Positions 1 through 64,000 are shown, counted from the stretch's first letter. The stretch is 64,000 bases of DNA from Deltaproteobacteria bacterium (GCA_020345765.1 CP070770.1:2868612-2932611); one strand, 5' to 3'. The notes: generated by a model from the sequence alone, not told the origin. Translations and numbers: made by a program.

Positions 1-934
1 CCAGGCGGGACATATGGACGGGCATTGCGTCATTAACCCTACGGGCCAGGGCGATCAGGTCGGTTTCCGTATTCTCCAGGCCGTATTCGGACAGCCCGTA
101 ACGCAAAAGCCAGGTGTCCTTGGGCAGGCAGTGTCCTCCCACCCCGGCCCCGGGCAGGTGCATATGGCGATCGTGGCGGGAATTGATGATCTCCCGGAGT
201 TTGAAGACATCCACTCCCATATTCTCGCAGACCAGGGCCATCTCGTTGGAAAAGGCGATATTTACATCCCGGTAGGCATTCTCCACGGTCTTGGCTAACT
301 CGGCGGTGAGGCATCCGGTAGGGGTAATTTCCGCTTTCACGATACGGCGGTAGAGCCCAACTGCCAACTCGGTGCTTTTCTCATCGATACCTCCCACCAC
401 CCGGGGCATGTTGACGATATATTCGATGAGCTTCCCGGGCATCACCCGCTCATAGGAGAAGGCGAGATGGAAGTCATTTCCGACCTTGAGCCCGGAATTC
501 TCCTCCAGGATGGGGCGGACGATGTTTTGCGTGGTTCCCGGGGCAACCGTGGATTCGATTATCACCAAGGCACCCTTTTTCATGTGTTCGCCCACTCCGG
601 CGGAGGTCTGGCGAAGCGAGATATATTGGGGGATGCGATTTTCATCGGTAGGGGTCTGCACATCGATGAGGATGGTATCGGCCTCCCGGCAAACCGAGAT
701 ATCGTCGGTAACCCGGAAGTTCCCTTTCTTTACCACCCGGGAAATGAGTTCACTTAAACCGGGCTCTTCCCCCTCGAAGGGATTCTTACCGCTGTTTAAA
801 CACTCGATCTTCCAGCCGGAGCGCTCCGAACGGCGCTGCACCCCAGTAACATCAAAGCCTTCCACATCGGCCAGGAGAACGGCACAGGGGATACCCACAT
901 AGCCCATCCCGATTACTACGATTTTCTTTTCCAT
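1..934 (-). CDS. nucleotide-sugar dehydrogenase (UDP-ManNAc/UDP-Glc dehydrogenase family), 3' end cut by window edge
   Basis: Absent from the ORF track because it runs off the window. The reverse complement from the ATG at 934-932 reads MEKKIVVIGMGYVGIPCAVLLADVEGFDVTGVQRRSERSGWKIECLNSGKNPFEGEEPGL... This is the Rossmann GxGYVG N-terminus typical of the family. The frame stays open to position 1. Confidence 0.8.
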   Translation of the reverse strand, partial: MEKKIVVIGMGYVGIPCAVLLADVEGFDVTGVQRRSERSGWKIECLNSGKNPFEGEEPGLSELISRVVKKGNFRVTDDISVCREADTILIDVQTPTDENRIPQYISLRQTSAGVGEHMKKGALVIIESTVAPGTTQNIVRPILEENSGLKVGNDFHLAFSYERVMPGKLIEYIVNMPRVVGGIDEKSTELAVGLYRRIVKAEITPTGCLTAELAKTVENAYRDVNIAFSNEMALVCENMGVDVFKLREIINSRHDRHMHLPGAGVGGHCLPKDTWLLRYGLSEYGLENTETDLIALARRVNDAMPVHMSRL

Positions 935-1080
935 TTAGAGATCCTCACTTCCTTGTAACAATTCGCTTTTTCTCTATTATAGCCTTTTCTTTTGTCCCTG
1001 TCTAATTTTAGGCACAATACCTGTTTTCTTTGTCGGCTGTGCTTCCTTCGCATATCTTTCGCCTTTAAGAGCATGGACAA

Positions 1081-1109
1081 TTGAAAAATCCTTCCCGCGC
1101 TGTTATATT
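1081..1109 (+). promoter_or_regulatory. sigma-70-like promoter (TTGAAA-N17-TATATT)
   Basis: The -35 TTGAAA is at 1081-1086, followed by a 17-nt spacer and the -10 TATATT at 1104-1109. It lies about 38 nt upstream of the small-ORF start. Confidence 0.5.
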
Positions 1110-1146
1110 AGGAAATACCAAAGAATAACCAAAGGAGGTAAAACTA

Positions 1147-1308
1147 ATGAGAGAGGTAAGTTGCCCGATATGTCATGCCAGTATCCTCCTGGATACGGAG
1201 GACAAGAAGGGAGATACCGTTTACTGCACCTATTGCGGCTCCCCGCTTAAATTGGCCGTTAAAGAGGTAGATGATGAAGAGGAGTTTATCGCGGAAGAAG
1301 AGGATTAA
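1147..1308 (+). CDS. 53-aa zinc-ribbon protein with acidic C-terminal tail (LysW/amino-group-carrier-like)
   Basis: ATG at 1147 is preceded by AAGGAGG (GGAGG at 1134-1138). Translation is MREVSCPICHASILLDTEDKKGDTVYCTYCGSPLKLAVKEVDDEEEFIAEEED, with stop TAA at 1306-1308. It carries two CxxC pairs and an acidic tail. It is below the ORF-track length cutoff. Confidence 0.6.
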   Translation: MREVSCPICHASILLDTEDKKGDTVYCTYCGSPLKLAVKEVDDEEEFIAEEED

Positions 1309-1317
1309 AGATACGAG

Positions 1318-3597
1318 ATGAAACCATCCCGGTATGTCTTTACCCTCCTGGGCTTTATCTCCATCATCAGCCAGATAATCCTGATGCGCCGGCTGATGGT
1401 GATCTTTTCCGGCAACGAGCTCAGCGTGGGGGTTGTCCTTGCCAGTTGGATGCTCTGGACCGGGGTGGGAAGCATCCTCTTTAGCCGGCTGACCGAGGGC
1501 CTGGAAAGGGTACACCTTGTCCTCGCACTTACCTTGATAGGCATGGTTATCCTCCTCCCGCTGACCCTTCTTTTTACCTTCTGCATCAAGCCGATTCTGG
1601 GAATACCGCTTTCACAGATAGTAGATCTTCCAACGATCGTTATCTCCACCACCATTGTCCTGAGTCCCCTGTGTATCCTCTTGGGTTTCTCCTTTGTCCT
1701 CTGCTGCCGCCTGTTTTCCGGAGAGAGCTCATTAAATATTGGCCGGGTATATCTCTGGGAGGCGCTGGGCTCGGCCCTGGGGGGACTGAGCTTTAACTGG
1801 GTGGCCATCCCTCTGCTTTCTCCCTTTCAATCTGTGCTTATCCTCGATCTGATCATCTCGATAACGATCTGGTGGCTGCTTAAGCAGGGATTCAGGACTG
1901 AGGGGGCGAGACTGGTCCGGCGGGCAGTAGTGTGGTTGCCTCTTGCCCTGGCCGGGGCTTCCCTCATCTTGCTGGTTCTGCCCCAGCAGGTCTTGGACCT
2001 CGATCTTATTGCCCAGAATATCCGCTGGCGCGGCTTCAATCCGATCTATACTACCGAATCTCGCTATGGAAGCATCACCTTGAGCCGCACGGGCGGAGAA
2101 TATACCCTTTTTTATAACGGGTTTCCCGTCTTTACCTATCCCGATCCGATGCACGCGGAGGAGATTGCCCACCTGGCGATGCTGGAGCATCCCCGCCCAC
2201 GGGAGGTTCTCCTGGTGGGAGGGGGGCTTAATGGGGTGGTGGATGAGCTGCTGAAGTATCCCCTCACCCGACTCGACTATGTTCAGTTGGATCCGGAGAT
2301 AAACGAGATAGAGAAGGAAAAGATACCTCATACCCGGGAACTTCTCCGGGACAAACGGATACAGATATTCAATCTCGACGGCCGTTATTTCATTAACCAT
2401 CGGCCGCCCGGGAGCTATGATCTGGTTATTATCAACCTCTCCGGACCCGATACCGCCCAGCTGAACCGCTTCTATAGCCTTGAATTCTTTGAAGAGGTAA
2501 AGACGATTCTAAAAGAGGGAGGCGTCCTCGTTACCAGCGCCGGTGAGCCCGCTAATTATATCAGCGACGCCCAAGCCCGCTTCTTGGCCTGCATCTATGA
2601 AACACTAAGAAAGACTGTGGAGGAAGCAGTTATCCTTCCCCTGAGCCGAAACTACCTGATTGCCGCCGAGGCAAAGGGATACCTTACTTCTGACTATCAG
2701 CAGGTCGTCGAGCGCCTTCACACGAGGGGCATTAAAACCAGGTTTTTCCGGGATTACTATCTCCGCTACAACCTTGCTCCCGAAAGGATTAATTACACCC
2801 GCAAACGGGTAGAATCGGAACTGGGCAGGGGCTTTACCCTTAATCAGGACCTTAAGCCGATAGCTTACCTATACAATACCCTGCATTGGGAAACTTATTT
2901 TAATCTTGAGTGGGCCAAGCTCCTTAAGTGGCTTGACCGGATAAAGTTCCATCACTGTCTGGCTGCCCTGATTCTCTTGGTCCTTCCGGTTCTTATCTGG
3001 CTCAGGAACCGGCCGGGGAGAGGGATGATCGGGGTGATCTCTGCTATTGGTGTGATGGGCTTTGTCAGTATCAGCGCCGAGATCGTTATCCTGCTCAGCT
3101 TCCAGATATTTTACGGCTATATGTTCTATCAATTGGGATTGGTCATTACTGCCTTTATGGTGGGATTGAGTCTCGGGGCAATTCTGGCCCGGAGATTTTT
3201 AGACAGGGGGGTTGATTCCTCCCGGGCATTCCTTGTTCTACTTTTTTTTCTTGCCCTATATCCCCTGCTGTTATGGGCAGTCCTAAGCCTTCCCTTAAGC
3301 AAATTAGCGGAATTCCCGGCTACCTTGGTTTTTATGCTTCTGACTCTGATGGGGGCGGTGATCTGCGGGTTAATCTTCCAGTTGGGGGCGGATATATTCA
3401 TCCGGAAGGGCGGAGGGGTGGGTTTTTCCGCGGGGTGGGTCAACGGTGCTGATCATCTTGGAGCGGCATCCGGGGCTCTTCTTACCAGCGCGTTCTTAAT
3501 CCCGATCTTCGGCTTGCCAAGCACCCTTGTTTTTATAACAATCTTAGTATTCCTATCCATAGTGGTATTCTTATTTGATAAGGGATTAGCCAGATAA
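1318..3597 (+). CDS. fused polytopic membrane / spermidine-synthase-like (polyamine aminopropyltransferase family) protein
   Basis: 759-aa ORF. Hydrophobic N- and C-terminal blocks flank a class-I methyltransferase-fold core (VLLVGGGLNGVVDELLKYP...DLVIINLSGPDTAQLNRFYSLEFFEEVKTILKEGGVLV) typical of SpeE-like fusions. Confidence 0.8.
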   Translation: MKPSRYVFTLLGFISIISQIILMRRLMVIFSGNELSVGVVLASWMLWTGVGSILFSRLTEGLERVHLVLALTLIGMVILLPLTLLFTFCIKPILGIPLSQIVDLPTIVISTTIVLSPLCILLGFSFVLCCRLFSGESSLNIGRVYLWEALGSALGGLSFNWVAIPLLSPFQSVLILDLIISITIWWLLKQGFRTEGARLVRRAVVWLPLALAGASLILLVLPQQVLDLDLIAQNIRWRGFNPIYTTESRYGSITLSRTGGEYTLFYNGFPVFTYPDPMHAEEIAHLAMLEHPRPREVLLVGGGLNGVVDELLKYPLTRLDYVQLDPEINEIEKEKIPHTRELLRDKRIQIFNLDGRYFINHRPPGSYDLVIINLSGPDTAQLNRFYSLEFFEEVKTILKEGGVLVTSAGEPANYISDAQARFLACIYETLRKTVEEAVILPLSRNYLIAAEAKGYLTSDYQQVVERLHTRGIKTRFFRDYYLRYNLAPERINYTRKRVESELGRGFTLNQDLKPIAYLYNTLHWETYFNLEWAKLLKWLDRIKFHHCLAALILLVLPVLIWLRNRPGRGMIGVISAIGVMGFVSISAEIVILLSFQIFYGYMFYQLGLVITAFMVGLSLGAILARRFLDRGVDSSRAFLVLLFFLALYPLLLWAVLSLPLSKLAEFPATLVFMLLTLMGAVICGLIFQLGADIFIRKGGGVGFSAGWVNGADHLGAASGALLTSAFLIPIFGLPSTLVFITILVFLSIVVFLFDKGLAR

Positions 3598-3604
3598 ATA
3601 ATGT

Positions 3605-3632
3605 TTGATTTTTGAAGGCTTAGAGGTATAAT
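3605..3632 (+). promoter_or_regulatory. sigma-70-like promoter (TTGATT-N16-TATAAT)
   Basis: TTGATT is at 3605-3610 and TATAAT at 3627-3632, about 40 nt upstream of the sigma-factor start codon. Confidence 0.45.
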
Positions 3633-3672
3633 CAATTAAGACTGGATTTTATTCCGAATTAAGGTTATCAAG

Positions 3673-4524
3673 ATGTCGGGTAAGAAAAAGGATTCACTGG
3701 TAGTAACTGATCCTCTCCAGAGATATCTACAGGAAGTAAGCCGCTTCCCACTCCTTTCCCGGGAAGAGGAGAATGAACTGGTGAAGAGACTCCGGGAGCA
3801 GGAAGATATCGAGGCGGCGAAAAAACTGGTAACCTCCAATCTCCGTTTGGTTGTTAAGATTGCAATGGAATATCGCACAACCTATCATAACATTCTTGAT
3901 CTTATTCAGGAGGGGAATATCGGTCTGATGAAGGCCGTGAGTAAATACGACCCGGATAAAGGCACCCGATTGTCATACTATGCTTCCTGGTGGATCCGGG
4001 CCTATATCCTTAAGTATATTCTGGATAATTTCAGGTTGATTAAGATCGGAACTACCCAGGTGCAGAGGAAGTTGTTCTACAACCTGATGAAGGAAAAGAA
4101 AAAGATCGAGGCGATGGGTTGTTATCCCGATCGCAAACTTCTGGCAGAGAGCTTAGGGGTTAAAGAGGAGGAAGTGGATGAAATGAGCTTAAGGCTCGGC
4201 AGCAGTGAGTTCTCTTTGGACCAGCCGGATGATCGTTACTCAGGAGGTATTCAACTGGAATTCCTCCAGAATCATGAAGCCCCCCCTGATGAGAAGCTCT
4301 CCGATGCCGAGTTTAAGGACATTTTGTTTGAAAGGTTTGATGAGTTCTCAAAGACCCTCGATGAACGTGAGTTGAGCATATTCAAGGAGCGGCTATTGGC
4401 AGAGGTTCCGGTAACTCTCCAGGAGATTGCTGATAGATACGGAATCAGTAAGGAATGGGCACGCCAACTCGAAGACAGGATTATCAAGAAACTCCGGACT
4501 TTCCTCCAAGGAGAGTTAGAGTAG
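3673..4524 (+). CDS. rpoH: RNA polymerase sigma factor, RpoH (sigma-32)-like
   Basis: 283 aa. It has sigma-70 region 2 (NLRLVVKIAMEYR, DLIQEGNIGLMKAVSKYD), an RpoH-box-like QVQRKLFYNLMK, and a region 4 HTH (TLQEIADRYGISKEWARQLE). Confidence 0.8.
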   Translation: MSGKKKDSLVVTDPLQRYLQEVSRFPLLSREEENELVKRLREQEDIEAAKKLVTSNLRLVVKIAMEYRTTYHNILDLIQEGNIGLMKAVSKYDPDKGTRLSYYASWWIRAYILKYILDNFRLIKIGTTQVQRKLFYNLMKEKKKIEAMGCYPDRKLLAESLGVKEEEVDEMSLRLGSSEFSLDQPDDRYSGGIQLEFLQNHEAPPDEKLSDAEFKDILFERFDEFSKTLDERELSIFKERLLAEVPVTLQEIADRYGISKEWARQLEDRIIKKLRTFLQGELE

Positions 4525-4526
4525 GT

Positions 4527-5387
4527 CTAACTGCTCCGTTTTCCCCCTCCTCTTTTTTTCTTCTCCGATTCTTCCTTGGCAGTCTTCTTTACTCCTTCCG
4601 GCTTCAGGGCCTTCTTGTAAAGATAGAAGAACAAATAAAGGGAGACGATCGCAACCAGGATGCTGGTGAACTGGGAGGTGGAAAGGGAAAAACCGGTAAA
4701 ATAGGGAAGGCTTCCTGGGGGGATGATGTAATCCCACTGTTTTCGGAAGACCGCGATAATTGAGCGGGTTACAGCGTAGAGGAAGAAGAAGCTGATCGTA
4801 ATCTGGCCATCGAATTTTTTAAACCTGCGCATAACCAAAAGGATCAAGAACAGTAATAACCCGTTCAGGGAGGAGTAGAGCTGGGTGGGATGCAAAGAAA
4901 CGTTTAGGGTTGCCAGGCTTGCCGGATTCTTGAAGGTTACCGCCCAGGGAAAATCAGTTGGTTTTCCGTAGCAGCAACCAGCGAGGAAACAACCAAGCCT
5001 TCCGAAGAACAGCCCCAGGGCGATTCCGGGAGATACGATATCGCTTACCTTCCAGGGATTGAGCTTATGCCGGCGCATGAAAACGGCGGCAGCGATAACC
5101 GAGAGGACGACGCCTCCGTAAAAGATCAGTCCACCCCTCCAGATCTTTATGACTTCAGCCGGGTATTTGATATATTCCTTGATATTAAGCAGGATGAACA
5201 TCAACCGCGACCCTACGATGGCGGCGATCAAGATCCAGAAGCAGAGATCCAGAACCTTCTCTGGATCCTCACCGACCCTCCGGGCCTCGCGCAGGGCAAA
5301 GCTGATACCCGCCAGGAAGCCCAGGGCTACGAAGACCCCGTAGGAATATAGGGTAAAATCCGCAATCTTAAACAGTATTGGATACAT
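4527..5387 (-). CDS. lgt: prolipoprotein diacylglyceryl transferase
   Basis: 286 aa. N-terminus MYPILFKIADFTLYSYGVFVALGFLAG, with polytopic Lgt-like motifs (GGLIFYGG, GRLGCFLAGCCYGKPT). It has a Lys-rich C-terminal tail. Confidence 0.9.
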   Translation of the reverse strand: MYPILFKIADFTLYSYGVFVALGFLAGISFALREARRVGEDPEKVLDLCFWILIAAIVGSRLMFILLNIKEYIKYPAEVIKIWRGGLIFYGGVVLSVIAAAVFMRRHKLNPWKVSDIVSPGIALGLFFGRLGCFLAGCCYGKPTDFPWAVTFKNPASLATLNVSLHPTQLYSSLNGLLLFLILLVMRRFKKFDGQITISFFFLYAVTRSIIAVFRKQWDYIIPPGSLPYFTGFSLSTSQFTSILVAIVSLYLFFYLYKKALKPEGVKKTAKEESEKKKRGGGKRSS

Positions 5388-5396
5388 TAAACTCTT

Positions 5397-5948
5397 TTAT
5401 CCTTCGCTAAGCCCTTGAGGATCTTCGTCTGAATGGGACGAAATTTGGTCACTACCACTGTCTCGTTCTTCTTTATAACCGGTTATTATCTCCAGTAAGA
5501 GTAGGATAACCCCAACTGTTATTGCCGTATCCGCGATATTGAAGGCGGGCCAGTGATAATAATCATACCAGTGAATATCCAAAAAATCAATTACGTATCC
5601 CAGACGGATCCGGTCAATGAAGTTGCCGAGTGCCCCTCCCAGGATCAGGGAGAAGGAAAAGCTCAGGAGGCGTTGGCGATCTTCGAGCTTGATAAAGAAG
5701 GAAAGGATCATCAGTATTGCTAGGATGGATATACTTATGAACAGCGGCCCCCGGAGTTCGGAGCTCAGGTTAGAGAACAGGCCGAAGGCAGCCCCAATGT
5801 TTCTAATATAGTTAATCTGAAAGAAGTTATTGAGGATCGCCACCGGCCGGTGGGGGAGAAAATGGCTGTCGATGTAATATTTACTAAACTGATCAATCAG
5901 GAGAATTACCGGAGCAACTCCAGTTAGGATGAGATATTTCTTTTTCAT
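5397..5948 (-). CDS. lspA: lipoprotein signal peptidase II
   Basis: 183 aa. LspA motifs are present (NxGAAFG as NIGAAFGLF; [11 protein letters not shown]). It overlaps the ileS stop by 4 nt, the classic ileS-lspA arrangement. Confidence 0.9.
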
Positions 5949-8728
5949 TTGGTCTTAAGCACCCGGAGGCACCTTTCACAAATAAGGGGATGATCCTTGT
6001 CGGTGCCTACCGAGGAGGAATAGTTCCAGCAGCGCTCACATTTCTGGCCCTCGGCGGGGAGAACCTGGATCTTTAGCCCTTCGATTTCCTGGCTTACATA
6101 TCCTTCCTTGTCGGAATCATCCGCAAGAGTTACCTGAGAGACAATGAACAAGGCCGGTAGTTCCTGAAGATACTCTTTCAGAAAGGGAAGGAGCTTCTTG
6201 GGGGATTGGATATTTATCTTAGCTTCAAGCGAGGAACCAATGAGCTTTTGCTGACGGGCCTGCTCCAGTGCCTTGAGTGCTTCGTTACGAACCTGGAGTA
6301 GTCGCTCCCATCTCTCGGTCAGATGATCGTCGAGGTGATCCTTTCTTGCTTCGGGGAATCCGGCTCCATGAACACTCTCCTCCTGGATTCCGGGGAGGTA
6401 GCTCCAGACATCCTCGGCAGTAAAGGAGAGGATAGGAGCAAGCAGCTTTGCCAAAGCCAGGGCAATCTCCCGGATGACGGTCTGGGCGGAGCGCCGTGCG
6501 GGAGAGCTGGCCGGGAAGGTATAAAGCCGATCCTTAAGGATATCCAGATAAAACGAGCTCAGGTCAACTACGCAGAAGTTATGCAGGGAGTGGTAGATAA
6601 CGTGGAATTCAAACTCGTCATATGCCTGGCGCACCCGGGTAATAAGCCGGTTCAATCGATAGAGAAGGAACCGGTCGATCTCGAGGAGTTCCTGGTAATC
6701 TACGCTGTCCTTCTCCGGATCGAAATCATAAAGGTTACCGAGGAGGAAGCGGAAAGTATTGCGGATCCGGCGATAGGCTTCCGTCAGCCGCTTAAGGATT
6801 TCCACTGAAAGCCGGATATCCTCGCGGTAGTCCTCGGCCGCTACCCAGAGACGAAGAAGGTCGGCCCCGTATTTATTGATTATCTCCTCCGGAGGGATAA
6901 AATTCCCCTTGGACTTGGACATCTTCTCTCCCTTGCCATCAACAACAAAGCCGTGGGTAAGGACTATCCGGAAGGGGGGAGTCCCCCGGGTTCCCACCGA
7001 GGCCAGAAGGGAGCTTTGAAACCAGCCCCGGTGTTGGTCGCTTCCCTCCAGATATAGATCCGCCGGCCAGTAAAGGGAATCGTTCGTCTCGAGGACGGCG
7101 GCATGGCTTACTCCGGATTCGAACCAGACATCAAGGATGTCCTCTTCCTTTTTAAAATCCTTTCCGCCACATTGGGAACACTTGGCATTTTTGAGGAGAA
7201 GCTCGGATACGGGAAGGGAAAACCAGCTGTCCGCTCCTTCCTTCTCGAAGCGCCGGGCAATATTGTCGATAGTGTCCTTATCCCCCAGGACGGAACTACA
7301 GGCGGAGCAGTAGAAGACCGTTATCGGAACCCCCCAGGAGCGCTGACGGGAGATGCACCAGTCAGGCCGGCTTTCCACCATGCCGTAGATCCTCTCTCTA
7401 CCCCAGCGGGGCACCCACTCCACCTCATCGATGCCTTTCAGGGCCTGATTGCGTAGCTCGTTGTGGTTCATCGAGATAAACCACTGTTCGGTAGCTCGAA
7501 ATATCACCGGTTCTTTGCATCTCCAGCAGTGAGGATAGGAATGCTCGATCATATCCTCCTTTAATAGGGCTCCGATTTCCTTTAGTTTCCGGTTAATTAG
7601 GCTATTTGCCTCAAATACATTAATACCCGGAAAGGGGATTGCCTCCTTGACGAACCGTCCCTCATCGTCCACCGGGGAATAGACCTCCAGACCGTATTTC
7701 AGGCCGATCTCGTAGTCCTCATGGCCGTGGCCCGGGGCGATGTGGACGCAGCCGGTTCCGGCCTCCAGGGTGACCAGTTCCCCGGTTATGATCAGGGAAT
7801 CCCGTTCAATGAAGGGATGGCGACAGACGGTGCCATCGAGCTTCTGGCCGGGGAAGCTTTCCAGGGTTTGGTAAGTCTTGAGATTTAGCTCCATTACCAC
7901 CTGTCCAAGGAGCCCTTCGGCCACAATGAGGACCTCTCCTTCAACCTCAACTGCCATATAGGTGAACCGGGGATGAAGGGCAATGGCCAGGTTGGCCATC
8001 AGGGTCCAGGGAGTGGTCGTCCAGATGAGCACCGAGACCTTTTTCCCTTTCAGGGAGGGGAAAAGCTTGCTCAGGTCGGATACTACCGGAAACTTGACGT
8101 AGATCGATGGTGAACGGTGAGCCTCATACTCCACCTCGGCCTCGGCTAGGGCGGTTTGACAGGAGGTACACCAATATACCGGCTTCTTTCTTCGATAAAG
8201 GGAGCCCTTATCGGCAAACTTCGCCAGTTCCCGGACAATAGTTGCCTCGTACTCGTGGTTCATCGTCAGGTAAGGCTCCTGCCAGATGCCGAAGACACCC
8301 AAGCGCTTGAACTCTTCCTGCTGGATATTAATATATTTCCGGGCATACTGCCGGCATCTCTCCCGGAACTCCACCTTGCTCAGCCCTTTTTTCTTTTCGC
8401 CCAACTCTTTATCCACCTGGAGTTCAATGGGAAGGCCGTGGCAGTCCCAGCCGGGAACGTAGATGCTCAGGAGACCCGCCATATTCTTGGATTTGACTAT
8501 GATATCCTTAAGGATCTTATTCAATGCAGTTCCGTTATGGATGTGACCGTTGGCATAGGGCGGGCCGTCGTGGAGGAGAAAGCTCTTTTTGCCCTGATTG
8601 GCTTTCAGGATCTTTTCGTAAATCCTTTTCTCCTCCCATGATTTAAGGATCTCCGGCTCCCTTTCGGCAAGATTCGCCTTCATTGGAAAGCGGGTTTGGG
8701 GAAGATTCAATGTGTCCCGATAATCCAT
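5945..8728 (-). CDS. ileS: isoleucine--tRNA ligase
   Basis: 927 aa. It has a class-I HIGH motif ([12 protein letters not shown]), KMSKS ([10 protein letters not shown]) and a C-terminal Zn-finger (CERCWNY...CERC). Confidence 0.95.
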
Positions 8729-8865
8729 GACTTACAAACCTTTATGCATGTTTTTGTGATTATCCAGTATTTCCGATAGTTTGTCAAGAATTTCAGCAGG
8801 TGGAGACTAGAGTTGAAATGATCAGATAAAGGTGGTATAGATGGGCTTGGAGGACTTGATAAACG

Positions 8866-10377
8866 ATGGATGATATTCTGCTCAAGGTAGAACTCCAAGG
8901 CCTAGGCGCCAAGGTGAAGGATCTGCCACCGGGTGTACGGCAAGGAGGGGCAGGACCGGCCGAAGGGACAGTCATTTCCTTTGGCGGCCGCCAAGCCAGC
9001 GTTCCCCTACATAGTCCCTTTGTGGCCCGATCCCCTTACTACCTAAAGAAGCAAACGGATCGATATTGGTTAAGTAGGGGCAGAAAAAAGATAAGGGAGA
9101 TACGGTTCCCCGAGACTCCGGTTTTTTACGGCAAACGGACATGGGATGGTGTTCCCTATTCCCAGATCGCACTGCTCCACGGTGAGGATTGTCTTGGATC
9201 AACCGTGGTTCAGTCCTGTATTTATCAGGAGGCAGGAAAAGGGTGCGGGTTCTGCGGGATAAACGAGTCACTGAAGAATAAAAAGACCATCGTCCGAAAG
9301 ACTCCCTCCCATCTGGCCGAGGTGGCGGCGGCAGCCGAATCGGAAGGGGTAAGGCATGCAGTGCTTACCAGTGGCTGCTGGGGTGACGACTCTTCGGTCA
9401 TTCACTACTTGGCCGAGTGCACCAGGGCGATCAAACAAAGAACCAGTCTTAAGGTACAAGCTCAATTTAACCCTCCGGCGAATCCGGAGCTGCTCAATGT
9501 GCTAAAGGATGCCGGGGTGGATACGGTAGGGATACATATCGAGTCCTTCGATTCCCCCGTACTTAAACAGGTCTCCCCGCATAAGGCCAGGGTGGGCCGG
9601 AAAGGCTACCGGCGTTGCTGGCAGGAGGCGGTAGGGATTTTCGGGAGGAATCAGGTGATAAGCTTCCTAATCGCCGGGTTGGGGGAGTCTAAACAATCCT
9701 TGATAAAGGGATGTGAGGAGTTGGCCAAATTGGGAGTATACCCGCATGTGGTCCCCTTGCGACCGATCCCCGGGACTAAAATGGCCAACCGCCGGCCCCC
9801 GGCTCCGGCAAGGATGAGGGGGATATACGAGAAGGCAGCTTTCGCAGTGAGGAATGCGGGTCTGTCCTGGAGGACGATTACGGCCGGTTGCGGGCGCTGC
9901 CCGGCCTGCTCGGCCCTAGGCGAGTTTGAGGATTATCTTGCCGAGAAAGAGGTTGCCTGCCAGATTGCCCGAACCGATGATGAACTCGATACCTGCTACC
10001 GGATCCGCCATCAGGTCTTTGTCGAGGAGCAGGGGATCTTCAAAGGCTCCGATCGGGATGAGATGGATGCGGAGGCGATTCATATCATTGCCAAGGCAGG
10101 AGATGTGGTGCAGGGCACGGTCAGACTCAATCGGAAGTATGACGGGCAGTGGTGGGGTAGCCGGCTGGCAGTAATCCCAAAGTACCGGGGGATAGCCGGG
10201 AGGTCTCTGGTACGCAAAGCCGAGGAGACAGTAAGGGAAAAAAAGGGAAAGGTGCTACGGGCCTATATCCAGGAGAACAGGGTTGATTTTTTTAAGCAAC
10301 TGGGGTGGAAGGATATTGGTGGTCCTACTCAGTACTGTGGGCTTCCCCATCAGCTCATGGAGGCTGATTTATATTAA
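8866..10377 (+). CDS. radical-SAM-like domain fused to a C-terminal GNAT acetyltransferase (MSMEG_0568/MSMEG_0567-like fusion)
   Basis: 503 aa. The N-terminal ~365 aa carry a Cys cluster QSCIYQEAGKGCGFCG and a TIM-barrel-like core. The C-terminal ~135 aa (nt ~9961-10374) have a GNAT signature (YRIRHQVFVEEQG...GRSLVRKAEE). The gene order with the next gene mirrors sll0785-sll0786-sll0787. Confidence 0.7.
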   Translation: MDDILLKVELQGLGAKVKDLPPGVRQGGAGPAEGTVISFGGRQASVPLHSPFVARSPYYLKKQTDRYWLSRGRKKIREIRFPETPVFYGKRTWDGVPYSQIALLHGEDCLGSTVVQSCIYQEAGKGCGFCGINESLKNKKTIVRKTPSHLAEVAAAAESEGVRHAVLTSGCWGDDSSVIHYLAECTRAIKQRTSLKVQAQFNPPANPELLNVLKDAGVDTVGIHIESFDSPVLKQVSPHKARVGRKGYRRCWQEAVGIFGRNQVISFLIAGLGESKQSLIKGCEELAKLGVYPHVVPLRPIPGTKMANRRPPAPARMRGIYEKAAFAVRNAGLSWRTITAGCGRCPACSALGEFEDYLAEKEVACQIARTDDELDTCYRIRHQVFVEEQGIFKGSDRDEMDAEAIHIIAKAGDVVQGTVRLNRKYDGQWWGSRLAVIPKYRGIAGRSLVRKAEETVREKKGKVLRAYIQENRVDFFKQLGWKDIGGPTQYCGLPHQLMEADLY

Positions 10378-10407
10378 AAGTCATGAAATAGTAATCAATA
10401 TCGAACA

Positions 10408-11367
10408 ATGCTTGAGAAGATTGTAAGCGAGATTCGCGGCTACGAGGGGATAACCCGGAAGCAAAGGATATCCGAGGTGGTGGAGACGCTCCGGACGGTA
10501 GCTGATTTTGGCTCCACGGTGCTCGGGCCGGGTGACGACAGTGGGGCGTTGAAGGACGGGGACGGTTATCTCCTACTGGCTGCCGACGGGATCTGGCCCA
10601 AATTTCTGAGAAAGGAGCCTTATGCCGCGGGGAAGGCGGCGGTGGTAGTGGGGGCAAACGATATCTACGCAATGGGAGGCAGACCCCTGGCAATGGTGAA
10701 TGTCGTAGCGGGGGGAGAAAAAGACTGGCTGAAAGAGGTTCTCCGGGGAATGGAGGAGGGATGTCAACGGTTACGGGTTCCCATGGTGGGCGGCCATTTC
10801 CATCCGGAGGCCGACGAGTGCTCCCTTTCGGTAGCAACCCTCGGTCGGGCGACGAATCTGCTGAAAAGCATCTCCGCTGAGGTAGGTGAAGAATTGATCC
10901 TTGCCCTTGACCTACGAGGGAAGCCGGGAGGATCAAGGGCAGTAAAGAGCTGGGACGCCTTTTCCGACACTTCTCCCGGTGAGCTTCGGTACCGTTTGGA
11001 GGCCTTAGTAAGTATTGCGGAAAACAAACTCGCCCGGGCGGCCAAGGATGTCAGTAACCCGGGGATTTTAGGCTCTATTAGCACTCTACTTGAGTCCTCA
11101 AAGAAGGGAGGATATATTGAGATTGAGAGAATTCCTCGGCCAAAAGGAGTTACACTCCGCGAGTGGCTTAAGGTATTCCCAAGTTACGGATTTGTCCTCA
11201 GCGCGAGAAGCCAGGATAGCTCGAGATGTCTTCAGATCTTCCGGGAGCGGGGAGTTGCCGCCGAGGTAGTCGGAACGGTAACCGATGCTCAAAAGATTGA
11301 GTTGAGCTATCAGAGCAAAAAGGCAGTCCTTTTCGATCTTTCCCGGGAGGGAATTATCGGAATATAA
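10408..11367 (+). CDS. AIR-synthase-related (PurM/ThiL/HypE superfamily) protein, sll0787-like
   Basis: 319 aa. It has the PurM-superfamily N-domain motif GPGDDSGALKDGDGYLLLAADGI...GANDIYAMGGRPLAMV. It lies directly downstream of the rSAM-GNAT gene. Confidence 0.7.
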   Translation: MLEKIVSEIRGYEGITRKQRISEVVETLRTVADFGSTVLGPGDDSGALKDGDGYLLLAADGIWPKFLRKEPYAAGKAAVVVGANDIYAMGGRPLAMVNVVAGGEKDWLKEVLRGMEEGCQRLRVPMVGGHFHPEADECSLSVATLGRATNLLKSISAEVGEELILALDLRGKPGGSRAVKSWDAFSDTSPGELRYRLEALVSIAENKLARAAKDVSNPGILGSISTLLESSKKGGYIEIERIPRPKGVTLREWLKVFPSYGFVLSARSQDSSRCLQIFRERGVAAEVVGTVTDAQKIELSYQSKKAVLFDLSREGIIGI

Positions 11368-11526
11368 TCATACCAAATAAATCTGTAGACACCAATGGGC
11401 TTTGAGGATATACTTATATAGTGCAATTAAATAGAAATGATATTATAAATACAGACAGATAGACAAATCATAAGCACTAAATCCTAATCCGCAAAAGGCG
11501 GATTCAAATGATCTAAATTCAAAGTA

Positions 11527-11572
11527 CAAAACCCTGTCCTGAGTTTATCTAAGGGCCCAGGATAAGGTTTTG
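11527..11572. repeat. imperfect 17-bp-arm palindrome carrying the CCTGTCCTGAG repeat motif
   Basis: CAAAACCCTGTCCTGAG (11527-11543) pairs with CCCAGGATAAGGTTTTG (11556-11572). It is intergenic. Confidence 0.5.
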
Positions 11573-11702
11573 AACATTAGATATTGGGATTTGGAATTAG
11601 AATTTTAATAATGATGGATAGAATACTATCCGCAAGTATTTTAGATGATTCAGATAAGTAATACGTGGAGCATATTCCAGGACTAAAGAAGGAGGCTTGA
11701 AG

Positions 11703-13040
11703 ATGGAATATCAGGCCTGGTTCCAGTGTATTGGGGAGTGCGGTGAGAAGCACAGGCTCGACGAAGTTGTCTATAAATGCAACAGCTGCGGTGGATTGCT
11801 TGAGGTCAGACACGATATCAAGATGCTGAAGCAGCAGAAACCTTATTACTGGATGAAGCTTTTTGACGACCGCTATCTCCGCACCGAATGGCCCTACGGA
11901 AGCGGGGTCTGGGGGAAAAAAGAGATAGTCTGCCCGGTGGTAGACAACGATAATGTGGTTTCGTTGTACGAGGGAGGAACAAATCTTTTCTGGGCGGAGC
12001 GCTTGGGCAGTGAGATCGGCCTGGAAGATCTCTGGATCAAGCAGTGCGGAAACAGCCATTCCGGCTCCTTTAAGGATCTGGGGATGACCGTGCTGGTCTC
12101 CATGGTCAAGCAGATACGGGTCACCGGCAATTGGATCCCCGCGGTAGCCTGTGCCTCTACCGGGGATACCTCGGCATCACTGGCCGCTTACTGCTCGGCG
12201 GCCAGCATTCCGGCGATAGTGTTTCTCCCGAAAAACAAGGTCTCCAGTTCCCAGTTGGTCCAACCCATTGCCAATGGTGCCCTGACCATTTCCCTGGACA
12301 CCGACTTCGATGGCTGTATGAAGATAGTCCAAGAGGTCTGCGCCAAGAATAACATTTATCTGGCAAACTCCATGAACTCCCTGCGGATCGAAGGGCAGAA
12401 GACAGTGGGTATTGAGATCGTACAGCAGTTTGACTGGGAAATACCGGATGTCGTGATCATCCCCGGAGGAAACCTGGGAAATGTTACCGCCCTGGGGAAA
12501 GGATTCCTCCTGATGAAGGAACTGGGTATAGTTAATAATCTACCCCGGATCGTTTGTGCCCAATCGGCCCGGGCAAATCCCCTTTATCAGAGCTATCTTA
12601 CCGGTTTTAAAGAATACCATCCGATCAAAGCGAAGAAAACTATCGCCAGCGCGATCCAGATCGGAAATCCGGTAAGTATAAACAAGGCGATAAATATCAT
12701 GAAGAAGTTCGATGGCATTGTTGAGCAGGCAACCGAGGACGAGCTAGCTAACGCGGCCGCCCGGGCCGATCGGACCGGGCTGTTTTGCTGTCCCCACACC
12801 GGGGTTGCCCTGGCCGCTTTGTTTAAGTTGATCGAAGGGAAGGAGATTGGGCCTAAGGAACGGGTAGTGGTAATCTCAACTGCCGATGGGCTGAAGTTCC
12901 CTGACTTCAAGATAAAGTATCACGAGAAAAAACTGAAGGGGGTTGAGTCCCGTTATGCCAACCTGCCGGTGGAAGTCCCGGCAAAATACGATATCGTCAG
13001 GGATACTATTTTTAAAATATTGGATAAGCAGTTACCCTGA
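11703..13040 (+). CDS. thrC: threonine synthase
   Basis: The ORF track starts at TTG 11697. ATG 11703 sits 7 nt after AAGGAGG. It has an N-terminal Zn-ribbon (CIGECGEKH...CNSCGG) and a PLP lysine context ([13 protein letters not shown]). Confidence 0.9.
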
Positions 13041-13069
13041 ATTAAGCATAAAAGAACTGAGGTAATTCA

Positions 13070-14263
13070 ATGAAGAAAAAGGTTAAAAAAAGCTCCCCCG
13101 GGATTTATACCAAAGCGGTTCATTCCGGTGAGGAGAGGAAGAAATATGCCGATTCCCTGATCACTCCGATAGTGCAAACCTCGACCTTCGTCTTCCATAA
13201 TACGAAGGACATCCATGATTACACCTCCAAAAGAAAGACGAGGTTTGAATACGGCCGGTACGGGAATCCGACCCAGAGAGTAGTGGAGATGAAACTGGCG
13301 AAGCTCGAAGGGGCGGAGGACTGCCAGCTTTTCTCCTCGGGGATGATTGCCATTACTACCACCCTGCTGGCTTTGCTCTCCAACGGTCAGCATATTATCA
13401 TCACCGATGATCTCTACAAGAAAACCTTGCAGCTCTGCCGGGATGAGCTACCCCGCTTCGGGATCAGTTGCAGTATTGTCCGGGTCGGGGATTACCAGGA
13501 GTTAAGGCAGGCAATTAATGATCGAACCGCCCTAATCTTTACCGAATCCCCGACTAATCCCTATCTGTATGTGCTGGATCTGAAAAGGCTTACCCAGATT
13601 TCCCGGAAGGCAGGGATAATGCTCCTTCTTGACTCTACCCTTGCTACCCCTTTCAACCAGCGCCCTCTGGAGTTTGGGGCGGATCTGGTCATACACAGTG
13701 CCACCAAATATCTGAGCGGACACAACGATATCCTGGCCGGTGCGGTCCTGGGCTCGAAGAAACTAATCAATGAGATCCGGGCTCTCCACAAAACCATAGG
13801 AGGTATGATTGAACCTCAATGCTGTTATATGCTGCTCCGGGGGCTGAAGACCTTTCCCCTCAGGATGGAGAAGCACAACCGAAGCGCTGAGCAGGTTGCC
13901 ACCTTTCTGGAAGGTCATGCTAAAGTTAAGAGGGTCTATTACCCAGGCCTGAAGACCCATCCTCAACACTGCTTGGCCCGGGAGCAGATGGATGGTTTCG
14001 GAGGGGTAGTAAGTTTCGAGATCAAAGGAGGTCTACGGTCCGCCAACCGATTTCTGAATAAGCTCAGACTCTGCTACATTGCTCCCAGTTTCGGGGGAGT
14101 GGAGACCCTGATCTCCCATCCGGCGAGTATTACCTACTACGATCTTAGCCTAAAAGAAAGGTTGAAGATAGGGATAAAGGATGAGCTGATTAGATTAGCT
14201 GTAGGGATCGAGGATGCCGAAGATATTATTGCCGACCTGGAACAAGCCCTAAAAACCGGTTAG
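13070..14263 (+). CDS. Cys/Met-metabolism PLP enzyme (cystathionine gamma-synthase / beta-lyase family)
   Basis: 397 aa, with the PLP-lysine motif SATKYLSGHNDILAG. The length and flanking motifs are typical of the MetB/MetC/MetZ family. Confidence 0.85.
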   Translation: MKKKVKKSSPGIYTKAVHSGEERKKYADSLITPIVQTSTFVFHNTKDIHDYTSKRKTRFEYGRYGNPTQRVVEMKLAKLEGAEDCQLFSSGMIAITTTLLALLSNGQHIIITDDLYKKTLQLCRDELPRFGISCSIVRVGDYQELRQAINDRTALIFTESPTNPYLYVLDLKRLTQISRKAGIMLLLDSTLATPFNQRPLEFGADLVIHSATKYLSGHNDILAGAVLGSKKLINEIRALHKTIGGMIEPQCCYMLLRGLKTFPLRMEKHNRSAEQVATFLEGHAKVKRVYYPGLKTHPQHCLAREQMDGFGGVVSFEIKGGLRSANRFLNKLRLCYIAPSFGGVETLISHPASITYYDLSLKERLKIGIKDELIRLAVGIEDAEDIIADLEQALKTG

Positions 14264-14314
14264 TACCTGCTCGTGCTCGACTTCCTCGTTCTCCCGAAGG
14301 GATATGGAAGTGCC

Positions 14315-16507
14315 ATGCGAAGGCTATTGATGGTTTCGAACCGGCTGCCGTTCAGCATCGAGAAAAGAAAAGATAGTCTGCAATTCCGCCCCAGCGTCGG
14401 CGGCCTGGCCACCGGGTTAGAATCATTCTATAAATCATACCAGAGCCTATGGGTCGGATGGCCGGGAATTGCGCTGGATAAGATAAAGGAAGAGAGCGAG
14501 GCGATCAAGACAAAGCTGAATTCCGAGTTCAACTGCCACCCGGTATTCCTTACCCAAAGTGATATTGAAAATTACTACTACGGTTTCTGTAACCGGACCA
14601 TCTGGCCCCTTTTCCATTACTTTAACCAATACGTGATTTATGACGAAAGATTATGGAGATCTTATAAGAGAGTCAATGAATTCTATTGTGATGTAGTTAT
14701 GGAGGTGGTAAGGGACGATGATTTAATTTGGATCCATGATTATCACCTAACCTTACTTCCCCGGCTCATCAGGGAGAGAAGGCCTGATGCCACCATCGGC
14801 TTTTTCCTCCATATTCCCTTCCCCTCATACGAGATATTCCGCTTGCTCCCCTGGCGAAAGGAGATACTGGAAGGGCTCTTGGGAGTGGATGTTATCGGCT
14901 TTCATACCTACGATTATGTCCAGCATTTTGTCAATAATGTCCATCGCATATTAGGCTACGAATACAAAATGGGTCGCATTGTTGCCGGGAATTGCGTTGT
15001 GATGCCGGATGCATTTCCCATGGGAATAGATTACCAGCGATTCTCCGAGGCTGCACAGGAACCAGAGGTGCGAAAGGAGATGATCAGGTTTCAAAAAAAA
15101 TTGGGAGAATGTAAGGTTGTTCTTTCGATAGACCGCCTGGACTATTCTAAAGGAATTCCGCAACGTTTAGAGGCCTTTGATACTTTTTTAGAGAGAAATC
15201 CAGAATATCGGGAAAAGGTAGTTATTATCCTGGTGGCAGTGCCTTCCCGCACTCAGGTAGAGCATTACCGGATGCTGAAGAAGCAGGTGGATGAACTTGT
15301 TGGCCGGATTAACGGAAAATATGGAACAATCGGCTGGGTACCGATCTTGTATCTCTATCATGCGGTATCCTTTCCCAGCCTCGCGGCCCTGTACCGGATC
15401 TCCGATGTTGCCTTTCTCACCCCTCTCCGGGATGGGATGAATCTCATCGCCAAGGAGTATATTGCGTCAAAGACCGAGGGGAGAGGGGTCTTGGTATTGA
15501 GCGAGATGGCGGGAGCATCAAGGGAGTTGGGAGAGGCGATCATAGTAAATCCCCAGGACACCGAGGAGTTGGTAGAAGCTTTGGGAAGGGCATTAAAAAT
15601 GTCGGAACAGGAACAGGAGGAACGCAATCGGGCAATGCAAGAGCGCTTGCAGCGATACGATATTGCACGGTGGGTAGAGGAGTTCATTGATCGGTTACTC
15701 TATGCCAAAAAGCTCCAAAGAGAAACAAATGTGAAGATACTGACTTCCAAAACGAATAGCAGGTTGGTCGGCGAATATCGCAAGAGCAAGAAGAGGCTCT
15801 TGCTCTTGGATTATGATGGCACCCTCATTCCCTTTTTTGGGAAACCGGAAGAGGCAAGACCGGATGATGAGCTTCTGAGGCTACTGGAGAAGCTCACGGA
15901 AGACCCGAAAAATCAAGTAGTGCTTATAAGTGGTCGGGACAAGGATACCATGGAGAGATGGTTCGGTAAACTAAAACTGAATTTATTGGCGGAACACGGC
16001 ATATGGATAAAAGAAAAAGGAAAAGAAAAGAAATGGGAGATGATAGAACCTTTAACCGACGAGTGGAAAAAGGATATTCATCCGGTCCTGGAACTGTACA
16101 TGGATAGAACCCCCGGCTCCTTTATCGAGGAGAAGGGTTTTTCCTTGGTCTGGCACTACCGGAAAGCCGATCCCGACTTAGGCACAAAAAGGGCCAGGGA
16201 GTTGATAGAGGTTCTCGAGAATCTTACCGTTAACCTTAATCTGCGGGTTTCGGGTGGGAATAAAGTGGTTGAAATAAGGAGTACCAGGACAGATAAGGGT
16301 CGGGCGGCAATGCGTTGGACTTCACAAAAAAAGTGGGACTTCCTTTTAGCCGCCGGGGATGATTTAACCGACGAGGACCTTTTTGCCGTTATTCCCGAGA
16401 CCGGTTACTCGATAAAAGTCGGCATCAGTCCCTCGAAAGCGAGGCTAAATCTGTATCTCCCGAATGATCTACGCTCGCTCCTGAAAGAATTGATTGGAGG
16501 AGGTTAG
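14315..16507 (+). CDS. bifunctional trehalose-6-phosphate synthase / phosphatase (OtsA-OtsB fusion)
   Basis: The GT20 N-terminal domain shows LLMVSNRLPF, WVGWPG and IWIHDYHL. The C-terminal HAD phosphatase domain shows LLLLDYDGTL. The ORF track uses GTG 14273; ATG 14315 is in frame and more plausible. Confidence 0.85.
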   Translation: MRRLLMVSNRLPFSIEKRKDSLQFRPSVGGLATGLESFYKSYQSLWVGWPGIALDKIKEESEAIKTKLNSEFNCHPVFLTQSDIENYYYGFCNRTIWPLFHYFNQYVIYDERLWRSYKRVNEFYCDVVMEVVRDDDLIWIHDYHLTLLPRLIRERRPDATIGFFLHIPFPSYEIFRLLPWRKEILEGLLGVDVIGFHTYDYVQHFVNNVHRILGYEYKMGRIVAGNCVVMPDAFPMGIDYQRFSEAAQEPEVRKEMIRFQKKLGECKVVLSIDRLDYSKGIPQRLEAFDTFLERNPEYREKVVIILVAVPSRTQVEHYRMLKKQVDELVGRINGKYGTIGWVPILYLYHAVSFPSLAALYRISDVAFLTPLRDGMNLIAKEYIASKTEGRGVLVLSEMAGASRELGEAIIVNPQDTEELVEALGRALKMSEQEQEERNRAMQERLQRYDIARWVEEFIDRLLYAKKLQRETNVKILTSKTNSRLVGEYRKSKKRLLLLDYDGTLIPFFGKPEEARPDDELLRLLEKLTEDPKNQVVLISGRDKDTMERWFGKLKLNLLAEHGIWIKEKGKEKKWEMIEPLTDEWKKDIHPVLELYMDRTPGSFIEEKGFSLVWHYRKADPDLGTKRARELIEVLENLTVNLNLRVSGGNKVVEIRSTRTDKGRAAMRWTSQKKWDFLLAAGDDLTDEDLFAVIPETGYSIKVGISPSKARLNLYLPNDLRSLLKELIGGG

Positions 16508-16511
16508 GATA

Positions 16512-17729
16512 ATGCGAAGTTTAGAAGATTATCGAAAGGTTGTCGGAGACGAGGTTATCGAGGGGATATGCCGACGGGTAAGAAAGCTTTACGGAAAGCA
16601 TATTTTAAACATCAATTCTACCTATCAGGGTGGCGGGGTTGCCGAGATCTTAAACAGTCTCATACCCCTAATGAACGGGATCGGGCTTGATGCGGGTTGG
16701 AGAATACTCCATGGCACCCCGGATTTTTTTACCGTAACCAAGAAGTTCCATAACGCCCTTCAGGGGGAACCAATTAGGTTTACTGATATGAAGAGGCGGC
16801 TCTATATTCAGGCAAACGAAGATTTCTCCACATATACGCACATCGACCATGATTGTGTAATTATCCACGACCCCCAGCCCCTCCCGCTCATAGAATTTTA
16901 CAAAAAAAGGCAGCCGTGGGTTTGGAGGTGCCATATTGACGTATCGAGTCCGAACGAAGAGGCCTGGGAATTCCTTAAACCATTCATCCTTAGATATGAC
17001 TTGGTTATTTTCTCTAACGAGGGATATAAAAAGAAGGATATTCCGGTAGAACAGAGGATCATTTGTCCTGCTATCGATCCTCTCTCCCCCAAGAATATAG
17101 AGATTTCCGAGAGACTGATGGCAAAATATCTCAAAAAATTTGGGGTGGACACGGATAAACCATTGGTAACCCAGATATCGAGGTTTGATAAGTGGAAGGA
17201 CCCGGAGGGAGTGCTGGAAGTATTCAAGCTGGTTAGGGAAAAAGTTGATTGTCGGTTGATTCTGTGCGGTAATATGGCAACGGACGATCCGGAAGGAATG
17301 GAAATCTACGAAAAAACCGCAAAGGAGGCACAATCTCTAATTAAAAATGGGGATGCGATGTTGGTAAGGGAACCTGCCAGTTCTAACTTCATTTTCATTA
17401 ATGCCTTGCAGCGGAAATCCTCCGTTATTATGCAGAAGTCTACCAGGGAAGGCTTTGCTCTCACGGTAACGGAATCGATGTGGAAGGAGACCCCGGTTGT
17501 GGGTTCTAATGTAGGCGGCATCCCGCTACAAATAGAAGACGGGAAAAACGGTTTTTTGGTTGAGCCCTCTGACCTAAAGGGAGCTGCCGATAGGGTGATA
17601 AAGATTTTGCGGGAGCCTAAATTGTCAAAGGAGATGGGCAGACAGGCCAAAGAGACAGTGAAAGAGAAGTTCCTTATAACAAGATTGCTGACCGATTATT
17701 TAGATTTACTTAATATGCTATTAAGATAA
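16512..17729 (+). CDS. GT4 glycosyltransferase, trehalose glycosyl-transferring synthase (TreT)-like
   Basis: ATG 16512 follows GGAGGAGG. The N-terminus LEDYRKVVGDEVIEGI...INSTYQGGGVAEIL and a GT-B C-terminal domain (REGFALTVTESMWKETPVV) resemble TreT-type trehalose synthases. Confidence 0.65.
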   Translation: MRSLEDYRKVVGDEVIEGICRRVRKLYGKHILNINSTYQGGGVAEILNSLIPLMNGIGLDAGWRILHGTPDFFTVTKKFHNALQGEPIRFTDMKRRLYIQANEDFSTYTHIDHDCVIIHDPQPLPLIEFYKKRQPWVWRCHIDVSSPNEEAWEFLKPFILRYDLVIFSNEGYKKKDIPVEQRIICPAIDPLSPKNIEISERLMAKYLKKFGVDTDKPLVTQISRFDKWKDPEGVLEVFKLVREKVDCRLILCGNMATDDPEGMEIYEKTAKEAQSLIKNGDAMLVREPASSNFIFINALQRKSSVIMQKSTREGFALTVTESMWKETPVVGSNVGGIPLQIEDGKNGFLVEPSDLKGAADRVIKILREPKLSKEMGRQAKETVKEKFLITRLLTDYLDLLNMLLR

Positions 17730-18118
17730 AGCTCGTTTTTACCTGAAAGCCATTTGACTTGTTTTTGTATAATTCCGGCATGATACTTATTTCTTGCCAT
17801 TAGCAGACCCACTTAGATTTTCATCTATCATTTTATCTTATCAATGTGTACCCTAGTCTTCTTATAAATTGAATCCCTATTCTTTTGACCCCACCAAAGG
17901 CAGGGCTCAGGACAGGATTCACGCATTATTTGGGTTAAATACCACCTATATATTCCTTTAACGAGATATAAAAGTAGTATTGCCATTATTTTGTTTAAAT
18001 TAATGCCACCCATAGACTGTCTTGTCAAGAAAATAATACAGTTTTACGGTTGTGTTATTTAGGTTTTTTACATTGTATACTGTGAACTTATTAACAGAAG
18101 AAGATAACGGGAGGATAC

Positions 18119-18451
18119 ATGAGAAGCAATCCAGGATGGGGCGGGAAACTCAGGGAATTAAGAAAGATGAGGGGAATGACCCAGGAAGAGCTCGCCGAAA
18201 AGGCAGGCCTTCATTGGAAATTCATCGGGGAGGTGGAAAGAGGCGATTCCGATATAAAACTGGGCAATATTGCCCGGATAGCTAATGGCCTGGGAATGGA
18301 GCTAAATGAATTACTGGAATACTGCTTCCCGAAAGTGGTACGCTCTAGGGAAGAAGAGGAAGTAGTAGGGCTATTAATGAAACTGGTAGGGAACAATGAT
18401 AAAAAGAAGATTCAGAAGTTGAAGATCTTCATAGAAGAGATATTGGAGTAA
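18119..18451 (+). CDS. XRE-family helix-turn-helix protein (paralog 1)
   Basis: 110 aa. The HTH is LRELRKMRGMTQEELAEKAGLHWKFIGEVERGDSDIKLGNIARIANGL. RBS GGGAGG precedes the ATG. Confidence 0.8.
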   Translation: MRSNPGWGGKLRELRKMRGMTQEELAEKAGLHWKFIGEVERGDSDIKLGNIARIANGLGMELNELLEYCFPKVVRSREEEEVVGLLMKLVGNNDKKKIQKLKIFIEEILE

Positions 18452-18565
18452 AGCCATCTAGGATAAAGTTGCGGGGAGGGACTTCGACCCTGTATATTCA
18501 CTTTCCGGGGATAAATGATTATATCTCCCACTGATCCTTTATCCCACTCTGTCTCATATACTAAA

Positions 18566-18587
18566 TGTCTCATCTGTTAATGAGACA
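18566..18587. promoter_or_regulatory. perfect inverted repeat TGTCTCAT-N6-ATGAGACA (candidate UAS/operator)
   Basis: TGTCTCAT is at 18566-18573 and ATGAGACA at 18580-18587. Extra TGTCTCAT half-sites lie at 18550-18557 and 18689-18696 (the latter partnered with ATGAAACA at 18722-18729). Confidence 0.5.
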
Positions 18588-18818
18588 CTATCTTTCTCAC
18601 CAGCATATCCGCAATTATCCTCAGAATAGGCATTAATATTGTAGATTATAGCAATAGTCCAGATCTTACTAGGTTGTAGGGTAGTCCGTGTCTCATTACT
18701 GTATTATTCAAATTTATAAAAATGAAACATGTTACGGTTTTTTATTGTCGGCAGTTTATTTTACTAAATATCTTTATTTTCAATTAGTTAGAAGCATTTG
18801 CTACGGTCAAGGCAGACC

Positions 18819-18834
18819 TGGCATAATCTTTGCT
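18819..18834 (+). promoter_or_regulatory. sigma-54-type promoter TGGCAT-N5-TTGCT
   Basis: GG is at 18820-18821 and GC at 18832-18833, with canonical 12-nt G-to-G spacing. It is preceded at a fixed 25-nt gap by the AT-rich block ATATCTTTATTTTCAATTAGTTAGAA (18768-18793, IHF-site-like). It lies 70 nt upstream of the XRE paralog 2 ATG. Confidence 0.65.
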
Positions 18835-18903
18835 AATAAATATTAAATAGATAGACCAGATCGATAATATTATCATCTCAACAATACTTTACAAGGGGGA
18901 CAT

Positions 18904-19236
18904 ATGAGAAGTAATCCAGGATGGGGCGGGAAAATAAGGGAATTAAGGAAGATGAGGGGACTAACCCAGGAGAAGCTTTCGGAAAAGGCAGACCTTCACT
19001 GGAAGTTCATCGGGGAGGTGGAAAGGGGCGATTCCGATATAAAGCTGGGCAATATTGCCCGAATAGCCAAGGGTTTGGGAATTGAACTAAATGAATTACT
19101 TGAATACTGCTTCCCGAAGACGGCCCGCTCCGAGGAGGAAGAAGAAGTAGCAGGGCTATTAATGAAACTGGTATGGAAAAGGGATAAAAAGAAGATCCAA
19201 AAGTTGAAGATCTTCATAAAAGAAATATTGGAATAA
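18904..19236 (+). CDS. XRE-family helix-turn-helix protein (paralog 2)
   Basis: 110 aa, differing from paralog 1 at 15 of 110 residues by my alignment. Similarity continues past the stop codon (shared GGACTTCGACCC). Confidence 0.8.
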   Translation: MRSNPGWGGKIRELRKMRGLTQEKLSEKADLHWKFIGEVERGDSDIKLGNIARIAKGLGIELNELLEYCFPKTARSEEEEEVAGLLMKLVWKRDKKKIQKLKIFIKEILE

Positions 19237-19277
19237 GTCCGCCAAGAGTAGAGTTGAAATGCGAGTCTGGACTTCGA

Positions 19278-19294
19278 CCCCGCCAAAGGCGGGG
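19278..19294. terminator. GC hairpin CCCCGCC-AAA-GGCGGGG between convergent genes
   Basis: This is a perfect 7-bp stem with a 3-nt loop. It sits between the XRE paralog 2 stop and the hisB stop (19296). There is no clear U-tract. Confidence 0.45.
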
Positions 19295-19295
19295 C

Positions 19296-19886
19296 TTAAG
19301 TTAAGGTCCCCTTGGTGGACATCAGCCCTTTTATTCTCTCATCCAGACTGGTGGCTTGGTCCATGGCCTGGGCAAAGGCCTTGAATATTGCCTCGATGAT
19401 GTGGTGGTAATTACTCCCGTAGGCTAAATTTATGTGGAGATTAGTCCCACTGTGGAGGGAAAAGGCCGAGAAGAAAACCTCGATTAGTTCAACTTCAAAG
19501 TCTCCTACCTTTCCCCGGGGAATCTTTGCGTTATAGACCAGGAAGGCTCTTCCCCCAAAATCAACATTTACCTGGGCAAGCGACTCATCCATGGGCACCG
19601 AGGAAAAACCGTAGCGGGTGATCCCTTTCTTGTCGCTGACAGCTTTTTTGAATGCCTCACCCAGGCAGATGCCTAGGTCTTCGACCGTATGGTGGTAGTC
19701 AACCTCGGTATCTCCCACGGCACTGATCTTCAGGTTAAACAGACCGTGCCGGGCCAGTAATTCCAACATGTGGTCCATAAAAGGGACGGTGGTGGCAATC
19801 TCGTATTTGCCGGTTCCGTCTAGCTTGAGCTCGACAGTAATTTCTGTCTCTTTTGTCTTCCGCTTAATCTGGGCACTTCGCTTCAT
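19296..19886 (-). CDS. hisB: imidazoleglycerol-phosphate dehydratase
   Basis: 196 aa. Motifs [21 protein letters not shown] and HHTVEDLGI are typical of IGPD. Confidence 0.9.
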
Positions 19887-19904
19887 TTGTATTTTCCTCT
19901 CATT

Positions 19905-20774
19905 TTAATAAATGACCTTATTCAGCGGATACTCCACAATCCCGGTGGCCCCGGCCTCTTTCAGTCGTGGGATCAGATCCCTGATGATCTTCTCATCAGC
20001 CACTACCTCTACTGCCACCCAATTGGTATCGGTTAGGTTGGAGATCGTGGGGGTATGCAAGGCAGGCAGGACGGAAAGCGCCTTTTTCAGGTTTTTCCGG
20101 CTAACATTCATCTTAAGCCCTACCTTCTCCTCAGCTAATAGTGCCCCCGCAAACAGGCAGGATAAATCTTCTATCTTCTTCCGCTTCCCGGGAACCTTCC
20201 AGGATTTTTTATTCGCAATAAATAAGGTGGTTGATTCCAGCAGGGTTTCTATCACCTTCAGTTTGTTTGCCCGCAGCGAATCACCGGTCTCCGTCAGCTC
20301 CACGATAGCATCTGCCAGAAAGGGAGGCTTGACCTCGGTTGCCCCCCAGGAGAACTCCACCTTAACCCTAATCTTCTTTTTACGGAAGTAATCCCGGGTA
20401 TAATTAACAAGTTCAGTGGCGATCTTCTTACCTTCCAGATCTCGGCTGCTTCTTATCTTGGAGTTTTCCGGCACCGCCAATACCCAGCGAACCGGCCGGA
20501 GCCCTCCCTTGGCATACTTAAGCTCGGCCACTTCCACTACCTTAGCTCCCTGTTCCATAATCCAGTCCCTTCCGGTCAGCCCCGCATCCAAGATCCCTTC
20601 TTCCACATAGCGCGGTATCTCCTGAGCGCGGATCAACATACCCTCCAGTTCGGGATCATCGATGTAAGGAAAATAGGACCGGTCATTTAAGCCGATCTGG
20701 TAACCGGCTTTCCGGAAGATCCGGAAGGTTGCCTCCTGTAAACTTCCTTTGGGAATCCCAATTTTTAACTTCAT
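19905..20774 (-). CDS. hisG: ATP phosphoribosyltransferase (long form)
   Basis: The ORF-track start (20888) would overlap hisD. ATG 20774 ([13 protein letters not shown]...) follows GGAG and gives about 289 aa, including the C-terminal regulatory domain. Confidence 0.85.
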
Positions 20775-20796
20775 TTTTTTCTCCATGTCATATTTA

Positions 20797-22104
20797 TTAA
20801 ATTGCTCTTTTTCTTCTAACTCCCATCCTGATCTCAACTGCCTTGGCATGACCTTCCAGGCCTTCCAGGTTGGCAAGCCTGATAACATCCTTGCTTAATT
20901 CCCGCAATTGCTTTTTCTTAAAGAAGATTACGTTCGACCTCTTCAAGAAGTCCTCGACTCCCAAGGGAGAAGAGAATCGGGATGTTCCTCCGGTTGGAAG
21001 GACATGGTTGGGACCTGCCAGGTAATCGCCAACAGCTTCCGGGGTGTAATGTCCGAGAAAGATCGCCCCGGCATTCTTTATCTGTTTAAGGACTGTCCGG
21101 CTGTTCCTGGTTGCCAGCTCAAGGTGCTCCGGGGCAAATTGATTGGCCAGATCCACTGCCTCAGAAAGATCCCGGGTCACGATTATTGCTCCGTTGTTCT
21201 TGATGGCAACTTCGGCTATCTCCCTCCGCTTGAGCTCACGCAACTGGGAAATTAAAATGTTCTTTACCTTGTTGGCGAAAGCAATTGAGGTAGTGATCAG
21301 AATGGAGATTGCCTGTTCATCGTGTTCTGCCTGAGAAAGCAGGTCCGCCGCGATGAAAGCGGGTTCTCCGCTTCCGTCGGAAAGCACCAAGATCTCGCTG
21401 GGGCCGGCAATAATATCAATTCCCACCTGGTGAAAGATCTGCCTTTTGGCGGTAGCGACATAGATGTTCCCCGGACCGACAATCTTATCGACCCGGGGGA
21501 TAGTCTCGGTGCCGTAGGCCAGAGCACCGATGGCCTGGGCACCTCCGATCTTGAAGATCCGATCCGTTCTGGTTAATTCCGCCGCCACCAGAACATAGGG
21601 ACTAATCTCCCCCCGGACCGCCGGGGTGGCCATTATCAGTTCTTTTACCCCGGCCACCCGGGCCGGTATGGCATTCATCAGGACCGTGGATGGATAAGCG
21701 GCCCTTCCCCCGGGAACATATATCCCCACTCTTTCCAGGGGCTTGATTACCTGCCCCAAGGTAATTCCCTCCTCGTCGGAGATGCTCCAGGAAGAAGGAA
21801 GTTTTTTCCGGTGAAAGCTCTCTATCCTTTTTACCGCCAGCTTTAGGGACCGAAGCTCCTGGGAGGTTACCCGGCGGCGGGCTTCCTCGATTTCCTTTCT
21901 GCTTACCTCCAGGCTCCCGGAGGTTAATTTGAAGCTATCCCATTTTTTTGTGAGGGAGAGCAGGGCCTCGTCCCCACCCTCTCTCACTCTGGCAAGGATG
22001 GAGCGGACAACATCCTCAACTTCGCTTGCCTCCCCGTTATTTCGGGAGACAATCTTTTTAAATTCCTCCCTGAAATGGGCCTGGTTTGTCCTTAAGAATT
22101 TCAT
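20797..22104 (-). CDS. hisD: histidinol dehydrogenase
   Basis: 435 aa. HisD motifs are present ([37 protein letters not shown]). Confidence 0.95.
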
Positions 22105-22594
22105 TAGGATTTAGCCGGAATAAGATTTAGAATTATAACTATAATATATATAAAGTAGTTGTCAACTTAAATCTTGAAAACGTGCCTAAATTTCATTTCT
22201 CTATTTTTTTCAAATATTTATCCCCTAAAATTAGTTGGCCTTCACTTGGGGTCACACCCCCTTTTTTAAGTGGTATTACAGGAGGGAGACTTCATGAATA
22301 TAGCTGTATATATGGTAATTGTACAAAATAGATATACAATATAATGTATTATTTTAGAATTTAAAATGATTTCCTAGGGGGAAAATATTGACATAAATTA
22401 ATTTAATATGTTAAATATCCCTATGAATCAAGAAAAGGGGTCAATATACTCTTTCTCCCCTGATTGGCCTGTTTTAAGGCTACTGCCATTCCAATCATCC
22501 TTCGATATATAGAAAAGGCAATACTTACCAGACTAATCTTAACATATGATTTTGTTGGAGGTATTTGGTCAAATTATCGCAGATAAAAATATTA

Positions 22595-22623
22595 TTGACA
22601 TTTCAATTTAATTTGATTAAATT
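22595..22623 (+). promoter_or_regulatory. sigma-70-like promoter (TTGACA-N17-TAAATT)
   Basis: TTGACA is at 22595-22600 and TAAATT at 22618-22623, 30 nt upstream of the inositol-phosphate synthase ATG. A second TTGACA-N17-TTAAAT lies at 22388-22416. Confidence 0.5.
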
Positions 22624-22652
22624 AGCGTAGGTGGATACAGGGAGACTGAAAT

Positions 22653-23765
22653 ATGAGAGATATTAAAATAGCTATCGCCGGAGTAGGGAACTGCGCCAGC
22701 TCCCTGGTCCAGGGGATTGAATATTACCGCAATAACGGGTCGAAAGATACCATGGGGCTTATGCACTGGGATTTCGGGGGATATCTCCCTACCGATATCA
22801 AAGTAGTTGCTGCATTCGACATTGACCAACGGAAGGTTCGGCAGCCGCTTAACCAGGCGTTGTTCTCGCCTCCTAATTGTACCAAGACAATCTGGAAAGA
22901 TATGCCCGAAAGCGAGGTTATCGTTCAGATGGGCCCGGTTCTGGATGGGGTTTCCGAGCACATGAGCAGTTACGCCCCGGACAAGTCCTTCGTGGTGGCC
23001 GACGAATCCCCGGTTGACGTGGCCAAGATACTCAAGGAGAGCAGGGCGGAGATACTCCTGTCCTATCTCCCGGTAGGGTCAGAGAAGGCGGTCCAATACT
23101 ATGCCGATTGTTGTCTTAAAACAGGCGTAAGTTTAGTAAACTGCGTGCCGGTCTTTATCGCTTCCAATCCAGTTTGGGAGCAGAAATTTAAAAAGAGAGG
23201 AATCCCGGTAGCGGGGGATGATATCAAGTCCCAATTAGGTGCTACCGTCGTCCACCGAAATCTGACCAGGCTCTTTGCTGACCGCGGGGTAAAGCTGGAT
23301 CGGACCTACCAGTTGAATACCGGGGGGAATACCGATTTTCTCAATATGCTTAACCGGGAGAGATTGATATCGAAGAAGATCTCCAAGACCGAAGCGGTGC
23401 AGTCCCAGTTGGAAAACCCCCTGGAAGAGGACAATATCCACATCGGCCCCAGCGATTATATCCCCTGGCAGAAGGACAATAAGGTATGTTTCCTGCGCAT
23501 GGAAGGGAGAGGTTTTGCCGGAATACCATTATCTTTAGAGCTACGATTGTCGGTTGAGGATTCCCCCAACAGCGCCGGGGTGGCCATTGATGTGATAAGA
23601 TACTGCCGGCTGGCCCGAGACCGAGGGGAGGGCGGCGCTCTCTTACCCATTTCCGCCTATTGTATGAAACATCCTCCCCAGCAGATGAACGAAGCCGAGG
23701 CCCGGGCATTAATCGAGGAATTTATCCGGCAGAGCAAAGTCACCTCCGCAACCGCCCGGTTTTAA
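22653..23765 (+). CDS. myo-inositol-1-phosphate (inositol-3-phosphate) synthase
   Basis: 370 aa. The N-terminus IAIAGVGNCASSLVQGIEYY matches the bacterial/actinobacterial Ino1 NAD-binding motif. Confidence 0.8.
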   Translation: MRDIKIAIAGVGNCASSLVQGIEYYRNNGSKDTMGLMHWDFGGYLPTDIKVVAAFDIDQRKVRQPLNQALFSPPNCTKTIWKDMPESEVIVQMGPVLDGVSEHMSSYAPDKSFVVADESPVDVAKILKESRAEILLSYLPVGSEKAVQYYADCCLKTGVSLVNCVPVFIASNPVWEQKFKKRGIPVAGDDIKSQLGATVVHRNLTRLFADRGVKLDRTYQLNTGGNTDFLNMLNRERLISKKISKTEAVQSQLENPLEEDNIHIGPSDYIPWQKDNKVCFLRMEGRGFAGIPLSLELRLSVEDSPNSAGVAIDVIRYCRLARDRGEGGALLPISAYCMKHPPQQMNEAEARALIEEFIRQSKVTSATARF

Positions 23766-23913
23766 TAATAAGCCGGGACTTTTCTACTGAGATAAATAGA
23801 CTTCCTGAAGATTTCATTCCCCTATTGTTCCCTTAAAGCCCCCATATTTTCTTTCGGGATAATTGCTAAAGATATGGGGGTATGTTATTTTAATGAAAAA
23901 TCTCGGAGGTCAG

Positions 23914-25065
23914 ATGGGTAGTTACCTGAGGACAGTTCCGATCCTGGGAATGATTATTCTTAGCAGTTGCTCGAATAATATGTTGGTCGAGAGATCTCCT
24001 CTGGTTTATTCATTTGACGGAAAAGAGTATCAGCTTGAGGCCGAGCTCTACCCCGGCGCCCGGTTCGAAGCCGGGGAAAGGACTGATTATATAATGCTTG
24101 GGCAGCTGAGCCCGGTAAATGACGAATATCGGTTGAGGATCGTCAGCGGACCGACAAAGAACTATGTTAACGAACTGAAACTCCTGATCGTGGATCGTCC
24201 TGCGGGGATGGAACTTCTTCCCGGAGAGGACGGCCGGCTTTACACACTGAGCAGTCCCGCTGAGCCTCGGATTGCCCTGGATAAGAAACTCAACGATCTT
24301 CTGTCCCTGGTAAGACAAAGTGATGATAAAAGCTGGGGAGAGCCTTCCCACCCGCTTTCCCTTTTGACTAAAAGCCCTGATTGGGATTGGATGGACCTGA
24401 GCTTCGAGAGACCCAGGAGTTTGCCGCGGGTTAAGTTAATCATTGAGGCGGTGAATACGCTCCGGGCCTCCCTGATGGAAAGAGATTATTTGGCGGAAAG
24501 GGGATATCGCTCGGAGAAAGAGCTGAAAAAGATGGGGGAACTCCCCGGAGAGTTCGAAGACTTCCAGAAGTGGAGGGAGGAGAACCTGACTCTTCAGATC
24601 ATGCTCTGGAACGGTGACACCTGGGAGCTTATGGCAAAAGCCCAGCCGGTCGGCTCCCGGGCGGTCAGGAAGTTGGTCTTTCCCTTAAATGCCGGGGAAG
24701 CCGGGGGAGAATATATTAAGCTTCGGCTGAAAACTACATCCCTGGTATGGAGAATTGACCGGGTAGCGATTGACTATTCCCCGCAGAGGGATATTGCGGT
24801 TAGGGAGGCCAGACTAATAGAGGCTCGGAGTTCCTCCGGTAACAGGCTCGAAGGGCTTCTCCGAAGGAAGGACACTAAGTATTATGTTGCCACGGAAGGG
24901 GAGAGCGCCGAGCTTGTTTTTAGGGCCGTTCCCGAGAAAAAAGGCTCCGAAAGGTCCTGTCTGATAAAGATAAATGGGTATTATCAGGCTCGATTTCCGG
25001 GGCCCGGGGAAGATATCCGGGATGAGCTTGACCAGTTACTGAAGAAATTCTTTGACCAGGGCTGA
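23914..25065 (+). CDS. hypothetical lipoprotein
   Basis: ATG 23914 lies 4 nt after GGAGGT. The signal peptide has a lipobox (ILGMIILSSC). I recognised no domain. The ORF-track start 23863 lies inside a 9-bp inverted repeat. Confidence 0.55.
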   Translation: MGSYLRTVPILGMIILSSCSNNMLVERSPLVYSFDGKEYQLEAELYPGARFEAGERTDYIMLGQLSPVNDEYRLRIVSGPTKNYVNELKLLIVDRPAGMELLPGEDGRLYTLSSPAEPRIALDKKLNDLLSLVRQSDDKSWGEPSHPLSLLTKSPDWDWMDLSFERPRSLPRVKLIIEAVNTLRASLMERDYLAERGYRSEKELKKMGELPGEFEDFQKWREENLTLQIMLWNGDTWELMAKAQPVGSRAVRKLVFPLNAGEAGGEYIKLRLKTTSLVWRIDRVAIDYSPQRDIAVREARLIEARSSSGNRLEGLLRRKDTKYYVATEGESAELVFRAVPEKKGSERSCLIKINGYYQARFPGPGEDIRDELDQLLKKFFDQG

Positions 25066-25074
25066 TTTGTCATA

Positions 25075-25923
25075 ATGAATCAAATGTTAGAGCTTGGGAC
25101 ACTTTACATTGTATCCACTCCCATAGGCAACCTTGAGGATATCACACTGAGGGCGCTCCGAATATTGAGAGAGGTTGATGTGGTTGCCGCCGAGGATACC
25201 CGGCATACCCGGAAGCTACTCAGCCATTATAAGATTTCTACTCCTCTGACCAGCTACTTTGAGCACAATAAATTTCGGAAAGGGAGTTATCTGCTTAAAA
25301 AATTGAAGGAGGGGAAGGATATTGCCCTGGTATCAGATGCCGGCACCCCGGGGATCTCCGATCCCGGTTACCATCTTATCCAGCTGGCGCGGAAGAATTC
25401 CATCCGGACAGTTCCGATCCCCGGCTCCTCGGCGGTCATCGCGGCCCTGAGCGTCTCCGGGCTGCCGACTGACAGCTTCGTATTCGAGGGCTTTCTCCCG
25501 GCCCCGAGAGGTAAAAGGAAGAGATATTTGGAGGCTCTCAAGGACGAGAGAAGAACCGTGGTTTTATACGAGTCTCCCCGACGGTTACTGGCTACCCTGG
25601 AAGATATAAAGTCGGTTTTTGGGAGCCGGGATATTGTGGTAGGTCGTGAGCTCACCAAGATTCACGAGGATGTCCTAAGAGGAACGGTGGATGAGGTGAT
25701 CGGGGAATTAAAGGGGAAAAAGATTAAAGGTGAGATTACCCTGATAGTAGCGGGGAGAAAAGATTCTCGGGCCTGTCGGGAGCCTTTGCGGGAAGAACTG
25801 AAAATACATCTGAAGGAATCGGGACTACCACTAAAGGAGATTGTTGGACTCGTCGCGAAAAGGAGAGGTATCCCCCGAAAAGAGGTTTATCAGGAGAGCC
25901 TGAAATTGAAGGGGACGAAGTAG
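25075..25923 (+). CDS. rsmI: 16S rRNA (cytidine1402-2'-O)-methyltransferase
   Basis: 282 aa. LYIVSTPIGNLEDITLRALRILREVDVVAAEDTRHTRKLL is a canonical RsmI N-terminus. Confidence 0.9.
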   Translation: MNQMLELGTLYIVSTPIGNLEDITLRALRILREVDVVAAEDTRHTRKLLSHYKISTPLTSYFEHNKFRKGSYLLKKLKEGKDIALVSDAGTPGISDPGYHLIQLARKNSIRTVPIPGSSAVIAALSVSGLPTDSFVFEGFLPAPRGKRKRYLEALKDERRTVVLYESPRRLLATLEDIKSVFGSRDIVVGRELTKIHEDVLRGTVDEVIGELKGKKIKGEITLIVAGRKDSRACREPLREELKIHLKESGLPLKEIVGLVAKRRGIPRKEVYQESLKLKGTK

Positions 25924-25994
25924 GTCGCTTTTTCTTGACAGGTGGTTAAATTTTCAGTATTCATAAGGAAAAGGTTTAGGATGGGAGGTGTCTG

Positions 25995-26189
25995 ATGAAG
26001 AAATTTTTTCTCGGGTTTGTCGTGGGGATTGTCATTAGCTTTATCTTTGTCTACTTTGGAGGGGGAAGACTGATTGAGGATGTCGGAAAGAAGACGCAAA
26101 AGGTGGAAAAAAGAATAAAGCGGGAAATCAAGCAGACTATCGAAGGGGCTGATGAAGTCAAGGAGGGGGCCAAGAAGATCAGTGAGTAG
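25995..26189 (+). CDS. small membrane-anchored hypothetical protein
   Basis: 64 aa. RBS GGGAGG precedes the start. It has one N-terminal TM helix and a Lys/Glu-rich tail. Confidence 0.45.
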   Translation: MKKFFLGFVVGIVISFIFVYFGGGRLIEDVGKKTQKVEKRIKREIKQTIEGADEVKEGAKKISE

Positions 26190-26201
26190 AAAGGAGTATT
26201 T

Positions 26202-27848
26202 ATTAAGAAGATTTACGGAACAATCAGCGGACTAAAGGCCAATCAACAGAAGAAGATACAGAATATCTACCGCCGTAAAATACCCCCCCATATGCTGATC
26301 TCCGGTGAGCTTGCCCGGTATCTTGCCGAAATTTCCCAGCAGACCGGTCGTCAGCTGGGACTCCTAATTAATCGCAAGGGCGTGGTTGAATATGTAATCG
26401 CCGGTGATGCAAAAAAAATCATTATACCCGAATTGGAAAGAATGCGAAGCGGTCCGGGCCGGCTGCGCGGATTGCGTTTCGTTCATACCCACCTTAACGG
26501 TGAGGGACTGACCCACGATGATCTTACCGACCTCGCCCTGCTCAGGCTTGACCTGATTGCCGCAGTCGAGGCACGGCTAGAAGGGGCCGGGAAGCTTCAT
26601 ATTGCCCACCTCCTGCCGGATAATACCGAGGGGAAAACCTGGGAGATTCTTCCCCCAATCTGGCTACAGCAACTGGATCTGAATTTTCTGGATCTGGTCA
26701 ACTCCCTGGAGGAGGAGCTTGCCGACCGGATCACGGTGAAAGAGGTTGACCGCTCCCGGGAGCGGGCTATCCTGGTAAGCGTCTATACTGGACCGAAGTA
26801 TCGGGCCGAGGATTCAATGGAGGAATTGAAGGAACTGGTCAGATCCAGTGGGGCTACCATCCTGGATATAGTGTTTCAGCACCGTCCCCAGATCCATCCC
26901 CGGTACCTGATGGGGAAAGGGAAGCTGGAGGAGTTTATTATCAGATGTATGCAGTTAGGGGCCGATGTTATCATCTTCGACCAGAATCTCACTCCGGTCC
27001 AGGAGAAGACGATATCCGAAAATATCGAGGTTAAGATCGTCGATCGCACCCAGCTTATCCTCGATATATTTGCCCAGCGTGCCCAGAGCCAGGACGGTAA
27101 GATCCAAGTCGAGCTTGCGCAGCTAAAATACCTTCTTCCCCGGCTGGCTACCAAGAATACCGCCATGTCCCGACTCACCGGGGGTATCGGGGCGAGGGGA
27201 CCGGGGGAGACCAAGCTGGAGATCAATCGGCGCCGGTTGAACGACCGGATCACTACCCTGGAAAAAAAGATCGATGAGCTCAGCAAGAGCCGTGCCCAAC
27301 AAAGGGCGAAGAGGAAGGCCGCGGGGCTGCCGATCATTTCCATTATCGGTTATACCAATGCTGGTAAGTCCACTCTCCTCAATTCATTGACCGAAAGCGA
27401 GGTGGTTACCCGGGACCAGCTCTTTGCCACCCTTGACCCAACCAGCCGGAGGCTGCGCTTTCCCGAGGAGAGAGAGGTAATCATCACCGATACCGTCGGC
27501 TTCATTAAGGATCTTCCTCCGGACTTGATCGCCGCCTTCCGGCCCACCCTGGAGGAGCTGAAGGAAGCCAACCTCCTCCTGCTGATTGTGGACATCAGCA
27601 ATCCCCGGTGGGAGGACCATATCCAATCGGTTAACCAGATTCTGACCGGTCTGACACTCGACCATATTCCCCAACTATTGGTATTCAACAAACAGGACAA
27701 GGTTTCCCCGGAACTAACCGCTAATGTCTGCCGTCAATATCAGGGCATCTCCATCTCCGCCCTCCAGCAGGAGACTCTTCCGACCCTGGTTGAGGCGGTC
27801 AAGGATAAAATATGGGGCGGGAAGGACAATGGAAGTTTATCCGATTGA
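26202..27848 (+). CDS. hflX: GTPase HflX (start probably upstream of the first ATG)
   Basis: The G-domain shows GYTNAGKSTLLN, DTVGF and NKQD. The conserved HflX N-terminal sequence IKKIYGTISGLKANQQKKIQNIYRRKIPPH is encoded in frame upstream of ATG 26292. The frame opens after TAG 26187-26189. AAGGAG (26191-26196) precedes ATT 26202. Confidence 0.8.
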   Translation: MKKIYGTISGLKANQQKKIQNIYRRKIPPHMLISGELARYLAEISQQTGRQLGLLINRKGVVEYVIAGDAKKIIIPELERMRSGPGRLRGLRFVHTHLNGEGLTHDDLTDLALLRLDLIAAVEARLEGAGKLHIAHLLPDNTEGKTWEILPPIWLQQLDLNFLDLVNSLEEELADRITVKEVDRSRERAILVSVYTGPKYRAEDSMEELKELVRSSGATILDIVFQHRPQIHPRYLMGKGKLEEFIIRCMQLGADVIIFDQNLTPVQEKTISENIEVKIVDRTQLILDIFAQRAQSQDGKIQVELAQLKYLLPRLATKNTAMSRLTGGIGARGPGETKLEINRRRLNDRITTLEKKIDELSKSRAQQRAKRKAAGLPIISIIGYTNAGKSTLLNSLTESEVVTRDQLFATLDPTSRRLRFPEEREVIITDTVGFIKDLPPDLIAAFRPTLEELKEANLLLLIVDISNPRWEDHIQSVNQILTGLTLDHIPQLLVFNKQDKVSPELTANVCRQYQGISISALQQETLPTLVEAVKDKIWGGKDNGSLSD

Positions 27849-28080
27849 GCATAAGGGGCTTATTCTGAATATAATTACCGATTATGACCTCACTTTTAAG
27901 GAGCTGCGCTTACTCCTCGATAAATTGATGGAAGAAGAGGCCTTCGGTCCGGGAGGAAGTGAGCCGGGAGACGGATGCTTCTATGATATCGTAATTGATG
28001 AATGGAAATATATAGTAGATGTTCAGGGTTATGAGGTCGTTGTCTACCGGAAGATCCCCGAGGAGGAGGAAATATCTTAA
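27829..28080 (+). CDS. small hypothetical protein
   Basis: Internal ATG of the 27724..28080 ORF (MEVYPIEHKG...). It overlaps the hflX 3' end by 20 nt. I recognised no domain. Confidence 0.3.
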   Translation: MEVYPIEHKGLILNIITDYDLTFKELRLLLDKLMEEEAFGPGGSEPGDGCFYDIVIDEWKYIVDVQGYEVVVYRKIPEEEEIS

Positions 28081-29657
28081 GTCCGGGTGAGTATCCTTCC
28101 TCCCCTTTCCCCGGTATGCTTCCCTTCTTCCACCGTTATTTTCCCGTTAACGATCACATATTCAATTCCCCGGGGATATTGACGGGGCTCGAGATAGCTT
28201 GCCCGGTCCTCTATCTTTAAGGGATCGAAAATAACGATATCGGCAAAGTTCCCCGCTTTCAGTTCTCCCCTCTCCCTGATCCCCAGCTTTCGGCAGGGAT
28301 CGAGGGTCATTTTTCTTATCGCGGTACCGAGATCCAGAATCCCCTCTTCCCGCACATACTTACTCAAGACCCGGGGGAAGGTACCGTAGGCCCGGGGATG
28401 GGGCCGTCCCTGGCTTAATACCCCGTGGTCAGCCCGGAGAGCGGCGTCACTGCCCACCATACAATAGGGTCTGCGGATTATTCTTTTCAGGTTTTCTTCG
28501 GACATATTAAAATAGATGGCGGTCACCCGACCCTCTTCCCGGCAGAGGAGGTCAAGGGTAAAATTCAGGGTTTCCTTGCCCTCCGAGCTTGCTGCCTGAG
28601 AGAGTTTCTGGCCTTCGTATTTTCTGTTCTCCTCCCAGAAGACCTGGGAGATGACTACGCTCTCCCAATAGTCAGCAGGGTGCTGCCGGGAGATATCCTC
28701 CTTTATTTTTTCTCTCTCCTCGGGTTTTTTGAGCCGGCTGAGCATCTTTTCCCGGCCCCCCTCGACCGCCCACTTCGGCAGAATGGAGGTCAAGACGGTG
28801 TGGGAGGCCGGATAGGGGTAGCAGTCGCAGCTAACCCTGATCCCCTCGGCTTGCGCCCCTTCAATCAGCGAGAAGACGGCATCGATTTTATCCCAATTCT
28901 CTCTTTCCGCAAGCTTCAGATGGGAGATCTGAAGCGGGATATCGGCCTCCTTCCCGACCTTCAGGGCTTCCCCGAGTGCCTCGATTATTTCCTTACCCTC
29001 GCTCCGGAGATGGAAGGCAAAGATACCATAGTATTGCCTTGCCACTTTACCCAAGGCGACCAATTCCGGCAAACCGGTAAAACATCCCGGGGGATAGAAC
29101 AGGCCGGCGGAGATACCGAACGCCCCCTCCTTCATCCCGGCTTCCGCTTCCCGGGTCATCTGGTGAAGCTCTTCCTCGGCAGGTGCACTGTCCTTCCCTC
29201 CCATAACCGAGCTCCGGAGGTTGCCCTGGCCGATTAATGAGCCGAAATTAATCGAGATTCCTTCTTTGATAAGCTCCTGGTGATATTCTCGCAGGGTTTT
29301 CCAATGTGGTTCCAGGCCGAAGATTTTTTTAGCGGATTTCTTCCTTTCCTCGGCGGCCTCGCCCCAGATGGGAGCGGCAGATGAGCCGCAGTTCCCTGCG
29401 ATCTCCGTAGTTACTCCCTGACGGACTTTACTTTCGGCCTGGGGATTGATGATAATCTGGTAATCGGAATGGCCGTGAATATCAACGAATCCCGGACAGA
29501 CGGCCAGGCCGTTACCTTTAATGGTCCTTTTTGCTTTCCCGGAAGCTTTACCGCTTACCGTCGCTATCCTTTCTCCCTGTACCGCCAGGTGTCCCGGGAG
29601 ACCTGGCCCACCGTTCCCGTCATAAATAACGGTATCTTTTATCAATAGGTCGTACAT
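28077..29657 (-). CDS. N-acyl-D-amino-acid deacylase (D-aminoacylase) family amidohydrolase
   Basis: 526 aa. MYDLLIKDTVIYDG...PGFVDIHGHSD is the metal-binding HxH motif. The length is typical of D-aminoacylases. Confidence 0.8.
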   Translation of the reverse strand: MYDLLIKDTVIYDGNGGPGLPGHLAVQGERIATVSGKASGKAKRTIKGNGLAVCPGFVDIHGHSDYQIIINPQAESKVRQGVTTEIAGNCGSSAAPIWGEAAEERKKSAKKIFGLEPHWKTLREYHQELIKEGISINFGSLIGQGNLRSSVMGGKDSAPAEEELHQMTREAEAGMKEGAFGISAGLFYPPGCFTGLPELVALGKVARQYYGIFAFHLRSEGKEIIEALGEALKVGKEADIPLQISHLKLAERENWDKIDAVFSLIEGAQAEGIRVSCDCYPYPASHTVLTSILPKWAVEGGREKMLSRLKKPEEREKIKEDISRQHPADYWESVVISQVFWEENRKYEGQKLSQAASSEGKETLNFTLDLLCREEGRVTAIYFNMSEENLKRIIRRPYCMVGSDAALRADHGVLSQGRPHPRAYGTFPRVLSKYVREEGILDLGTAIRKMTLDPCRKLGIRERGELKAGNFADIVIFDPLKIEDRASYLEPRQYPRGIEYVIVNGKITVEEGKHTGERGGRILTRT

Positions 29658-29664
29658 GTTAACT

Positions 29665-29697
29665 CAAATCCCAATGACCAAATCCCAAATCCCAATT
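29665..29697. repeat. three tandem AAATCCCAA(T) units (ATTGGGATTTG family)
   Basis: CAAATCCCAATGACCAAATCCCAAATCCCAATT lies immediately upstream of the D-aminoacylase start. Related copies are at 11582-11594 and 42102-42116. Confidence 0.5.
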
Positions 29698-29791
29698 ATT
29701 TTGTAATTTATTTAGTGGATAGGCGGGGCTTTCCAGCCCCGCTGACAGCACAGGAAAGCGCCGTCTATCTGGAATTATTCACTGTTATTAC

Positions 29792-30721
29792 TTACAGGAA
29801 CTTCTCCAGAATGGCCTTCTGGAGATGGAGGCGGTTTTCTGCCTGGTCAAAAACAATTGATTGCTTCCCCTCCAGAACATCCTCGGTAATCTCTTCCCCC
29901 CGGTGAGCCGGCAGACAGTGCATGACCACTGCTTCGGGAGGGGCAGAGCTCAGTAGTTCGTGGTTTACCTGAAAGCCCTGGAAGTCGCTCAACCTCTGCT
30001 CCTGCTCGGCCTCCTGGCCCATGCTCGTCCAGACATCGGTGTTGATCACCTCAACATCCTTTACCGCCTCCCGGGGGTCGTGAAGGATGTTTATTTTGGA
30101 GGAAGCGATCTTGAGGGACTCGTCAAGGATACCTCCATCGGGCTGGTACTTCGGTGGGCAGGCAATATTGAGATCGAAGCCAAGCAGGGCCGCCGCCTGG
30201 ATCCAGGTATTGGCAACGTTGTTGCCGTCACCGATGTGGGCCACCTTCAGCCCCTGGTAAGATCCCCTCCTTTCTACAATGGTATAGATGTCACTCAGGA
30301 TCTGACAGGGATGGAGCAGGTCGGTAAGCCCGTTGATTACTGGCACATCGGCATATCGGGCGAGATCCACTACATCATCCTGGGAATAGGTCCGGATCAG
30401 GATTCCGTCCACATAGCGGGAAAGGGTGCGGGCAGTATCGGCAAGGGGCTCCCCCCGCCCGAGCTGGATATCCCCGGGGGTGAGGAAAATCGCCTGCCCT
30501 CCCAACTGAGACATCCCCACTTCAAAAGAGACCCGGGTCCGGGTAGAGGACTTGCTGAAGATCATGGCCAGGGTCTTCCCTTTCAGGGGCTGGTAGGGAA
30601 TTGACTTCTTAAGCTTTTTCTTGAGCTTCGCGGTATGCTCCAGGAGCTCGTCAACTTCGTCCCGGGTGAGATCGTTGATGGAAAGCAAGTCCCTTTTGTC
30701 TTTCTGTTTCTTTACCGGCAT
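29792..30721 (-). CDS. argF: ornithine carbamoyltransferase
   Basis: 309 aa. It has STRTRVSFE, HPCQILSD and HCLPAHRGEE motifs. Confidence 0.9.
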   Translation of the reverse strand: MPVKKQKDKRDLLSINDLTRDEVDELLEHTAKLKKKLKKSIPYQPLKGKTLAMIFSKSSTRTRVSFEVGMSQLGGQAIFLTPGDIQLGRGEPLADTARTLSRYVDGILIRTYSQDDVVDLARYADVPVINGLTDLLHPCQILSDIYTIVERRGSYQGLKVAHIGDGNNVANTWIQAAALLGFDLNIACPPKYQPDGGILDESLKIASSKINILHDPREAVKDVEVINTDVWTSMGQEAEQEQRLSDFQGFQVNHELLSSAPPEAVVMHCLPAHRGEEITEDVLEGKQSIVFDQAENRLHLQKAILEKFL

Positions 30722-30730
30722 GGTCGTCCT

Positions 30731-31210
30731 TTATTGGCGGACATAAAATGAGCTTTCGAACCGGGATTTTTCGTAATCCCAGCGGGAATTTCCTTTATCG
30801 TCCCGATAAGCATAGTAATAGCCGACCTCGATCCGGACCCAGTTTTCACCCGGCTTGAATTGATCTCCGATAGTGAGCGGGATGGACTTCGAATCATAGG
30901 TATAATCGTATTTACTTACCCGCTCTCCGTCCATTGTCTCTCCGGAGGGTCCGATGGTATCGTCGGAGTATATTACCTCTTTCCGGGGAGAGAGGAGCTC
31001 TACCGTTTTGATGCTTAAGCTCCTTCCCGGCCGTTTGACCGTTACCTGAAGTCTTGCCTGCTCCCCGGTCTTAATCCGATGGGGAACAATCTTCAAGCCT
31101 TCCCGGATAAATACCCGCTCCGGGCAGAAGCCGAAGAGGATGCTGGAAAACAGGAACAGGATGCTGACCATCCCCATAAGCAGATGATGAATTTTCATTT
31201 TTCCAAACAT
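30731..31210 (-). CDS. hypothetical membrane-anchored/lipoprotein
   Basis: 159 aa with a hydrophobic N-terminus ending LFGFC. It lies 9 nt upstream of argF on the same strand. Confidence 0.5.
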   Translation of the reverse strand: MFGKMKIHHLLMGMVSILFLFSSILFGFCPERVFIREGLKIVPHRIKTGEQARLQVTVKRPGRSLSIKTVELLSPRKEVIYSDDTIGPSGETMDGERVSKYDYTYDSKSIPLTIGDQFKPGENWVRIEVGYYYAYRDDKGNSRWDYEKSRFESSFYVRQ

Positions 31211-31397
31211 GGCTTTTAACCTTTAATTTACAATACTTTAAAAATCACTTTGAGTCAATACTAAGGGCTCTCCTGCCAATCGTCCTGGTTGCCGTCAAAC
31301 GACACGGAATTATATGCAAAGGGGCGAGGTATATGGTAGAATAGCGAAGCGAGGCGATGAATGGCAGGTTCGATCAGGGTAGCCGGGTATTGTCATT

Positions 31398-31601
31398 ATG
31401 AAGAGACCGATGTTGAAATATACCTGCTCCCGGTGTGGTTATGAGCTGTATTTCACCTTCAGGCTCGTAGGCGGGATGGCCGGGGTCAGGTGCCCGGGAT
31501 GTCAGAACCCGAAAAGGCCTTTCGGAAATAAGCTAAGGAGGTTCCGTTATTCAGTAAAGAGGTTGATCATGAGGAAAGGAGGAATCCATGGTCCAGGTTG
31601 A
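31398..31601 (+). CDS. possible small zinc-ribbon protein
   Basis: 67 aa with CSRCG...CPGC. There is no convincing RBS. It overlaps the next gene by 14 nt. Confidence 0.3.
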   Translation: MKRPMLKYTCSRCGYELYFTFRLVGGMAGVRCPGCQNPKRPFGNKLRRFRYSVKRLIMRKGGIHGPG

Positions 31602-32394
31602 CATTTTTTGGAGTTTCGCAATCGGGGCGGGGTTTGCGGCGAGTGCGGCCAAGCAGCTCGAGAAGGAAGAGAAGCCTTTCGAGAGCAAGGCGTTTATCAA
31701 GAACCTGCTCTGGCTCTCGATCTTCTTCGTCCCTTCCGGGGCTACCCTTCTCTGGGGATTTCCCGCCTGGGAGACCATGCAGGTGGGGACATACGAAAAT
31801 ATCCCGGCCTGGCTGGTTGCTCTCTTCTGTGGGACCAATATTACCCAGGGAATCCTGGGTTTCTGGGTGACCTACCGGCTGATCCGGGCGCGTAAGATTT
31901 ATGCGGCGAACCTCATGTGGATGCTCGGATACTTCTGCATGTTTTTTATCCTCGTTCACGGGTGGGACGGGACCGGATACCAGCGCTTCTTATACAGCGC
32001 CAAGGATTGGTCAGGCAACTATGTGCCGTGGACTCCCGGCAGCTACTCGATCCGATGGGTTTACAGCCCGGTTGCCGTTACCCTGTATGTTATGGGCGTG
32101 ATTATGATGCCGTTTCTCTTCCGCTGGATGTTCGCGCTGATGAAAGAAGATTACGAGCTGATCCGGGCGGAAGAGCCGGAAGTGGAGAGCCCCATTCGGT
32201 TAAGGCCGAATATAGGGCTTCTGGTATTCGGTTACACCTTGGGCCCGGTGATCGTGGCGAGCCTCCTGATCCATTGGCTGGGGTGGATATTCGGAAGCGG
32301 GATCTTCGTGGTGATAGCGTATTTCGCACTTATCAGGAGGGGAGGGCTTGTCCACGCCGAGATCAGCAAGTTCGCCCCGGAATACGCAAAATAA
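31588..32394 (+). CDS. hypothetical polytopic membrane protein
   Basis: 268 aa. A strong RBS AAAGGAGG lies 5 nt upstream of the ATG. It has multiple hydrophobic segments. Confidence 0.6.
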   Translation: MVQVDIFWSFAIGAGFAASAAKQLEKEEKPFESKAFIKNLLWLSIFFVPSGATLLWGFPAWETMQVGTYENIPAWLVALFCGTNITQGILGFWVTYRLIRARKIYAANLMWMLGYFCMFFILVHGWDGTGYQRFLYSAKDWSGNYVPWTPGSYSIRWVYSPVAVTLYVMGVIMMPFLFRWMFALMKEDYELIRAEEPEVESPIRLRPNIGLLVFGYTLGPVIVASLLIHWLGWIFGSGIFVVIAYFALIRRGGLVHAEISKFAPEYAK

Positions 32395-32432
32395 TATACC
32401 GACGACCGGGATCAGATATTACTGTTTTCCCT

Positions 32433-35400
32433 CTAATTCTCACTTGAGAGAGGGTATACCTTTATGCTGACCGGGCCGAGCAGGCCGGAAGGCATGAGGT
32501 TTTTTCTCCCCCGGAACTGCCGGTAGCGCTTATCCCCGCTTGCACCCCAGCGGGCCAGGCGGTTATAGAGAGTAGGGGTTACCAGGACCTCGATCCGGTT
32601 GGCCCCGGGCTTTAGCTGCCTGGTTAGATCGCAGGAGAAGGGCGGCACGATCAGGGTGGCCATATCTTTGTCATTAACCCTCACCTCGGCGGCATCGCGC
32701 ACATCTCCCAAGTCCAACATGATCCGGCGGTCCTTGAGCAATACCTGGTCCAGGTTAACAGTCGTCCGGTAGCGGCCCGGGCTCGAGCATCCAGACAATT
32801 CCCTGAGTTCCCGCCAGTCCTTTAGATCCTCCATATCCAGGGTAACCGGCTTTTTCGAGCCATTGGTGCCAACCAGTTCGGTCTCGAGATGCCAGCGTTC
32901 GATGCTCAGGGTCGAAATTGGCCCGGATGTGATCGATTCCATTGGTGGTGCGGCGATCTGCTCCGGGGTGCGCTCAAAACGGAGGAGGAGCGAGCCATAA
33001 GGGCCGAGTTCTATATTCATTGCGACCCGGTCATTTTCCCTCCGGTATCCCGAGGCAGGTGTGACCTCGCCGGTCCAGGGGTCCCAGAACTCCGGGGACC
33101 TCCCCGCAGCGGGAAACTTCACTTCCGCCCGGACGGTTTCCCGGGTTGAGTTCCGGAGGAAGAAATAATCTCCCGTGCCTGTCCGTCGGTGGATATAGTC
33201 CAGGCTCGGCTGGGTCCGATCGAATATGACATCAGGCTCGATCCCGAGTTGGCTGCGGATCCGCTCCGCTAGTTCCGCGGAACCCGTCAGGATCACCTTG
33301 TTCTCGGTATCCTTTAGGTTACGGACAATCTGTCTTATTAAAGCGTCATTTTTTATGTAATCCTTGAACTCGGGCTGGCCTTTGGGCAGGGTATCCACGA
33401 AGACAATGGCTGCACCCTCGTGCGCCAGCGACTCGAGCTTCTTCGCCAGGGCGAGCGAGAGGTACTCGATCCGGTTAAGGATAAGAACCCGGTAGCTCGC
33501 TGTGCGGATTAGAATCATGCCGTCCTGGACCCGGGCATTGAGGATGCTCTCTTCGTTGACGTGGTCATAGTTAAAGCCGTAGGCCATCAACTGATCGGCT
33601 ACCGCGATATTTTCCTTCACCCATTCGTTCTCGGGCCCGATGGCCTTTTCCTGGTAAACGATACCCCGGAGCCCACCGCCGAGCGGGGCGTCGGTCCGGT
33701 CGAGCAGACCGCTGGTCAATTCCTCCGTGACCGGGTTCCGGTGGGGATAACCGAATAGGGGGAAATACAGGGCCACATCAGCGACATTCTCGCCCTGCCT
33801 CAGGACATACTGGCACCGGGAGATGTAGTTATTGAGGACGGGGAGGTATTTGAAGAAGGGGTTTTCCTCGTTTAGGTTGGAGGAGAAGGTGGCAAGCGAC
33901 ATGAACGGCGAGCTGAAGGGGGCCCAGGCAGGGGAGCCGAAGCCGGACTCCCGGTAAGTATAGGGAAAACCGTGGAAGACCACGCCGTTGATGCCGGCGA
34001 TAAAGAGCTTGTCGACTGCGGCCTTTATCTTGAGGGGGGTGGTCATGTAATCACGGTTGCCCCAGACCACGGCTTCCGCGGTGATGAGGTCCCGGCCATA
34101 CAGGTGTCCCCCGGAGGAGGCCAGCTTGAGGAAATCCGTATTCCCGCCGGCATATAGCTGTTCGGTCTCCGGGATGTGGGCCTCCCCGTAGTTCTGGATG
34201 ATATCGGTCCGCATACCGTGTGCCTGGAGGCGGGATTTAAGCCCGAGGGTTTCCGCGTGTTTGCTCAGGGGAAGAACGAACCTCTCATAATAGAGCTCCG
34301 CGAGGGTGAGATCAACATCGTAACGGACCTTATTGCCGCCCTCAAAGTCGAACTCCGGTGCCGGGGAGAACCCCGCCACATTTGTTATCATGTTATGTTT
34401 CATCGGAACGGGGACCGCGGGAAGATAGGGGGTGAGCTCATAGCCGCGGCGGCGGGCGAACTCCGCAAGAAAGTCCTCGGTCCAGCAATGCTCGGCCTTC
34501 AGCTCGAGGCTGTCGGTGAAGAAGCCCCGCAGGGCCTTACCGTAATAGGGAGATAGAAGCCGGTGCCCGGGGACAAGCACGCGAGCGATATGGGCCTCCA
34601 GCGCTTCCCGGCTGAAATGGTCCATGGTCAGGCCCGGCTTTTTCTCCGCCAGCAGGGTGGGTGAGCTCCCGTTCGGGCCGAGATAGAAGATAATCACCTT
34701 CCATTTCCCCTCGGGCACCTCCCACTTAAGCCTGCCGTCCGGACCGATCCGGTCGGAGAGATCGACGAGGGAATCGGAATCCAGCATTACGGTATCGTGG
34801 AAGTTCCATGGTATCCACGAATGTTTCGCATCGTCGAGGGGGCGGGCCGCCACTGCGGCGATCGGGTGGAAATCTTTCCGGTAATAGGTGGCGATTTGCA
34901 TCCCGAAGAACTTGAACAGAGGCGCCGTCTTATAAAAAAGCGGCTTTTTCGGAGACGGTAGCTTCTTTGAGAGCTTTTTCGGCCCTTTTACATCGATTTC
35001 ATTCCAGAGCAGGGTCTTAAGGGAGAGCTCCTTGTCGATATGGGTGCCCCCGAAGGGCCAGCCCGATCCCAGGGTCAGATCGATCTGCAGTCCGAGCCGG
35101 TCGGCCTCTTCCACGGCGGCCAGGACGTGTTCAAAGTAGGAGGGTGAGGCGAAACTGAACACCCGCTCCGCCGCCGCGGCCGGCATCTTTTTATTAAGGC
35201 CCATGGTGAATGCCTGGATCTCGGCGCCGCCGAAGCCGGCCTCGTCCAGTACTCTTAATTCTCGGCGGAGTTCCTCGGCCGCGACATCGTTTCCCGGCCA
35301 CCACCAGCGCACCCAGGGGCGGTAGATCTTGGGAGGATTTTTAAATCCCGCACGGTCAATTGGCTGGTCCTGGGGCAGGGCGGCAAAAACCGTGCTCCCG

Positions 35401-35462
35401 CCTAAGATAATCAGGGCCGCGAACAGAAAGCATTTTTTAAAAGGTTCATTCACAGTTTCCAC
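32433..35462 (-). CDS. large secreted glycoside-hydrolase-like protein (GH106 / rhamnosidase-like architecture)
   Basis: 1009 aa with a signal peptide. YRPWVRWWWPGNDV...LDEAGFGGAEIQAF is a motif I associate with GH106-type enzymes. The family assignment needs an HMM search. Confidence 0.55.
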   Translation of the reverse strand: METVNEPFKKCFLFAALIILGGSTVFAALPQDQPIDRAGFKNPPKIYRPWVRWWWPGNDVAAEELRRELRVLDEAGFGGAEIQAFTMGLNKKMPAAAAERVFSFASPSYFEHVLAAVEEADRLGLQIDLTLGSGWPFGGTHIDKELSLKTLLWNEIDVKGPKKLSKKLPSPKKPLFYKTAPLFKFFGMQIATYYRKDFHPIAAVAARPLDDAKHSWIPWNFHDTVMLDSDSLVDLSDRIGPDGRLKWEVPEGKWKVIIFYLGPNGSSPTLLAEKKPGLTMDHFSREALEAHIARVLVPGHRLLSPYYGKALRGFFTDSLELKAEHCWTEDFLAEFARRRGYELTPYLPAVPVPMKHNMITNVAGFSPAPEFDFEGGNKVRYDVDLTLAELYYERFVLPLSKHAETLGLKSRLQAHGMRTDIIQNYGEAHIPETEQLYAGGNTDFLKLASSGGHLYGRDLITAEAVVWGNRDYMTTPLKIKAAVDKLFIAGINGVVFHGFPYTYRESGFGSPAWAPFSSPFMSLATFSSNLNEENPFFKYLPVLNNYISRCQYVLRQGENVADVALYFPLFGYPHRNPVTEELTSGLLDRTDAPLGGGLRGIVYQEKAIGPENEWVKENIAVADQLMAYGFNYDHVNEESILNARVQDGMILIRTASYRVLILNRIEYLSLALAKKLESLAHEGAAIVFVDTLPKGQPEFKDYIKNDALIRQIVRNLKDTENKVILTGSAELAERIRSQLGIEPDVIFDRTQPSLDYIHRRTGTGDYFFLRNSTRETVRAEVKFPAAGRSPEFWDPWTGEVTPASGYRRENDRVAMNIELGPYGSLLLRFERTPEQIAAPPMESITSGPISTLSIERWHLETELVGTNGSKKPVTLDMEDLKDWRELRELSGCSSPGRYRTTVNLDQVLLKDRRIMLDLGDVRDAAEVRVNDKDMATLIVPPFSCDLTRQLKPGANRIEVLVTPTLYNRLARWGASGDKRYRQFRGRKNLMPSGLLGPVSIKVYPLSSEN

Positions 35463-35847
35463 TGCATAGACCCCTGTAAATAACGGTGTCTATTTTCCCT
35501 ATAGTATAGAATAAAACAAAATTATATCAAACCCAATAATGCATTATTGCCAGGATTCAATTTATTTCCCTCTCCTGTCCTGAGGAGCCCCTATGCCCAT
35601 CGGGACATCTCGAAGGATTGAACTGTGTACTCTGAACCTTGAACTTGCTATCAAAGTGGGATAAGATAAAGCAAACTGGGGAATGGGGAAAGCCACGTCT
35701 TGATTTACATAATCCAGTATTAAAACGTTACCTCTAAGTTATCTAGAAAGGATTAAAAAGACGATTGTCGAAATGAAAGATTTGACTCCATTCCCTGACC
35801 TAATCCGGATGCTGTCCCTATTTTCTCCGAAATTTAGTTGAATAAAG

Positions 35848-36270
35848 ATGCAGACAAAAGAAAAAGATAATTTGATTTTAATAAGACTTTTTCCCGACGA
35901 AGATATTTATGAAAAATTGGAAGAGGCGGTTAAGAAATATAATGTCGAGACAGCTATTGTATTATCAGGTATTGGACAACTAAAGAATTTTGAATTGGGT
36001 TACTTTAAGGAAAAGGGTAACTATACACCGCAATTATTTACTAAGCCTCATGAATTACTTTCTTTATCAGGTAATATCTCTAAACAAAATAATAAATATA
36101 ATTTTCATTTGCACTCTGTTTTAGGAAATGAGGAAAAAGCACTTGTGGGAGGACACTTAATCAAAGGATCGGTAGCGGTAACAAATGAAATTATATTGTT
36201 GAAGACAAATTTGAAAATGAGAAGAAAGTTAGATGAGGAAGCCGGCCTGGAGGGGATGTTCCTGGAATGA
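35848..36270 (+). CDS. PPC (DUF296) domain protein
   Basis: 140 aa. LIRLFPDEDIYEKLEEAVKKYNVETAIVLSGIGQLKNFELGYF...HLHSVLG...GGHLIKG fits the PPC/DUF296 pattern. The coding DNA is strongly AT-rich. Confidence 0.65.
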   Translation: MQTKEKDNLILIRLFPDEDIYEKLEEAVKKYNVETAIVLSGIGQLKNFELGYFKEKGNYTPQLFTKPHELLSLSGNISKQNNKYNFHLHSVLGNEEKALVGGHLIKGSVAVTNEIILLKTNLKMRRKLDEEAGLEGMFLE

Positions 36271-36359
36271 ATAAAAAGATGATGGTTCTATTTTTGATAA
36301 AAAGGGCGTTGTTTCTATTTTCCACCAAAAGGTGCAATAGAATTATATAAAATAAACTT

Positions 36360-37100
36360 ATGGGATTTTACGAGGATTTTGTAGAAAAATACGACTTATT
36401 AGTTTCTTGGGAAAATCGTTTTAAGAGAGAGCATAAATTTTTCAATACTTTGCTCTCGAAATACCAGATTAAATCGATCCTGGATTGTGCCTGCGGAACA
36501 GGTCAGCATGTTGTTATGTTTCATCAAATGGGGATAATAGCAAAAGGCTCTGATTTGTCACCTGCGATGGTTAAGAAAGCGAAAATAAACGCAAGAAAAT
36601 ATAAAGTGAAGGCGGATTTCAAGGTTGCGGATTTTAGAAATTTGTCTAAAGTCTTTAAGGAAAAATTTGATGCGGTCGTTTGTGTCGGGAATTCACTCCC
36701 CCATCTATTGAGCGACCGCGACCTTAAAAAAGCTATCCATGAAATGGGGAAGGTCCTCAATCCAAAGGGACTTCTAATTCTCCAACAACGCAATTACGAC
36801 ATGCTAATAGGTTCTAAGAAACGGTTTTTCAATATGGCTACTCGAGAAAATGAGGCATTTTTCTATGTGTTAGACTATTTGCCCAACAAAATAGTATTTA
36901 ACATTGTTAATCTTGATACAAAGTCCAAAAAATTTAAGGTGTATACAACAGATTATAATCCTCTTAAAAAGGCAAAATTAGTTAGGTTGCTTAAAGAATG
37001 TGGATTCAATAGATTTGAATTTTACGGTGATTATGATTTTAATAAGTTTGATCTAAAAAAAGGAAATGATTTGATTATGATTTGTAAAAAATCAAGTTAA
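36360..37100 (+). CDS. class I SAM-dependent methyltransferase
   Basis: 246 aa. Motif I is ILDCACGTGQHVVMF, and post-I/II motifs are present. It is AT-rich like its upstream neighbour. Confidence 0.8.
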   Translation: MGFYEDFVEKYDLLVSWENRFKREHKFFNTLLSKYQIKSILDCACGTGQHVVMFHQMGIIAKGSDLSPAMVKKAKINARKYKVKADFKVADFRNLSKVFKEKFDAVVCVGNSLPHLLSDRDLKKAIHEMGKVLNPKGLLILQQRNYDMLIGSKKRFFNMATRENEAFFYVLDYLPNKIVFNIVNLDTKSKKFKVYTTDYNPLKKAKLVRLLKECGFNRFEFYGDYDFNKFDLKKGNDLIMICKKSS

Positions 37101-37208
37101 GTGAACTGATCCGCCTCTCAAATTACAGTAGATAACAATTTGGAAACAGAGAGAAGTTATTGAGATATTGACTTTTTGAAGATAAACGGATGCTGCCTTT
37201 ATTTTCCC

Positions 37209-38036
37209 ATGGGAATTTTTAAAGACAAAATTGATATTATTACGGGAGGGGCTTCGGGGATCGGCCGGGCACTCGGGGAGGAACTATCCCGCCGCGGTGC
37301 ACTGGTGATCCTGGTCGATATGAATACTAAACTGCTCGAGGAAGTTGCCAACTCAATAACGGAAGCAGGGGGGCGGGCGAAAGCGGCAACGCTAGATGTC
37401 TCCGATTACGAAGTGGTTAAAAAGTTGGTTGACGATACCATGACCCAATACGGCCGGTTGGATTATATCTTTAACAATGCGGGCATCGGTGTTGCTGGCG
37501 AGGCTCGAGACTATTCCTACGAGGACTGGCGCAAGGTCATCGATGTGAATCTCTATGGTGTCGTCAATGGTGTTGCCGCAGCCTACCCGATTATGGTAAA
37601 GCAGGATTTCGGACACATCATAAACACCGCATCTTTAGCGGGGCTGCTCCCTTCGGCGGGGGTAATTTCCTATGTTGCAAGCAAGTACGCCATAGTAGGG
37701 CTCTCCAATGCACTGCGGGTGGAGGGCGCGGATCTTGGTGTGAAGGTCAGTGTAGTTTGCCCCGGATTGATTAGGACGCCGATCCTTAATACCACTAAGT
37801 TTGTTAAAATTGACCGCGAAAAATCGCTCAAGATGGCGCCTGAAGCCATAAGCATAACTCCCGAGAAATGCGCCCGGATAATTTTGCGCGGGGTCGAACG
37901 TAATAAGGCGACCATCGTAGTAACGCTTACGGCCAAGTTATCTTGGCTGATACAACGAATCAGCCCAGGATTAGTGCTCTGGATGGGGAGACAATCTGTA
38001 AAGATAATGCGTAAAGTGGTACGGGTTGATGATTAA
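37209..38036 (+). CDS. short-chain dehydrogenase/reductase (SDR)
   Basis: From ATG 37209: MGIFKDKIDIITGGASGIGRA (TGxxxGxG), NNAG, and the YVASK catalytic Tyr-Lys. Confidence 0.85.
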   Translation: MGIFKDKIDIITGGASGIGRALGEELSRRGALVILVDMNTKLLEEVANSITEAGGRAKAATLDVSDYEVVKKLVDDTMTQYGRLDYIFNNAGIGVAGEARDYSYEDWRKVIDVNLYGVVNGVAAAYPIMVKQDFGHIINTASLAGLLPSAGVISYVASKYAIVGLSNALRVEGADLGVKVSVVCPGLIRTPILNTTKFVKIDREKSLKMAPEAISITPEKCARIILRGVERNKATIVVTLTAKLSWLIQRISPGLVLWMGRQSVKIMRKVVRVDD

Positions 38037-38194
38037 TCTCCAACCGACAATTCTACCAGGAAAAAACGGGCGCGGTCCCTATTTTGGGGGCTTTATTTTA
38101 AGGCTGAGCCCTAGATTTTAATAAAAAAAGGCGGTTGAAGAAGTCCTCCAACCACCTTTTAATCATTTAACTAAAAACGGGTGCTGGGCCTATT

Positions 38195-39286
38195 TTATAC
38201 CCCCAGGGCGACGATGGATTTGTCTATTTTGGGGGGCTTTTTATCCGACCGGCGCACCATGATCATGCACTCCTCCGGGCAAACCGACTTGCAATTGCCG
38301 CAACCGATGCAAAGCTCGGGATTCACGGTTGCCACATCGTCCTCTAGGGAAAGGGCTTCCATCGGGCAGCGATCAATGCAGGTTTCGCAGCCCGTGCACT
38401 CCTCGGCATTGATCTGAACCATAAAGTTGGAATAGGCCACCATGGCATCGGTGTTAAACCTCTTTATCGATTGAAGAAACCCGCAGCAGCAGCCACAGCA
38501 GTTACACAGGAATACCAGGCCGCCCGAGAAGTTATTTACATTATGCACCAGGCCGGCCTCGGCGCACTGCCTGGTAATCTCCAGCGCCTCCTCTTTGGTA
38601 ATGCGTTTGCCGAATCCCCGCTCCACCACATAATCAGCCGTCTTGCCAAACATCAGGCAGGAATATTCGGGTATTCCCTTAACCTGGCATGGCCGGTTAA
38701 CCAGATAGGCGTGATGGCGGCAGTAACATTTGGCCGCCCCGAACGATTCCTCCTGATCAAAAAGCTCGGATACTTTCTCGAAGGGAAAGATCTCTGAATC
38801 CGCGGGAAGTTCTTTCTCGACGGTGACGGTCCGGGCCGGGGCATTCGGGATCATTTGCTTAGCCGTTTCCTTATCCTGAAGTGCTGCCCGCATCAGCTCG
38901 CCCATTTCTCCCTCCATGAGTTCCTCGAAAGCTGCGGCCATGCGCCGGTCGCGGGGGGTGTCGGTAGCCCGCATCAGCTGAAACTCAACAACCCCGGGGA
39001 CAAAGGGGGTAAGGGCGTAACGGATTACTTCACCATCCCGGGTAGTAAACATGGTGCCCTGGTTCGCCATTTTCTCCAGCAGCGGTTCCAGCTCCTTTTC
39101 ATCCCGGCCTAAAAGCTCAGAAGCCTCTTTTAGCGTATGGGGACCGGCAGGATATTCAGCCCCCAATCTGGCCTCCTCTTCGGAATAAATCTCCCGCAAG
39201 ACCTTAAAGAAAGGTTCCACCAATAGCATTTTAACCTGGTATTCGTTAAGTCTTTCTCCGAGTTTGTAGTACACATCTTCGCTCAT
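38195..39286 (-). CDS. 4Fe-4S dicluster domain protein with Cys-rich middle region
   Basis: 363 aa. The C-terminus has CTGCETCIDRCP and CIGCGNCKSVCP ferredoxin motifs. Upstream of these is CNCCGCCCGF. Confidence 0.7.
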   Translation of the reverse strand: MSEDVYYKLGERLNEYQVKMLLVEPFFKVLREIYSEEEARLGAEYPAGPHTLKEASELLGRDEKELEPLLEKMANQGTMFTTRDGEVIRYALTPFVPGVVEFQLMRATDTPRDRRMAAAFEELMEGEMGELMRAALQDKETAKQMIPNAPARTVTVEKELPADSEIFPFEKVSELFDQEESFGAAKCYCRHHAYLVNRPCQVKGIPEYSCLMFGKTADYVVERGFGKRITKEEALEITRQCAEAGLVHNVNNFSGGLVFLCNCCGCCCGFLQSIKRFNTDAMVAYSNFMVQINAEECTGCETCIDRCPMEALSLEDDVATVNPELCIGCGNCKSVCPEECMIMVRRSDKKPPKIDKSIVALGV

Positions 39287-39333
39287 CTCGATACTCCTTG
39301 AAAAAAGTTGCGAAACATAAAAAGTATCTTTGC

Positions 39334-39362
39334 ATTATACTTTCATCCGGTGCGGTTGTCAA
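39334..39362 (-). promoter_or_regulatory. perfect consensus sigma-70 promoter TTGACA-N17-TATAAT
   Basis: On the minus strand, TTGACA is the complement of 39357-39362 and TATAAT the complement of 39334-39339. The spacer is exactly 17 nt. It lies about 48 nt upstream of the Fe-S protein ATG (39286). Confidence 0.6.
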
Positions 39363-39806
39363 AAGAATTATTAGGACGGTGATTGGAGGATGGATAGTTG
39401 AGTCGCGAATAATGACCGTTTCCCTCGTAATTAATCCTGTCCATCGGTAAAGGGCTATTTACAGACATTACTTTTTTACATCTTATATATAACTTTTTGT
39501 AATATGGAATCCGAGGCGTGGTTGTAGAATAGGTGGATATCAAGAAATACTTTAATTTCAAGCAGTTAAAGAATTTATAAGTGTAGAAATAATATCTAAA
39601 TGCGCTCTCCCAGTAATACACTATCAACAGGAGAAACAGGGGCGGTATCCCCGAATTTACCGGAGGCGCTGTAAATAGTAATAGAGTCATTCGAAGGTAG
39701 CAGTGTCTAAGTTGTTGTTATAATTATTCTTTTTCTATTATCCGGAGATTGGGTCAAATACACTCTGCCTACCCCGCTAAAGAAACTTTTTATTCCCGGA
39801 CATTTT

Positions 39807-39822
39807 TGGCATGTAGTTTGCT
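39807..39822 (+). promoter_or_regulatory. sigma-54-type promoter TGGCAT-N5-TTGCT
   Basis: GG is at 39808-39809 and GC at 39820-39821, with canonical spacing. It lies 76 nt upstream of the SPOR-protein ATG. Confidence 0.55.
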
Positions 39823-39897
39823 AAATATATAGCAACAGTTGTTAAGGGCAAAATTGAGAGGATCATAAATTTATTAGAGCTGAAGGAGGATTGATAA

Positions 39898-40863
39898 ATG
39901 TTTGACCAGGAATCAGAGGAAAAAACCCAGGAGGGGAAAAATCTGTTTGAACAATTGATTGAAGACGATTTTTTCAAGCCGGCTGATGACGATATCTCGC
40001 CTCCGGAAAAAGACCAGAACGTTGAGGAGGCTAAACCTCGGGCAAAGTCATTCTTAGAGGAGGAAGCCCCGGTTGAACTGTTCGAAGAGGACTCCAAGAA
40101 ATTAATACCAGACGAGGAAATTCCAGTAAGAGCCTATTCCGGCAGAAAGGAGAGGAAAGGGATCGATCGGAATAAAATCGCTTTGGTTGGCGGGGGAAGC
40201 CTTGTGGTATTGTTTTGCTTGATCACCTTTGGCACCAAATACCTCGGGGCCGGGGAAGGGCAAGGCCTCGTTGAACTCCCGGGGGAACAGCACCTGATTA
40301 AACCACATGCCTCAACCGAGCTGGTTGTCCCTACACCACTACCGAAAAAGGCTGATGTAAAACCGACTGCTCCTCAAACCGTTGCGGCCAGGACAGTCTC
40401 CCAGCAGGTTCCTGAATTTACCCTGGAGGTCGGCCGGTACAGCAAGGATGAACTCGCCAGTTCCCAAAAAAAACTTATTCGGCTGGGACTATCGACTTCT
40501 ACCGTCAGAGAGAATAAGACCACCGAGGTCAAGTATGTGACAATAGACCAGAAGTTTAACAAGGACCAGGCCCGGGCGGCCTCGATAAAGCTTGATTTTG
40601 TCGGGGGAGTTAAGAACAGGATTGTAAATCAGAAAGAAGGAACATTTACCGTCCAGTCGGGGCCCTTTAGCTCAATGGGTAAGGCGGTTGAGGCCAAAAA
40701 CAAGATCTCTCAATTGGGCTTTGCTGCCCGGATAGATTTTCGATCCGCCACCAGCACAGTCTACCGCTTAAGGGCGGGGGAATTCGTTACCCGTTCCGAT
40801 ACCGAAAAAACCTCTGAGCTCTTACGGCAGAACGGCTTTGCGCCCAAAGTAATAAAGCTATAA
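39898..40863 (+). CDS. SPOR-domain (septal peptidoglycan-binding) protein
   Basis: 321 aa. It has an acidic N-terminus, one TM segment (IALVGGGSLVVLFCLITFG) and two SPOR-like repeats (FTLEVGRYS...; FTVQSGPFSSMGKAVEAKNKISQLGF). Confidence 0.75.
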   Translation: MFDQESEEKTQEGKNLFEQLIEDDFFKPADDDISPPEKDQNVEEAKPRAKSFLEEEAPVELFEEDSKKLIPDEEIPVRAYSGRKERKGIDRNKIALVGGGSLVVLFCLITFGTKYLGAGEGQGLVELPGEQHLIKPHASTELVVPTPLPKKADVKPTAPQTVAARTVSQQVPEFTLEVGRYSKDELASSQKKLIRLGLSTSTVRENKTTEVKYVTIDQKFNKDQARAASIKLDFVGGVKNRIVNQKEGTFTVQSGPFSSMGKAVEAKNKISQLGFAARIDFRSATSTVYRLRAGEFVTRSDTEKTSELLRQNGFAPKVIKL

Positions 40864-40893
40864 TGATCACATGAAGGTTGGGGCCGAGGATGT

Positions 40894-42087
40894 TTAGGTC
40901 CGGTAGGCGGCGTTAATCTTTACGTAATCAGGGGTGAGGTCGCAGGTGGAGATCTCCGCCTTGGCTTTACCCAGGTTCAGGTCAACGGTAATCCGCAGCC
41001 GCTTATTTTTAAGAACCCGGCCCGCTTTCTTTTCCGCCTCCTCGCCACTGCTTACTCCCTTCCTTACTAACTGAAGATTATCGAAGTAGATATCGATCCT
41101 TTCCGGGTTGAGGGAGACCCCCGCGGAACCTGCCGCTGCCAGGATCCTTCCCCAATTGGGATCCTCCCCGAAAATAGCGGTCTTGACCAAGGGGGAATTA
41201 GCCACTTTGAAGGCAACCGCCCGGGCATCGGCCTGACTCCGGGCACGCTTGACCAGGATCCTCACAAACTTGGTGGCTCCCTCTCCGTCCCTAACAATCG
41301 CCTCCGCCAACTCAGCCATGACCTCTTTCAGCAGTGCCTGAAAGCTCTTGAAGTCCCGGGTACCGGAAGCTATTGTCCGGTTCCCCGCGGTACCGTTTGC
41401 CAGGATCAGGGCGGTATCGTTGGTACTCATATCGCCATCAATGGTTATCCGGTTAAAGGAGTTTTCCACTCCCCAGCGGAATGCACTCCTGAGCGACCTT
41501 CTATCAATGGCGGCATCAGTGACCAGAAAGGCGAGCATCGTTGCCATCCGGGGCTGGATCATCCCCGCTCCTTTGGTGATCCCGCCGAGGGTAATCTCTT
41601 GCCCCCCGATCCGGGTTTTCCGGGAGCTGATCTTGGAAAAGGTATCGGTGGTCATTATCGCTTCGGCTGCCTGCCGGAGATTGCCGGAGGACAGGGAACC
41701 GGTCAGTCGGGGTATTGCCCTGGTGATCCGGTCCATCGGCAGGGGTCGGCCGATTACCCCGGTAGAGGCAACCATAACCAGTCTTTCGTCAATCCGGAGC
41801 AGCCTGGCGGTCTCCCGGGCCATCCGGGCGGCATCGCTTATTCCCCGCTTACCGGTACCGGCATTGGCATTACCGCTGTTGATAATGATCGCCTGGCAGC
41901 GATTTCGCCTGAGCCTCTCCTGATCCAGAATAACGGAGGCACTCTTTACCCGGTTGGTAGTGAAAGTCCCGGCGGCTTGCGCCGGGACGGTAGAGTAGAT
42001 AAGGGCAAGGTCTTTTTTGCCGTTCTTTTTTATCCCGGCTGAGATCCCGGCAAATTTAAAGGAAGGTAAACGGAAGCTTTTTTTCAT
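40894..42087 (-). CDS. argJ: bifunctional ornithine acetyltransferase / N-acetylglutamate synthase
   Basis: 397 aa. The autoprocessing/active-site region is GITKGAGMIQPRMATMLAFLVTDA. Confidence 0.9.
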   Translation of the reverse strand: MKKSFRLPSFKFAGISAGIKKNGKKDLALIYSTVPAQAAGTFTTNRVKSASVILDQERLRRNRCQAIIINSGNANAGTGKRGISDAARMARETARLLRIDERLVMVASTGVIGRPLPMDRITRAIPRLTGSLSSGNLRQAAEAIMTTDTFSKISSRKTRIGGQEITLGGITKGAGMIQPRMATMLAFLVTDAAIDRRSLRSAFRWGVENSFNRITIDGDMSTNDTALILANGTAGNRTIASGTRDFKSFQALLKEVMAELAEAIVRDGEGATKFVRILVKRARSQADARAVAFKVANSPLVKTAIFGEDPNWGRILAAAGSAGVSLNPERIDIYFDNLQLVRKGVSSGEEAEKKAGRVLKNKRLRITVDLNLGKAKAEISTCDLTPDYVKINAAYRT

Positions 42088-42124
42088 CGGTAAACTCTAA
42101 TGTCATTGGGATTTGATTATATAC

Positions 42125-45100
42125 CTATCCCGGACGTGCTGTCGCTTCGTTGGCAACCAGGCAACATTTTTTATATTTCTTCCCGCTCCCACAGGGACAG
42201 GGGTCATTCCTGCCAACCTTGGGTCCCTCCCTTCTTACCGGGGTTCTCTTGACCTCGGGTTCTGGAGTGTTGGCGACCAGATCGGCTGACTCCGGTTGGG
42301 GGAGCATCTGCCCGATATCCTGTCCAGACCGCGCCCGGACTGCGCGAACTACCTTCCGGTCTTCTTCCGCCCGGCGTAACCTGAAGGCGAAGATACTCCG
42401 GACGAACTCATCGTTTATCCTCGCCATCATTTCGGAAAAGATCTCGAATCCTTCCTTCTGATATTCCCGCAGGGGGTCACGTTGACCGTATCCCCGGAGA
42501 TGCACTCCCTCCTTGAGGTCGTCCATGGCATCCAGTACCTCCATCCAGTTGCGATCGATGATCTGGAGCATAACCCCCTTTACTATATGCCGATCCCAGT
42601 AGTCCTCTTCCCCGGTTATCGCGGCAATTTCTTTACTCTTTGCCTCGTATTCATCCTCGAAACACTTTAGCAGGATTTCTCTTAACTCCTCCCGGTCAAC
42701 ATCCTTCAGGGGATTAAAGACTGAGAACTGCGTCAGTTCCCGCTCGATCCTCCCGTAATCCCATTCTTCCGGTCGGCGATCGGCAGGAGCGCAAACCTCC
42801 AGTAGATCATCGATAAAATAATCAACCGATTCGAAAAGCCTCTCCCTCAGATTTTCCCCGGAAAGAAAATCCCGGCGCAGACGGTAAATTGTTTTCCTCT
42901 GCTCATTATTAACATCGTCGAACTCCAGCAGCCTTTTTCTGATGTTGAAGTTCCTCTCCACCACTTTCTTCTGGGCGTTATCAATGGCCCGGGTGACCAG
43001 CTTGTGCTCAATGATGGCATCGTTTTCTTCAATCCCCATCCGGTCCATTAACGAAGAGATCCGATCGGAACCGAATATCCGCATCAGGTCATCTTCCAGG
43101 GAAAGGAGGAATCGGGAGGAGCCGGGATCCCCCTGGCGCCCGGACCTTCCCCGCAGTTGGTCATCGATCCGGCGGGCCTCGTGCCGCTCGGTGCCGAGAA
43201 TATGCAGACCCCCTGACTTCAGAACCTCCTCCCTTTCCCGGGTACACTGATCCCGAAGGGTCTTCATGATCTTCTCGGCCTCCTCGGGAGGGGTATCCTG
43301 CTTGATCTTTACCTTGGAGAGCATCTCCGGATTTCCCCCAAGGATGATATCGGTTCCCCGGCCGGCCATATTGGTGGAGATGGTTAATGCTCCCTTCCTC
43401 CCGGCCTGGGCCACGATCTCCGCCTCGCGCTCATGATGCTTGGCATTGAGCACTTCGTGTTTGACCCCGGTCCGCTTCAATGTGCGACTCAGCCTCTCCG
43501 ATTTATCCACCGAGACTGTTCCTACGAGAATAGGTTGGCCGGTGTCGTGGATTCGCTTGATCTCCTCGACCACCGCCTTGAATTTCTGGTCTTCGGTTTT
43601 GTAGATTATGTCGGGATAATCGTTTCTTACCATCGGCTCATTGGTGGGTATTACCACCACCTTCAGTCCGTAAGTCTTGTCGAACTCCGGGGCCTCGGTA
43701 TAGGCGGTGCCGGTCATCCCCGCCAGTTTCCGATACATCCGGAAATAGTTCTGGAGGGTAATGGTGGCCACGGTCTGGCTGGCCTTGGCAATCCTGACTC
43801 CTTCCTTGGCTTCGATCGCCTGGTGAAGGCCCTCGCTGTATCTTCTTCCGGGCATCATCCGACCGGTAAATTCGTCAACGATGACCACTTCGTTGTTATG
43901 AATTACGTACTCGGTGTCTTTCTCGAAGAGGGTATAGGCCCGAAGAAGCTGATTGATATTGTGCTGCTTCCGGTTCTTCTCTTCGAGCTCCTCGTAGAGT
44001 TTCCTTTTTGCCTGTTCCTTCTCGGAAGGGGAGAGGCTTTCGTCTTCTTCGATCTCCTGTTCCTTCACCGAAAGCTCGGGGGTATCGTAGATATCCTCCT
44101 TAATCAGCCGGACCAATTCGTTCTGCCCGTCCTCGGTCAACTCGATTATATTTTCCCGCTCGCTCTTGGCATAAAGGAGTCCTTCTTCCAGATTTTTCAA
44201 TGACTTGTTTATCCGGAGGTTGTCTTCAACCCTCTCCATCTGCTTCTTGGTCTCCTTCTTTTCCGAGATGAGGTTCAAAAGGCGCTTATTCTTGGGGTCA
44301 CCCTTTTCTACCTGAAGGAGCTTGAAATATTTTTCATAACTGTCGGGATCCTCGCGGTCGTATTCCTTAGCCTCATTGAACAGCTTATCTACTATGCTTT
44401 TCTGTTTCCGGACCAGGGTTTCGATCGGGCCTTTAAATTCGTGGTAGCTGTGGGTATCCTTTTCTACCTCACCGGAGATGATCAGGGGAGTGCGGGCCTC
44501 GTCAATCAGGATGCTGTCCACCTCGTCAACGATTGCATAATGGAATTCCCTCTGGACATAGTTTTTAAGATCTTGCTTATGGTTGTCGCGGAGATAGTCA
44601 AATCCGAACTCGCTATTGGTCCCGTAAGTAATGTCACAGTTGTAGGCCTGCTGGCGTTCTTTATCGTCCATATCGTGCTGGATGACCCCGACCGAGAGTC
44701 CCAGGAACTCGTAGATTTCCCCCATCCAATGACGATCACGTCTGGCCAGATAGTCATTAACCGTGACTACGTGAACCCCCTCTCCGGTCAGGGCATTGAG
44801 GTAGACCGGCAGGGTGGCGGCAAGGGTTTTCCCCTCCCCGGTCTTCATTTCCGCGATCTTCCCCTGGTGAAGCACGATACCGCCCATGAGCTGGACATCG
44901 AAATGTCGCTGCCCAATTGTGCGGACGGCTGCCTCCCGAACTACCGCGAATGCCTCCGGCAGAAGATCGTCAAGGGTTTCTCCCTCCTTGAACCTATCCT
45001 TGAACTCCGTGGTTTTATCCTTGAGCTCGAGGTCACTTAGTTTCTGCATCCGGGGCTCAAGCTCGTTAATGATCTTGACTATCGAAGCAAACTTCCTCAG

Positions 45101-45145
45101 TTCCCGCTCGTTCTTGTTGATAATCTTTGTTAACCCACCGAACAT
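42125..45145 (-). CDS. secA: preprotein translocase ATPase SecA
   Basis: 1006 aa. It has the DEAD-like motor ([29 protein letters not shown]) and the C-terminal Zn-binding [13 protein letters not shown]. Confidence 0.95.
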
Positions 45146-45176
45146 CGCTAAACCTCAGTCTTTGACATTTTTATTG

Positions 45177-45205
45177 ATTTTAACAGTTCCGGTGGAAATC
45201 TTCAA
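45177..45205 (-). promoter_or_regulatory. sigma-70-like promoter (TTGAAG-N17-TAAAAT) for secA
   Basis: On the minus strand, the -35 is the complement of 45200-45205 and the -10 the complement of 45177-45182. RBS GAGG precedes the secA ATG. Confidence 0.5.
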
Positions 45206-45214
45206 CCTTTTAAA

Positions 45215-45256
45215 GAAAATAAAAAGCCCTGGTAAGGTCTCTCACCCTACCAGGGC
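45215..45256 (-). terminator. Rho-independent terminator after the M23 peptidase gene
   Basis: The hairpin GCCCTGGTAAGG...CCCTACCAGGGC spans 45226-45256. On the minus strand it is followed by CTTTTTATTTTC (complement of 45215-45226). Confidence 0.6.
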
Positions 45257-45284
45257 AGTTTGATACCAATAAGTATTTATGCGC

Positions 45285-46193
45285 TTAATTTAAAAGATAA
45301 TTTTCAGGATTGACCGGAACCCCATTCACCCGAACCTCGTAATGGAGGTGGGGGCCGGTGCTGATTCCGGTATTGCCGACGTTTGCGATCTCTTCACCCC
45401 TTACTACCTTCTGTCCCGGCTTAACAAAGATCTTGGAGCAGTGTCCGTAGCAGGTTGATAGTCCGTAACCGTGGTTGATAAGTAACATCTTCCCGTAGGT
45501 TCCCTCGGTTCCGACATAGGTCACAATTCCATCGGCTGGGGCAATAATGGGGGTACCGATCGCGGTAGCAATATCTAATCCATCATGCATCTTCTTTTCG
45601 CCGGTAAAGGGATAGACTCGATAACCGAATCCGGAGGTGATCCATCCCCGGGTAGGCCAGATAGAAGGGGTGGAGGCCAGAAGGGAGTGCTGGTTTTCTA
45701 AGAACTCACGCAGCTCGATGGACCTCTGTTCCTGGACATTAGCCTCGTTTTTCAGTCGGTCCAACTCGTAGTGCATCCGGCTGACCAGCAGTTCCTCTTT
45801 GATCCACGGGGAGATAAGGGAGCGCTCCGTTTCGCTTGAGGAGCCTCCGATCCCCATCGCCTTGGCTCCTTTCGTTGGTTGTTCCAGGTTCGTTATTATT
45901 CTAAGTTTGGTATCGAACTGACGGAGCCGGGCCATTTCCCTTTCCAGATCCTCGATCTTGCTGGCGAACTGCATGATCTGAATTTTCTGATTTTTAGCCT
46001 GGGCGCGAAGATTCCCCAGTTCCACTATCTTTTTCTTGGCGCCGATATAATCGACCATCAAGTAGATGGAAAGGACAAAAATAGCGGTTACAAGGACTCC
46101 CCCAATCTGGAGAGACCTTCTGGGTAATTTGTATCTCCTGACCCGGGCTACCTTTTCAGGCACAATAAGAATAGTGAAAAACTTATTGTCCAC
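45285..46193 (-). CDS. M23 family metallopeptidase with coiled-coil N-terminal region
   Basis: 302 aa. It has an N-terminal TM, and the LytM domain motifs HDGLDIA and GPHLHYEV. Confidence 0.85.
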   Translation of the reverse strand: MDNKFFTILIVPEKVARVRRYKLPRRSLQIGGVLVTAIFVLSIYLMVDYIGAKKKIVELGNLRAQAKNQKIQIMQFASKIEDLEREMARLRQFDTKLRIITNLEQPTKGAKAMGIGGSSSETERSLISPWIKEELLVSRMHYELDRLKNEANVQEQRSIELREFLENQHSLLASTPSIWPTRGWITSGFGYRVYPFTGEKKMHDGLDIATAIGTPIIAPADGIVTYVGTEGTYGKMLLINHGYGLSTCYGHCSKIFVKPGQKVVRGEEIANVGNTGISTGPHLHYEVRVNGVPVNPENYLLN

Positions 46194-46411
46194 GGTTCAC
46201 TCTCCTGATGCCAGTAATATATTATTCTTTTGTTCCCAATAGTATTAAATAAACTTAAAACCTGTTTTTGTCAAGTATTTTTGATTCCTAAAAAAATATT
46301 GCAAATATAAATCCAAGATATTGTATGTTGATAAAAAAAATATCTATATATAGATGGTCTTATTTTATCCCCAATAATGCGTAAATGTGAAGTGCGATGT
46401 TTTTTAAATGG

Positions 46412-47827
46412 TTAAAACCCTTTACCAATCTGGGCGCTGAGCAAAGGCTGGTTGTCTACTTTGTTTTCCCCGATAATCAGCTTGAGGGGATGGTCGATAT
46501 AGTTTAAATACGGGACCTCATCTCCCAGTTGGTAATTGGGGGGATGGGAGAACTCTAAATAGAATCGATAATCACCCACAAATCCTTTTGCGCTGGTTAG
46601 ATCCCAGTCCTGCCACATATACCCGATATTTCCGGGTGATTGTTCGGGAGGATCCTTATCTTTTTGGTCGTCGATTAGTCCCATTTTAACTTCAAATCCT
46701 TCGATCGGGTCAGGGAACAGGGAACGGGTCATGAAAGTCCCGCAGGACCCGGTTAGTACCCTCCAGGTGTCGGGGGCCGGGTTAAAATCTTCCTCTCCGT
46801 CGTCCATTTTGCCATCAACGACGAAGCCCTGGAGATTGTTAGAATTATAGGTCATGGATCCGAGGGCATTCGGACCGTAGTCGGTTCCGAAGCGGATCAC
46901 TGCCTCTTTAAGAACAAGTTTTTGGAAGGAGCCGGGTATGTGGACGGTAACCGGGACCGTGGTTGTATTTCGGTACTGGCAGACATCAGAGAATGTTCGC
47001 ATAAGCTTAACATTAAAGAACATTCCCGCCCACTGTTCCACTCTCCTTACTACCCTGATCGGACCTCTCTTATAGGCAAGGACATCAGAGGATAGATTCT
47101 CTTCATTAAGCCTGATGGTAGGGAGGAAACGGATCTTATACCTTGGCCTTATTTTGAGCCGATCAACATAATTCTTGCCACATCCACCTGCCGAGGGTGG
47201 CATAATTTCGTATTCATAATAAGAGGAATGCAAGCCATCTTTAGTGATAATATATTTACTTTGGAAGTAATCGGTTTGAATAGATTCATTTTCGTGATCA
47301 TAATGAACATAAGGAGATTGCGAAGACAGGGAGGGTGGATTGGTCGGAAAATGAAGGAAATAGCACCATCCCTTTCCCCCGGTCAGTGGATCCACCACTT
47401 CGATCTCGATCCCGCCGGCAAATCCTTCCAGCCATTTTTCTTTCTCTGCCCGATCCCCAGTATCGGAGACCATAAATAAGAGCACATCTTGAGGGTCAAG
47501 GATCCCGTTTCCCAGATTCGCATTATTCTTCTTTCCTTCCGGCAGGACCCAATCTCCCTCTTCGGTCATCTCATCTATCTGGAAAAGGATAGGGGCAAAT
47601 TTTCCATCTCGATAGGCGTAAAGTCTCAGGTTTGAGATAAGACTGCCTAATAGTTCTTTGGGCAGTACCTCTGCCTTCATAACCACCGGGTCGGGCCAAC
47701 GGGTAATGGTTTTTACCCCATCGGTGGCGGGCTGCTCTTCTTGGGCCCAGAGGCTCTCCCCGCTTCGGGAAATGAATATCAGGAGGGAAGCAACTGCGAA
47801 GACAGCAATTTTTTTACCTGAACTCAT
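46412..47827 (-). CDS. hypothetical secreted protein
   Basis: 471 aa with a signal peptide (KKIAVFAVASLLIFISRSGESLWA). I recognised no domain. Confidence 0.55.
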   Translation of the reverse strand: MSSGKKIAVFAVASLLIFISRSGESLWAQEEQPATDGVKTITRWPDPVVMKAEVLPKELLGSLISNLRLYAYRDGKFAPILFQIDEMTEEGDWVLPEGKKNNANLGNGILDPQDVLLFMVSDTGDRAEKEKWLEGFAGGIEIEVVDPLTGGKGWCYFLHFPTNPPSLSSQSPYVHYDHENESIQTDYFQSKYIITKDGLHSSYYEYEIMPPSAGGCGKNYVDRLKIRPRYKIRFLPTIRLNEENLSSDVLAYKRGPIRVVRRVEQWAGMFFNVKLMRTFSDVCQYRNTTTVPVTVHIPGSFQKLVLKEAVIRFGTDYGPNALGSMTYNSNNLQGFVVDGKMDDGEEDFNPAPDTWRVLTGSCGTFMTRSLFPDPIEGFEVKMGLIDDQKDKDPPEQSPGNIGYMWQDWDLTSAKGFVGDYRFYLEFSHPPNYQLGDEVPYLNYIDHPLKLIIGENKVDNQPLLSAQIGKGF

Positions 47828-48074
47828 AATGCCTCCTTGTTTTACTTAGAAGCCTATAATAACTGAGTAGGCAGTTTACCCTTTTATCCAAAAGATGTCA
47901 AATAATTATCCTGGCTGGATACATGGATAAAACCAAGTGGCAAAGCGGATCTGGCAAGTTGTTGAGAGCAAATACGATAGACGATAAAGTCCGGAAGAGA
48001 GTTATAAGGGAGTTCCGGGTGGTTGACGATTTATCTGTTCTGTGTTAACTAAATGCTTGGATAAAGATAATCAG

Positions 48075-49061
48075 ATGAATTCTTTATTGAAGGAAATTGA
48101 AGAAAAGGTTTTAAATGAGATCCCTTTAGGCTCCCAGGAAGTAAGTAGCCTGACGAGCCTGGACGGGTCCGATCTTTTCGAACTTTTTGCCTTAGCTAAC
48201 CGGTTGAGGGAAAGATACCATGGTAATGAGATCAGGCTTTGTTCGATCATCAATGCCAAATCAGGACTCTGTCCGGAGGATTGTGCCTTCTGCGCCCAGT
48301 CACTTCATTCCCGGACCGATATCGATACTTACCCCTTGGTGGAGGCAAGGGAGATAATGACAGCGGCTCAGGAAGCCCAGGGGAATGGAGCGGTGGAATT
48401 TTCCATTGTAACCAGCGGCTACGGGATCAAGGATGAAAAAGAGATGAGCAATATTTGCCGCGCTCTCAGGGAATTGAAGGAGGGAGCTTCCTTGGAGCGC
48501 TGTGCCTCCTTAGGGGTGTTGGATCGGGCCGCCCTCAGGAGGCTGAAGGAAGCCGGTCTCCAGCGCTTTCACCATAATCTGGAGACCGCGCGCAGCTTCT
48601 TCAGTAAAATCTGCACCACCCACGAATATGAAGAGGATATAGAGACGGTAAGGGTTGCCAAAAAGGTCGGGCTTAAGGTTTGCTGTGGCGGGATCTTCGG
48701 GTTAGGTGAATCCTGGGAACAAAGGATAGAGCTGGCCCTCACTCTGCGGGAACTGGGGGTGGATTCGGTTCCCCTGAACTTCCTGAACCCGATCAAGGGA
48801 ACTAAATTGGAATCGGCGAATAACTTGACTCCGAGAGAATGTCTGGAGATTATTGCCCTCTACCGACTTCTCCTCCCGGAGAAGGATGTCCTTGTTTGCG
48901 GAGGGAGAGAGGTGAATCTGCGCGACCTGCAATCGCTGATGTTCTTTGCCGGGGCCAATGGGACGATGACCGGAAACTATTTAACCACTCCCGGAAGGTC
49001 ACCCCGGGAGGATCGGCAGTTGATCGAGGATTTGGGGCTGAGGATAAAAAAAATTATTTAG
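48075..49061 (+). CDS. bioB: biotin synthase
   Basis: From ATG 48075. The radical-SAM motif is CPEDCAFCAQS. Downstream are YNHNLET-like HHNLETA and GLGES. Confidence 0.9.
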   Translation: MNSLLKEIEEKVLNEIPLGSQEVSSLTSLDGSDLFELFALANRLRERYHGNEIRLCSIINAKSGLCPEDCAFCAQSLHSRTDIDTYPLVEAREIMTAAQEAQGNGAVEFSIVTSGYGIKDEKEMSNICRALRELKEGASLERCASLGVLDRAALRRLKEAGLQRFHHNLETARSFFSKICTTHEYEEDIETVRVAKKVGLKVCCGGIFGLGESWEQRIELALTLRELGVDSVPLNFLNPIKGTKLESANNLTPRECLEIIALYRLLLPEKDVLVCGGREVNLRDLQSLMFFAGANGTMTGNYLTTPGRSPREDRQLIEDLGLRIKKII

Positions 49062-49070
49062 GGAATGGCA

Positions 49071-49143
49071 TCCTTCTACGCCAAGGCTTCGGAGGACACG
49101 GAGGAGCAGCCCTATCCGCCATAGCTTTAGCGACGGCGGAAGG
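49071..49143. repeat. GC-rich imperfect palindromic intergenic element (REP-like)
   Basis: TCCTTCTACGCC...GGCGGAAGG arms lie between bioB and bioF. The sequence CTACGCCAAGGCTTCGGAGGACA resembles a class of intergenic repeats I recall from uncultivated-lineage genomes. Confidence 0.4.
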
Positions 49144-49194
49144 GACTTGAATCATCGAATCCTTGCCCCTTTGGATCCTATCTATTGTGAATAT

Positions 49195-50463
49195 ATGGAT
49201 TTTGTTAAAGAGGAATTGGAAGAGATAAAGAAAAAAGGGCTTTACCGGAGCCTGCGGTTAATCGAAGGGGAACAGGGGCCGGAGGTCAGCTTTAATGGCA
49301 GGCGGATAGTGATGCTTTGCTCCAATAACTATCTGGGCCTGGCTAATCATCCCCGGGTGAAAGAGGCGGCGATCGAAGCGGTGAGAAAATATGGCTGTGG
49401 CTCCGGGAGCTCGCGGCTCATTTCGGGGAATATGGAGCTGCATCAGGAATTGGAGAGAAAGATCGCCAGTTTCAAACACGCGGAGGCTGCTTTAGTCTTT
49501 GGCTCCGGTTATCTGTGTAATTTAGGAGTTATCGATTCATTAATGGGAGAAGATGATGTTATCTTGAGCGATGAGCTTAACCATGCCAGCATTATTGACG
49601 GAGCCCGACTCTCCCGGGCCCGGGTAAAGATTTATCCCCACAAGGACTTGAATGTCCTGGAAAAGGAACTGAAACAGCTAAAGGGTTATCGTCGGAAATT
49701 GGTCGTCACCGATGGGGTCTTCAGTATGGATGGCGATATCGCACCGCTTCCGGGGATAGTGGAACTGGCAAAAAAATATAAGGCAATGACCATGGTGGAT
49801 GAGGCTCATGCCACCGGGGTAATGGGGCAGAATGGGAGGGGATGCGTAGAGCACTTTGACCTTGAAGGAAAGGTAGATATCCAGATGGGGACTCTGGGAA
49901 AGGCTCTGGGAAGCCTGGGTGCCTATGTTGCCGGGGAAAAGAAGCTAATCGATTTCTTGATTAATCGGGCCCGGGGTTTTATCTATACCACCGCCCTCCC
50001 TCCCCCGTTATGTGCCGCGGCGATAACTGCTATCGAGATTATTACCCAGGATCGTCAGCTACGCAATAGACTATGGGAGAATGCAAAGTTTTTAAAAGAG
50101 GGACTTCAAAAAATAGAACTCCCGGTAGGTAACCCGGAGACGCCAATAATCCCTATTGTTATCGGAGAATCATCAACTACAATGAGGATGTGCGAGATTC
50201 TTCTGCAATCCGGGGTTTATGCCCAGGGAATTCGTCCCCCCACGGTCCCGGAAGGAAGCTCCCGCATCCGCACCACGGTGATGGCCACCCATAATCAGGA
50301 ACATCTAATCAAAGCTTTGGAGGCATTCAAGGCGGTGCGGGGGGGACTAATTCAGGGAAGAGCAGGGAGTGGCAGGGGGGAGCAGGAAAAGCAGGGATTT
50401 GAGCAGTTTAATCCTTTCATCTGTCTCATGGGGGATTTTTTATGGTTTCAGCAGATAAGTTAA
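49195..50463 (+). CDS. bioF: 8-amino-7-oxononanoate synthase
   Basis: From ATG 49195 (MDFVKEELEEIKKKGLYR). The PLP lysine context is MGTLGKALG. About 35 extra C-terminal residues overlap the bioA start. Confidence 0.85.
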   Translation: MDFVKEELEEIKKKGLYRSLRLIEGEQGPEVSFNGRRIVMLCSNNYLGLANHPRVKEAAIEAVRKYGCGSGSSRLISGNMELHQELERKIASFKHAEAALVFGSGYLCNLGVIDSLMGEDDVILSDELNHASIIDGARLSRARVKIYPHKDLNVLEKELKQLKGYRRKLVVTDGVFSMDGDIAPLPGIVELAKKYKAMTMVDEAHATGVMGQNGRGCVEHFDLEGKVDIQMGTLGKALGSLGAYVAGEKKLIDFLINRARGFIYTTALPPPLCAAAITAIEIITQDRQLRNRLWENAKFLKEGLQKIELPVGNPETPIIPIVIGESSTTMRMCEILLQSGVYAQGIRPPTVPEGSSRIRTTVMATHNQEHLIKALEAFKAVRGGLIQGRAGSGRGEQEKQGFEQFNPFICLMGDFLWFQQIS

Positions 50464-51821
50464 AAGAGCGGAACCAAAGACTGGAAGAGGAAGATAAGAC
50501 CTATATCTGGCATCCCTTTACCCAGATGAAGGATTGGATCGAGGAACAGCCTCTGATCATCGAGAAGGGAAAGGGATGCTACCTGATCGATATTTACGGA
50601 AATCGCTACCTTGATGGGGTTTCTTCCATTTGGGTGAACATTCATGGACACCGTCGCCCCGAGATCGACCGTGCGATCAGCGATCAGCTGAAGAAGATAT
50701 CCCACTCCACCTTATTGGGCCTCTCCAGCACTCCGGCTATCCGGTTGGGCAGGAAACTTGTGGAGATTGCCCCGAAGGGTCTGAAAAAAGTTTTTTATTC
50801 GGATAACGGTTCGACCGCGGTAGAGATAGGCCTGAAGATTGCCTTACAGTACTGGCAGCAGAAGGGGGAGAAATTTAAGGGGAAAACAAAATTTATCTCC
50901 TTTACTAATGCCTATCACGGGGATACCCTGGGCTCGGTCAGCGTCGGTGGCATTGACCTTTTCCATCAGATCTTTGAACCCCTTCTCTTTCCAACATTCA
51001 AGGCGGAATACCCTTACTGTTACCGTTGTTCCCAGGGAAAGGGATACCCTTTGTGTGATCTTGCTTGCCTCGAGCAGGCAAGAGAGATGATCAAGGCTCA
51101 CCACGAGGAGATTGCCGCCCTGATCATCGAGCCTCTGGTTCAGGGGGCAGCCGGGATGATTGTCTCGCCCCCCGACTTTCTAAGAAGGCTCCGGGAGATC
51201 TGCACCGAAAATAATATTTTGATGATTGCCGATGAAGTTGCTACCGGCTTCGGCCGCACCGGCAAAATGTTTGCCTGTGAACATGAAGGGGTAAGCCCGG
51301 ATATAATGGCAGTAGCCAAGGGGATTACCGGGGGGTATCTGCCCCTGGCGGCTACCCTGACTACCGATGAAATCTACCAAGGATTCTTGGGAGAGTACCG
51401 GGAGAAGAAAACCTTCTTCCACGGCCACAGTTATACCGGGAACTCACTTTCATGTGCGGCCGCCCTTGCCAGTCTGGAAATATTCGTCAAGGAAAAGGTT
51501 TTGGAAAAACTGGCGGATAAGATTGTCTTCCTTACCGAGAGATTAAAAAAGTTCAATCAGCTCTCTCGGGTAGGCGAGGTTCGCCAGAAAGGATTCATGG
51601 TGGGGATTGAATTGGTTAGGGATAAAGTAACCAGGCAGGAGTATGAGTTCGAAGAGAAGATAGGGATCAGGGTTACCGGTGAGGCCCGAAAAAGAGGCCT
51701 GATTATTCGTCCCCTGGGGAATGTCATCGTCCTGATGCCTCCGTTAAGCATCAGTTTAAGGGAATTGGGTGAGGTTGTTGATATTACTTATGAGTCGATA
51801 AAAAGTATCACGGAACAGTAG
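50442..51821 (+). CDS. bioA: adenosylmethionine-8-amino-7-oxononanoate aminotransferase
   Basis: 459 aa. It is a class-III aminotransferase with IADEVATGFGRTGKMFA and MAVAKGITGGYLPL motifs. Confidence 0.9.
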   Translation: MVSADKLKERNQRLEEEDKTYIWHPFTQMKDWIEEQPLIIEKGKGCYLIDIYGNRYLDGVSSIWVNIHGHRRPEIDRAISDQLKKISHSTLLGLSSTPAIRLGRKLVEIAPKGLKKVFYSDNGSTAVEIGLKIALQYWQQKGEKFKGKTKFISFTNAYHGDTLGSVSVGGIDLFHQIFEPLLFPTFKAEYPYCYRCSQGKGYPLCDLACLEQAREMIKAHHEEIAALIIEPLVQGAAGMIVSPPDFLRRLREICTENNILMIADEVATGFGRTGKMFACEHEGVSPDIMAVAKGITGGYLPLAATLTTDEIYQGFLGEYREKKTFFHGHSYTGNSLSCAAALASLEIFVKEKVLEKLADKIVFLTERLKKFNQLSRVGEVRQKGFMVGIELVRDKVTRQEYEFEEKIGIRVTGEARKRGLIIRPLGNVIVLMPPLSISLRELGEVVDITYESIKSITEQ

Positions 51822-52562
51822 ATGAAACATGGATTGTTCATAACCGGAACCGATACCGGAGTAGGGAAAACCCTGGTCACCGCCGCACTCGCTTCCCTAC
51901 TTCGGGCGGAAGGAATAGATGTAGGAGTAATGAAGCCGGTCGAAAGCGGTTGCCCGCGGCAGAAAGGGAAGCTTGTGCCCCAGGACGCCCTTTTTTTGCG
52001 GGAGGCAGCCGGGAGCGAGGATGACCTGGAGCTGATCAATCCCTGCCGACTCGAAGCCCCTTTAGCTCCCAGCCTGGCGGCGGAAAGAGAGGGGGTGGAG
52101 ATTAACCTGGGAAAACTGATTGAGTGCTTTCAGACATTGAAAGAAAGACATGATTTTATTTTAGTTGAAGGGGCCGGGGGGCTGCTGGTTCCACTCAAGG
52201 AAAGGTATCTGGTTTCCGATCTTGTTCAGCTATTCCAGCTTCCCCTCCTGATAGTCGCTGCCTCCCGGCTGGGGGCAGTCAACCATACCCTGTTGACAAC
52301 AAGATGCGCCCAGTCCCTTAAGATCGAGATAGTCGGAGTAATCCTCAATAATCTGGAGGAGGAAGGAGATACAGCATCCCGGAGTAATCCCCATCTGCTC
52401 CCGCATTTACTGGAAGTTCCCCTCCTTTGTGTGATCCCCTTTATTCCCCGGATTCACGAATTGAAGAAAGAAAAGCTGGCGGGTCTAATTAAAGAAAGGA
52501 TCAGTCTTTCTGTGCTCGTGGGAGGTCCAGAGCAATCAAACCCTGATCCCGGAATTTCTTGA
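51822..52562 (+). CDS. bioD: dethiobiotin synthase
   Basis: 246 aa. P-loop FITGTDTGVGKT. The start abuts the bioA stop. Confidence 0.85.
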   Translation: MKHGLFITGTDTGVGKTLVTAALASLLRAEGIDVGVMKPVESGCPRQKGKLVPQDALFLREAAGSEDDLELINPCRLEAPLAPSLAAEREGVEINLGKLIECFQTLKERHDFILVEGAGGLLVPLKERYLVSDLVQLFQLPLLIVAASRLGAVNHTLLTTRCAQSLKIEIVGVILNNLEEEGDTASRSNPHLLPHLLEVPLLCVIPFIPRIHELKKEKLAGLIKERISLSVLVGGPEQSNPDPGIS

Positions 52563-53535
52563 TGATCTTGATCACCTGGGATGACTTAATCGGGCTGATG
52601 GCAACGATTGCCTTGATACTCTTAGCACCGTCAATCCGGGAGATTATAAAGCCGGCCTGGGAAGGAAAGCTCTTTTGCTCGAGTTCCTTTTTGGCAATAA
52701 TCAGATGGGGAACCAATTTGATATCGATCCCCTCGATCTCCGGTGGGTAAACATTTGCTTCCAAAGACTGCGGATCAAGGGCGGTTATTTTAGTAATTAC
52801 ATCTTCATCCGGGGCAAAACAATATTCGTCTTCCACGATGTGGCTTGTATCGATCCAGCCATTGTTGTAAAGCTCATAGAGTTGAGAATAAAAGGGAAAC
52901 GGGAGAATATGAAGCCGGTAGATCATCTCCCCGATAGTCTTGCCTTCCATAATTAGTTCCTCAATGGCTTTTCCCTTTAGAAGACCGGAGGGCAGTTCAG
53001 CGTCATCCCTTTTAAGCTTGAGTACGGTCTCATCGGAGGTGAAGATTTGTCGGAACCGCTTCCATTCATCACTGCGATACGTACCCTCCATCGCGATGCT
53101 GTCTGGGTTGATAGAGACCCGGATTTTTAGATCCGGGGGGAGCTCGTCTTCAAGGAAGATGAAATAGCCGTCATCCCAGACAAAGATGTCGTAGATAGTT
53201 TCCACCACCTTAATCGAGAGGACATCGCTTATCTGGCGCTCATTCATCAGGCCGGTCATTACCAGAATGTCACCAATATGAGCCTTGGTTTCCGTCTGGG
53301 TTTCCAGGGCCAGGATCAGGTCAATCTCCCCCATTCTTCCGTAGCTGAGCAGAAATTGTCCCAGGTACTCCCGGGGATTATTGGAGTTGGATGAGATGAT
53401 CGTTCCTTCCTGGAAATAGACCCATTTGATCCATTCTTGCCACTGGATGACCATGGTGCCCGTCTTTCTGGATGCCCCTATCCACTGGATAAGGTCAGCG
53501 AGACTCATGGTAGATAATGTTCCTTCTAAGGCCAT
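52501..53535 (-). CDS. DUF4388-domain protein with C-terminal GFxxSRxDG module
   Basis: 344 aa. The N-terminus LEGTLSTMSLADLIQWIGASRKTGTMVI...VYFQEGTII fits the DUF4388 pattern. The C-terminus is QAGFIISRIDGAKSIKAIVAISP...IKKFRDQGLIAL. Confidence 0.7.
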   Translation of the reverse strand: MALEGTLSTMSLADLIQWIGASRKTGTMVIQWQEWIKWVYFQEGTIISSNSNNPREYLGQFLLSYGRMGEIDLILALETQTETKAHIGDILVMTGLMNERQISDVLSIKVVETIYDIFVWDDGYFIFLEDELPPDLKIRVSINPDSIAMEGTYRSDEWKRFRQIFTSDETVLKLKRDDAELPSGLLKGKAIEELIMEGKTIGEMIYRLHILPFPFYSQLYELYNNGWIDTSHIVEDEYCFAPDEDVITKITALDPQSLEANVYPPEIEGIDIKLVPHLIIAKKELEQKSFPSQAGFIISRIDGAKSIKAIVAISPIKSSQVIKIIKKFRDQGLIALDLPRAQKD

Positions 53536-53545
53536 TTTCCTTACA

Positions 53546-54301
53546 CTAACCGGCGGGGTTTCGGGTTAACTCCTGGCTGATAAAGGTAGGCGGTCGGGCC
53601 TCAATCTCCCTCTTTACCGTCTCATACTTATCCTTGGTGCCCAGATCTACCCAGTATCCTTCCATTTGGTATCCATAGACTCTTTTGCCCTTCCGGATCA
53701 ACTCGATATAGGTATCATTTATTGAGGAGAAGATGTCGGCAGGGATGTATTGAAAGATCTCGGGCTCGAAGATATGGATCCCGGTAAACATGAATTGTTT
53801 CAGATCCTGCCCGGATTCATCAGGAATTTTGTCCAGGAATTGCCGAATTCTACCCTCCCGATCGATCTCGATGACACCATAGGAATCTTTGTTTTCCTCA
53901 CTGCGTAGTACCATCGTAGCTAATGCTTTCTTTTTCTGGTGAAAATCCATTGCCCCGTTCAAGTCGAAGTCAACCAGAATGTCACAGTTAATAACCAAAA
54001 ATGTATTTTTTGGGAAAAATCCCTCCACTTTTTTAATTCCACCTCCGGTGCCGAGGATCTCCGGTTCGTCAGAGTAGCTTATCTGGAGTCCGAGCTGGGA
54101 GCCGTCTCCTAGTTCTTCTTTAATGGACTGGGGATGATGGTGGAGATTAATAATGATCTCATTGAACCCCCATTTCTTTAAGAAAGCAAGGGTGTAGTTT
54201 ATTTAGGGACGGCCGGAAAGGGGAAGGAGAGCCTTGGGAATCCCTTTGGTCAGCGGAAGCAAACGGGTACCATAACCGGCAGCCAGGATCATTGCCTTCA
54301 T
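53546..54301 (-). pseudogene. MurU-like sugar-1-phosphate nucleotidyltransferase interrupted by an in-frame TAA at codon 33
   Basis: From ATG 54301: [32 protein letters not shown], then TAA (complement of 54203-54205), then INYTLAFLKKWGFNEIIINLHHH...GTGGGIKKVEGFF... in the same frame, running into the 53546..54028 ORF. Homologs have Leu at the stop position (GxPLI). Confidence 0.6.
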
Positions 54302-54322
54302 ACTTTCTCTCCGCACTGACTT

Positions 54323-55435
54323 TTACCTAAATTCTTCCACATATTTCTCCAATACCTGTTTCAACTCTTTTAGATAGTCATACTTATCTAAATTCTTCTT
54401 GACATAACCTAAGGTGGGAGCAATGTACTTGAGATAACGGTCGTTGTTTTTAGCCAGGTTGATATACCCAAACCTACCGGCGGCCTTCAGGTTCCGCTGA
54501 ATACTGGTTAGATCAAAGAGTTCCCGGAACTCGGTGCGGTCGATCCGGATCCCCTCGATGTCTTCCTTTCCGTCCAGGTAATAGTGGATCATTTCATCGA
54601 TAAAACTCTCCTCTAGGGTCAGGTAGGAATCCCTGAGCAGAGAGGCGAGATCATACTGACAGGGCCCCAAAAGGGCATCCTGAAAATCAAGGATTTTAAT
54701 CTGTTCGTTCTGAACGATCAGGTTACGACTGTGATAATCACGATGGGTGAAATAACGGGGCTGGCTCGATAGCCTCTCAGAGATCTGCTTAAAACTTCTT
54801 TGGATTATTTTTCGGTCCCTATTGGGAACCTCTATGCCGTGAAGTTTCTCAATTCCATATTCAAGGAAGTGCTCAAACTCCCACATAAAAAGTTGGGTAT
54901 TAAAGGCCTGACGAAAGGCAAAGCAATGGGCGTCCTTCCTTTCAGTCCCCCGGAACTGAAGCTTGATCAGCTCATCAACGGCCTTCCGATAATACTTTCT
55001 CTGGATTTTCCGTTCCTTTCCCTTAACCTTTTCCTCCAAAAGGGTTTCGCCTAGGTCCTCCAGAAACAGGAGGCCCCGGCCTTCATCGTAATGATAGAGC
55101 CGGGGGACATTGAGCCCGCAGAGATGGAGATGCCTTAAGATATTAATGAAGGGGAGCTCGTCAAAGGTTTGGGATATGGTCGATATTTCCTCGGAGACAA
55201 TTTGAGGATCAGGTTGATTAAGTTTCATCAGGATTATAGAGTTCTGCCCACAACCCGCTACCGCATCCCGGAGCCTGACCCGATAGTAGCTCCGATTAGA
55301 GGCATCCCCGGCCAGCCTTTCCAGCTCTATATCCTTTACCGAGGGAACTAAGGATTCCCTGATTGATTGGATTACTATGCGCTTCATTTGATTGAGATTA
55401 TCAAAAATTTTACTACCCAACCTAATCTCTGTCAA
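54323..55435 (-). CDS. aminoglycoside-phosphotransferase-fold kinase, AmgK (anomeric MurNAc/GlcNAc kinase)-like
   Basis: 370 aa. It has the Brenner motif HRDYHSRNLIV and ILDFQDALLGP. It lies directly upstream of the MurU-like gene, as in the AmgK-MurU pair. Confidence 0.65.
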   Translation of the reverse strand: MTEIRLGSKIFDNLNQMKRIVIQSIRESLVPSVKDIELERLAGDASNRSYYRVRLRDAVAGCGQNSIILMKLNQPDPQIVSEEISTISQTFDELPFINILRHLHLCGLNVPRLYHYDEGRGLLFLEDLGETLLEEKVKGKERKIQRKYYRKAVDELIKLQFRGTERKDAHCFAFRQAFNTQLFMWEFEHFLEYGIEKLHGIEVPNRDRKIIQRSFKQISERLSSQPRYFTHRDYHSRNLIVQNEQIKILDFQDALLGPCQYDLASLLRDSYLTLEESFIDEMIHYYLDGKEDIEGIRIDRTEFRELFDLTSIQRNLKAAGRFGYINLAKNNDRYLKYIAPTLGYVKKNLDKYDYLKELKQVLEKYVEEFR

Positions 55436-55490
55436 ATCCCAGATTCGTAGTCCATCGGAATACAGAAACTTACTGTTTCAATTAATATAA

Positions 55491-55515
55491 TGTCTCATTT
55501 ATATTTAATGAGACA
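55491..55515. promoter_or_regulatory. perfect inverted repeat TGTCTCAT-N9-ATGAGACA (second copy of the candidate UAS)
   Basis: TGTCTCAT is at 55491-55498 and ATGAGACA at 55508-55515. A further TGTCTCAT at 55626-55633 is partnered with ATGAGAAT at 55647-55654. Confidence 0.5.
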
Positions 55516-55741
55516 CTTTATGCCTATTAATTTATCTGGATCTATTATTCCCCCCATAATATACCATATTTCTTGGGGGTATTCAGCTTGTTCGGAAGTA
55601 TCTTTCTGGAGACTGTATATTAAACTGTCTCATTTAGAATAATTAAATGAGAATTGCCTGATTTTTTATTTACATAAATAAATTATATTAATATCTTTAT
55701 TTTCAAATAGTTAGAAAAAGCGATTAGGATTGTGACAGGTT

Positions 55742-55757
55742 TGGCATACTCTTTGCC
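55742..55757 (+). promoter_or_regulatory. sigma-54-type promoter TGGCAT-N5-TTGCC
   Basis: GG is at 55743-55744 and GC at 55755-55756. It is preceded at the same 25-nt gap by ATATCTTTATTTTCAAATAGTTAGAA (55691-55716). That block matches 18768-18793 at 25 of 26 positions. Confidence 0.6.
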
Positions 55758-55933
55758 AATAATAGAATTGAACGTTAAGAAAGGCAAGTTTTTCCGTAGA
55801 GTCATAAAGTTACATAAAATTACTCTAAGTAGGGTAAGAGAGCTTTTTCACCTATATCACTCTTCCTGAGCCAATCAAATGGGCTGATATAATTGAGTAT
55901 AAGTGGCAAGAGTAGAGCAAGGCGACTTTTTTC

Positions 55934-55962
55934 TTGACAAAAGACGCAAAATTTTATATAAA
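55934..55962 (+). promoter_or_regulatory. sigma-70-like promoter (TTGACA-N17-TATAAA)
   Basis: TTGACA is at 55934-55939 and TATAAA at 55957-55962, about 70 nt upstream of the J-protein ATG. Confidence 0.5.
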
Positions 55963-56030
55963 AAGTTGCACCCTTGTGTAATCAGTTAAAAAATTTGTTC
56001 TTCTATCCGATTCGGAAAAAGTATTAATAT

Positions 56031-57272
56031 ATGCAAGAGAAAGATCTTGTCATAGGGTCGGAAACCCTGAAGTATCGACCGAGAATCAACCAGTCTCTGG
56101 ATCTCCGCAAACTTAGCATTGATCCTAAGGAAGGATTTCTTCTTTCGAGGGTAGATGGTAACACCAGTGTGGAACAACTCCTGATGGTGAGCGGTATGGA
56201 TCGGGAGGAGACAATGCAATCCCTGTCTAAGCTTCTCAAACAGGGAATAATTTTCTTCGCAGAGAAACTGAAGGAAAAAACCGAGAGAAAAGAACAAGGA
56301 GCACCGTATAGTCAGGTAAAGGGCAAGAAAGCCGAGAAAGAGGAAGATTGGGTAGTAGATGAGGGGGTGGAGATTTCTGAGAAAGATAAGGAGAAGATCC
56401 ATTCCACTTACAAATCTCTGGGTAATCTTAATTATTATAAGATCCTGGGAATTGAAAAGGGTGCCGATCAGCGAAAAATCAAGAGTGCTTATTTCAGCCT
56501 TTCCCGGGAGTTTCACCCGGATCGCTACTTCCGTAAATCCATCGGTAGATATAAGAGCATGTTGGAGAATATTTTCAAGAAGGTTTCCGAAGCCTATGAG
56601 ATACTCTATGATCCCCATTCTCGGGAGGAGTATGATAAGAGCATCATATCCGATATATCCGAGGAGAAGATAATCGAGGCCCGGAAACAATCGGAGAAGC
56701 CGATCCGGAAAGGGCATCATCTGGACAAGGCACTCCAGCCAATTATAGAGAGAATGGGTAAGGCCAAAGGCTTTTATAAGACGGGGAAGAAAGATGTTCT
56801 CGATAAAAATTATAAGTCTGCTAGTGTAAACTTCAAGCTGGCCGTCGCTTACGATCCTTACAATGAGCAGTATAAGGAGAGCTTGGCCGAGGCTCAGGAG
56901 ATTGTTAAGAAGCAGGAGTCGGAGAAGCTGATAAGGAGGGCTGCCTTTGAGGAAGAGGTTGGCAGGTTCGCCGATGCCCTGAAACTTTTGGAGCAAGTGG
57001 TTCAGATCACCTCGGACAATCCCGAGCCCTATCACAAGATGGCACAGTTACTTCTTAATCATAACCGGGATCTCCGTCAGGCGAAGAACTACTGCCTTCG
57101 GGCAATAGACATGGATTCAGATAATACCGAGTATTATCTGACCCTCGGATCGATTTACGAAGCTGCCGGGCTTTTCCGCAATGCCGCCCGGGAGTTCCAG
57201 AAGGTATTAAATTTAGATAAGGGAAATTCTGAGGCCCAGGAAGGTTTGAAGAGGTTAAAGAAATTCCACTAA
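56031..57272 (+). CDS. J-domain protein with N-terminal GFxxSRxDG module and C-terminal TPR repeats
   Basis: 413 aa. It has KEGFLLSRVDGNTSVEQLL...LLKQGIIFF (aa ~33-76). The J domain is NYYKILGIEKGADQRKIKSAYFSLSREFHPDRY, with an intact HPD. The C-terminus has TPR-like repeats. Confidence 0.8.
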   Translation: MQEKDLVIGSETLKYRPRINQSLDLRKLSIDPKEGFLLSRVDGNTSVEQLLMVSGMDREETMQSLSKLLKQGIIFFAEKLKEKTERKEQGAPYSQVKGKKAEKEEDWVVDEGVEISEKDKEKIHSTYKSLGNLNYYKILGIEKGADQRKIKSAYFSLSREFHPDRYFRKSIGRYKSMLENIFKKVSEAYEILYDPHSREEYDKSIISDISEEKIIEARKQSEKPIRKGHHLDKALQPIIERMGKAKGFYKTGKKDVLDKNYKSASVNFKLAVAYDPYNEQYKESLAEAQEIVKKQESEKLIRRAAFEEEVGRFADALKLLEQVVQITSDNPEPYHKMAQLLLNHNRDLRQAKNYCLRAIDMDSDNTEYYLTLGSIYEAAGLFRNAAREFQKVLNLDKGNSEAQEGLKRLKKFH

Positions 57273-57298
57273 GGTCAAGTTAGAGAGGAAGAAAGGCA

Positions 57299-58873
57299 AT
57301 GGGAAAAGTTATCGGTATTGACTTAGGTACTACTAATTCCTGTGTTTCCGCAATGGATGACGGGCGTCCGATCGTTATTCCCAGCAAGGCGGGATACCGA
57401 ACCACCCCCTCGGTATTTGCGGTAACCGAAAAGGACAAGAAACTGGTCGGTCATCTTGCCAAGCGGCAGGCAATTACCAATCCTAAAAACACCATATATT
57501 CGGCGAAAAGACTCATTGGCCGCCGCTTTAGTTCACCCGAGGTAAAGAAGGCAACCAAGACCTATTCCTACCAGATTACGAAAGGTCCCCACGATGATGT
57601 GCGCGTTATCAGCGGAGGTAAAGAGTACAGCCTTCCCGAGATCTCGGCAATGATTCTCCTGGAGATGAAGAGAATCGCGGAGGAGTATCTGAGAGAAAAG
57701 GTTACCGAGGCAGTAATTACCGTTCCTGCTTACTTCAATGACAATCAGCGTCAGGCTACCAAGGACGCCGGAATTGTGGCCGGTCTGGAGGTTCTGCGTA
57801 TTATCAATGAGCCGACGGCAGCTGCCCTGGCCTACGGGATGATTAAGAAGAGGCGGGAGGAGAGGATAGCCGTTTATGACCTGGGCGGAGGTACCTTCGA
57901 TATCTCCATTCTGGAGCTGGGGGCCGGTGTCTTCGAGGTAATCTCGACTGCTGGCGATACTTATCTCGGGGGGGAAGATTTTGATACGGGGATAATGGAT
58001 TACCTGGTTGAGGAGTTCTCCGGGTCAACGGGAATCAATCTGAGCGACGACCGGATGGCCCTTCAGCGACTCTCGGACGCCGCCGAGAAGGCCAAATGTG
58101 AGCTTTCCGCGGTGAAGGAAGCACAAATTAATCTGCCGTTTATTGCCTCGGATACCCGGGGTCCCAAGCACCTTGACCTAAGGTTGACCAGAGAGAAGCT
58201 TGCGGAATTGACCAAGGATATCGTGGAGAGAACGATCAAGATCTGTGAGGAGACAATTCAGCAGGCAAAGCTAAACAAGAAAGACATTAATGAAGTAATC
58301 CTGGTGGGAGGACAGACCCGCAGCCCACTGGTCCAGGAGATGGTAAGGAATTTCTTCGGCAAACAGCCGCACAAGGGAGTCCATCCTGATGAGGTGGTGG
58401 CCATAGGGGCGGCAGTGCAGGCCGCCGCACTCACCGAGGAGAAAACGGAGCTACTGCTTTTAGATGTTACCCCACTATCCCTGGGGATCGCCACCCACGG
58501 GGGATTCTTTACCCCACTGATTGAACGGAATACTACCGTCCCCGTCCGCAAGAGTCATATATTCACCACTGCCCGGGATGATCAAACCACGGTTAAGATC
58601 CGGGTGCTTCAAGGGGAAAGTGACCGGGCGGATGATAACGAGCTTTTAGGAGAGTTTATGCTGAGCGGTATCCGCAAGGCCAAAAAGGGAGAGCCGGAGA
58701 TCGATGTTAGCTTCGATATCAATGCCGACGGGATAGTGAATGTTTCCGCGAAGGACTTGGAAACAAAGAAGGAGCAATCCATAACGGTTACCGCTTCGAG
58801 CGGCCTTACCGAGGATGAGGTTCGCCAGATGGCGGAAGAGGCTCAAATGTACGAACTGGAACTGAAGCAATAA
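57299..58873 (+). CDS. atypical short Hsp70 (DnaK paralog lacking the helical lid)
   Basis: 524 aa. NBD motifs [22 protein letters not shown] and VILVGGQTR are present. The SBD-beta region is present. The protein ends (…[25 protein letters not shown]) where the canonical DnaK lid begins. Confidence 0.85.
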
Positions 58874-58884
58874 GAGAGCGGATT

Positions 58885-59697
58885 ATGCACAGCAACTCTG
58901 AAGTCAATAAGTATCTGGAAGAGGGGCTCAATTTTTACGGGCTGGGCAAATTCAAACAAGCGATCGAGTGTTGGAAAAAGGTTCTGGAGATAGATCCCAA
59001 TAATTCGCTGGCAAAGGACTATATTGAGTCTGCCGGGGGAACGGTAGATAGGGAAACAGCAAAGCCTCCAAGTAGATTAGAGGTGCCTCCTGTCCGTACA
59101 ACAAAGCCACCGCCGCCTTCCCCACCTCCTCCGCCGCCGGAGCCCGATCGGAGGACAAAAGTCACTGCTCCACCGACAGAGCCCGATCGGGAAGCCAAAG
59201 TTATCTCTCCGCCGCCGAAGCCTGAGCGGGAAGACAGGTTTAGGCGGGAAATGCCTTTTTCTAAGGAGATTCCGGAAGAACCACTCCCTCACGTCAGGGA
59301 TGTTCCTCCTCTGCCCGAGCCTGATCTGGAGGATAAACTTGGCCTTGCTAAGAGCTTCTTTGCGGAAAACCAGTTTGAACAGGCGATGGAGATATTTGAA
59401 TCCATCCTCCAGGAAGAGCCTGACAATCTTGATGTTCAGGGGTACTATGAGATGGCCCGGAGTCAACAGCTAAAGAAGTATAAATCCGAAGTAGGTGACC
59501 TGTCTCAGATTCCCCGGGTGAGCAAATCCCAATCGGAAATCTTGCAGCAAGATTTAGACCACGAGGAGGGTTTCATCCTCTCTCTTGTTGATGGTAGTCT
59601 GGAATATAACGATTTATTTTCCCTGAGTAATATGGATGACTTTAAGACCTACCGGATCATCTGTAGACTTCTTCGCCAGGGGATAATCGAGGTCTGA
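58885..59697 (+). CDS. TPR / proline-rich repeat protein with C-terminal GFxxSxxDG module
   Basis: 270 aa. It has an N-terminal TPR (YGLGKFKQAIECWKKVLEIDPNN), a PPPPSPPPPPPEPDR... repeat region, a second TPR, and the C-terminus EEGFILSLVDGSLEYNDLF...LLRQGIIEV. Confidence 0.7.
   Translation: MHSNSEVNKYLEEGLNFYGLGKFKQAIECWKKVLEIDPNNSLAKDYIESAGGTVDRETAKPPSRLEVPPVRTTKPPPPSPPPPPPEPDRRTKVTAPPTEPDREAKVISPPPKPEREDRFRREMPFSKEIPEEPLPHVRDVPPLPEPDLEDKLGLAKSFFAENQFEQAMEIFESILQEEPDNLDVQGYYEMARSQQLKKYKSEVGDLSQIPRVSKSQSEILQQDLDHEEGFILSLVDGSLEYNDLFSLSNMDDFKTYRIICRLLRQGIIEV
59140..59256 (+). repeat. three imperfect 39-nt tandem repeats inside the TPR/Pro-rich gene
   Basis: GAGCCCGATCGG is at 59140 and at 59179. 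A diverged AAGCCTGAGCGG is at 59218, giving a 39-nt period. The repeats encode P(E/K)P(D/E)R-x-x-KV-x-x-PP units. Confidence 0.6.
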
Positions 59698-59708
59698 AAG
59701 GATACCTG

Positions 59709-60746
59709 ATGCTGAATAAGATGAAGACTATACTGACCTATTTAGACACTCCGATAATTATCGGGGATGCCAATAACAAGCTTATTTATCTTAATCCGGC
59801 CGGGGAGGAGGTATTTCAGAGGAAGGTAATGGAACTCGTAGGCAAGGAGGTTAGAGAATTATTCAGCGGCGATAGTTGGGAGGGCATTCTGGAAACCATT
59901 ACCCAGGTGAGGAAACAAAACCGCCCTTCCCGGATCAGCGTTGAGGCAGGTTCCCGTAACTTCAGGGCCAGTATCTCGCCGATTATCGGTGATGAAGAAG
60001 GCTTTATTGGATATGTAATAAATTTACTGGATATCGCCGAGGGTAAAGTGGCCGACCAATTGAAAGCCGATGCCTTAATAATTGTAAACCAAATACGCGA
60101 TCCTCTTCTGGATATCGCTGACACCTTGAATGAGTTGAAAAAAAAGGTTTCTTCCGGGCTCAAGAAGGAAGCAAGTAGGTTAATTGAAAAGGGATTGGAA
60201 GATTCTCAAAAGGTGATAAGATTGGTAGACGAGCTTCTCGGTTTCCCGGATGCTGAATCCAAAAAGCCAGAGGTTAAGCAGGAGGAACTGGACATCTCCA
60301 AGATAATCAAAAATACGATCAGTGATATGGAACCCTTTGCCAAAAAAGAGGGAGTGGCGCTGGAGTGGACGATTCCGGCCAATCTCCCGAAGATGTTAGG
60401 GGATCAGGAAAAATTAACCTATGCCCTGAACAGCCTTTTAGGGTTCTCGCTTAATCATACTCCGGCGAAGGGAGTAATCACGGTCTCAGGAAAAACCGGT
60501 CAGAAAAAGGATGGGCGGCGCCCTCTTATTATTACGGTAAGCGATACCGGTGAGGGTATTGACCAGGCTGAACTGCCTCATCTATTCGACGGCAATTCTC
60601 CGAAGGCTCACTCAGAGGAAGACGAACCCTCAGTGCGGTTAGGCGCGGTTAAGGATATCATTGAGGCACACCAGGGAAGGATCTCAGTGGTCAGTGAGAA
60701 GGGGATCGGGACTACTTTCTCAATTGTCCTCCCTGCGGTAAATTAG
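59709..60746 (+). CDS. PAS-domain histidine-kinase-like ATPase lacking the phospho-acceptor His
   Basis: 345 aa. It has a PAS-like N-terminus. The DHp-like helix is IIVNQIRDPLLDI, where the H-box SHELRTPL aligns with VNQIRDPL (Asn codon at 60087-60089). N, G1 (DTGEGI) and G2 (GIGTTF) boxes are intact. Confidence 0.7.
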   Translation: MLNKMKTILTYLDTPIIIGDANNKLIYLNPAGEEVFQRKVMELVGKEVRELFSGDSWEGILETITQVRKQNRPSRISVEAGSRNFRASISPIIGDEEGFIGYVINLLDIAEGKVADQLKADALIIVNQIRDPLLDIADTLNELKKKVSSGLKKEASRLIEKGLEDSQKVIRLVDELLGFPDAESKKPEVKQEELDISKIIKNTISDMEPFAKKEGVALEWTIPANLPKMLGDQEKLTYALNSLLGFSLNHTPAKGVITVSGKTGQKKDGRRPLIITVSDTGEGIDQAELPHLFDGNSPKAHSEEDEPSVRLGAVKDIIEAHQGRISVVSEKGIGTTFSIVLPAVN

Positions 60747-60770
60747 CATTTAAACAATAGCGGAAGATGA

Positions 60771-61970
60771 GTGAAGAAGATTGTTCTGGCATATTCTGGG
60801 GGTCTGGATACCTCGGTATGCATCCCCTGGCTGAAACAGAGGTATGGTGGTGAGATTATAGCCTTCCTGGCCGATCTAGGACAGGAGGAAGAATTAGAGG
60901 GCTTAAAGGAGAGGGCACTCGCAATTGGAGCCAGCAAGGTTTTCCTCGAGGATCTCCGGGAGGAGTTTGCGAGGGACTTTGTTTTTCCCATGCTACGGGC
61001 CAATGCCCATTATGAGGGTAGCTACCTTCTGGGAACCTCCATTGCCCGACCCCTGATCGCCAGAAAGCAGATCGAGATCGCTGCCCAAGAAGGTGCCGAT
61101 GCGGTTGCCCACGGTGCTACCGGAAAGGGTAATGATCAGGTTCGCTTTGAACTTACCTACCTTGCGCTTAACCCCGAGATAGAGATCATTGCTCCCTGGC
61201 GGGAATGGGAATTCAAGTCACGCCGGGCTCTTATCGATTATGCGGCAAAAGAAAAGATACCAATTACCGCCACCCGGGAGAAGCCTTACTCCTCTGACCG
61301 TAACCTTTTCCATATCAGCTTCGAGGGAGGAATCCTGGAGGACCCCTGGGTCGAGCCCCCGAAAGATATGTTTGTTCTCACCCGTTCTCCCCAAGAGGCA
61401 CCGGACAAAGAGACCGATATTGAGATTGAGTACCGGGAGGGGAATCCGGTGGCCCTTAATGGGGAACAACTCTTGCCGTCCGAGCTTCTGAGTAAACTGA
61501 ATGGCATTGGAGGGGAGAATGGAATTGGAAGGGTGGATCTGGTGGAGAATCGTTTCGTGGGAATGAAATCCCGGGGGGTCTACGAAACCCCGGGAGGCAC
61601 TATCCTCCATATTGCCCATCGGGCAGTGGAGTCTCTCACCATGGACCGGGAGGTGCTGCACCTTCGGGATTCCCTGATCCCCAAATATTCCGAGCTGATT
61701 TACTACGGGTTCTGGTTCTCTCCGGAGCGGGAGCTGCTGCAGGCTACTATTGATGAATCTCAAAAAAATGTGACCGGGACCGTTCGGTTGAGATTATATA
61801 AAGGGAACTGCCAGGTTATCGGCCGGAGGTCGGATAGAGCCCTTTATCACCCGGGATTAGCTACCTTTGAAGAGGATAAGGTCTACAATCAAAAGGATGC
61901 CGAGGGATTTATCCGCCTTAATGCCCTCCGGCTCATGCTCAGGAAAATAACGGATAAGGGGAATAAATAG
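60771..61970 (+). CDS. argG: argininosuccinate synthase
   Basis: 399 aa with a GTG start. Motifs: AYSGGLDTS, and [12 protein letters not shown] within [15 protein letters not shown]. Confidence 0.95.
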
Positions 61971-61978
61971 GAGGCTGT

Positions 61979-63124
61979 ATGCGCAAGAAATATATTCTGG
62001 CACCGGGCCCTACCCCGGTTCTCACCGAGGCACTCGGAGCAATGGGGAGCCCGATTATTCACCATCGTTCCCCGGAGTTTACTCCGATACTGAAAGATGT
62101 TCGGGAGGGGTTGAAGTGGCTCTTCCAGACGAAAAACGAGGTGCTATTCTTTGCCTCTTCCGGAACTGGGGCAATGGAGGGGGCGGTGACCAACCTTCTC
62201 TCTCACGGCGATAAGGCTCTGGTAGTGGAAGGGGGTAAATTCGGGGAGCGCTGGACGGAGATCTGCCGGGCCTACGGGGTAGAACCGGTAGTCATCAAAG
62301 TAACCTGGGGAGAGGCAGTAGAGCCTGCCCGGATTGAAAGCGCTCTGAAGGATGATCCATCCATTAAGGCGGTTTTCACCCAGGCCACCGAGACCTCTAC
62401 CGGAGTAGTGCACCCAATTAAGGAGATAGCCGCGATCGTCAGCAGGTATGAAGACACTTTGATAATTATCGATGCCATAAGTGCCCTAGGAGCCTCGGAG
62501 ATACTTACCGATAAATGGGAACTAGATGTGGTAGTCTCCGGTTCCCAGAAGGCACTGATGCTTCCTCCGGGACTCGCTTTTGCGAGCGTGAGCGAAAAGG
62601 CCTGGAGGTTTGCCGAGAGAGCAAACCTGCCCAAGTATTACTTTAATTTCAAAAAAGAGCTTAAAAGCCTTACCGAAACTAACCAGAGTGCATATACCCC
62701 GGCCATCTCCCTCCTGATGGGGCTCCGGGAATCCATCAAGATAATGCAGGAAGAGGGCCTGGATAACATCTTTGCCCGCCACGATACCCTTGCCCGGGCT
62801 ACCCGGGCCGGGGTATTAGCTATGGGTTTAGAGCTATTTGCCCCTAAGGCTCCCAGTAACTCACTCACGGCGGTTAAGGCCCCTCCGGGGATTGATGGAG
62901 GAAAGGTGGTCAAAACCCTGAGGGAGAAATACGGGATAACCATTGCGGGAGGTCAAGCCGAGCTTAAGGGAAAGATCTTCCGGATCGCCCACCTGGGCTA
63001 CTTTGACCGATTTGACATTATTACTGCCCTCTCCGCATTGGAGATGACACTCAACGAGCTGGGTTTTAAAGTAGAGAGAGGACGGGGGGTAAAGGCGGCC
63101 GAAGAGATTCTGGAAAAAATGTAA
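61979..63124 (+). CDS. class-V aminotransferase (phosphoserine / serine-glyoxylate aminotransferase type)
   Basis: 381 aa. The PLP lysine is SGSQKALMLPPG. It lies immediately upstream of serA, which suggests a phosphoserine aminotransferase role. Confidence 0.75.
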   Translation: MRKKYILAPGPTPVLTEALGAMGSPIIHHRSPEFTPILKDVREGLKWLFQTKNEVLFFASSGTGAMEGAVTNLLSHGDKALVVEGGKFGERWTEICRAYGVEPVVIKVTWGEAVEPARIESALKDDPSIKAVFTQATETSTGVVHPIKEIAAIVSRYEDTLIIIDAISALGASEILTDKWELDVVVSGSQKALMLPPGLAFASVSEKAWRFAERANLPKYYFNFKKELKSLTETNQSAYTPAISLLMGLRESIKIMQEEGLDNIFARHDTLARATRAGVLAMGLELFAPKAPSNSLTAVKAPPGIDGGKVVKTLREKYGITIAGGQAELKGKIFRIAHLGYFDRFDIITALSALEMTLNELGFKVERGRGVKAAEEILEKM

Positions 63125-63140
63125 TTGGATATAAAAGCCG

Positions 63141-64000
63141 ATGAAGGTTCTGATTAGTGACAATCTGGCAAAAGAGGGTGTTGAGATCCTTGAGCAGGCT
63201 GAGGGGATCGAGGTCGATGTCAAGGTCGGCCTTTCTCCTCAGGAGCTAAAGGAAATAATTCGGGATTACCACGGCCTGGTGATCCGGAGCGCTACCAAGG
63301 TTACCGCTGAGATAATTGCTGCCGCTGATAACCTGAAGGTGATCGGAAGGGCCGGGAGCGGTCTCGATAATGTGGATATACCGGCGGCCACTAAAAGGAA
63401 TATCGCAGTAATGAACACCCCCGGGGGTAATACCATCTCGGTCGCCGAGCATACCATCTCCCTTATGCTCTCCCTGGCCCGGCATGTTCCCCAATCAACC
63501 TCCTCGGTAAAGGCGGGGAAATGGGAAAAAAAGAAATTTATGGGGATGGAGCTCAACCGGAAGACCCTGGGGATAATCGGGATTGGCAATGTCGGGGCGG
63601 TGGTGGCCGACCGCGCCCAGGGCCTGAAGATGAAGGTTATTGCCCATGATCCCCTTGTCTCCGAAGAAAAGGCCCGCGAGATGGGGGTGGAGCTTATTTC
63701 GCTCGATGAGCTCTTTAAGCGGGCTGATATCATTACTATTCATGCACCCCTCACCGATGAGACCCGGGGGCTGATTAACGCTGCCGCCTTCGAGAAGATG
63801 AAGGACGGGGTATTGATCGTCAACTGTGCCCGGGGGGGGATTGTTATCGAGGAGGACCTTTGTCAGGCAATCCAGAGAGGGAAAGTCCGGGGAGCGGCGC
63901 TGGATGTTTTCGAGAAGGAGCCGCCGGGCTCATGTTCCCTGCTCGAACGGGAGGAGGTAATCTGCACTTCCCACCTCGGAGCCTCTACCGAAGATGCCCA
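63141..64000 (+). CDS. serA: D-3-phosphoglycerate dehydrogenase, 3' end cut by window edge
   Basis: Not in the ORF track because it runs off the window. From ATG 63141: MKVLISDNLAKEGVEILE...GIIGIGNVGAVVADRA (NAD motif)...NCARGGIV...HLGAST. Confidence 0.9.
   Translation, partial: MKVLISDNLAKEGVEILEQAEGIEVDVKVGLSPQELKEIIRDYHGLVIRSATKVTAEIIAAADNLKVIGRAGSGLDNVDIPAATKRNIAVMNTPGGNTISVAEHTISLMLSLARHVPQSTSSVKAGKWEKKKFMGMELNRKTLGIIGIGNVGAVVADRAQGLKMKVIAHDPLVSEEKAREMGVELISLDELFKRADIITIHAPLTDETRGLINAAAFEKMKDGVLIVNCARGGIVIEEDLCQAIQRGKVRGAALDVFEKEPPGSCSLLEREEVICTSHLGASTEDA

Follow-up and report, generated by a model that had tools for sequence, protein, structure and literature searches.

Four genes lie on the plus strand between positions 56031 and 60746 of the window, the whole 64-kb stretch of DNA analysed here. 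ORF calling separates them by gaps of 26, 11 and 11 nt, in agreement with the preliminary description, which had reported four same-strand genes with gaps of 11-26 nt. The genes, g1 to g4, and the neighbouring features are as follows.

55934-55962, plus strand: candidate promoter-like element TTGACA-N17-TATAAA, about 70 nt upstream of g1, read from the sequence
56031-57272, plus strand: g1, 413 aa, class-C J-domain protein (Pfam DnaJ and TPR matches, AF2 models)
57299-58873, plus strand: g2, 524 aa, DnaK-derived Hsp70 without the alpha-helical lid and C-terminal tail
58885-59697, plus strand: g3, 270 aa, TPR, proline-rich repeat linker, TPR and C-terminal winged-helix (wH) domain
59709-60746, plus strand: g4, 345 aa, PAS, His-less DHp-like helical region and degenerate HATPase_c; pseudo-histidine kinase
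60771-61970, plus strand: argG (argininosuccinate synthase), conserved downstream neighbour of the module, 24 nt after g4
52501-53535, minus strand: PATAN (DUF4388) protein with a C-terminal wH domain (DUF4388 E = 9.5e-26, Pfam; wH match 2e-7)

The tightly spaced run on this strand extends past g4, with a spacing of 24 nt to argG and of 8 nt from there to an aminotransferase gene. Since the g4-argG gap is short and contains no terminator-like site, argG is probably co-transcribed with the module. Shine-Dalgarno-like purine-rich stretches precede g2, g3 and g4. The candidate promoter block upstream of g1 is nearly the only intergenic part conserved with a 71%-identical relative (L004); a separate promoter consensus scan did not list the TTGACA-N17-TATAAA element.

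In related genomes, the module belongs to an old block with the order xerC-hslVU-(RR-GAF)-argB-argF-[module]-argG, and in 53 of 64 loci the next gene after the module is argG. The receiver-GAF (RR-GAF) gene is found about 3.5 kb upstream in 49 of 56 related loci, so that the earlier statement that no response regulator accompanies the cluster holds for the 64-kb window and not for its relatives. Both hslVU and argB are absent from the 64 kb of the window, and argF lies on the opposite strand at a distance of 26 kb, with the module intact. The four genes also remain together in L004, where argF is again missing upstream, and in three loci without argG downstream (L005, L036, L064). As previously described, the cluster contains no grpE and the locus encodes no obvious client gene. 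Neither grpE, dnaJ nor a second Hsp70 gene occurs within the window, and no isc genes and no nucleotide exchange factor are encoded near the module. A known anti-phage defence system was considered and rejected: PADLOC models gave no meaningful match to the module, the sole match being that of a TPR region to PrimPol (1.2e-5), and the surrounding genes are housekeeping genes.

Domain architecture of the four proteins

The g1 protein is made up of a wH domain at about residues 10-78 (nt 56058-56264), a J-domain at residues 134-202 (nt 56430-56636) and a helical/TPR region at residues 236-413 (nt 56736-57269). Pfam DnaJ matches the J-domain with E = 2.1e-17, the HPD motif is intact at residues 162-164, and the TPR matches fall between residues 300 and 400, which bears out the initial reading of a J-domain protein with TPR repeats. 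Among 16 aligned homologs, EGFLLSRxDG and FHPDR are invariant, and HPDRYFRK is present in most. With its intact HPD, and without the G/F region, zinc finger and C-terminal domains of canonical DnaJ, g1 is predicted to be a functional class-C J-protein; DnaJ equivalog models match it over the J-domain only. In the AF2 model, the C-terminal three-TPR unit superposes on Hop TPR1, RPAP3 TPR1 and the SGT TPR with target-normalised TM-scores of 0.86-0.92 (rmsd 1.2-1.7), a generic fold match, because designed consensus TPR proteins match equally well. TPR and J-domain are also joined in one co-chaperone in the eukaryotic DNAJC3/P58IPK and DNAJC7, but their order is reversed in g1, with J before TPR.

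The Hsp70 encoded by g2 is matched by Pfam HSP70 with E = 3.2e-217 over profile positions 1-519 of 599. Residues 1-516 align with E. coli DnaK 1-520, and the protein ends about eight residues further on, near DnaK residue 528, which marks the start of lid helix B. The earlier reading of a 524-aa lidless Hsp70 is thereby upheld. Of the features of canonical DnaK, g2 retains the catalytic residues of the NBD and the VLLLD linker but lacks lid helices B-E and the disordered C-terminal tail. The truncation falls at the same position in 71 of 74 complete orthologs, which share a conserved tail (..ELYEVxLK or ..EYELP), and lid loss is therefore a family trait and not a sign of a pseudogene. Sixteen positions of g2 with catalytic, J-contact, linker or pocket roles were checked, and each is conserved or invariant. 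More specifically, the catalytic D8, K70, E171, T199 and D201, the J-contact residues R167, N170 and T173, and linker residues L390-L392 are invariant in 74/74 orthologs, linker position 393 is D in 73, and the pocket residues F426, V436 and I438 are retained in 71-73. The substrate arch is altered, with M404 replaced by F/Y in 62 and A429 by T in 67 of the 74. Judged by these residues, g2 looks like a working Hsp70.

In sequence, g2 and E. coli DnaK share 57% identity across NBD, linker and SBD-beta. The g2 protein scores 798.6 bits against the DnaK model NF001413 (cutoff 648), 778.6 bits against the DnaK equivalog TIGR02350, below the cutoff of 822.55, and 547.9 bits against the HscA model TIGR01991, below the cutoff of 708.55. 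DnaK models rank first among its NCBIfam matches, which include no HscC-specific model. By model scores, g2 thus groups with DnaK and not with HscA, nor with HscC as far as the NCBIfam models go. Two known chaperone arrangements were rejected. An HscA/HscB Fe-S pair does not agree with the TIGR01991 score, with the weak HscB matches of g1 (E = 3.8e-5, far below cutoff) or with the lack of isc genes nearby. For an EEVD-clamp TPR co-chaperone (Hop, CHIP, SGT), the clamp residues are missing, as none of the five in Hop TPR1 (K8, N12, N43, K73, R77) is conserved in the 16 g1 homologs, and the conserved tail of g2 is not EEVD.

As had been noted, g3 is a TPR protein with a proline-rich repeat linker. 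Its TPR matches lie at residues 14-40 and 152-180 (Pfam), and the linker between them (residues 56-150) contains 30 Pro in 95 residues and a 39-nt unit repeated 2.8 times at 59129-59236. The C-terminal wH domain of g3 (nt 59494-59694) is recognised with 2e-8 by an HMM built from g1 N-termini, and a homologous domain is present in the PATAN protein. An AF2 model (pLDDT 81.5) predicts a beta-alpha-alpha-alpha-beta winged-helix fold. The domain was found in 3659 representative proteins; among the 116 best-scoring ones, which were scanned for further domains, it is most often combined with TPR, PATAN and J-domains. In the close relative L004, no PATAN match was obtained in the corresponding region; the PATAN protein is a family link and not a conserved neighbour of the module.

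The g4 protein has a Pfam PAS match at residues 4-106 (domain drawn as 4-111) and an HATPase_c fold at residues 231-343 (E = 7.2e-15, 55.8 bits). There is no HisKA match and no histidine between residues 111 and 195, in line with the initial view of a His-less PAS-HATPase_c protein. Across 39 homologs, the H-box acceptor position is N, R or Q. With the N, G1 and G2 box positions assigned by eye, the whole family lacks the N-box Asn and the G2 box, and G1 (DTGEG) is kept in the g4 of the window and absent from the other aligned family members. In 18 loci the kinase-like half is gone, leaving a PAS-only protein of about 177 aa. A sensor histidine kinase is rejected on account of the missing acceptor His, N-box Asn and G2 box. 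The label 'sensory ATPase' is not supported either, as g4 is probably not an ATPase, and the PAS pseudo-kinase family appears to be in stepwise decay.

Conservation of the pair and its studied relatives

A scan of one genome per species gave 269 matches encoding a g1 relative. The Hsp70 gene is directly downstream of the J-protein gene in 83/83 related loci, even where J-protein identity is down to 26-38%, and further loci follow the same pattern. This agrees with the proposal that the Hsp70 and the J-protein form a dedicated pair, separate from the dnaK-grpE-dnaJ arrangement. The accessory genes were counted in 64 assessable loci: the PAS gene (g4) is present in about 52 and missing in about 12, the TPR-wH gene (g3) is present in 31 and missing in about half, and all four genes occur together in 27. 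Linkage of PAS/kinase-like and TPR genes to the pair hence recurs in many loci, and the four persist where arg genes were lost. The suggestion of one four-gene module holds to this extent, but the set is not obligate. In seven loci (L009, L030, L038, L104, L125, L130, L147) the Hsp70 retains its lid; the module then directly follows hslU in L009, L030, L038 and L130, and a g3-like gene is also found with this type, for example in L125 and L130. The synteny could partly reflect slow rearrangement of the old xerC-hslVU-arg block and not selection for co-expression.

The closest studied relative is probably the M. xanthus pair MXAN_3015 (J-protein, 453 aa) and MXAN_3016 (Hsp70, 65.5 kDa), an adjacent class-C J-protein and DnaK-like Hsp70 as in g1/g2. 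Among four M. xanthus J-domains tried, that of MXAN_3015 matches the g1 family best (72 bits, versus 54 bits for DnaJ). It is 40% identical to g1 over the 72-aa J-domain, the only part compared, and carries the family signature FHPDRYF..(L/I)G....(L/M)E.IF(R/K)(R/K). MXAN_3016 retains the lid that g2 lacks, and the pair is probably of the same type as the seven lidded loci. Published work covers deletion phenotypes and co-immunoprecipitation only, not the module (PMC8265645, PMC11019930). MXAN_3016 is dispensable and fails to complement E. coli dnaK, and it has effects on sporulation and on oxidative resistance (PMC8265645). Because MXAN_3015 was co-purified with DnaK1, the housekeeping DnaK (PMC11019930), J-proteins of the g1 type may also serve Hsp70s other than the one encoded beside them.

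E. coli HscC (YbeW) with DjlC (YbeV) and DjlB (YbeS) offers a further comparison, as a DnaK-derived, non-housekeeping Hsp70 beside its own class-C J-protein, an arrangement found here in all 83 loci. As in the g1-g4 locus, there is no grpE, and the function is poorly understood. DjlC is membrane-anchored, whereas g1 looks soluble and combines a wH domain, a J-domain and TPR. The present loci are further distinguished by accessory genes of the PAS and TPR-wH types and by a Myxococcota-type taxonomic range; in the profile models g2 itself scores DnaK-like, with no HscC-type model above DnaK. The lid of HscC is shortened (PMC13580251; PMC8215388), while that of g2 is almost wholly deleted. Compared with DnaK-DnaJ-GrpE, the module shares the level of identity given above, the catalytic and J-contact residues checked and the intact HPD; it differs in the missing lid and tail, the score below the TIGR02350 cutoff and the lack of a nearby grpE. 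M. xanthus StkA (MXAN_3474) is, like g2, a non-canonical DnaK homolog, of about 540 aa, and a negative regulator of exopolysaccharide (PMC4319316). Its locus architecture is different, because its neighbours are stkB (SCP2-like) and stkC, and no adjacent J-protein, PAS or TPR gene is described there (PMC4319316).

According to a 2026 review, many truncated DnaK derivatives of Myxococcales are functionally unexplained (PMC13580251). The present locus precisely defines one of them, a natural, conserved lid deletion in an allosteric machine that otherwise appears intact. The lidless family is always paired with one particular J-protein, with hundreds of matches in the species-level scan. This combination provides a clean natural experiment on the purpose of the Hsp70 lid, and the pair may be a tractable entry to client-specific Hsp70 function in bacteria.

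A proposed client-specific chaperone pair and competing readings

With moderate confidence, we interpret g1 and g2 as a specialised DnaK-derived Hsp70/J-protein pair that is vertically conserved in a large, mostly uncultured Myxococcota-type lineage. The preferred reading is a presumably client-specific pair to which variable subunits, adaptors or sensors, are added, and not an obligate machine of four parts. In such a system, g1 would be the targeting subunit, whose N-terminal wH domain and C-terminal TPR pick a particular native client or complex, and its HPD J-domain would then trigger ATP hydrolysis in g2. The latter would run a normal Hsp70 ATPase and allosteric cycle. Because g2 has no lid and an altered substrate arch, its clients may be bound and released fast, with productive capture dependent on the J-protein; lid removal is known to speed substrate exchange in DnaK (PMC8215388). 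Such behaviour would point to remodelling or regulation of specific proteins and not to bulk folding, although in a genome without a canonical dnaK, g2 would have to do general work. The g3 protein could be an optional adaptor or co-chaperone docking to the wH partner of g1 or to g1 itself. In g4, a catalytically dead kinase, it is the PAS domain that is conserved, and the protein may have a non-obligatory role as sensor, regulator or client.

It seems unlikely to us that the four proteins form an obligate, signal-controlled remodelling machine of four subunits, with the PAS/HATPase protein as the signal sensor that gates the chaperone pair with ATP and both TPR proteins as scaffolds. Such a machine would fit the tight spacing, the 27 complete loci and the persistence of all four genes after loss of argG or argF. 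In Acidobacteriota and Binatia, distant wH-J-TPR proteins also adjoin receiver-kinase hybrids, an independent link of the J-protein family to two-component signalling proteins. The frequent absence of g3 and, in about 12 of 64 loci, of g4 argues against an obligate assembly, as does deletion of the g4 kinase half in 18 loci; ATP-driven signalling is itself unlikely, because the acceptor His, N-box Asn and G2 box are missing family-wide and, among the family members aligned, G1 is found in the g4 of the window alone. Alternatively, g2 might be a redundant or back-up general Hsp70, with the four-gene and argG adjacency an inherited order without functional coupling. We judge this improbable, even though the whole xerC-hslV-hslU-...-argB-argF-...-argG block is conserved, which indicates generally high synteny in the region, and g2 is 57% identical to DnaK and passes one DnaK model cutoff. 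The g1-g2 adjacency is complete at g1 identities as low as 26%, and in the window the pair is still present after rearrangements that took away argF and hslVU. Furthermore, both the missing lid and the altered arch are specific to the family and conserved in it, which is not expected of a simple back-up copy, and an E. coli dnaK mutant is not complemented by MXAN_3016, the lidded Hsp70 encoded beside the g1-like MXAN_3015 (PMC8265645).

About as unlikely as the four-subunit machine is a role of g2 as an Hsp110-like helper of housekeeping DnaK (nucleotide exchange or holding via NBD-NBD contacts), for which g1 would mainly feed clients to DnaK. In helpers of the Hsp110 type, the linker is degenerate and the substrate and J-contact sites are relaxed, whereas the LLLD linker, R167/N170/T173, catalytic residues and pocket of g2 are retained by 71-74 of 74 orthologs and are mostly invariant. 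The constant presence of a J-protein gene immediately upstream also speaks against it. Such a role has been proposed for lid-deleted DnaK-derived paralogs in Myxococcales (PMC13580251), and it is consistent with the co-immunoprecipitation of MXAN_3015 with MxDnaK1 (PMC11019930) and the lack of grpE in the cluster. In most loci the module is flanked by argF and argG and follows hslVU at a distance of a few kb; in the four lidded loci named above it comes directly after hslU. These positions, as well as the probable co-transcription with argG here, could suggest service to the neighbours, either by substrate delivery to the HslUV protease or as a chaperone or regulator of arginine-biosynthesis enzymes. 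This is highly improbable, as the module is intact in a window without hslVU and argB and with a distant argF, and several loci lack argG downstream. Moreover, we know of no Hsp70 dedicated to Arg enzymes.

Beyond the interpretation as a client-specific pair, a doubtful but broader possibility is that the lidless Hsp70 and its wH-J-TPR partner represent a fourth, unrecognised class of bacterial Hsp70 machine beside DnaK, HscA and HscC. Its targeting would proceed via an undescribed wH docking domain, (E/A)GF(L/I)(L/I)SxxDG, common to J-proteins, TPR adaptors and PATAN polarity/motility regulators. If so, ATP-driven Hsp70 remodelling would be plugged into PATAN and pseudo-kinase signalling and not into protein folding. 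The wH family itself is uncharacterised; it counts about 3,700 representative proteins and connects PATAN regulators with J-proteins and TPR proteins.

Gene layout and conserved neighbourhood

The genes of the module are closely packed on the plus strand, with intergenic gaps of 26, 11 and 11 nt, and g2, g3 and g4 are each preceded by a purine-rich Shine-Dalgarno-like stretch.

Features of the module and its surroundings (lengths of g1 to g4 from the ORF listing)
52501-53535 (-), PATAN (DUF4388) protein with a C-terminal winged-helix (wH) domain as in g1 and g3, by HMM and tblastn
55934-55962, promoter-like element TTGACA-N17-TATAAA, by conservation with L004
56031-57272 (+), g1, J-domain protein, 413 aa
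57299-58873 (+), g2, lidless Hsp70, 524 aa
58885-59697 (+), g3, TPR/proline-rich protein, 270 aa
59709-60746 (+), g4, PAS pseudo-kinase, 345 aa

Downstream, argG starts 24 nt after g4 and an aminotransferase gene follows 8 nt further on, so that the close-packed run is longer than four genes; a sequence scan found no terminator-like site between g4 and argG. Upstream, g1 is preceded by an AT-rich spacer (55436-56030, 595 nt), which is unlike that of L004, the closest relative (71% identical), outside the TTGACA-N17-TATAAA element. The call of this element is based solely on that conservation, and a scan with consensus promoters and terminators gave match counts not above those in shuffled sequence. 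Conservation of the element is consistent with g1 being the head of a transcription unit in this lineage.

Within the spacer, about 450 nt have no counterpart in L004, and paired inverted and direct repeats around GTCTCATT/AATGAGAC were found at 55482-55521 and 55609-55642; the spacer could mark a past rearrangement or represent a group of regulator sites. An antisense ORF that overlaps g1 (55986-57035 (-), 349 aa, Leu-rich and of low complexity) was judged to be a shadow ORF and not a gene.

To place the module in a wider context, we searched for g1 relatives in one genome per species. The scan returned 269 matches encoding such a relative, almost all of them in uncultured Myxococcota or 'Deltaproteobacteria' MAGs, and full-length homologs are 26-76% identical to g1. 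Three distant homologs on long contigs share one gene order, trmFO-xerC-hslV-hslU-(receiver-GAF)-argB-(argD)-argF-module-argG, in which the module consists of a J-TPR protein, an Hsp70 of 523-524 aa, (a TPR protein of ~200 aa) and a PAS protein of ~315 aa. Using tblastn with the window proteins, an Hsp70 gene was found directly downstream of the J-protein gene in 83/83 loci, and the companions were counted in the 64 distinct loci with sufficient downstream sequence.

Genes accompanying the J-protein/Hsp70 pair in 64 loci
PAS gene present: about 52/64
TPR-wH (g3-like) gene present: 31/64
All four genes present: 27/64
argG directly downstream of the module: 53/64

For the PAS gene, the script counted 50/64; L063 and L071 escaped it only because of a 3-nt overlap between this gene and the Hsp70 stop codon. 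J-protein and Hsp70 are always adjacent, whereas g3 and g4 come and go; the pair is therefore the invariant core, and g3 and g4 are common but not required. Conservation in other genomes, which the preliminary description had proposed as a check on its four-gene cluster, holds throughout for g1 and g2 and in a part of the loci for the full set.

The surroundings are conserved as well. argF adjoins the module upstream in 66/77 loci, hslU and hslV lie upstream in 55/56 and xerC in 54/56, and a receiver-GAF gene is located between hslU and argB, ~3.5 kb ahead of the J-protein gene, in 49/56 (L001-L083). This arg/hslVU context represents long-standing synteny. Bacillus has it too, as gid-codV-clpQ-clpY-codY, where the GAF regulator CodY takes the position of the receiver-GAF gene. 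In the window, argF is found at 29795-30697 (-), 26 kb from argG and on the opposite strand, and hslVU and argB were not found anywhere in the 64 kb; the run from g1 to argG is intact despite this broken upstream context. Conversely, L005, L036 and L064 have the complete four-gene set but no argG. The displacement of argF indicates a lineage-specific rearrangement, shared at least partly with L004, which is also without an upstream argF. The other window genes checked are housekeeping genes (secA, ileS, hflX, otsA/B, bioB), and the window contains no Rfam family and no tRNA. A reading of the module as a defence system was dropped, as g1 to g4 match no known PADLOC model.

The J-protein and the lidless Hsp70

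The J-domain of g1 (Pfam, E = 2.1e-17, residues 134-202) carries an intact HPD at 162-164 and is followed by C-terminal TPRs. Two motifs do not vary across 16 homologs: EGFLLSRxDG, within the N-terminal domain, and FHPDR, within the J-domain. The AF2 model (mean pLDDT 80.1) predicts three structured parts, a wH domain (10-77, beta-alpha-alpha-alpha-beta), the J-domain and a long helical/TPR domain, parted by low-confidence stretches at 79-113 and shorter ones at ~206-229. Hop TPR1, RPAP3 and SGT superpose on the TPR end, but designed consensus TPRs do so equally well. The five carboxylate-clamp residues are not conserved in the g1 TPR domain, so an EEVD-like clamp is not supported and the idea that it grips the conserved Hsp70 tail was dropped.

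The HSP70 match of g2 (Pfam, E = 3.2e-217) spans only positions 1-519 of the 599-position model. Comparison with solved structures aligns g2 residues 1-516 to E. coli DnaK 1-520, so that g2 stops near DnaK residue 528 and includes helix A but only the opening turns of helix B. Among 74 complete orthologs, the catalytic residues D8, K70, E171, T199 and D201, the J-contact residues R167, N170 and T173, and the linker residues L390-L392 are invariant, while D393 is kept in 73/74 and the hydrophobic pocket (F426, V436, I438) in 71-73/74. The substrate arch is changed: M404 is F or Y in 62/74 and H in the window's g2, and A429 is T in 67/74. Most of these orthologs (71/74) are 521-531 aa long, with a conserved C-terminus that reads ..EENELYEVxLK(E/D/G) or ..E(Y/F)(E/D)LP...

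A second ortholog sample comprised 34 lidless and 4 lidded Hsp70s. The lidded minority (607-617 aa) comes from loci that carry the labels Nannocystis, Labilithrix or Myxococcales, and 4/7 lidded loci sit directly after hslU. Sequence identity of g2 is 57% with E. coli DnaK and 60-87% with the other members of its family. g2 scores above the cutoff of the DnaK model NF001413 (798.6 bits vs 648), below that of the DnaK equivalog TIGR02350 (778.6 vs 822.55), and far from HscA in the family models. In an NJ tree, a long branch parts the whole family from E. coli DnaK. Internal branches of 0.009-0.03 do not settle the order of three groups within it, the main lidless clade, the lidded clade and the small clade that holds the window's g2, and the tree is compatible with one or two losses of the lid.

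Companion proteins and the winged-helix domain

The remaining two genes encode proteins of a different kind. g3 has TPRs at both ends (Pfam), joined by a linker with 30 Pro in 95 residues that includes a 39-nt unit repeated 2.8 times. g4 consists of PAS (4-106) and HATPase_c (231-343) domains; Pfam finds no HisKA domain, and no histidine occurs anywhere in residues 111-195. An alignment of 39 full-length g4 homologs contains a well-conserved PAS domain and no conserved H-box His (NQIRDPL in the window, (H/Q)REIxEPL in others). Furthermore, the N-box Asn is absent from the family and the G2 region is deleted, and the G1 box (DTGEG) is kept in the window's g4 and not in other aligned members. 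In 18 loci, a PAS-only protein of ~177 aa replaces g4. These alignments suggest that the g4 family is a kinase losing its parts step by step, with function probably residing in PAS.

Taken together, the gene-level claims of the preliminary description were borne out: four tightly spaced genes on one strand, a J-domain protein with HPD and TPRs, an Hsp70 without its lid, a TPR protein with a proline-rich repeat linker, and a PAS-HATPase_c protein without the phosphoacceptor histidine.

An HMM built from g1 N-termini alone matches the C-terminus of g3 (2e-8) and that of the PATAN protein (2e-7), and tblastn confirmed the kinship of the three domains. No Pfam family covers this wH domain. Its isolated model was predicted with pLDDT 81.5 and pTM 0.71. 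Searches of its profile against PDB sequences and Pfam gave only sub-threshold wHTH matches of AsnC/MarR types (E = 0.04-0.3), and Foldseek gave generic winged-helix matches only, the best being NPRL-type wH domains of GATOR1/SEA (E = 0.02-0.08). The predicted model thus assigns a fold, and neither profile nor Foldseek searches yielded a family or function. An exhaustive search of representative proteins, using a profile from the three window copies, returned 3659 proteins at E <= 1e-3, in which the domain is usually at the extreme C-terminus. In a Pfam scan of the best 116 of these, 29 also have TPRs, 13 PATAN and 7 a J-domain, and most others are without any Pfam domain.

The PATAN gene was dropped as a module member, since a search of the equivalent region of L004 did not find it. 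Within the PATAN domain of its protein, residues 58-107 resemble an MshEN-type c-di-GMP-binding motif below threshold (NF053729, 32.9 bits vs a cutoff of 38).

MAGs from Acidobacteriota, Binatia and Nitrospirota carry the wH motif too. In the 8-kb stretches that surround these matches, no Hsp70 was found, and an adjacent Hsp70 was seen only in Myxococcota-type loci. In several loci of Binatia and Acidobacteriota MAGs, of which L098, L141, L159, L172, L179 and L190 are examples, the protein is longer, with PATAN fused N-terminally to wH-J-TPR, and its gene directly follows that of a receiver-histidine-kinase hybrid. This arrangement may be a distinct, undescribed signalling/J-protein module, and these loci provide independent, if indirect, support for a link of the J-protein family to two-component-type signalling proteins. 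In L159 (3800-6543 (-)), the J-protein has HPS in place of HPD, and all four boxes (H, N, G1, G2) are intact in the kinase next to it.

Interpretation and further observations of the window

On balance, we lean towards g1 and g2 forming a DnaK-derived, client-specific Hsp70/J-protein pair with g3 and g4 as optional parts. In such a pair, g1 would find its target via the wH and TPR domains and its HPD would fire g2, which would cycle normally; without a lid, g2 would exchange substrate fast and rely on its J-protein. g3 and g4 could be adaptor or sensor subunits, or clients. The idea of one functional module, possibly signal-controlled, put forward in the preliminary description, is partly supported: the pair is conserved, but an obligate four-part, signal-gated machine is unlikely, given that g3 and g4 are often absent and that the kinase of g4 is apparently dead. 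A role of g2 as an Hsp110-like helper of DnaK is also improbable, as its linker, J-contact and pocket residues are intact and its J-protein is dedicated. We regard mere inherited synteny as a very unlikely reason for the adjacency, and service to HslUV or the Arg enzymes as the most improbable of these readings.

Specialised bacterial Hsp70/J-protein pairs are already known as a kind. A standard review lists three prokaryotic Hsp70 types, DnaK, HscA and HscC (PMC8215388), and according to a 2026 review, Myxococcales have many DnaK derivatives with deleted lids and unknown functions (PMC13580251). M. xanthus has a class-C J-protein of 453 aa, MXAN_3015, next to the Hsp70 MXAN_3016 (65.5 kDa), and among four M. 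xanthus J-domains that of MXAN_3015 is the best match to the g1 family (72 bits; DnaJ 54 bits). Deletion of MXAN_3016 is tolerated, with a fall in sporulation and H2O2 resistance, and MXAN_3016 does not complement E. coli dnaK (PMC8265645); MXAN_3015 co-purifies with the housekeeping DnaK1 (PMC11019930). The M. xanthus stk locus (StkA Hsp70), suspected at first, was dropped because its architecture differs: its described neighbours are stkB (SCP2-like) and stkC, and the paper describes no adjacent J-protein, PAS or TPR gene (PMC4319316). Neither the lidless pair and its PAS pseudo-kinase nor the TPR-wH partner and the wH domain are described in any paper found by our literature search. Within that scope, a conserved natural lid deletion, a putative wH targeting domain common to TPR and PATAN proteins, and a seemingly decaying PAS pseudo-kinase partner have not been described before.

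Elsewhere in the window, a nucleotidyltransferase gene (53546-54316 (-)) downstream of an APH-family kinase gene (54323-55435) is split: a 37-aa ORF (54203-54316) bears the N-terminal motif, and a separate 160-aa ORF (53546-54028) matches Pfam positions 102-243 of 245 only. The split probably reflects a sequencing error or a frameshift that made the gene a pseudogene. The kinase/nucleotidyltransferase pair resembles AmgK/MurU. A 471-aa ORF between secA and the bio genes (46412-47827 (-)) has no Pfam match at E <= 1e-5, and GC content dips to 0.405 at 36001-38000, compared with ~0.47-0.57 in the flanking 2-kb bins.
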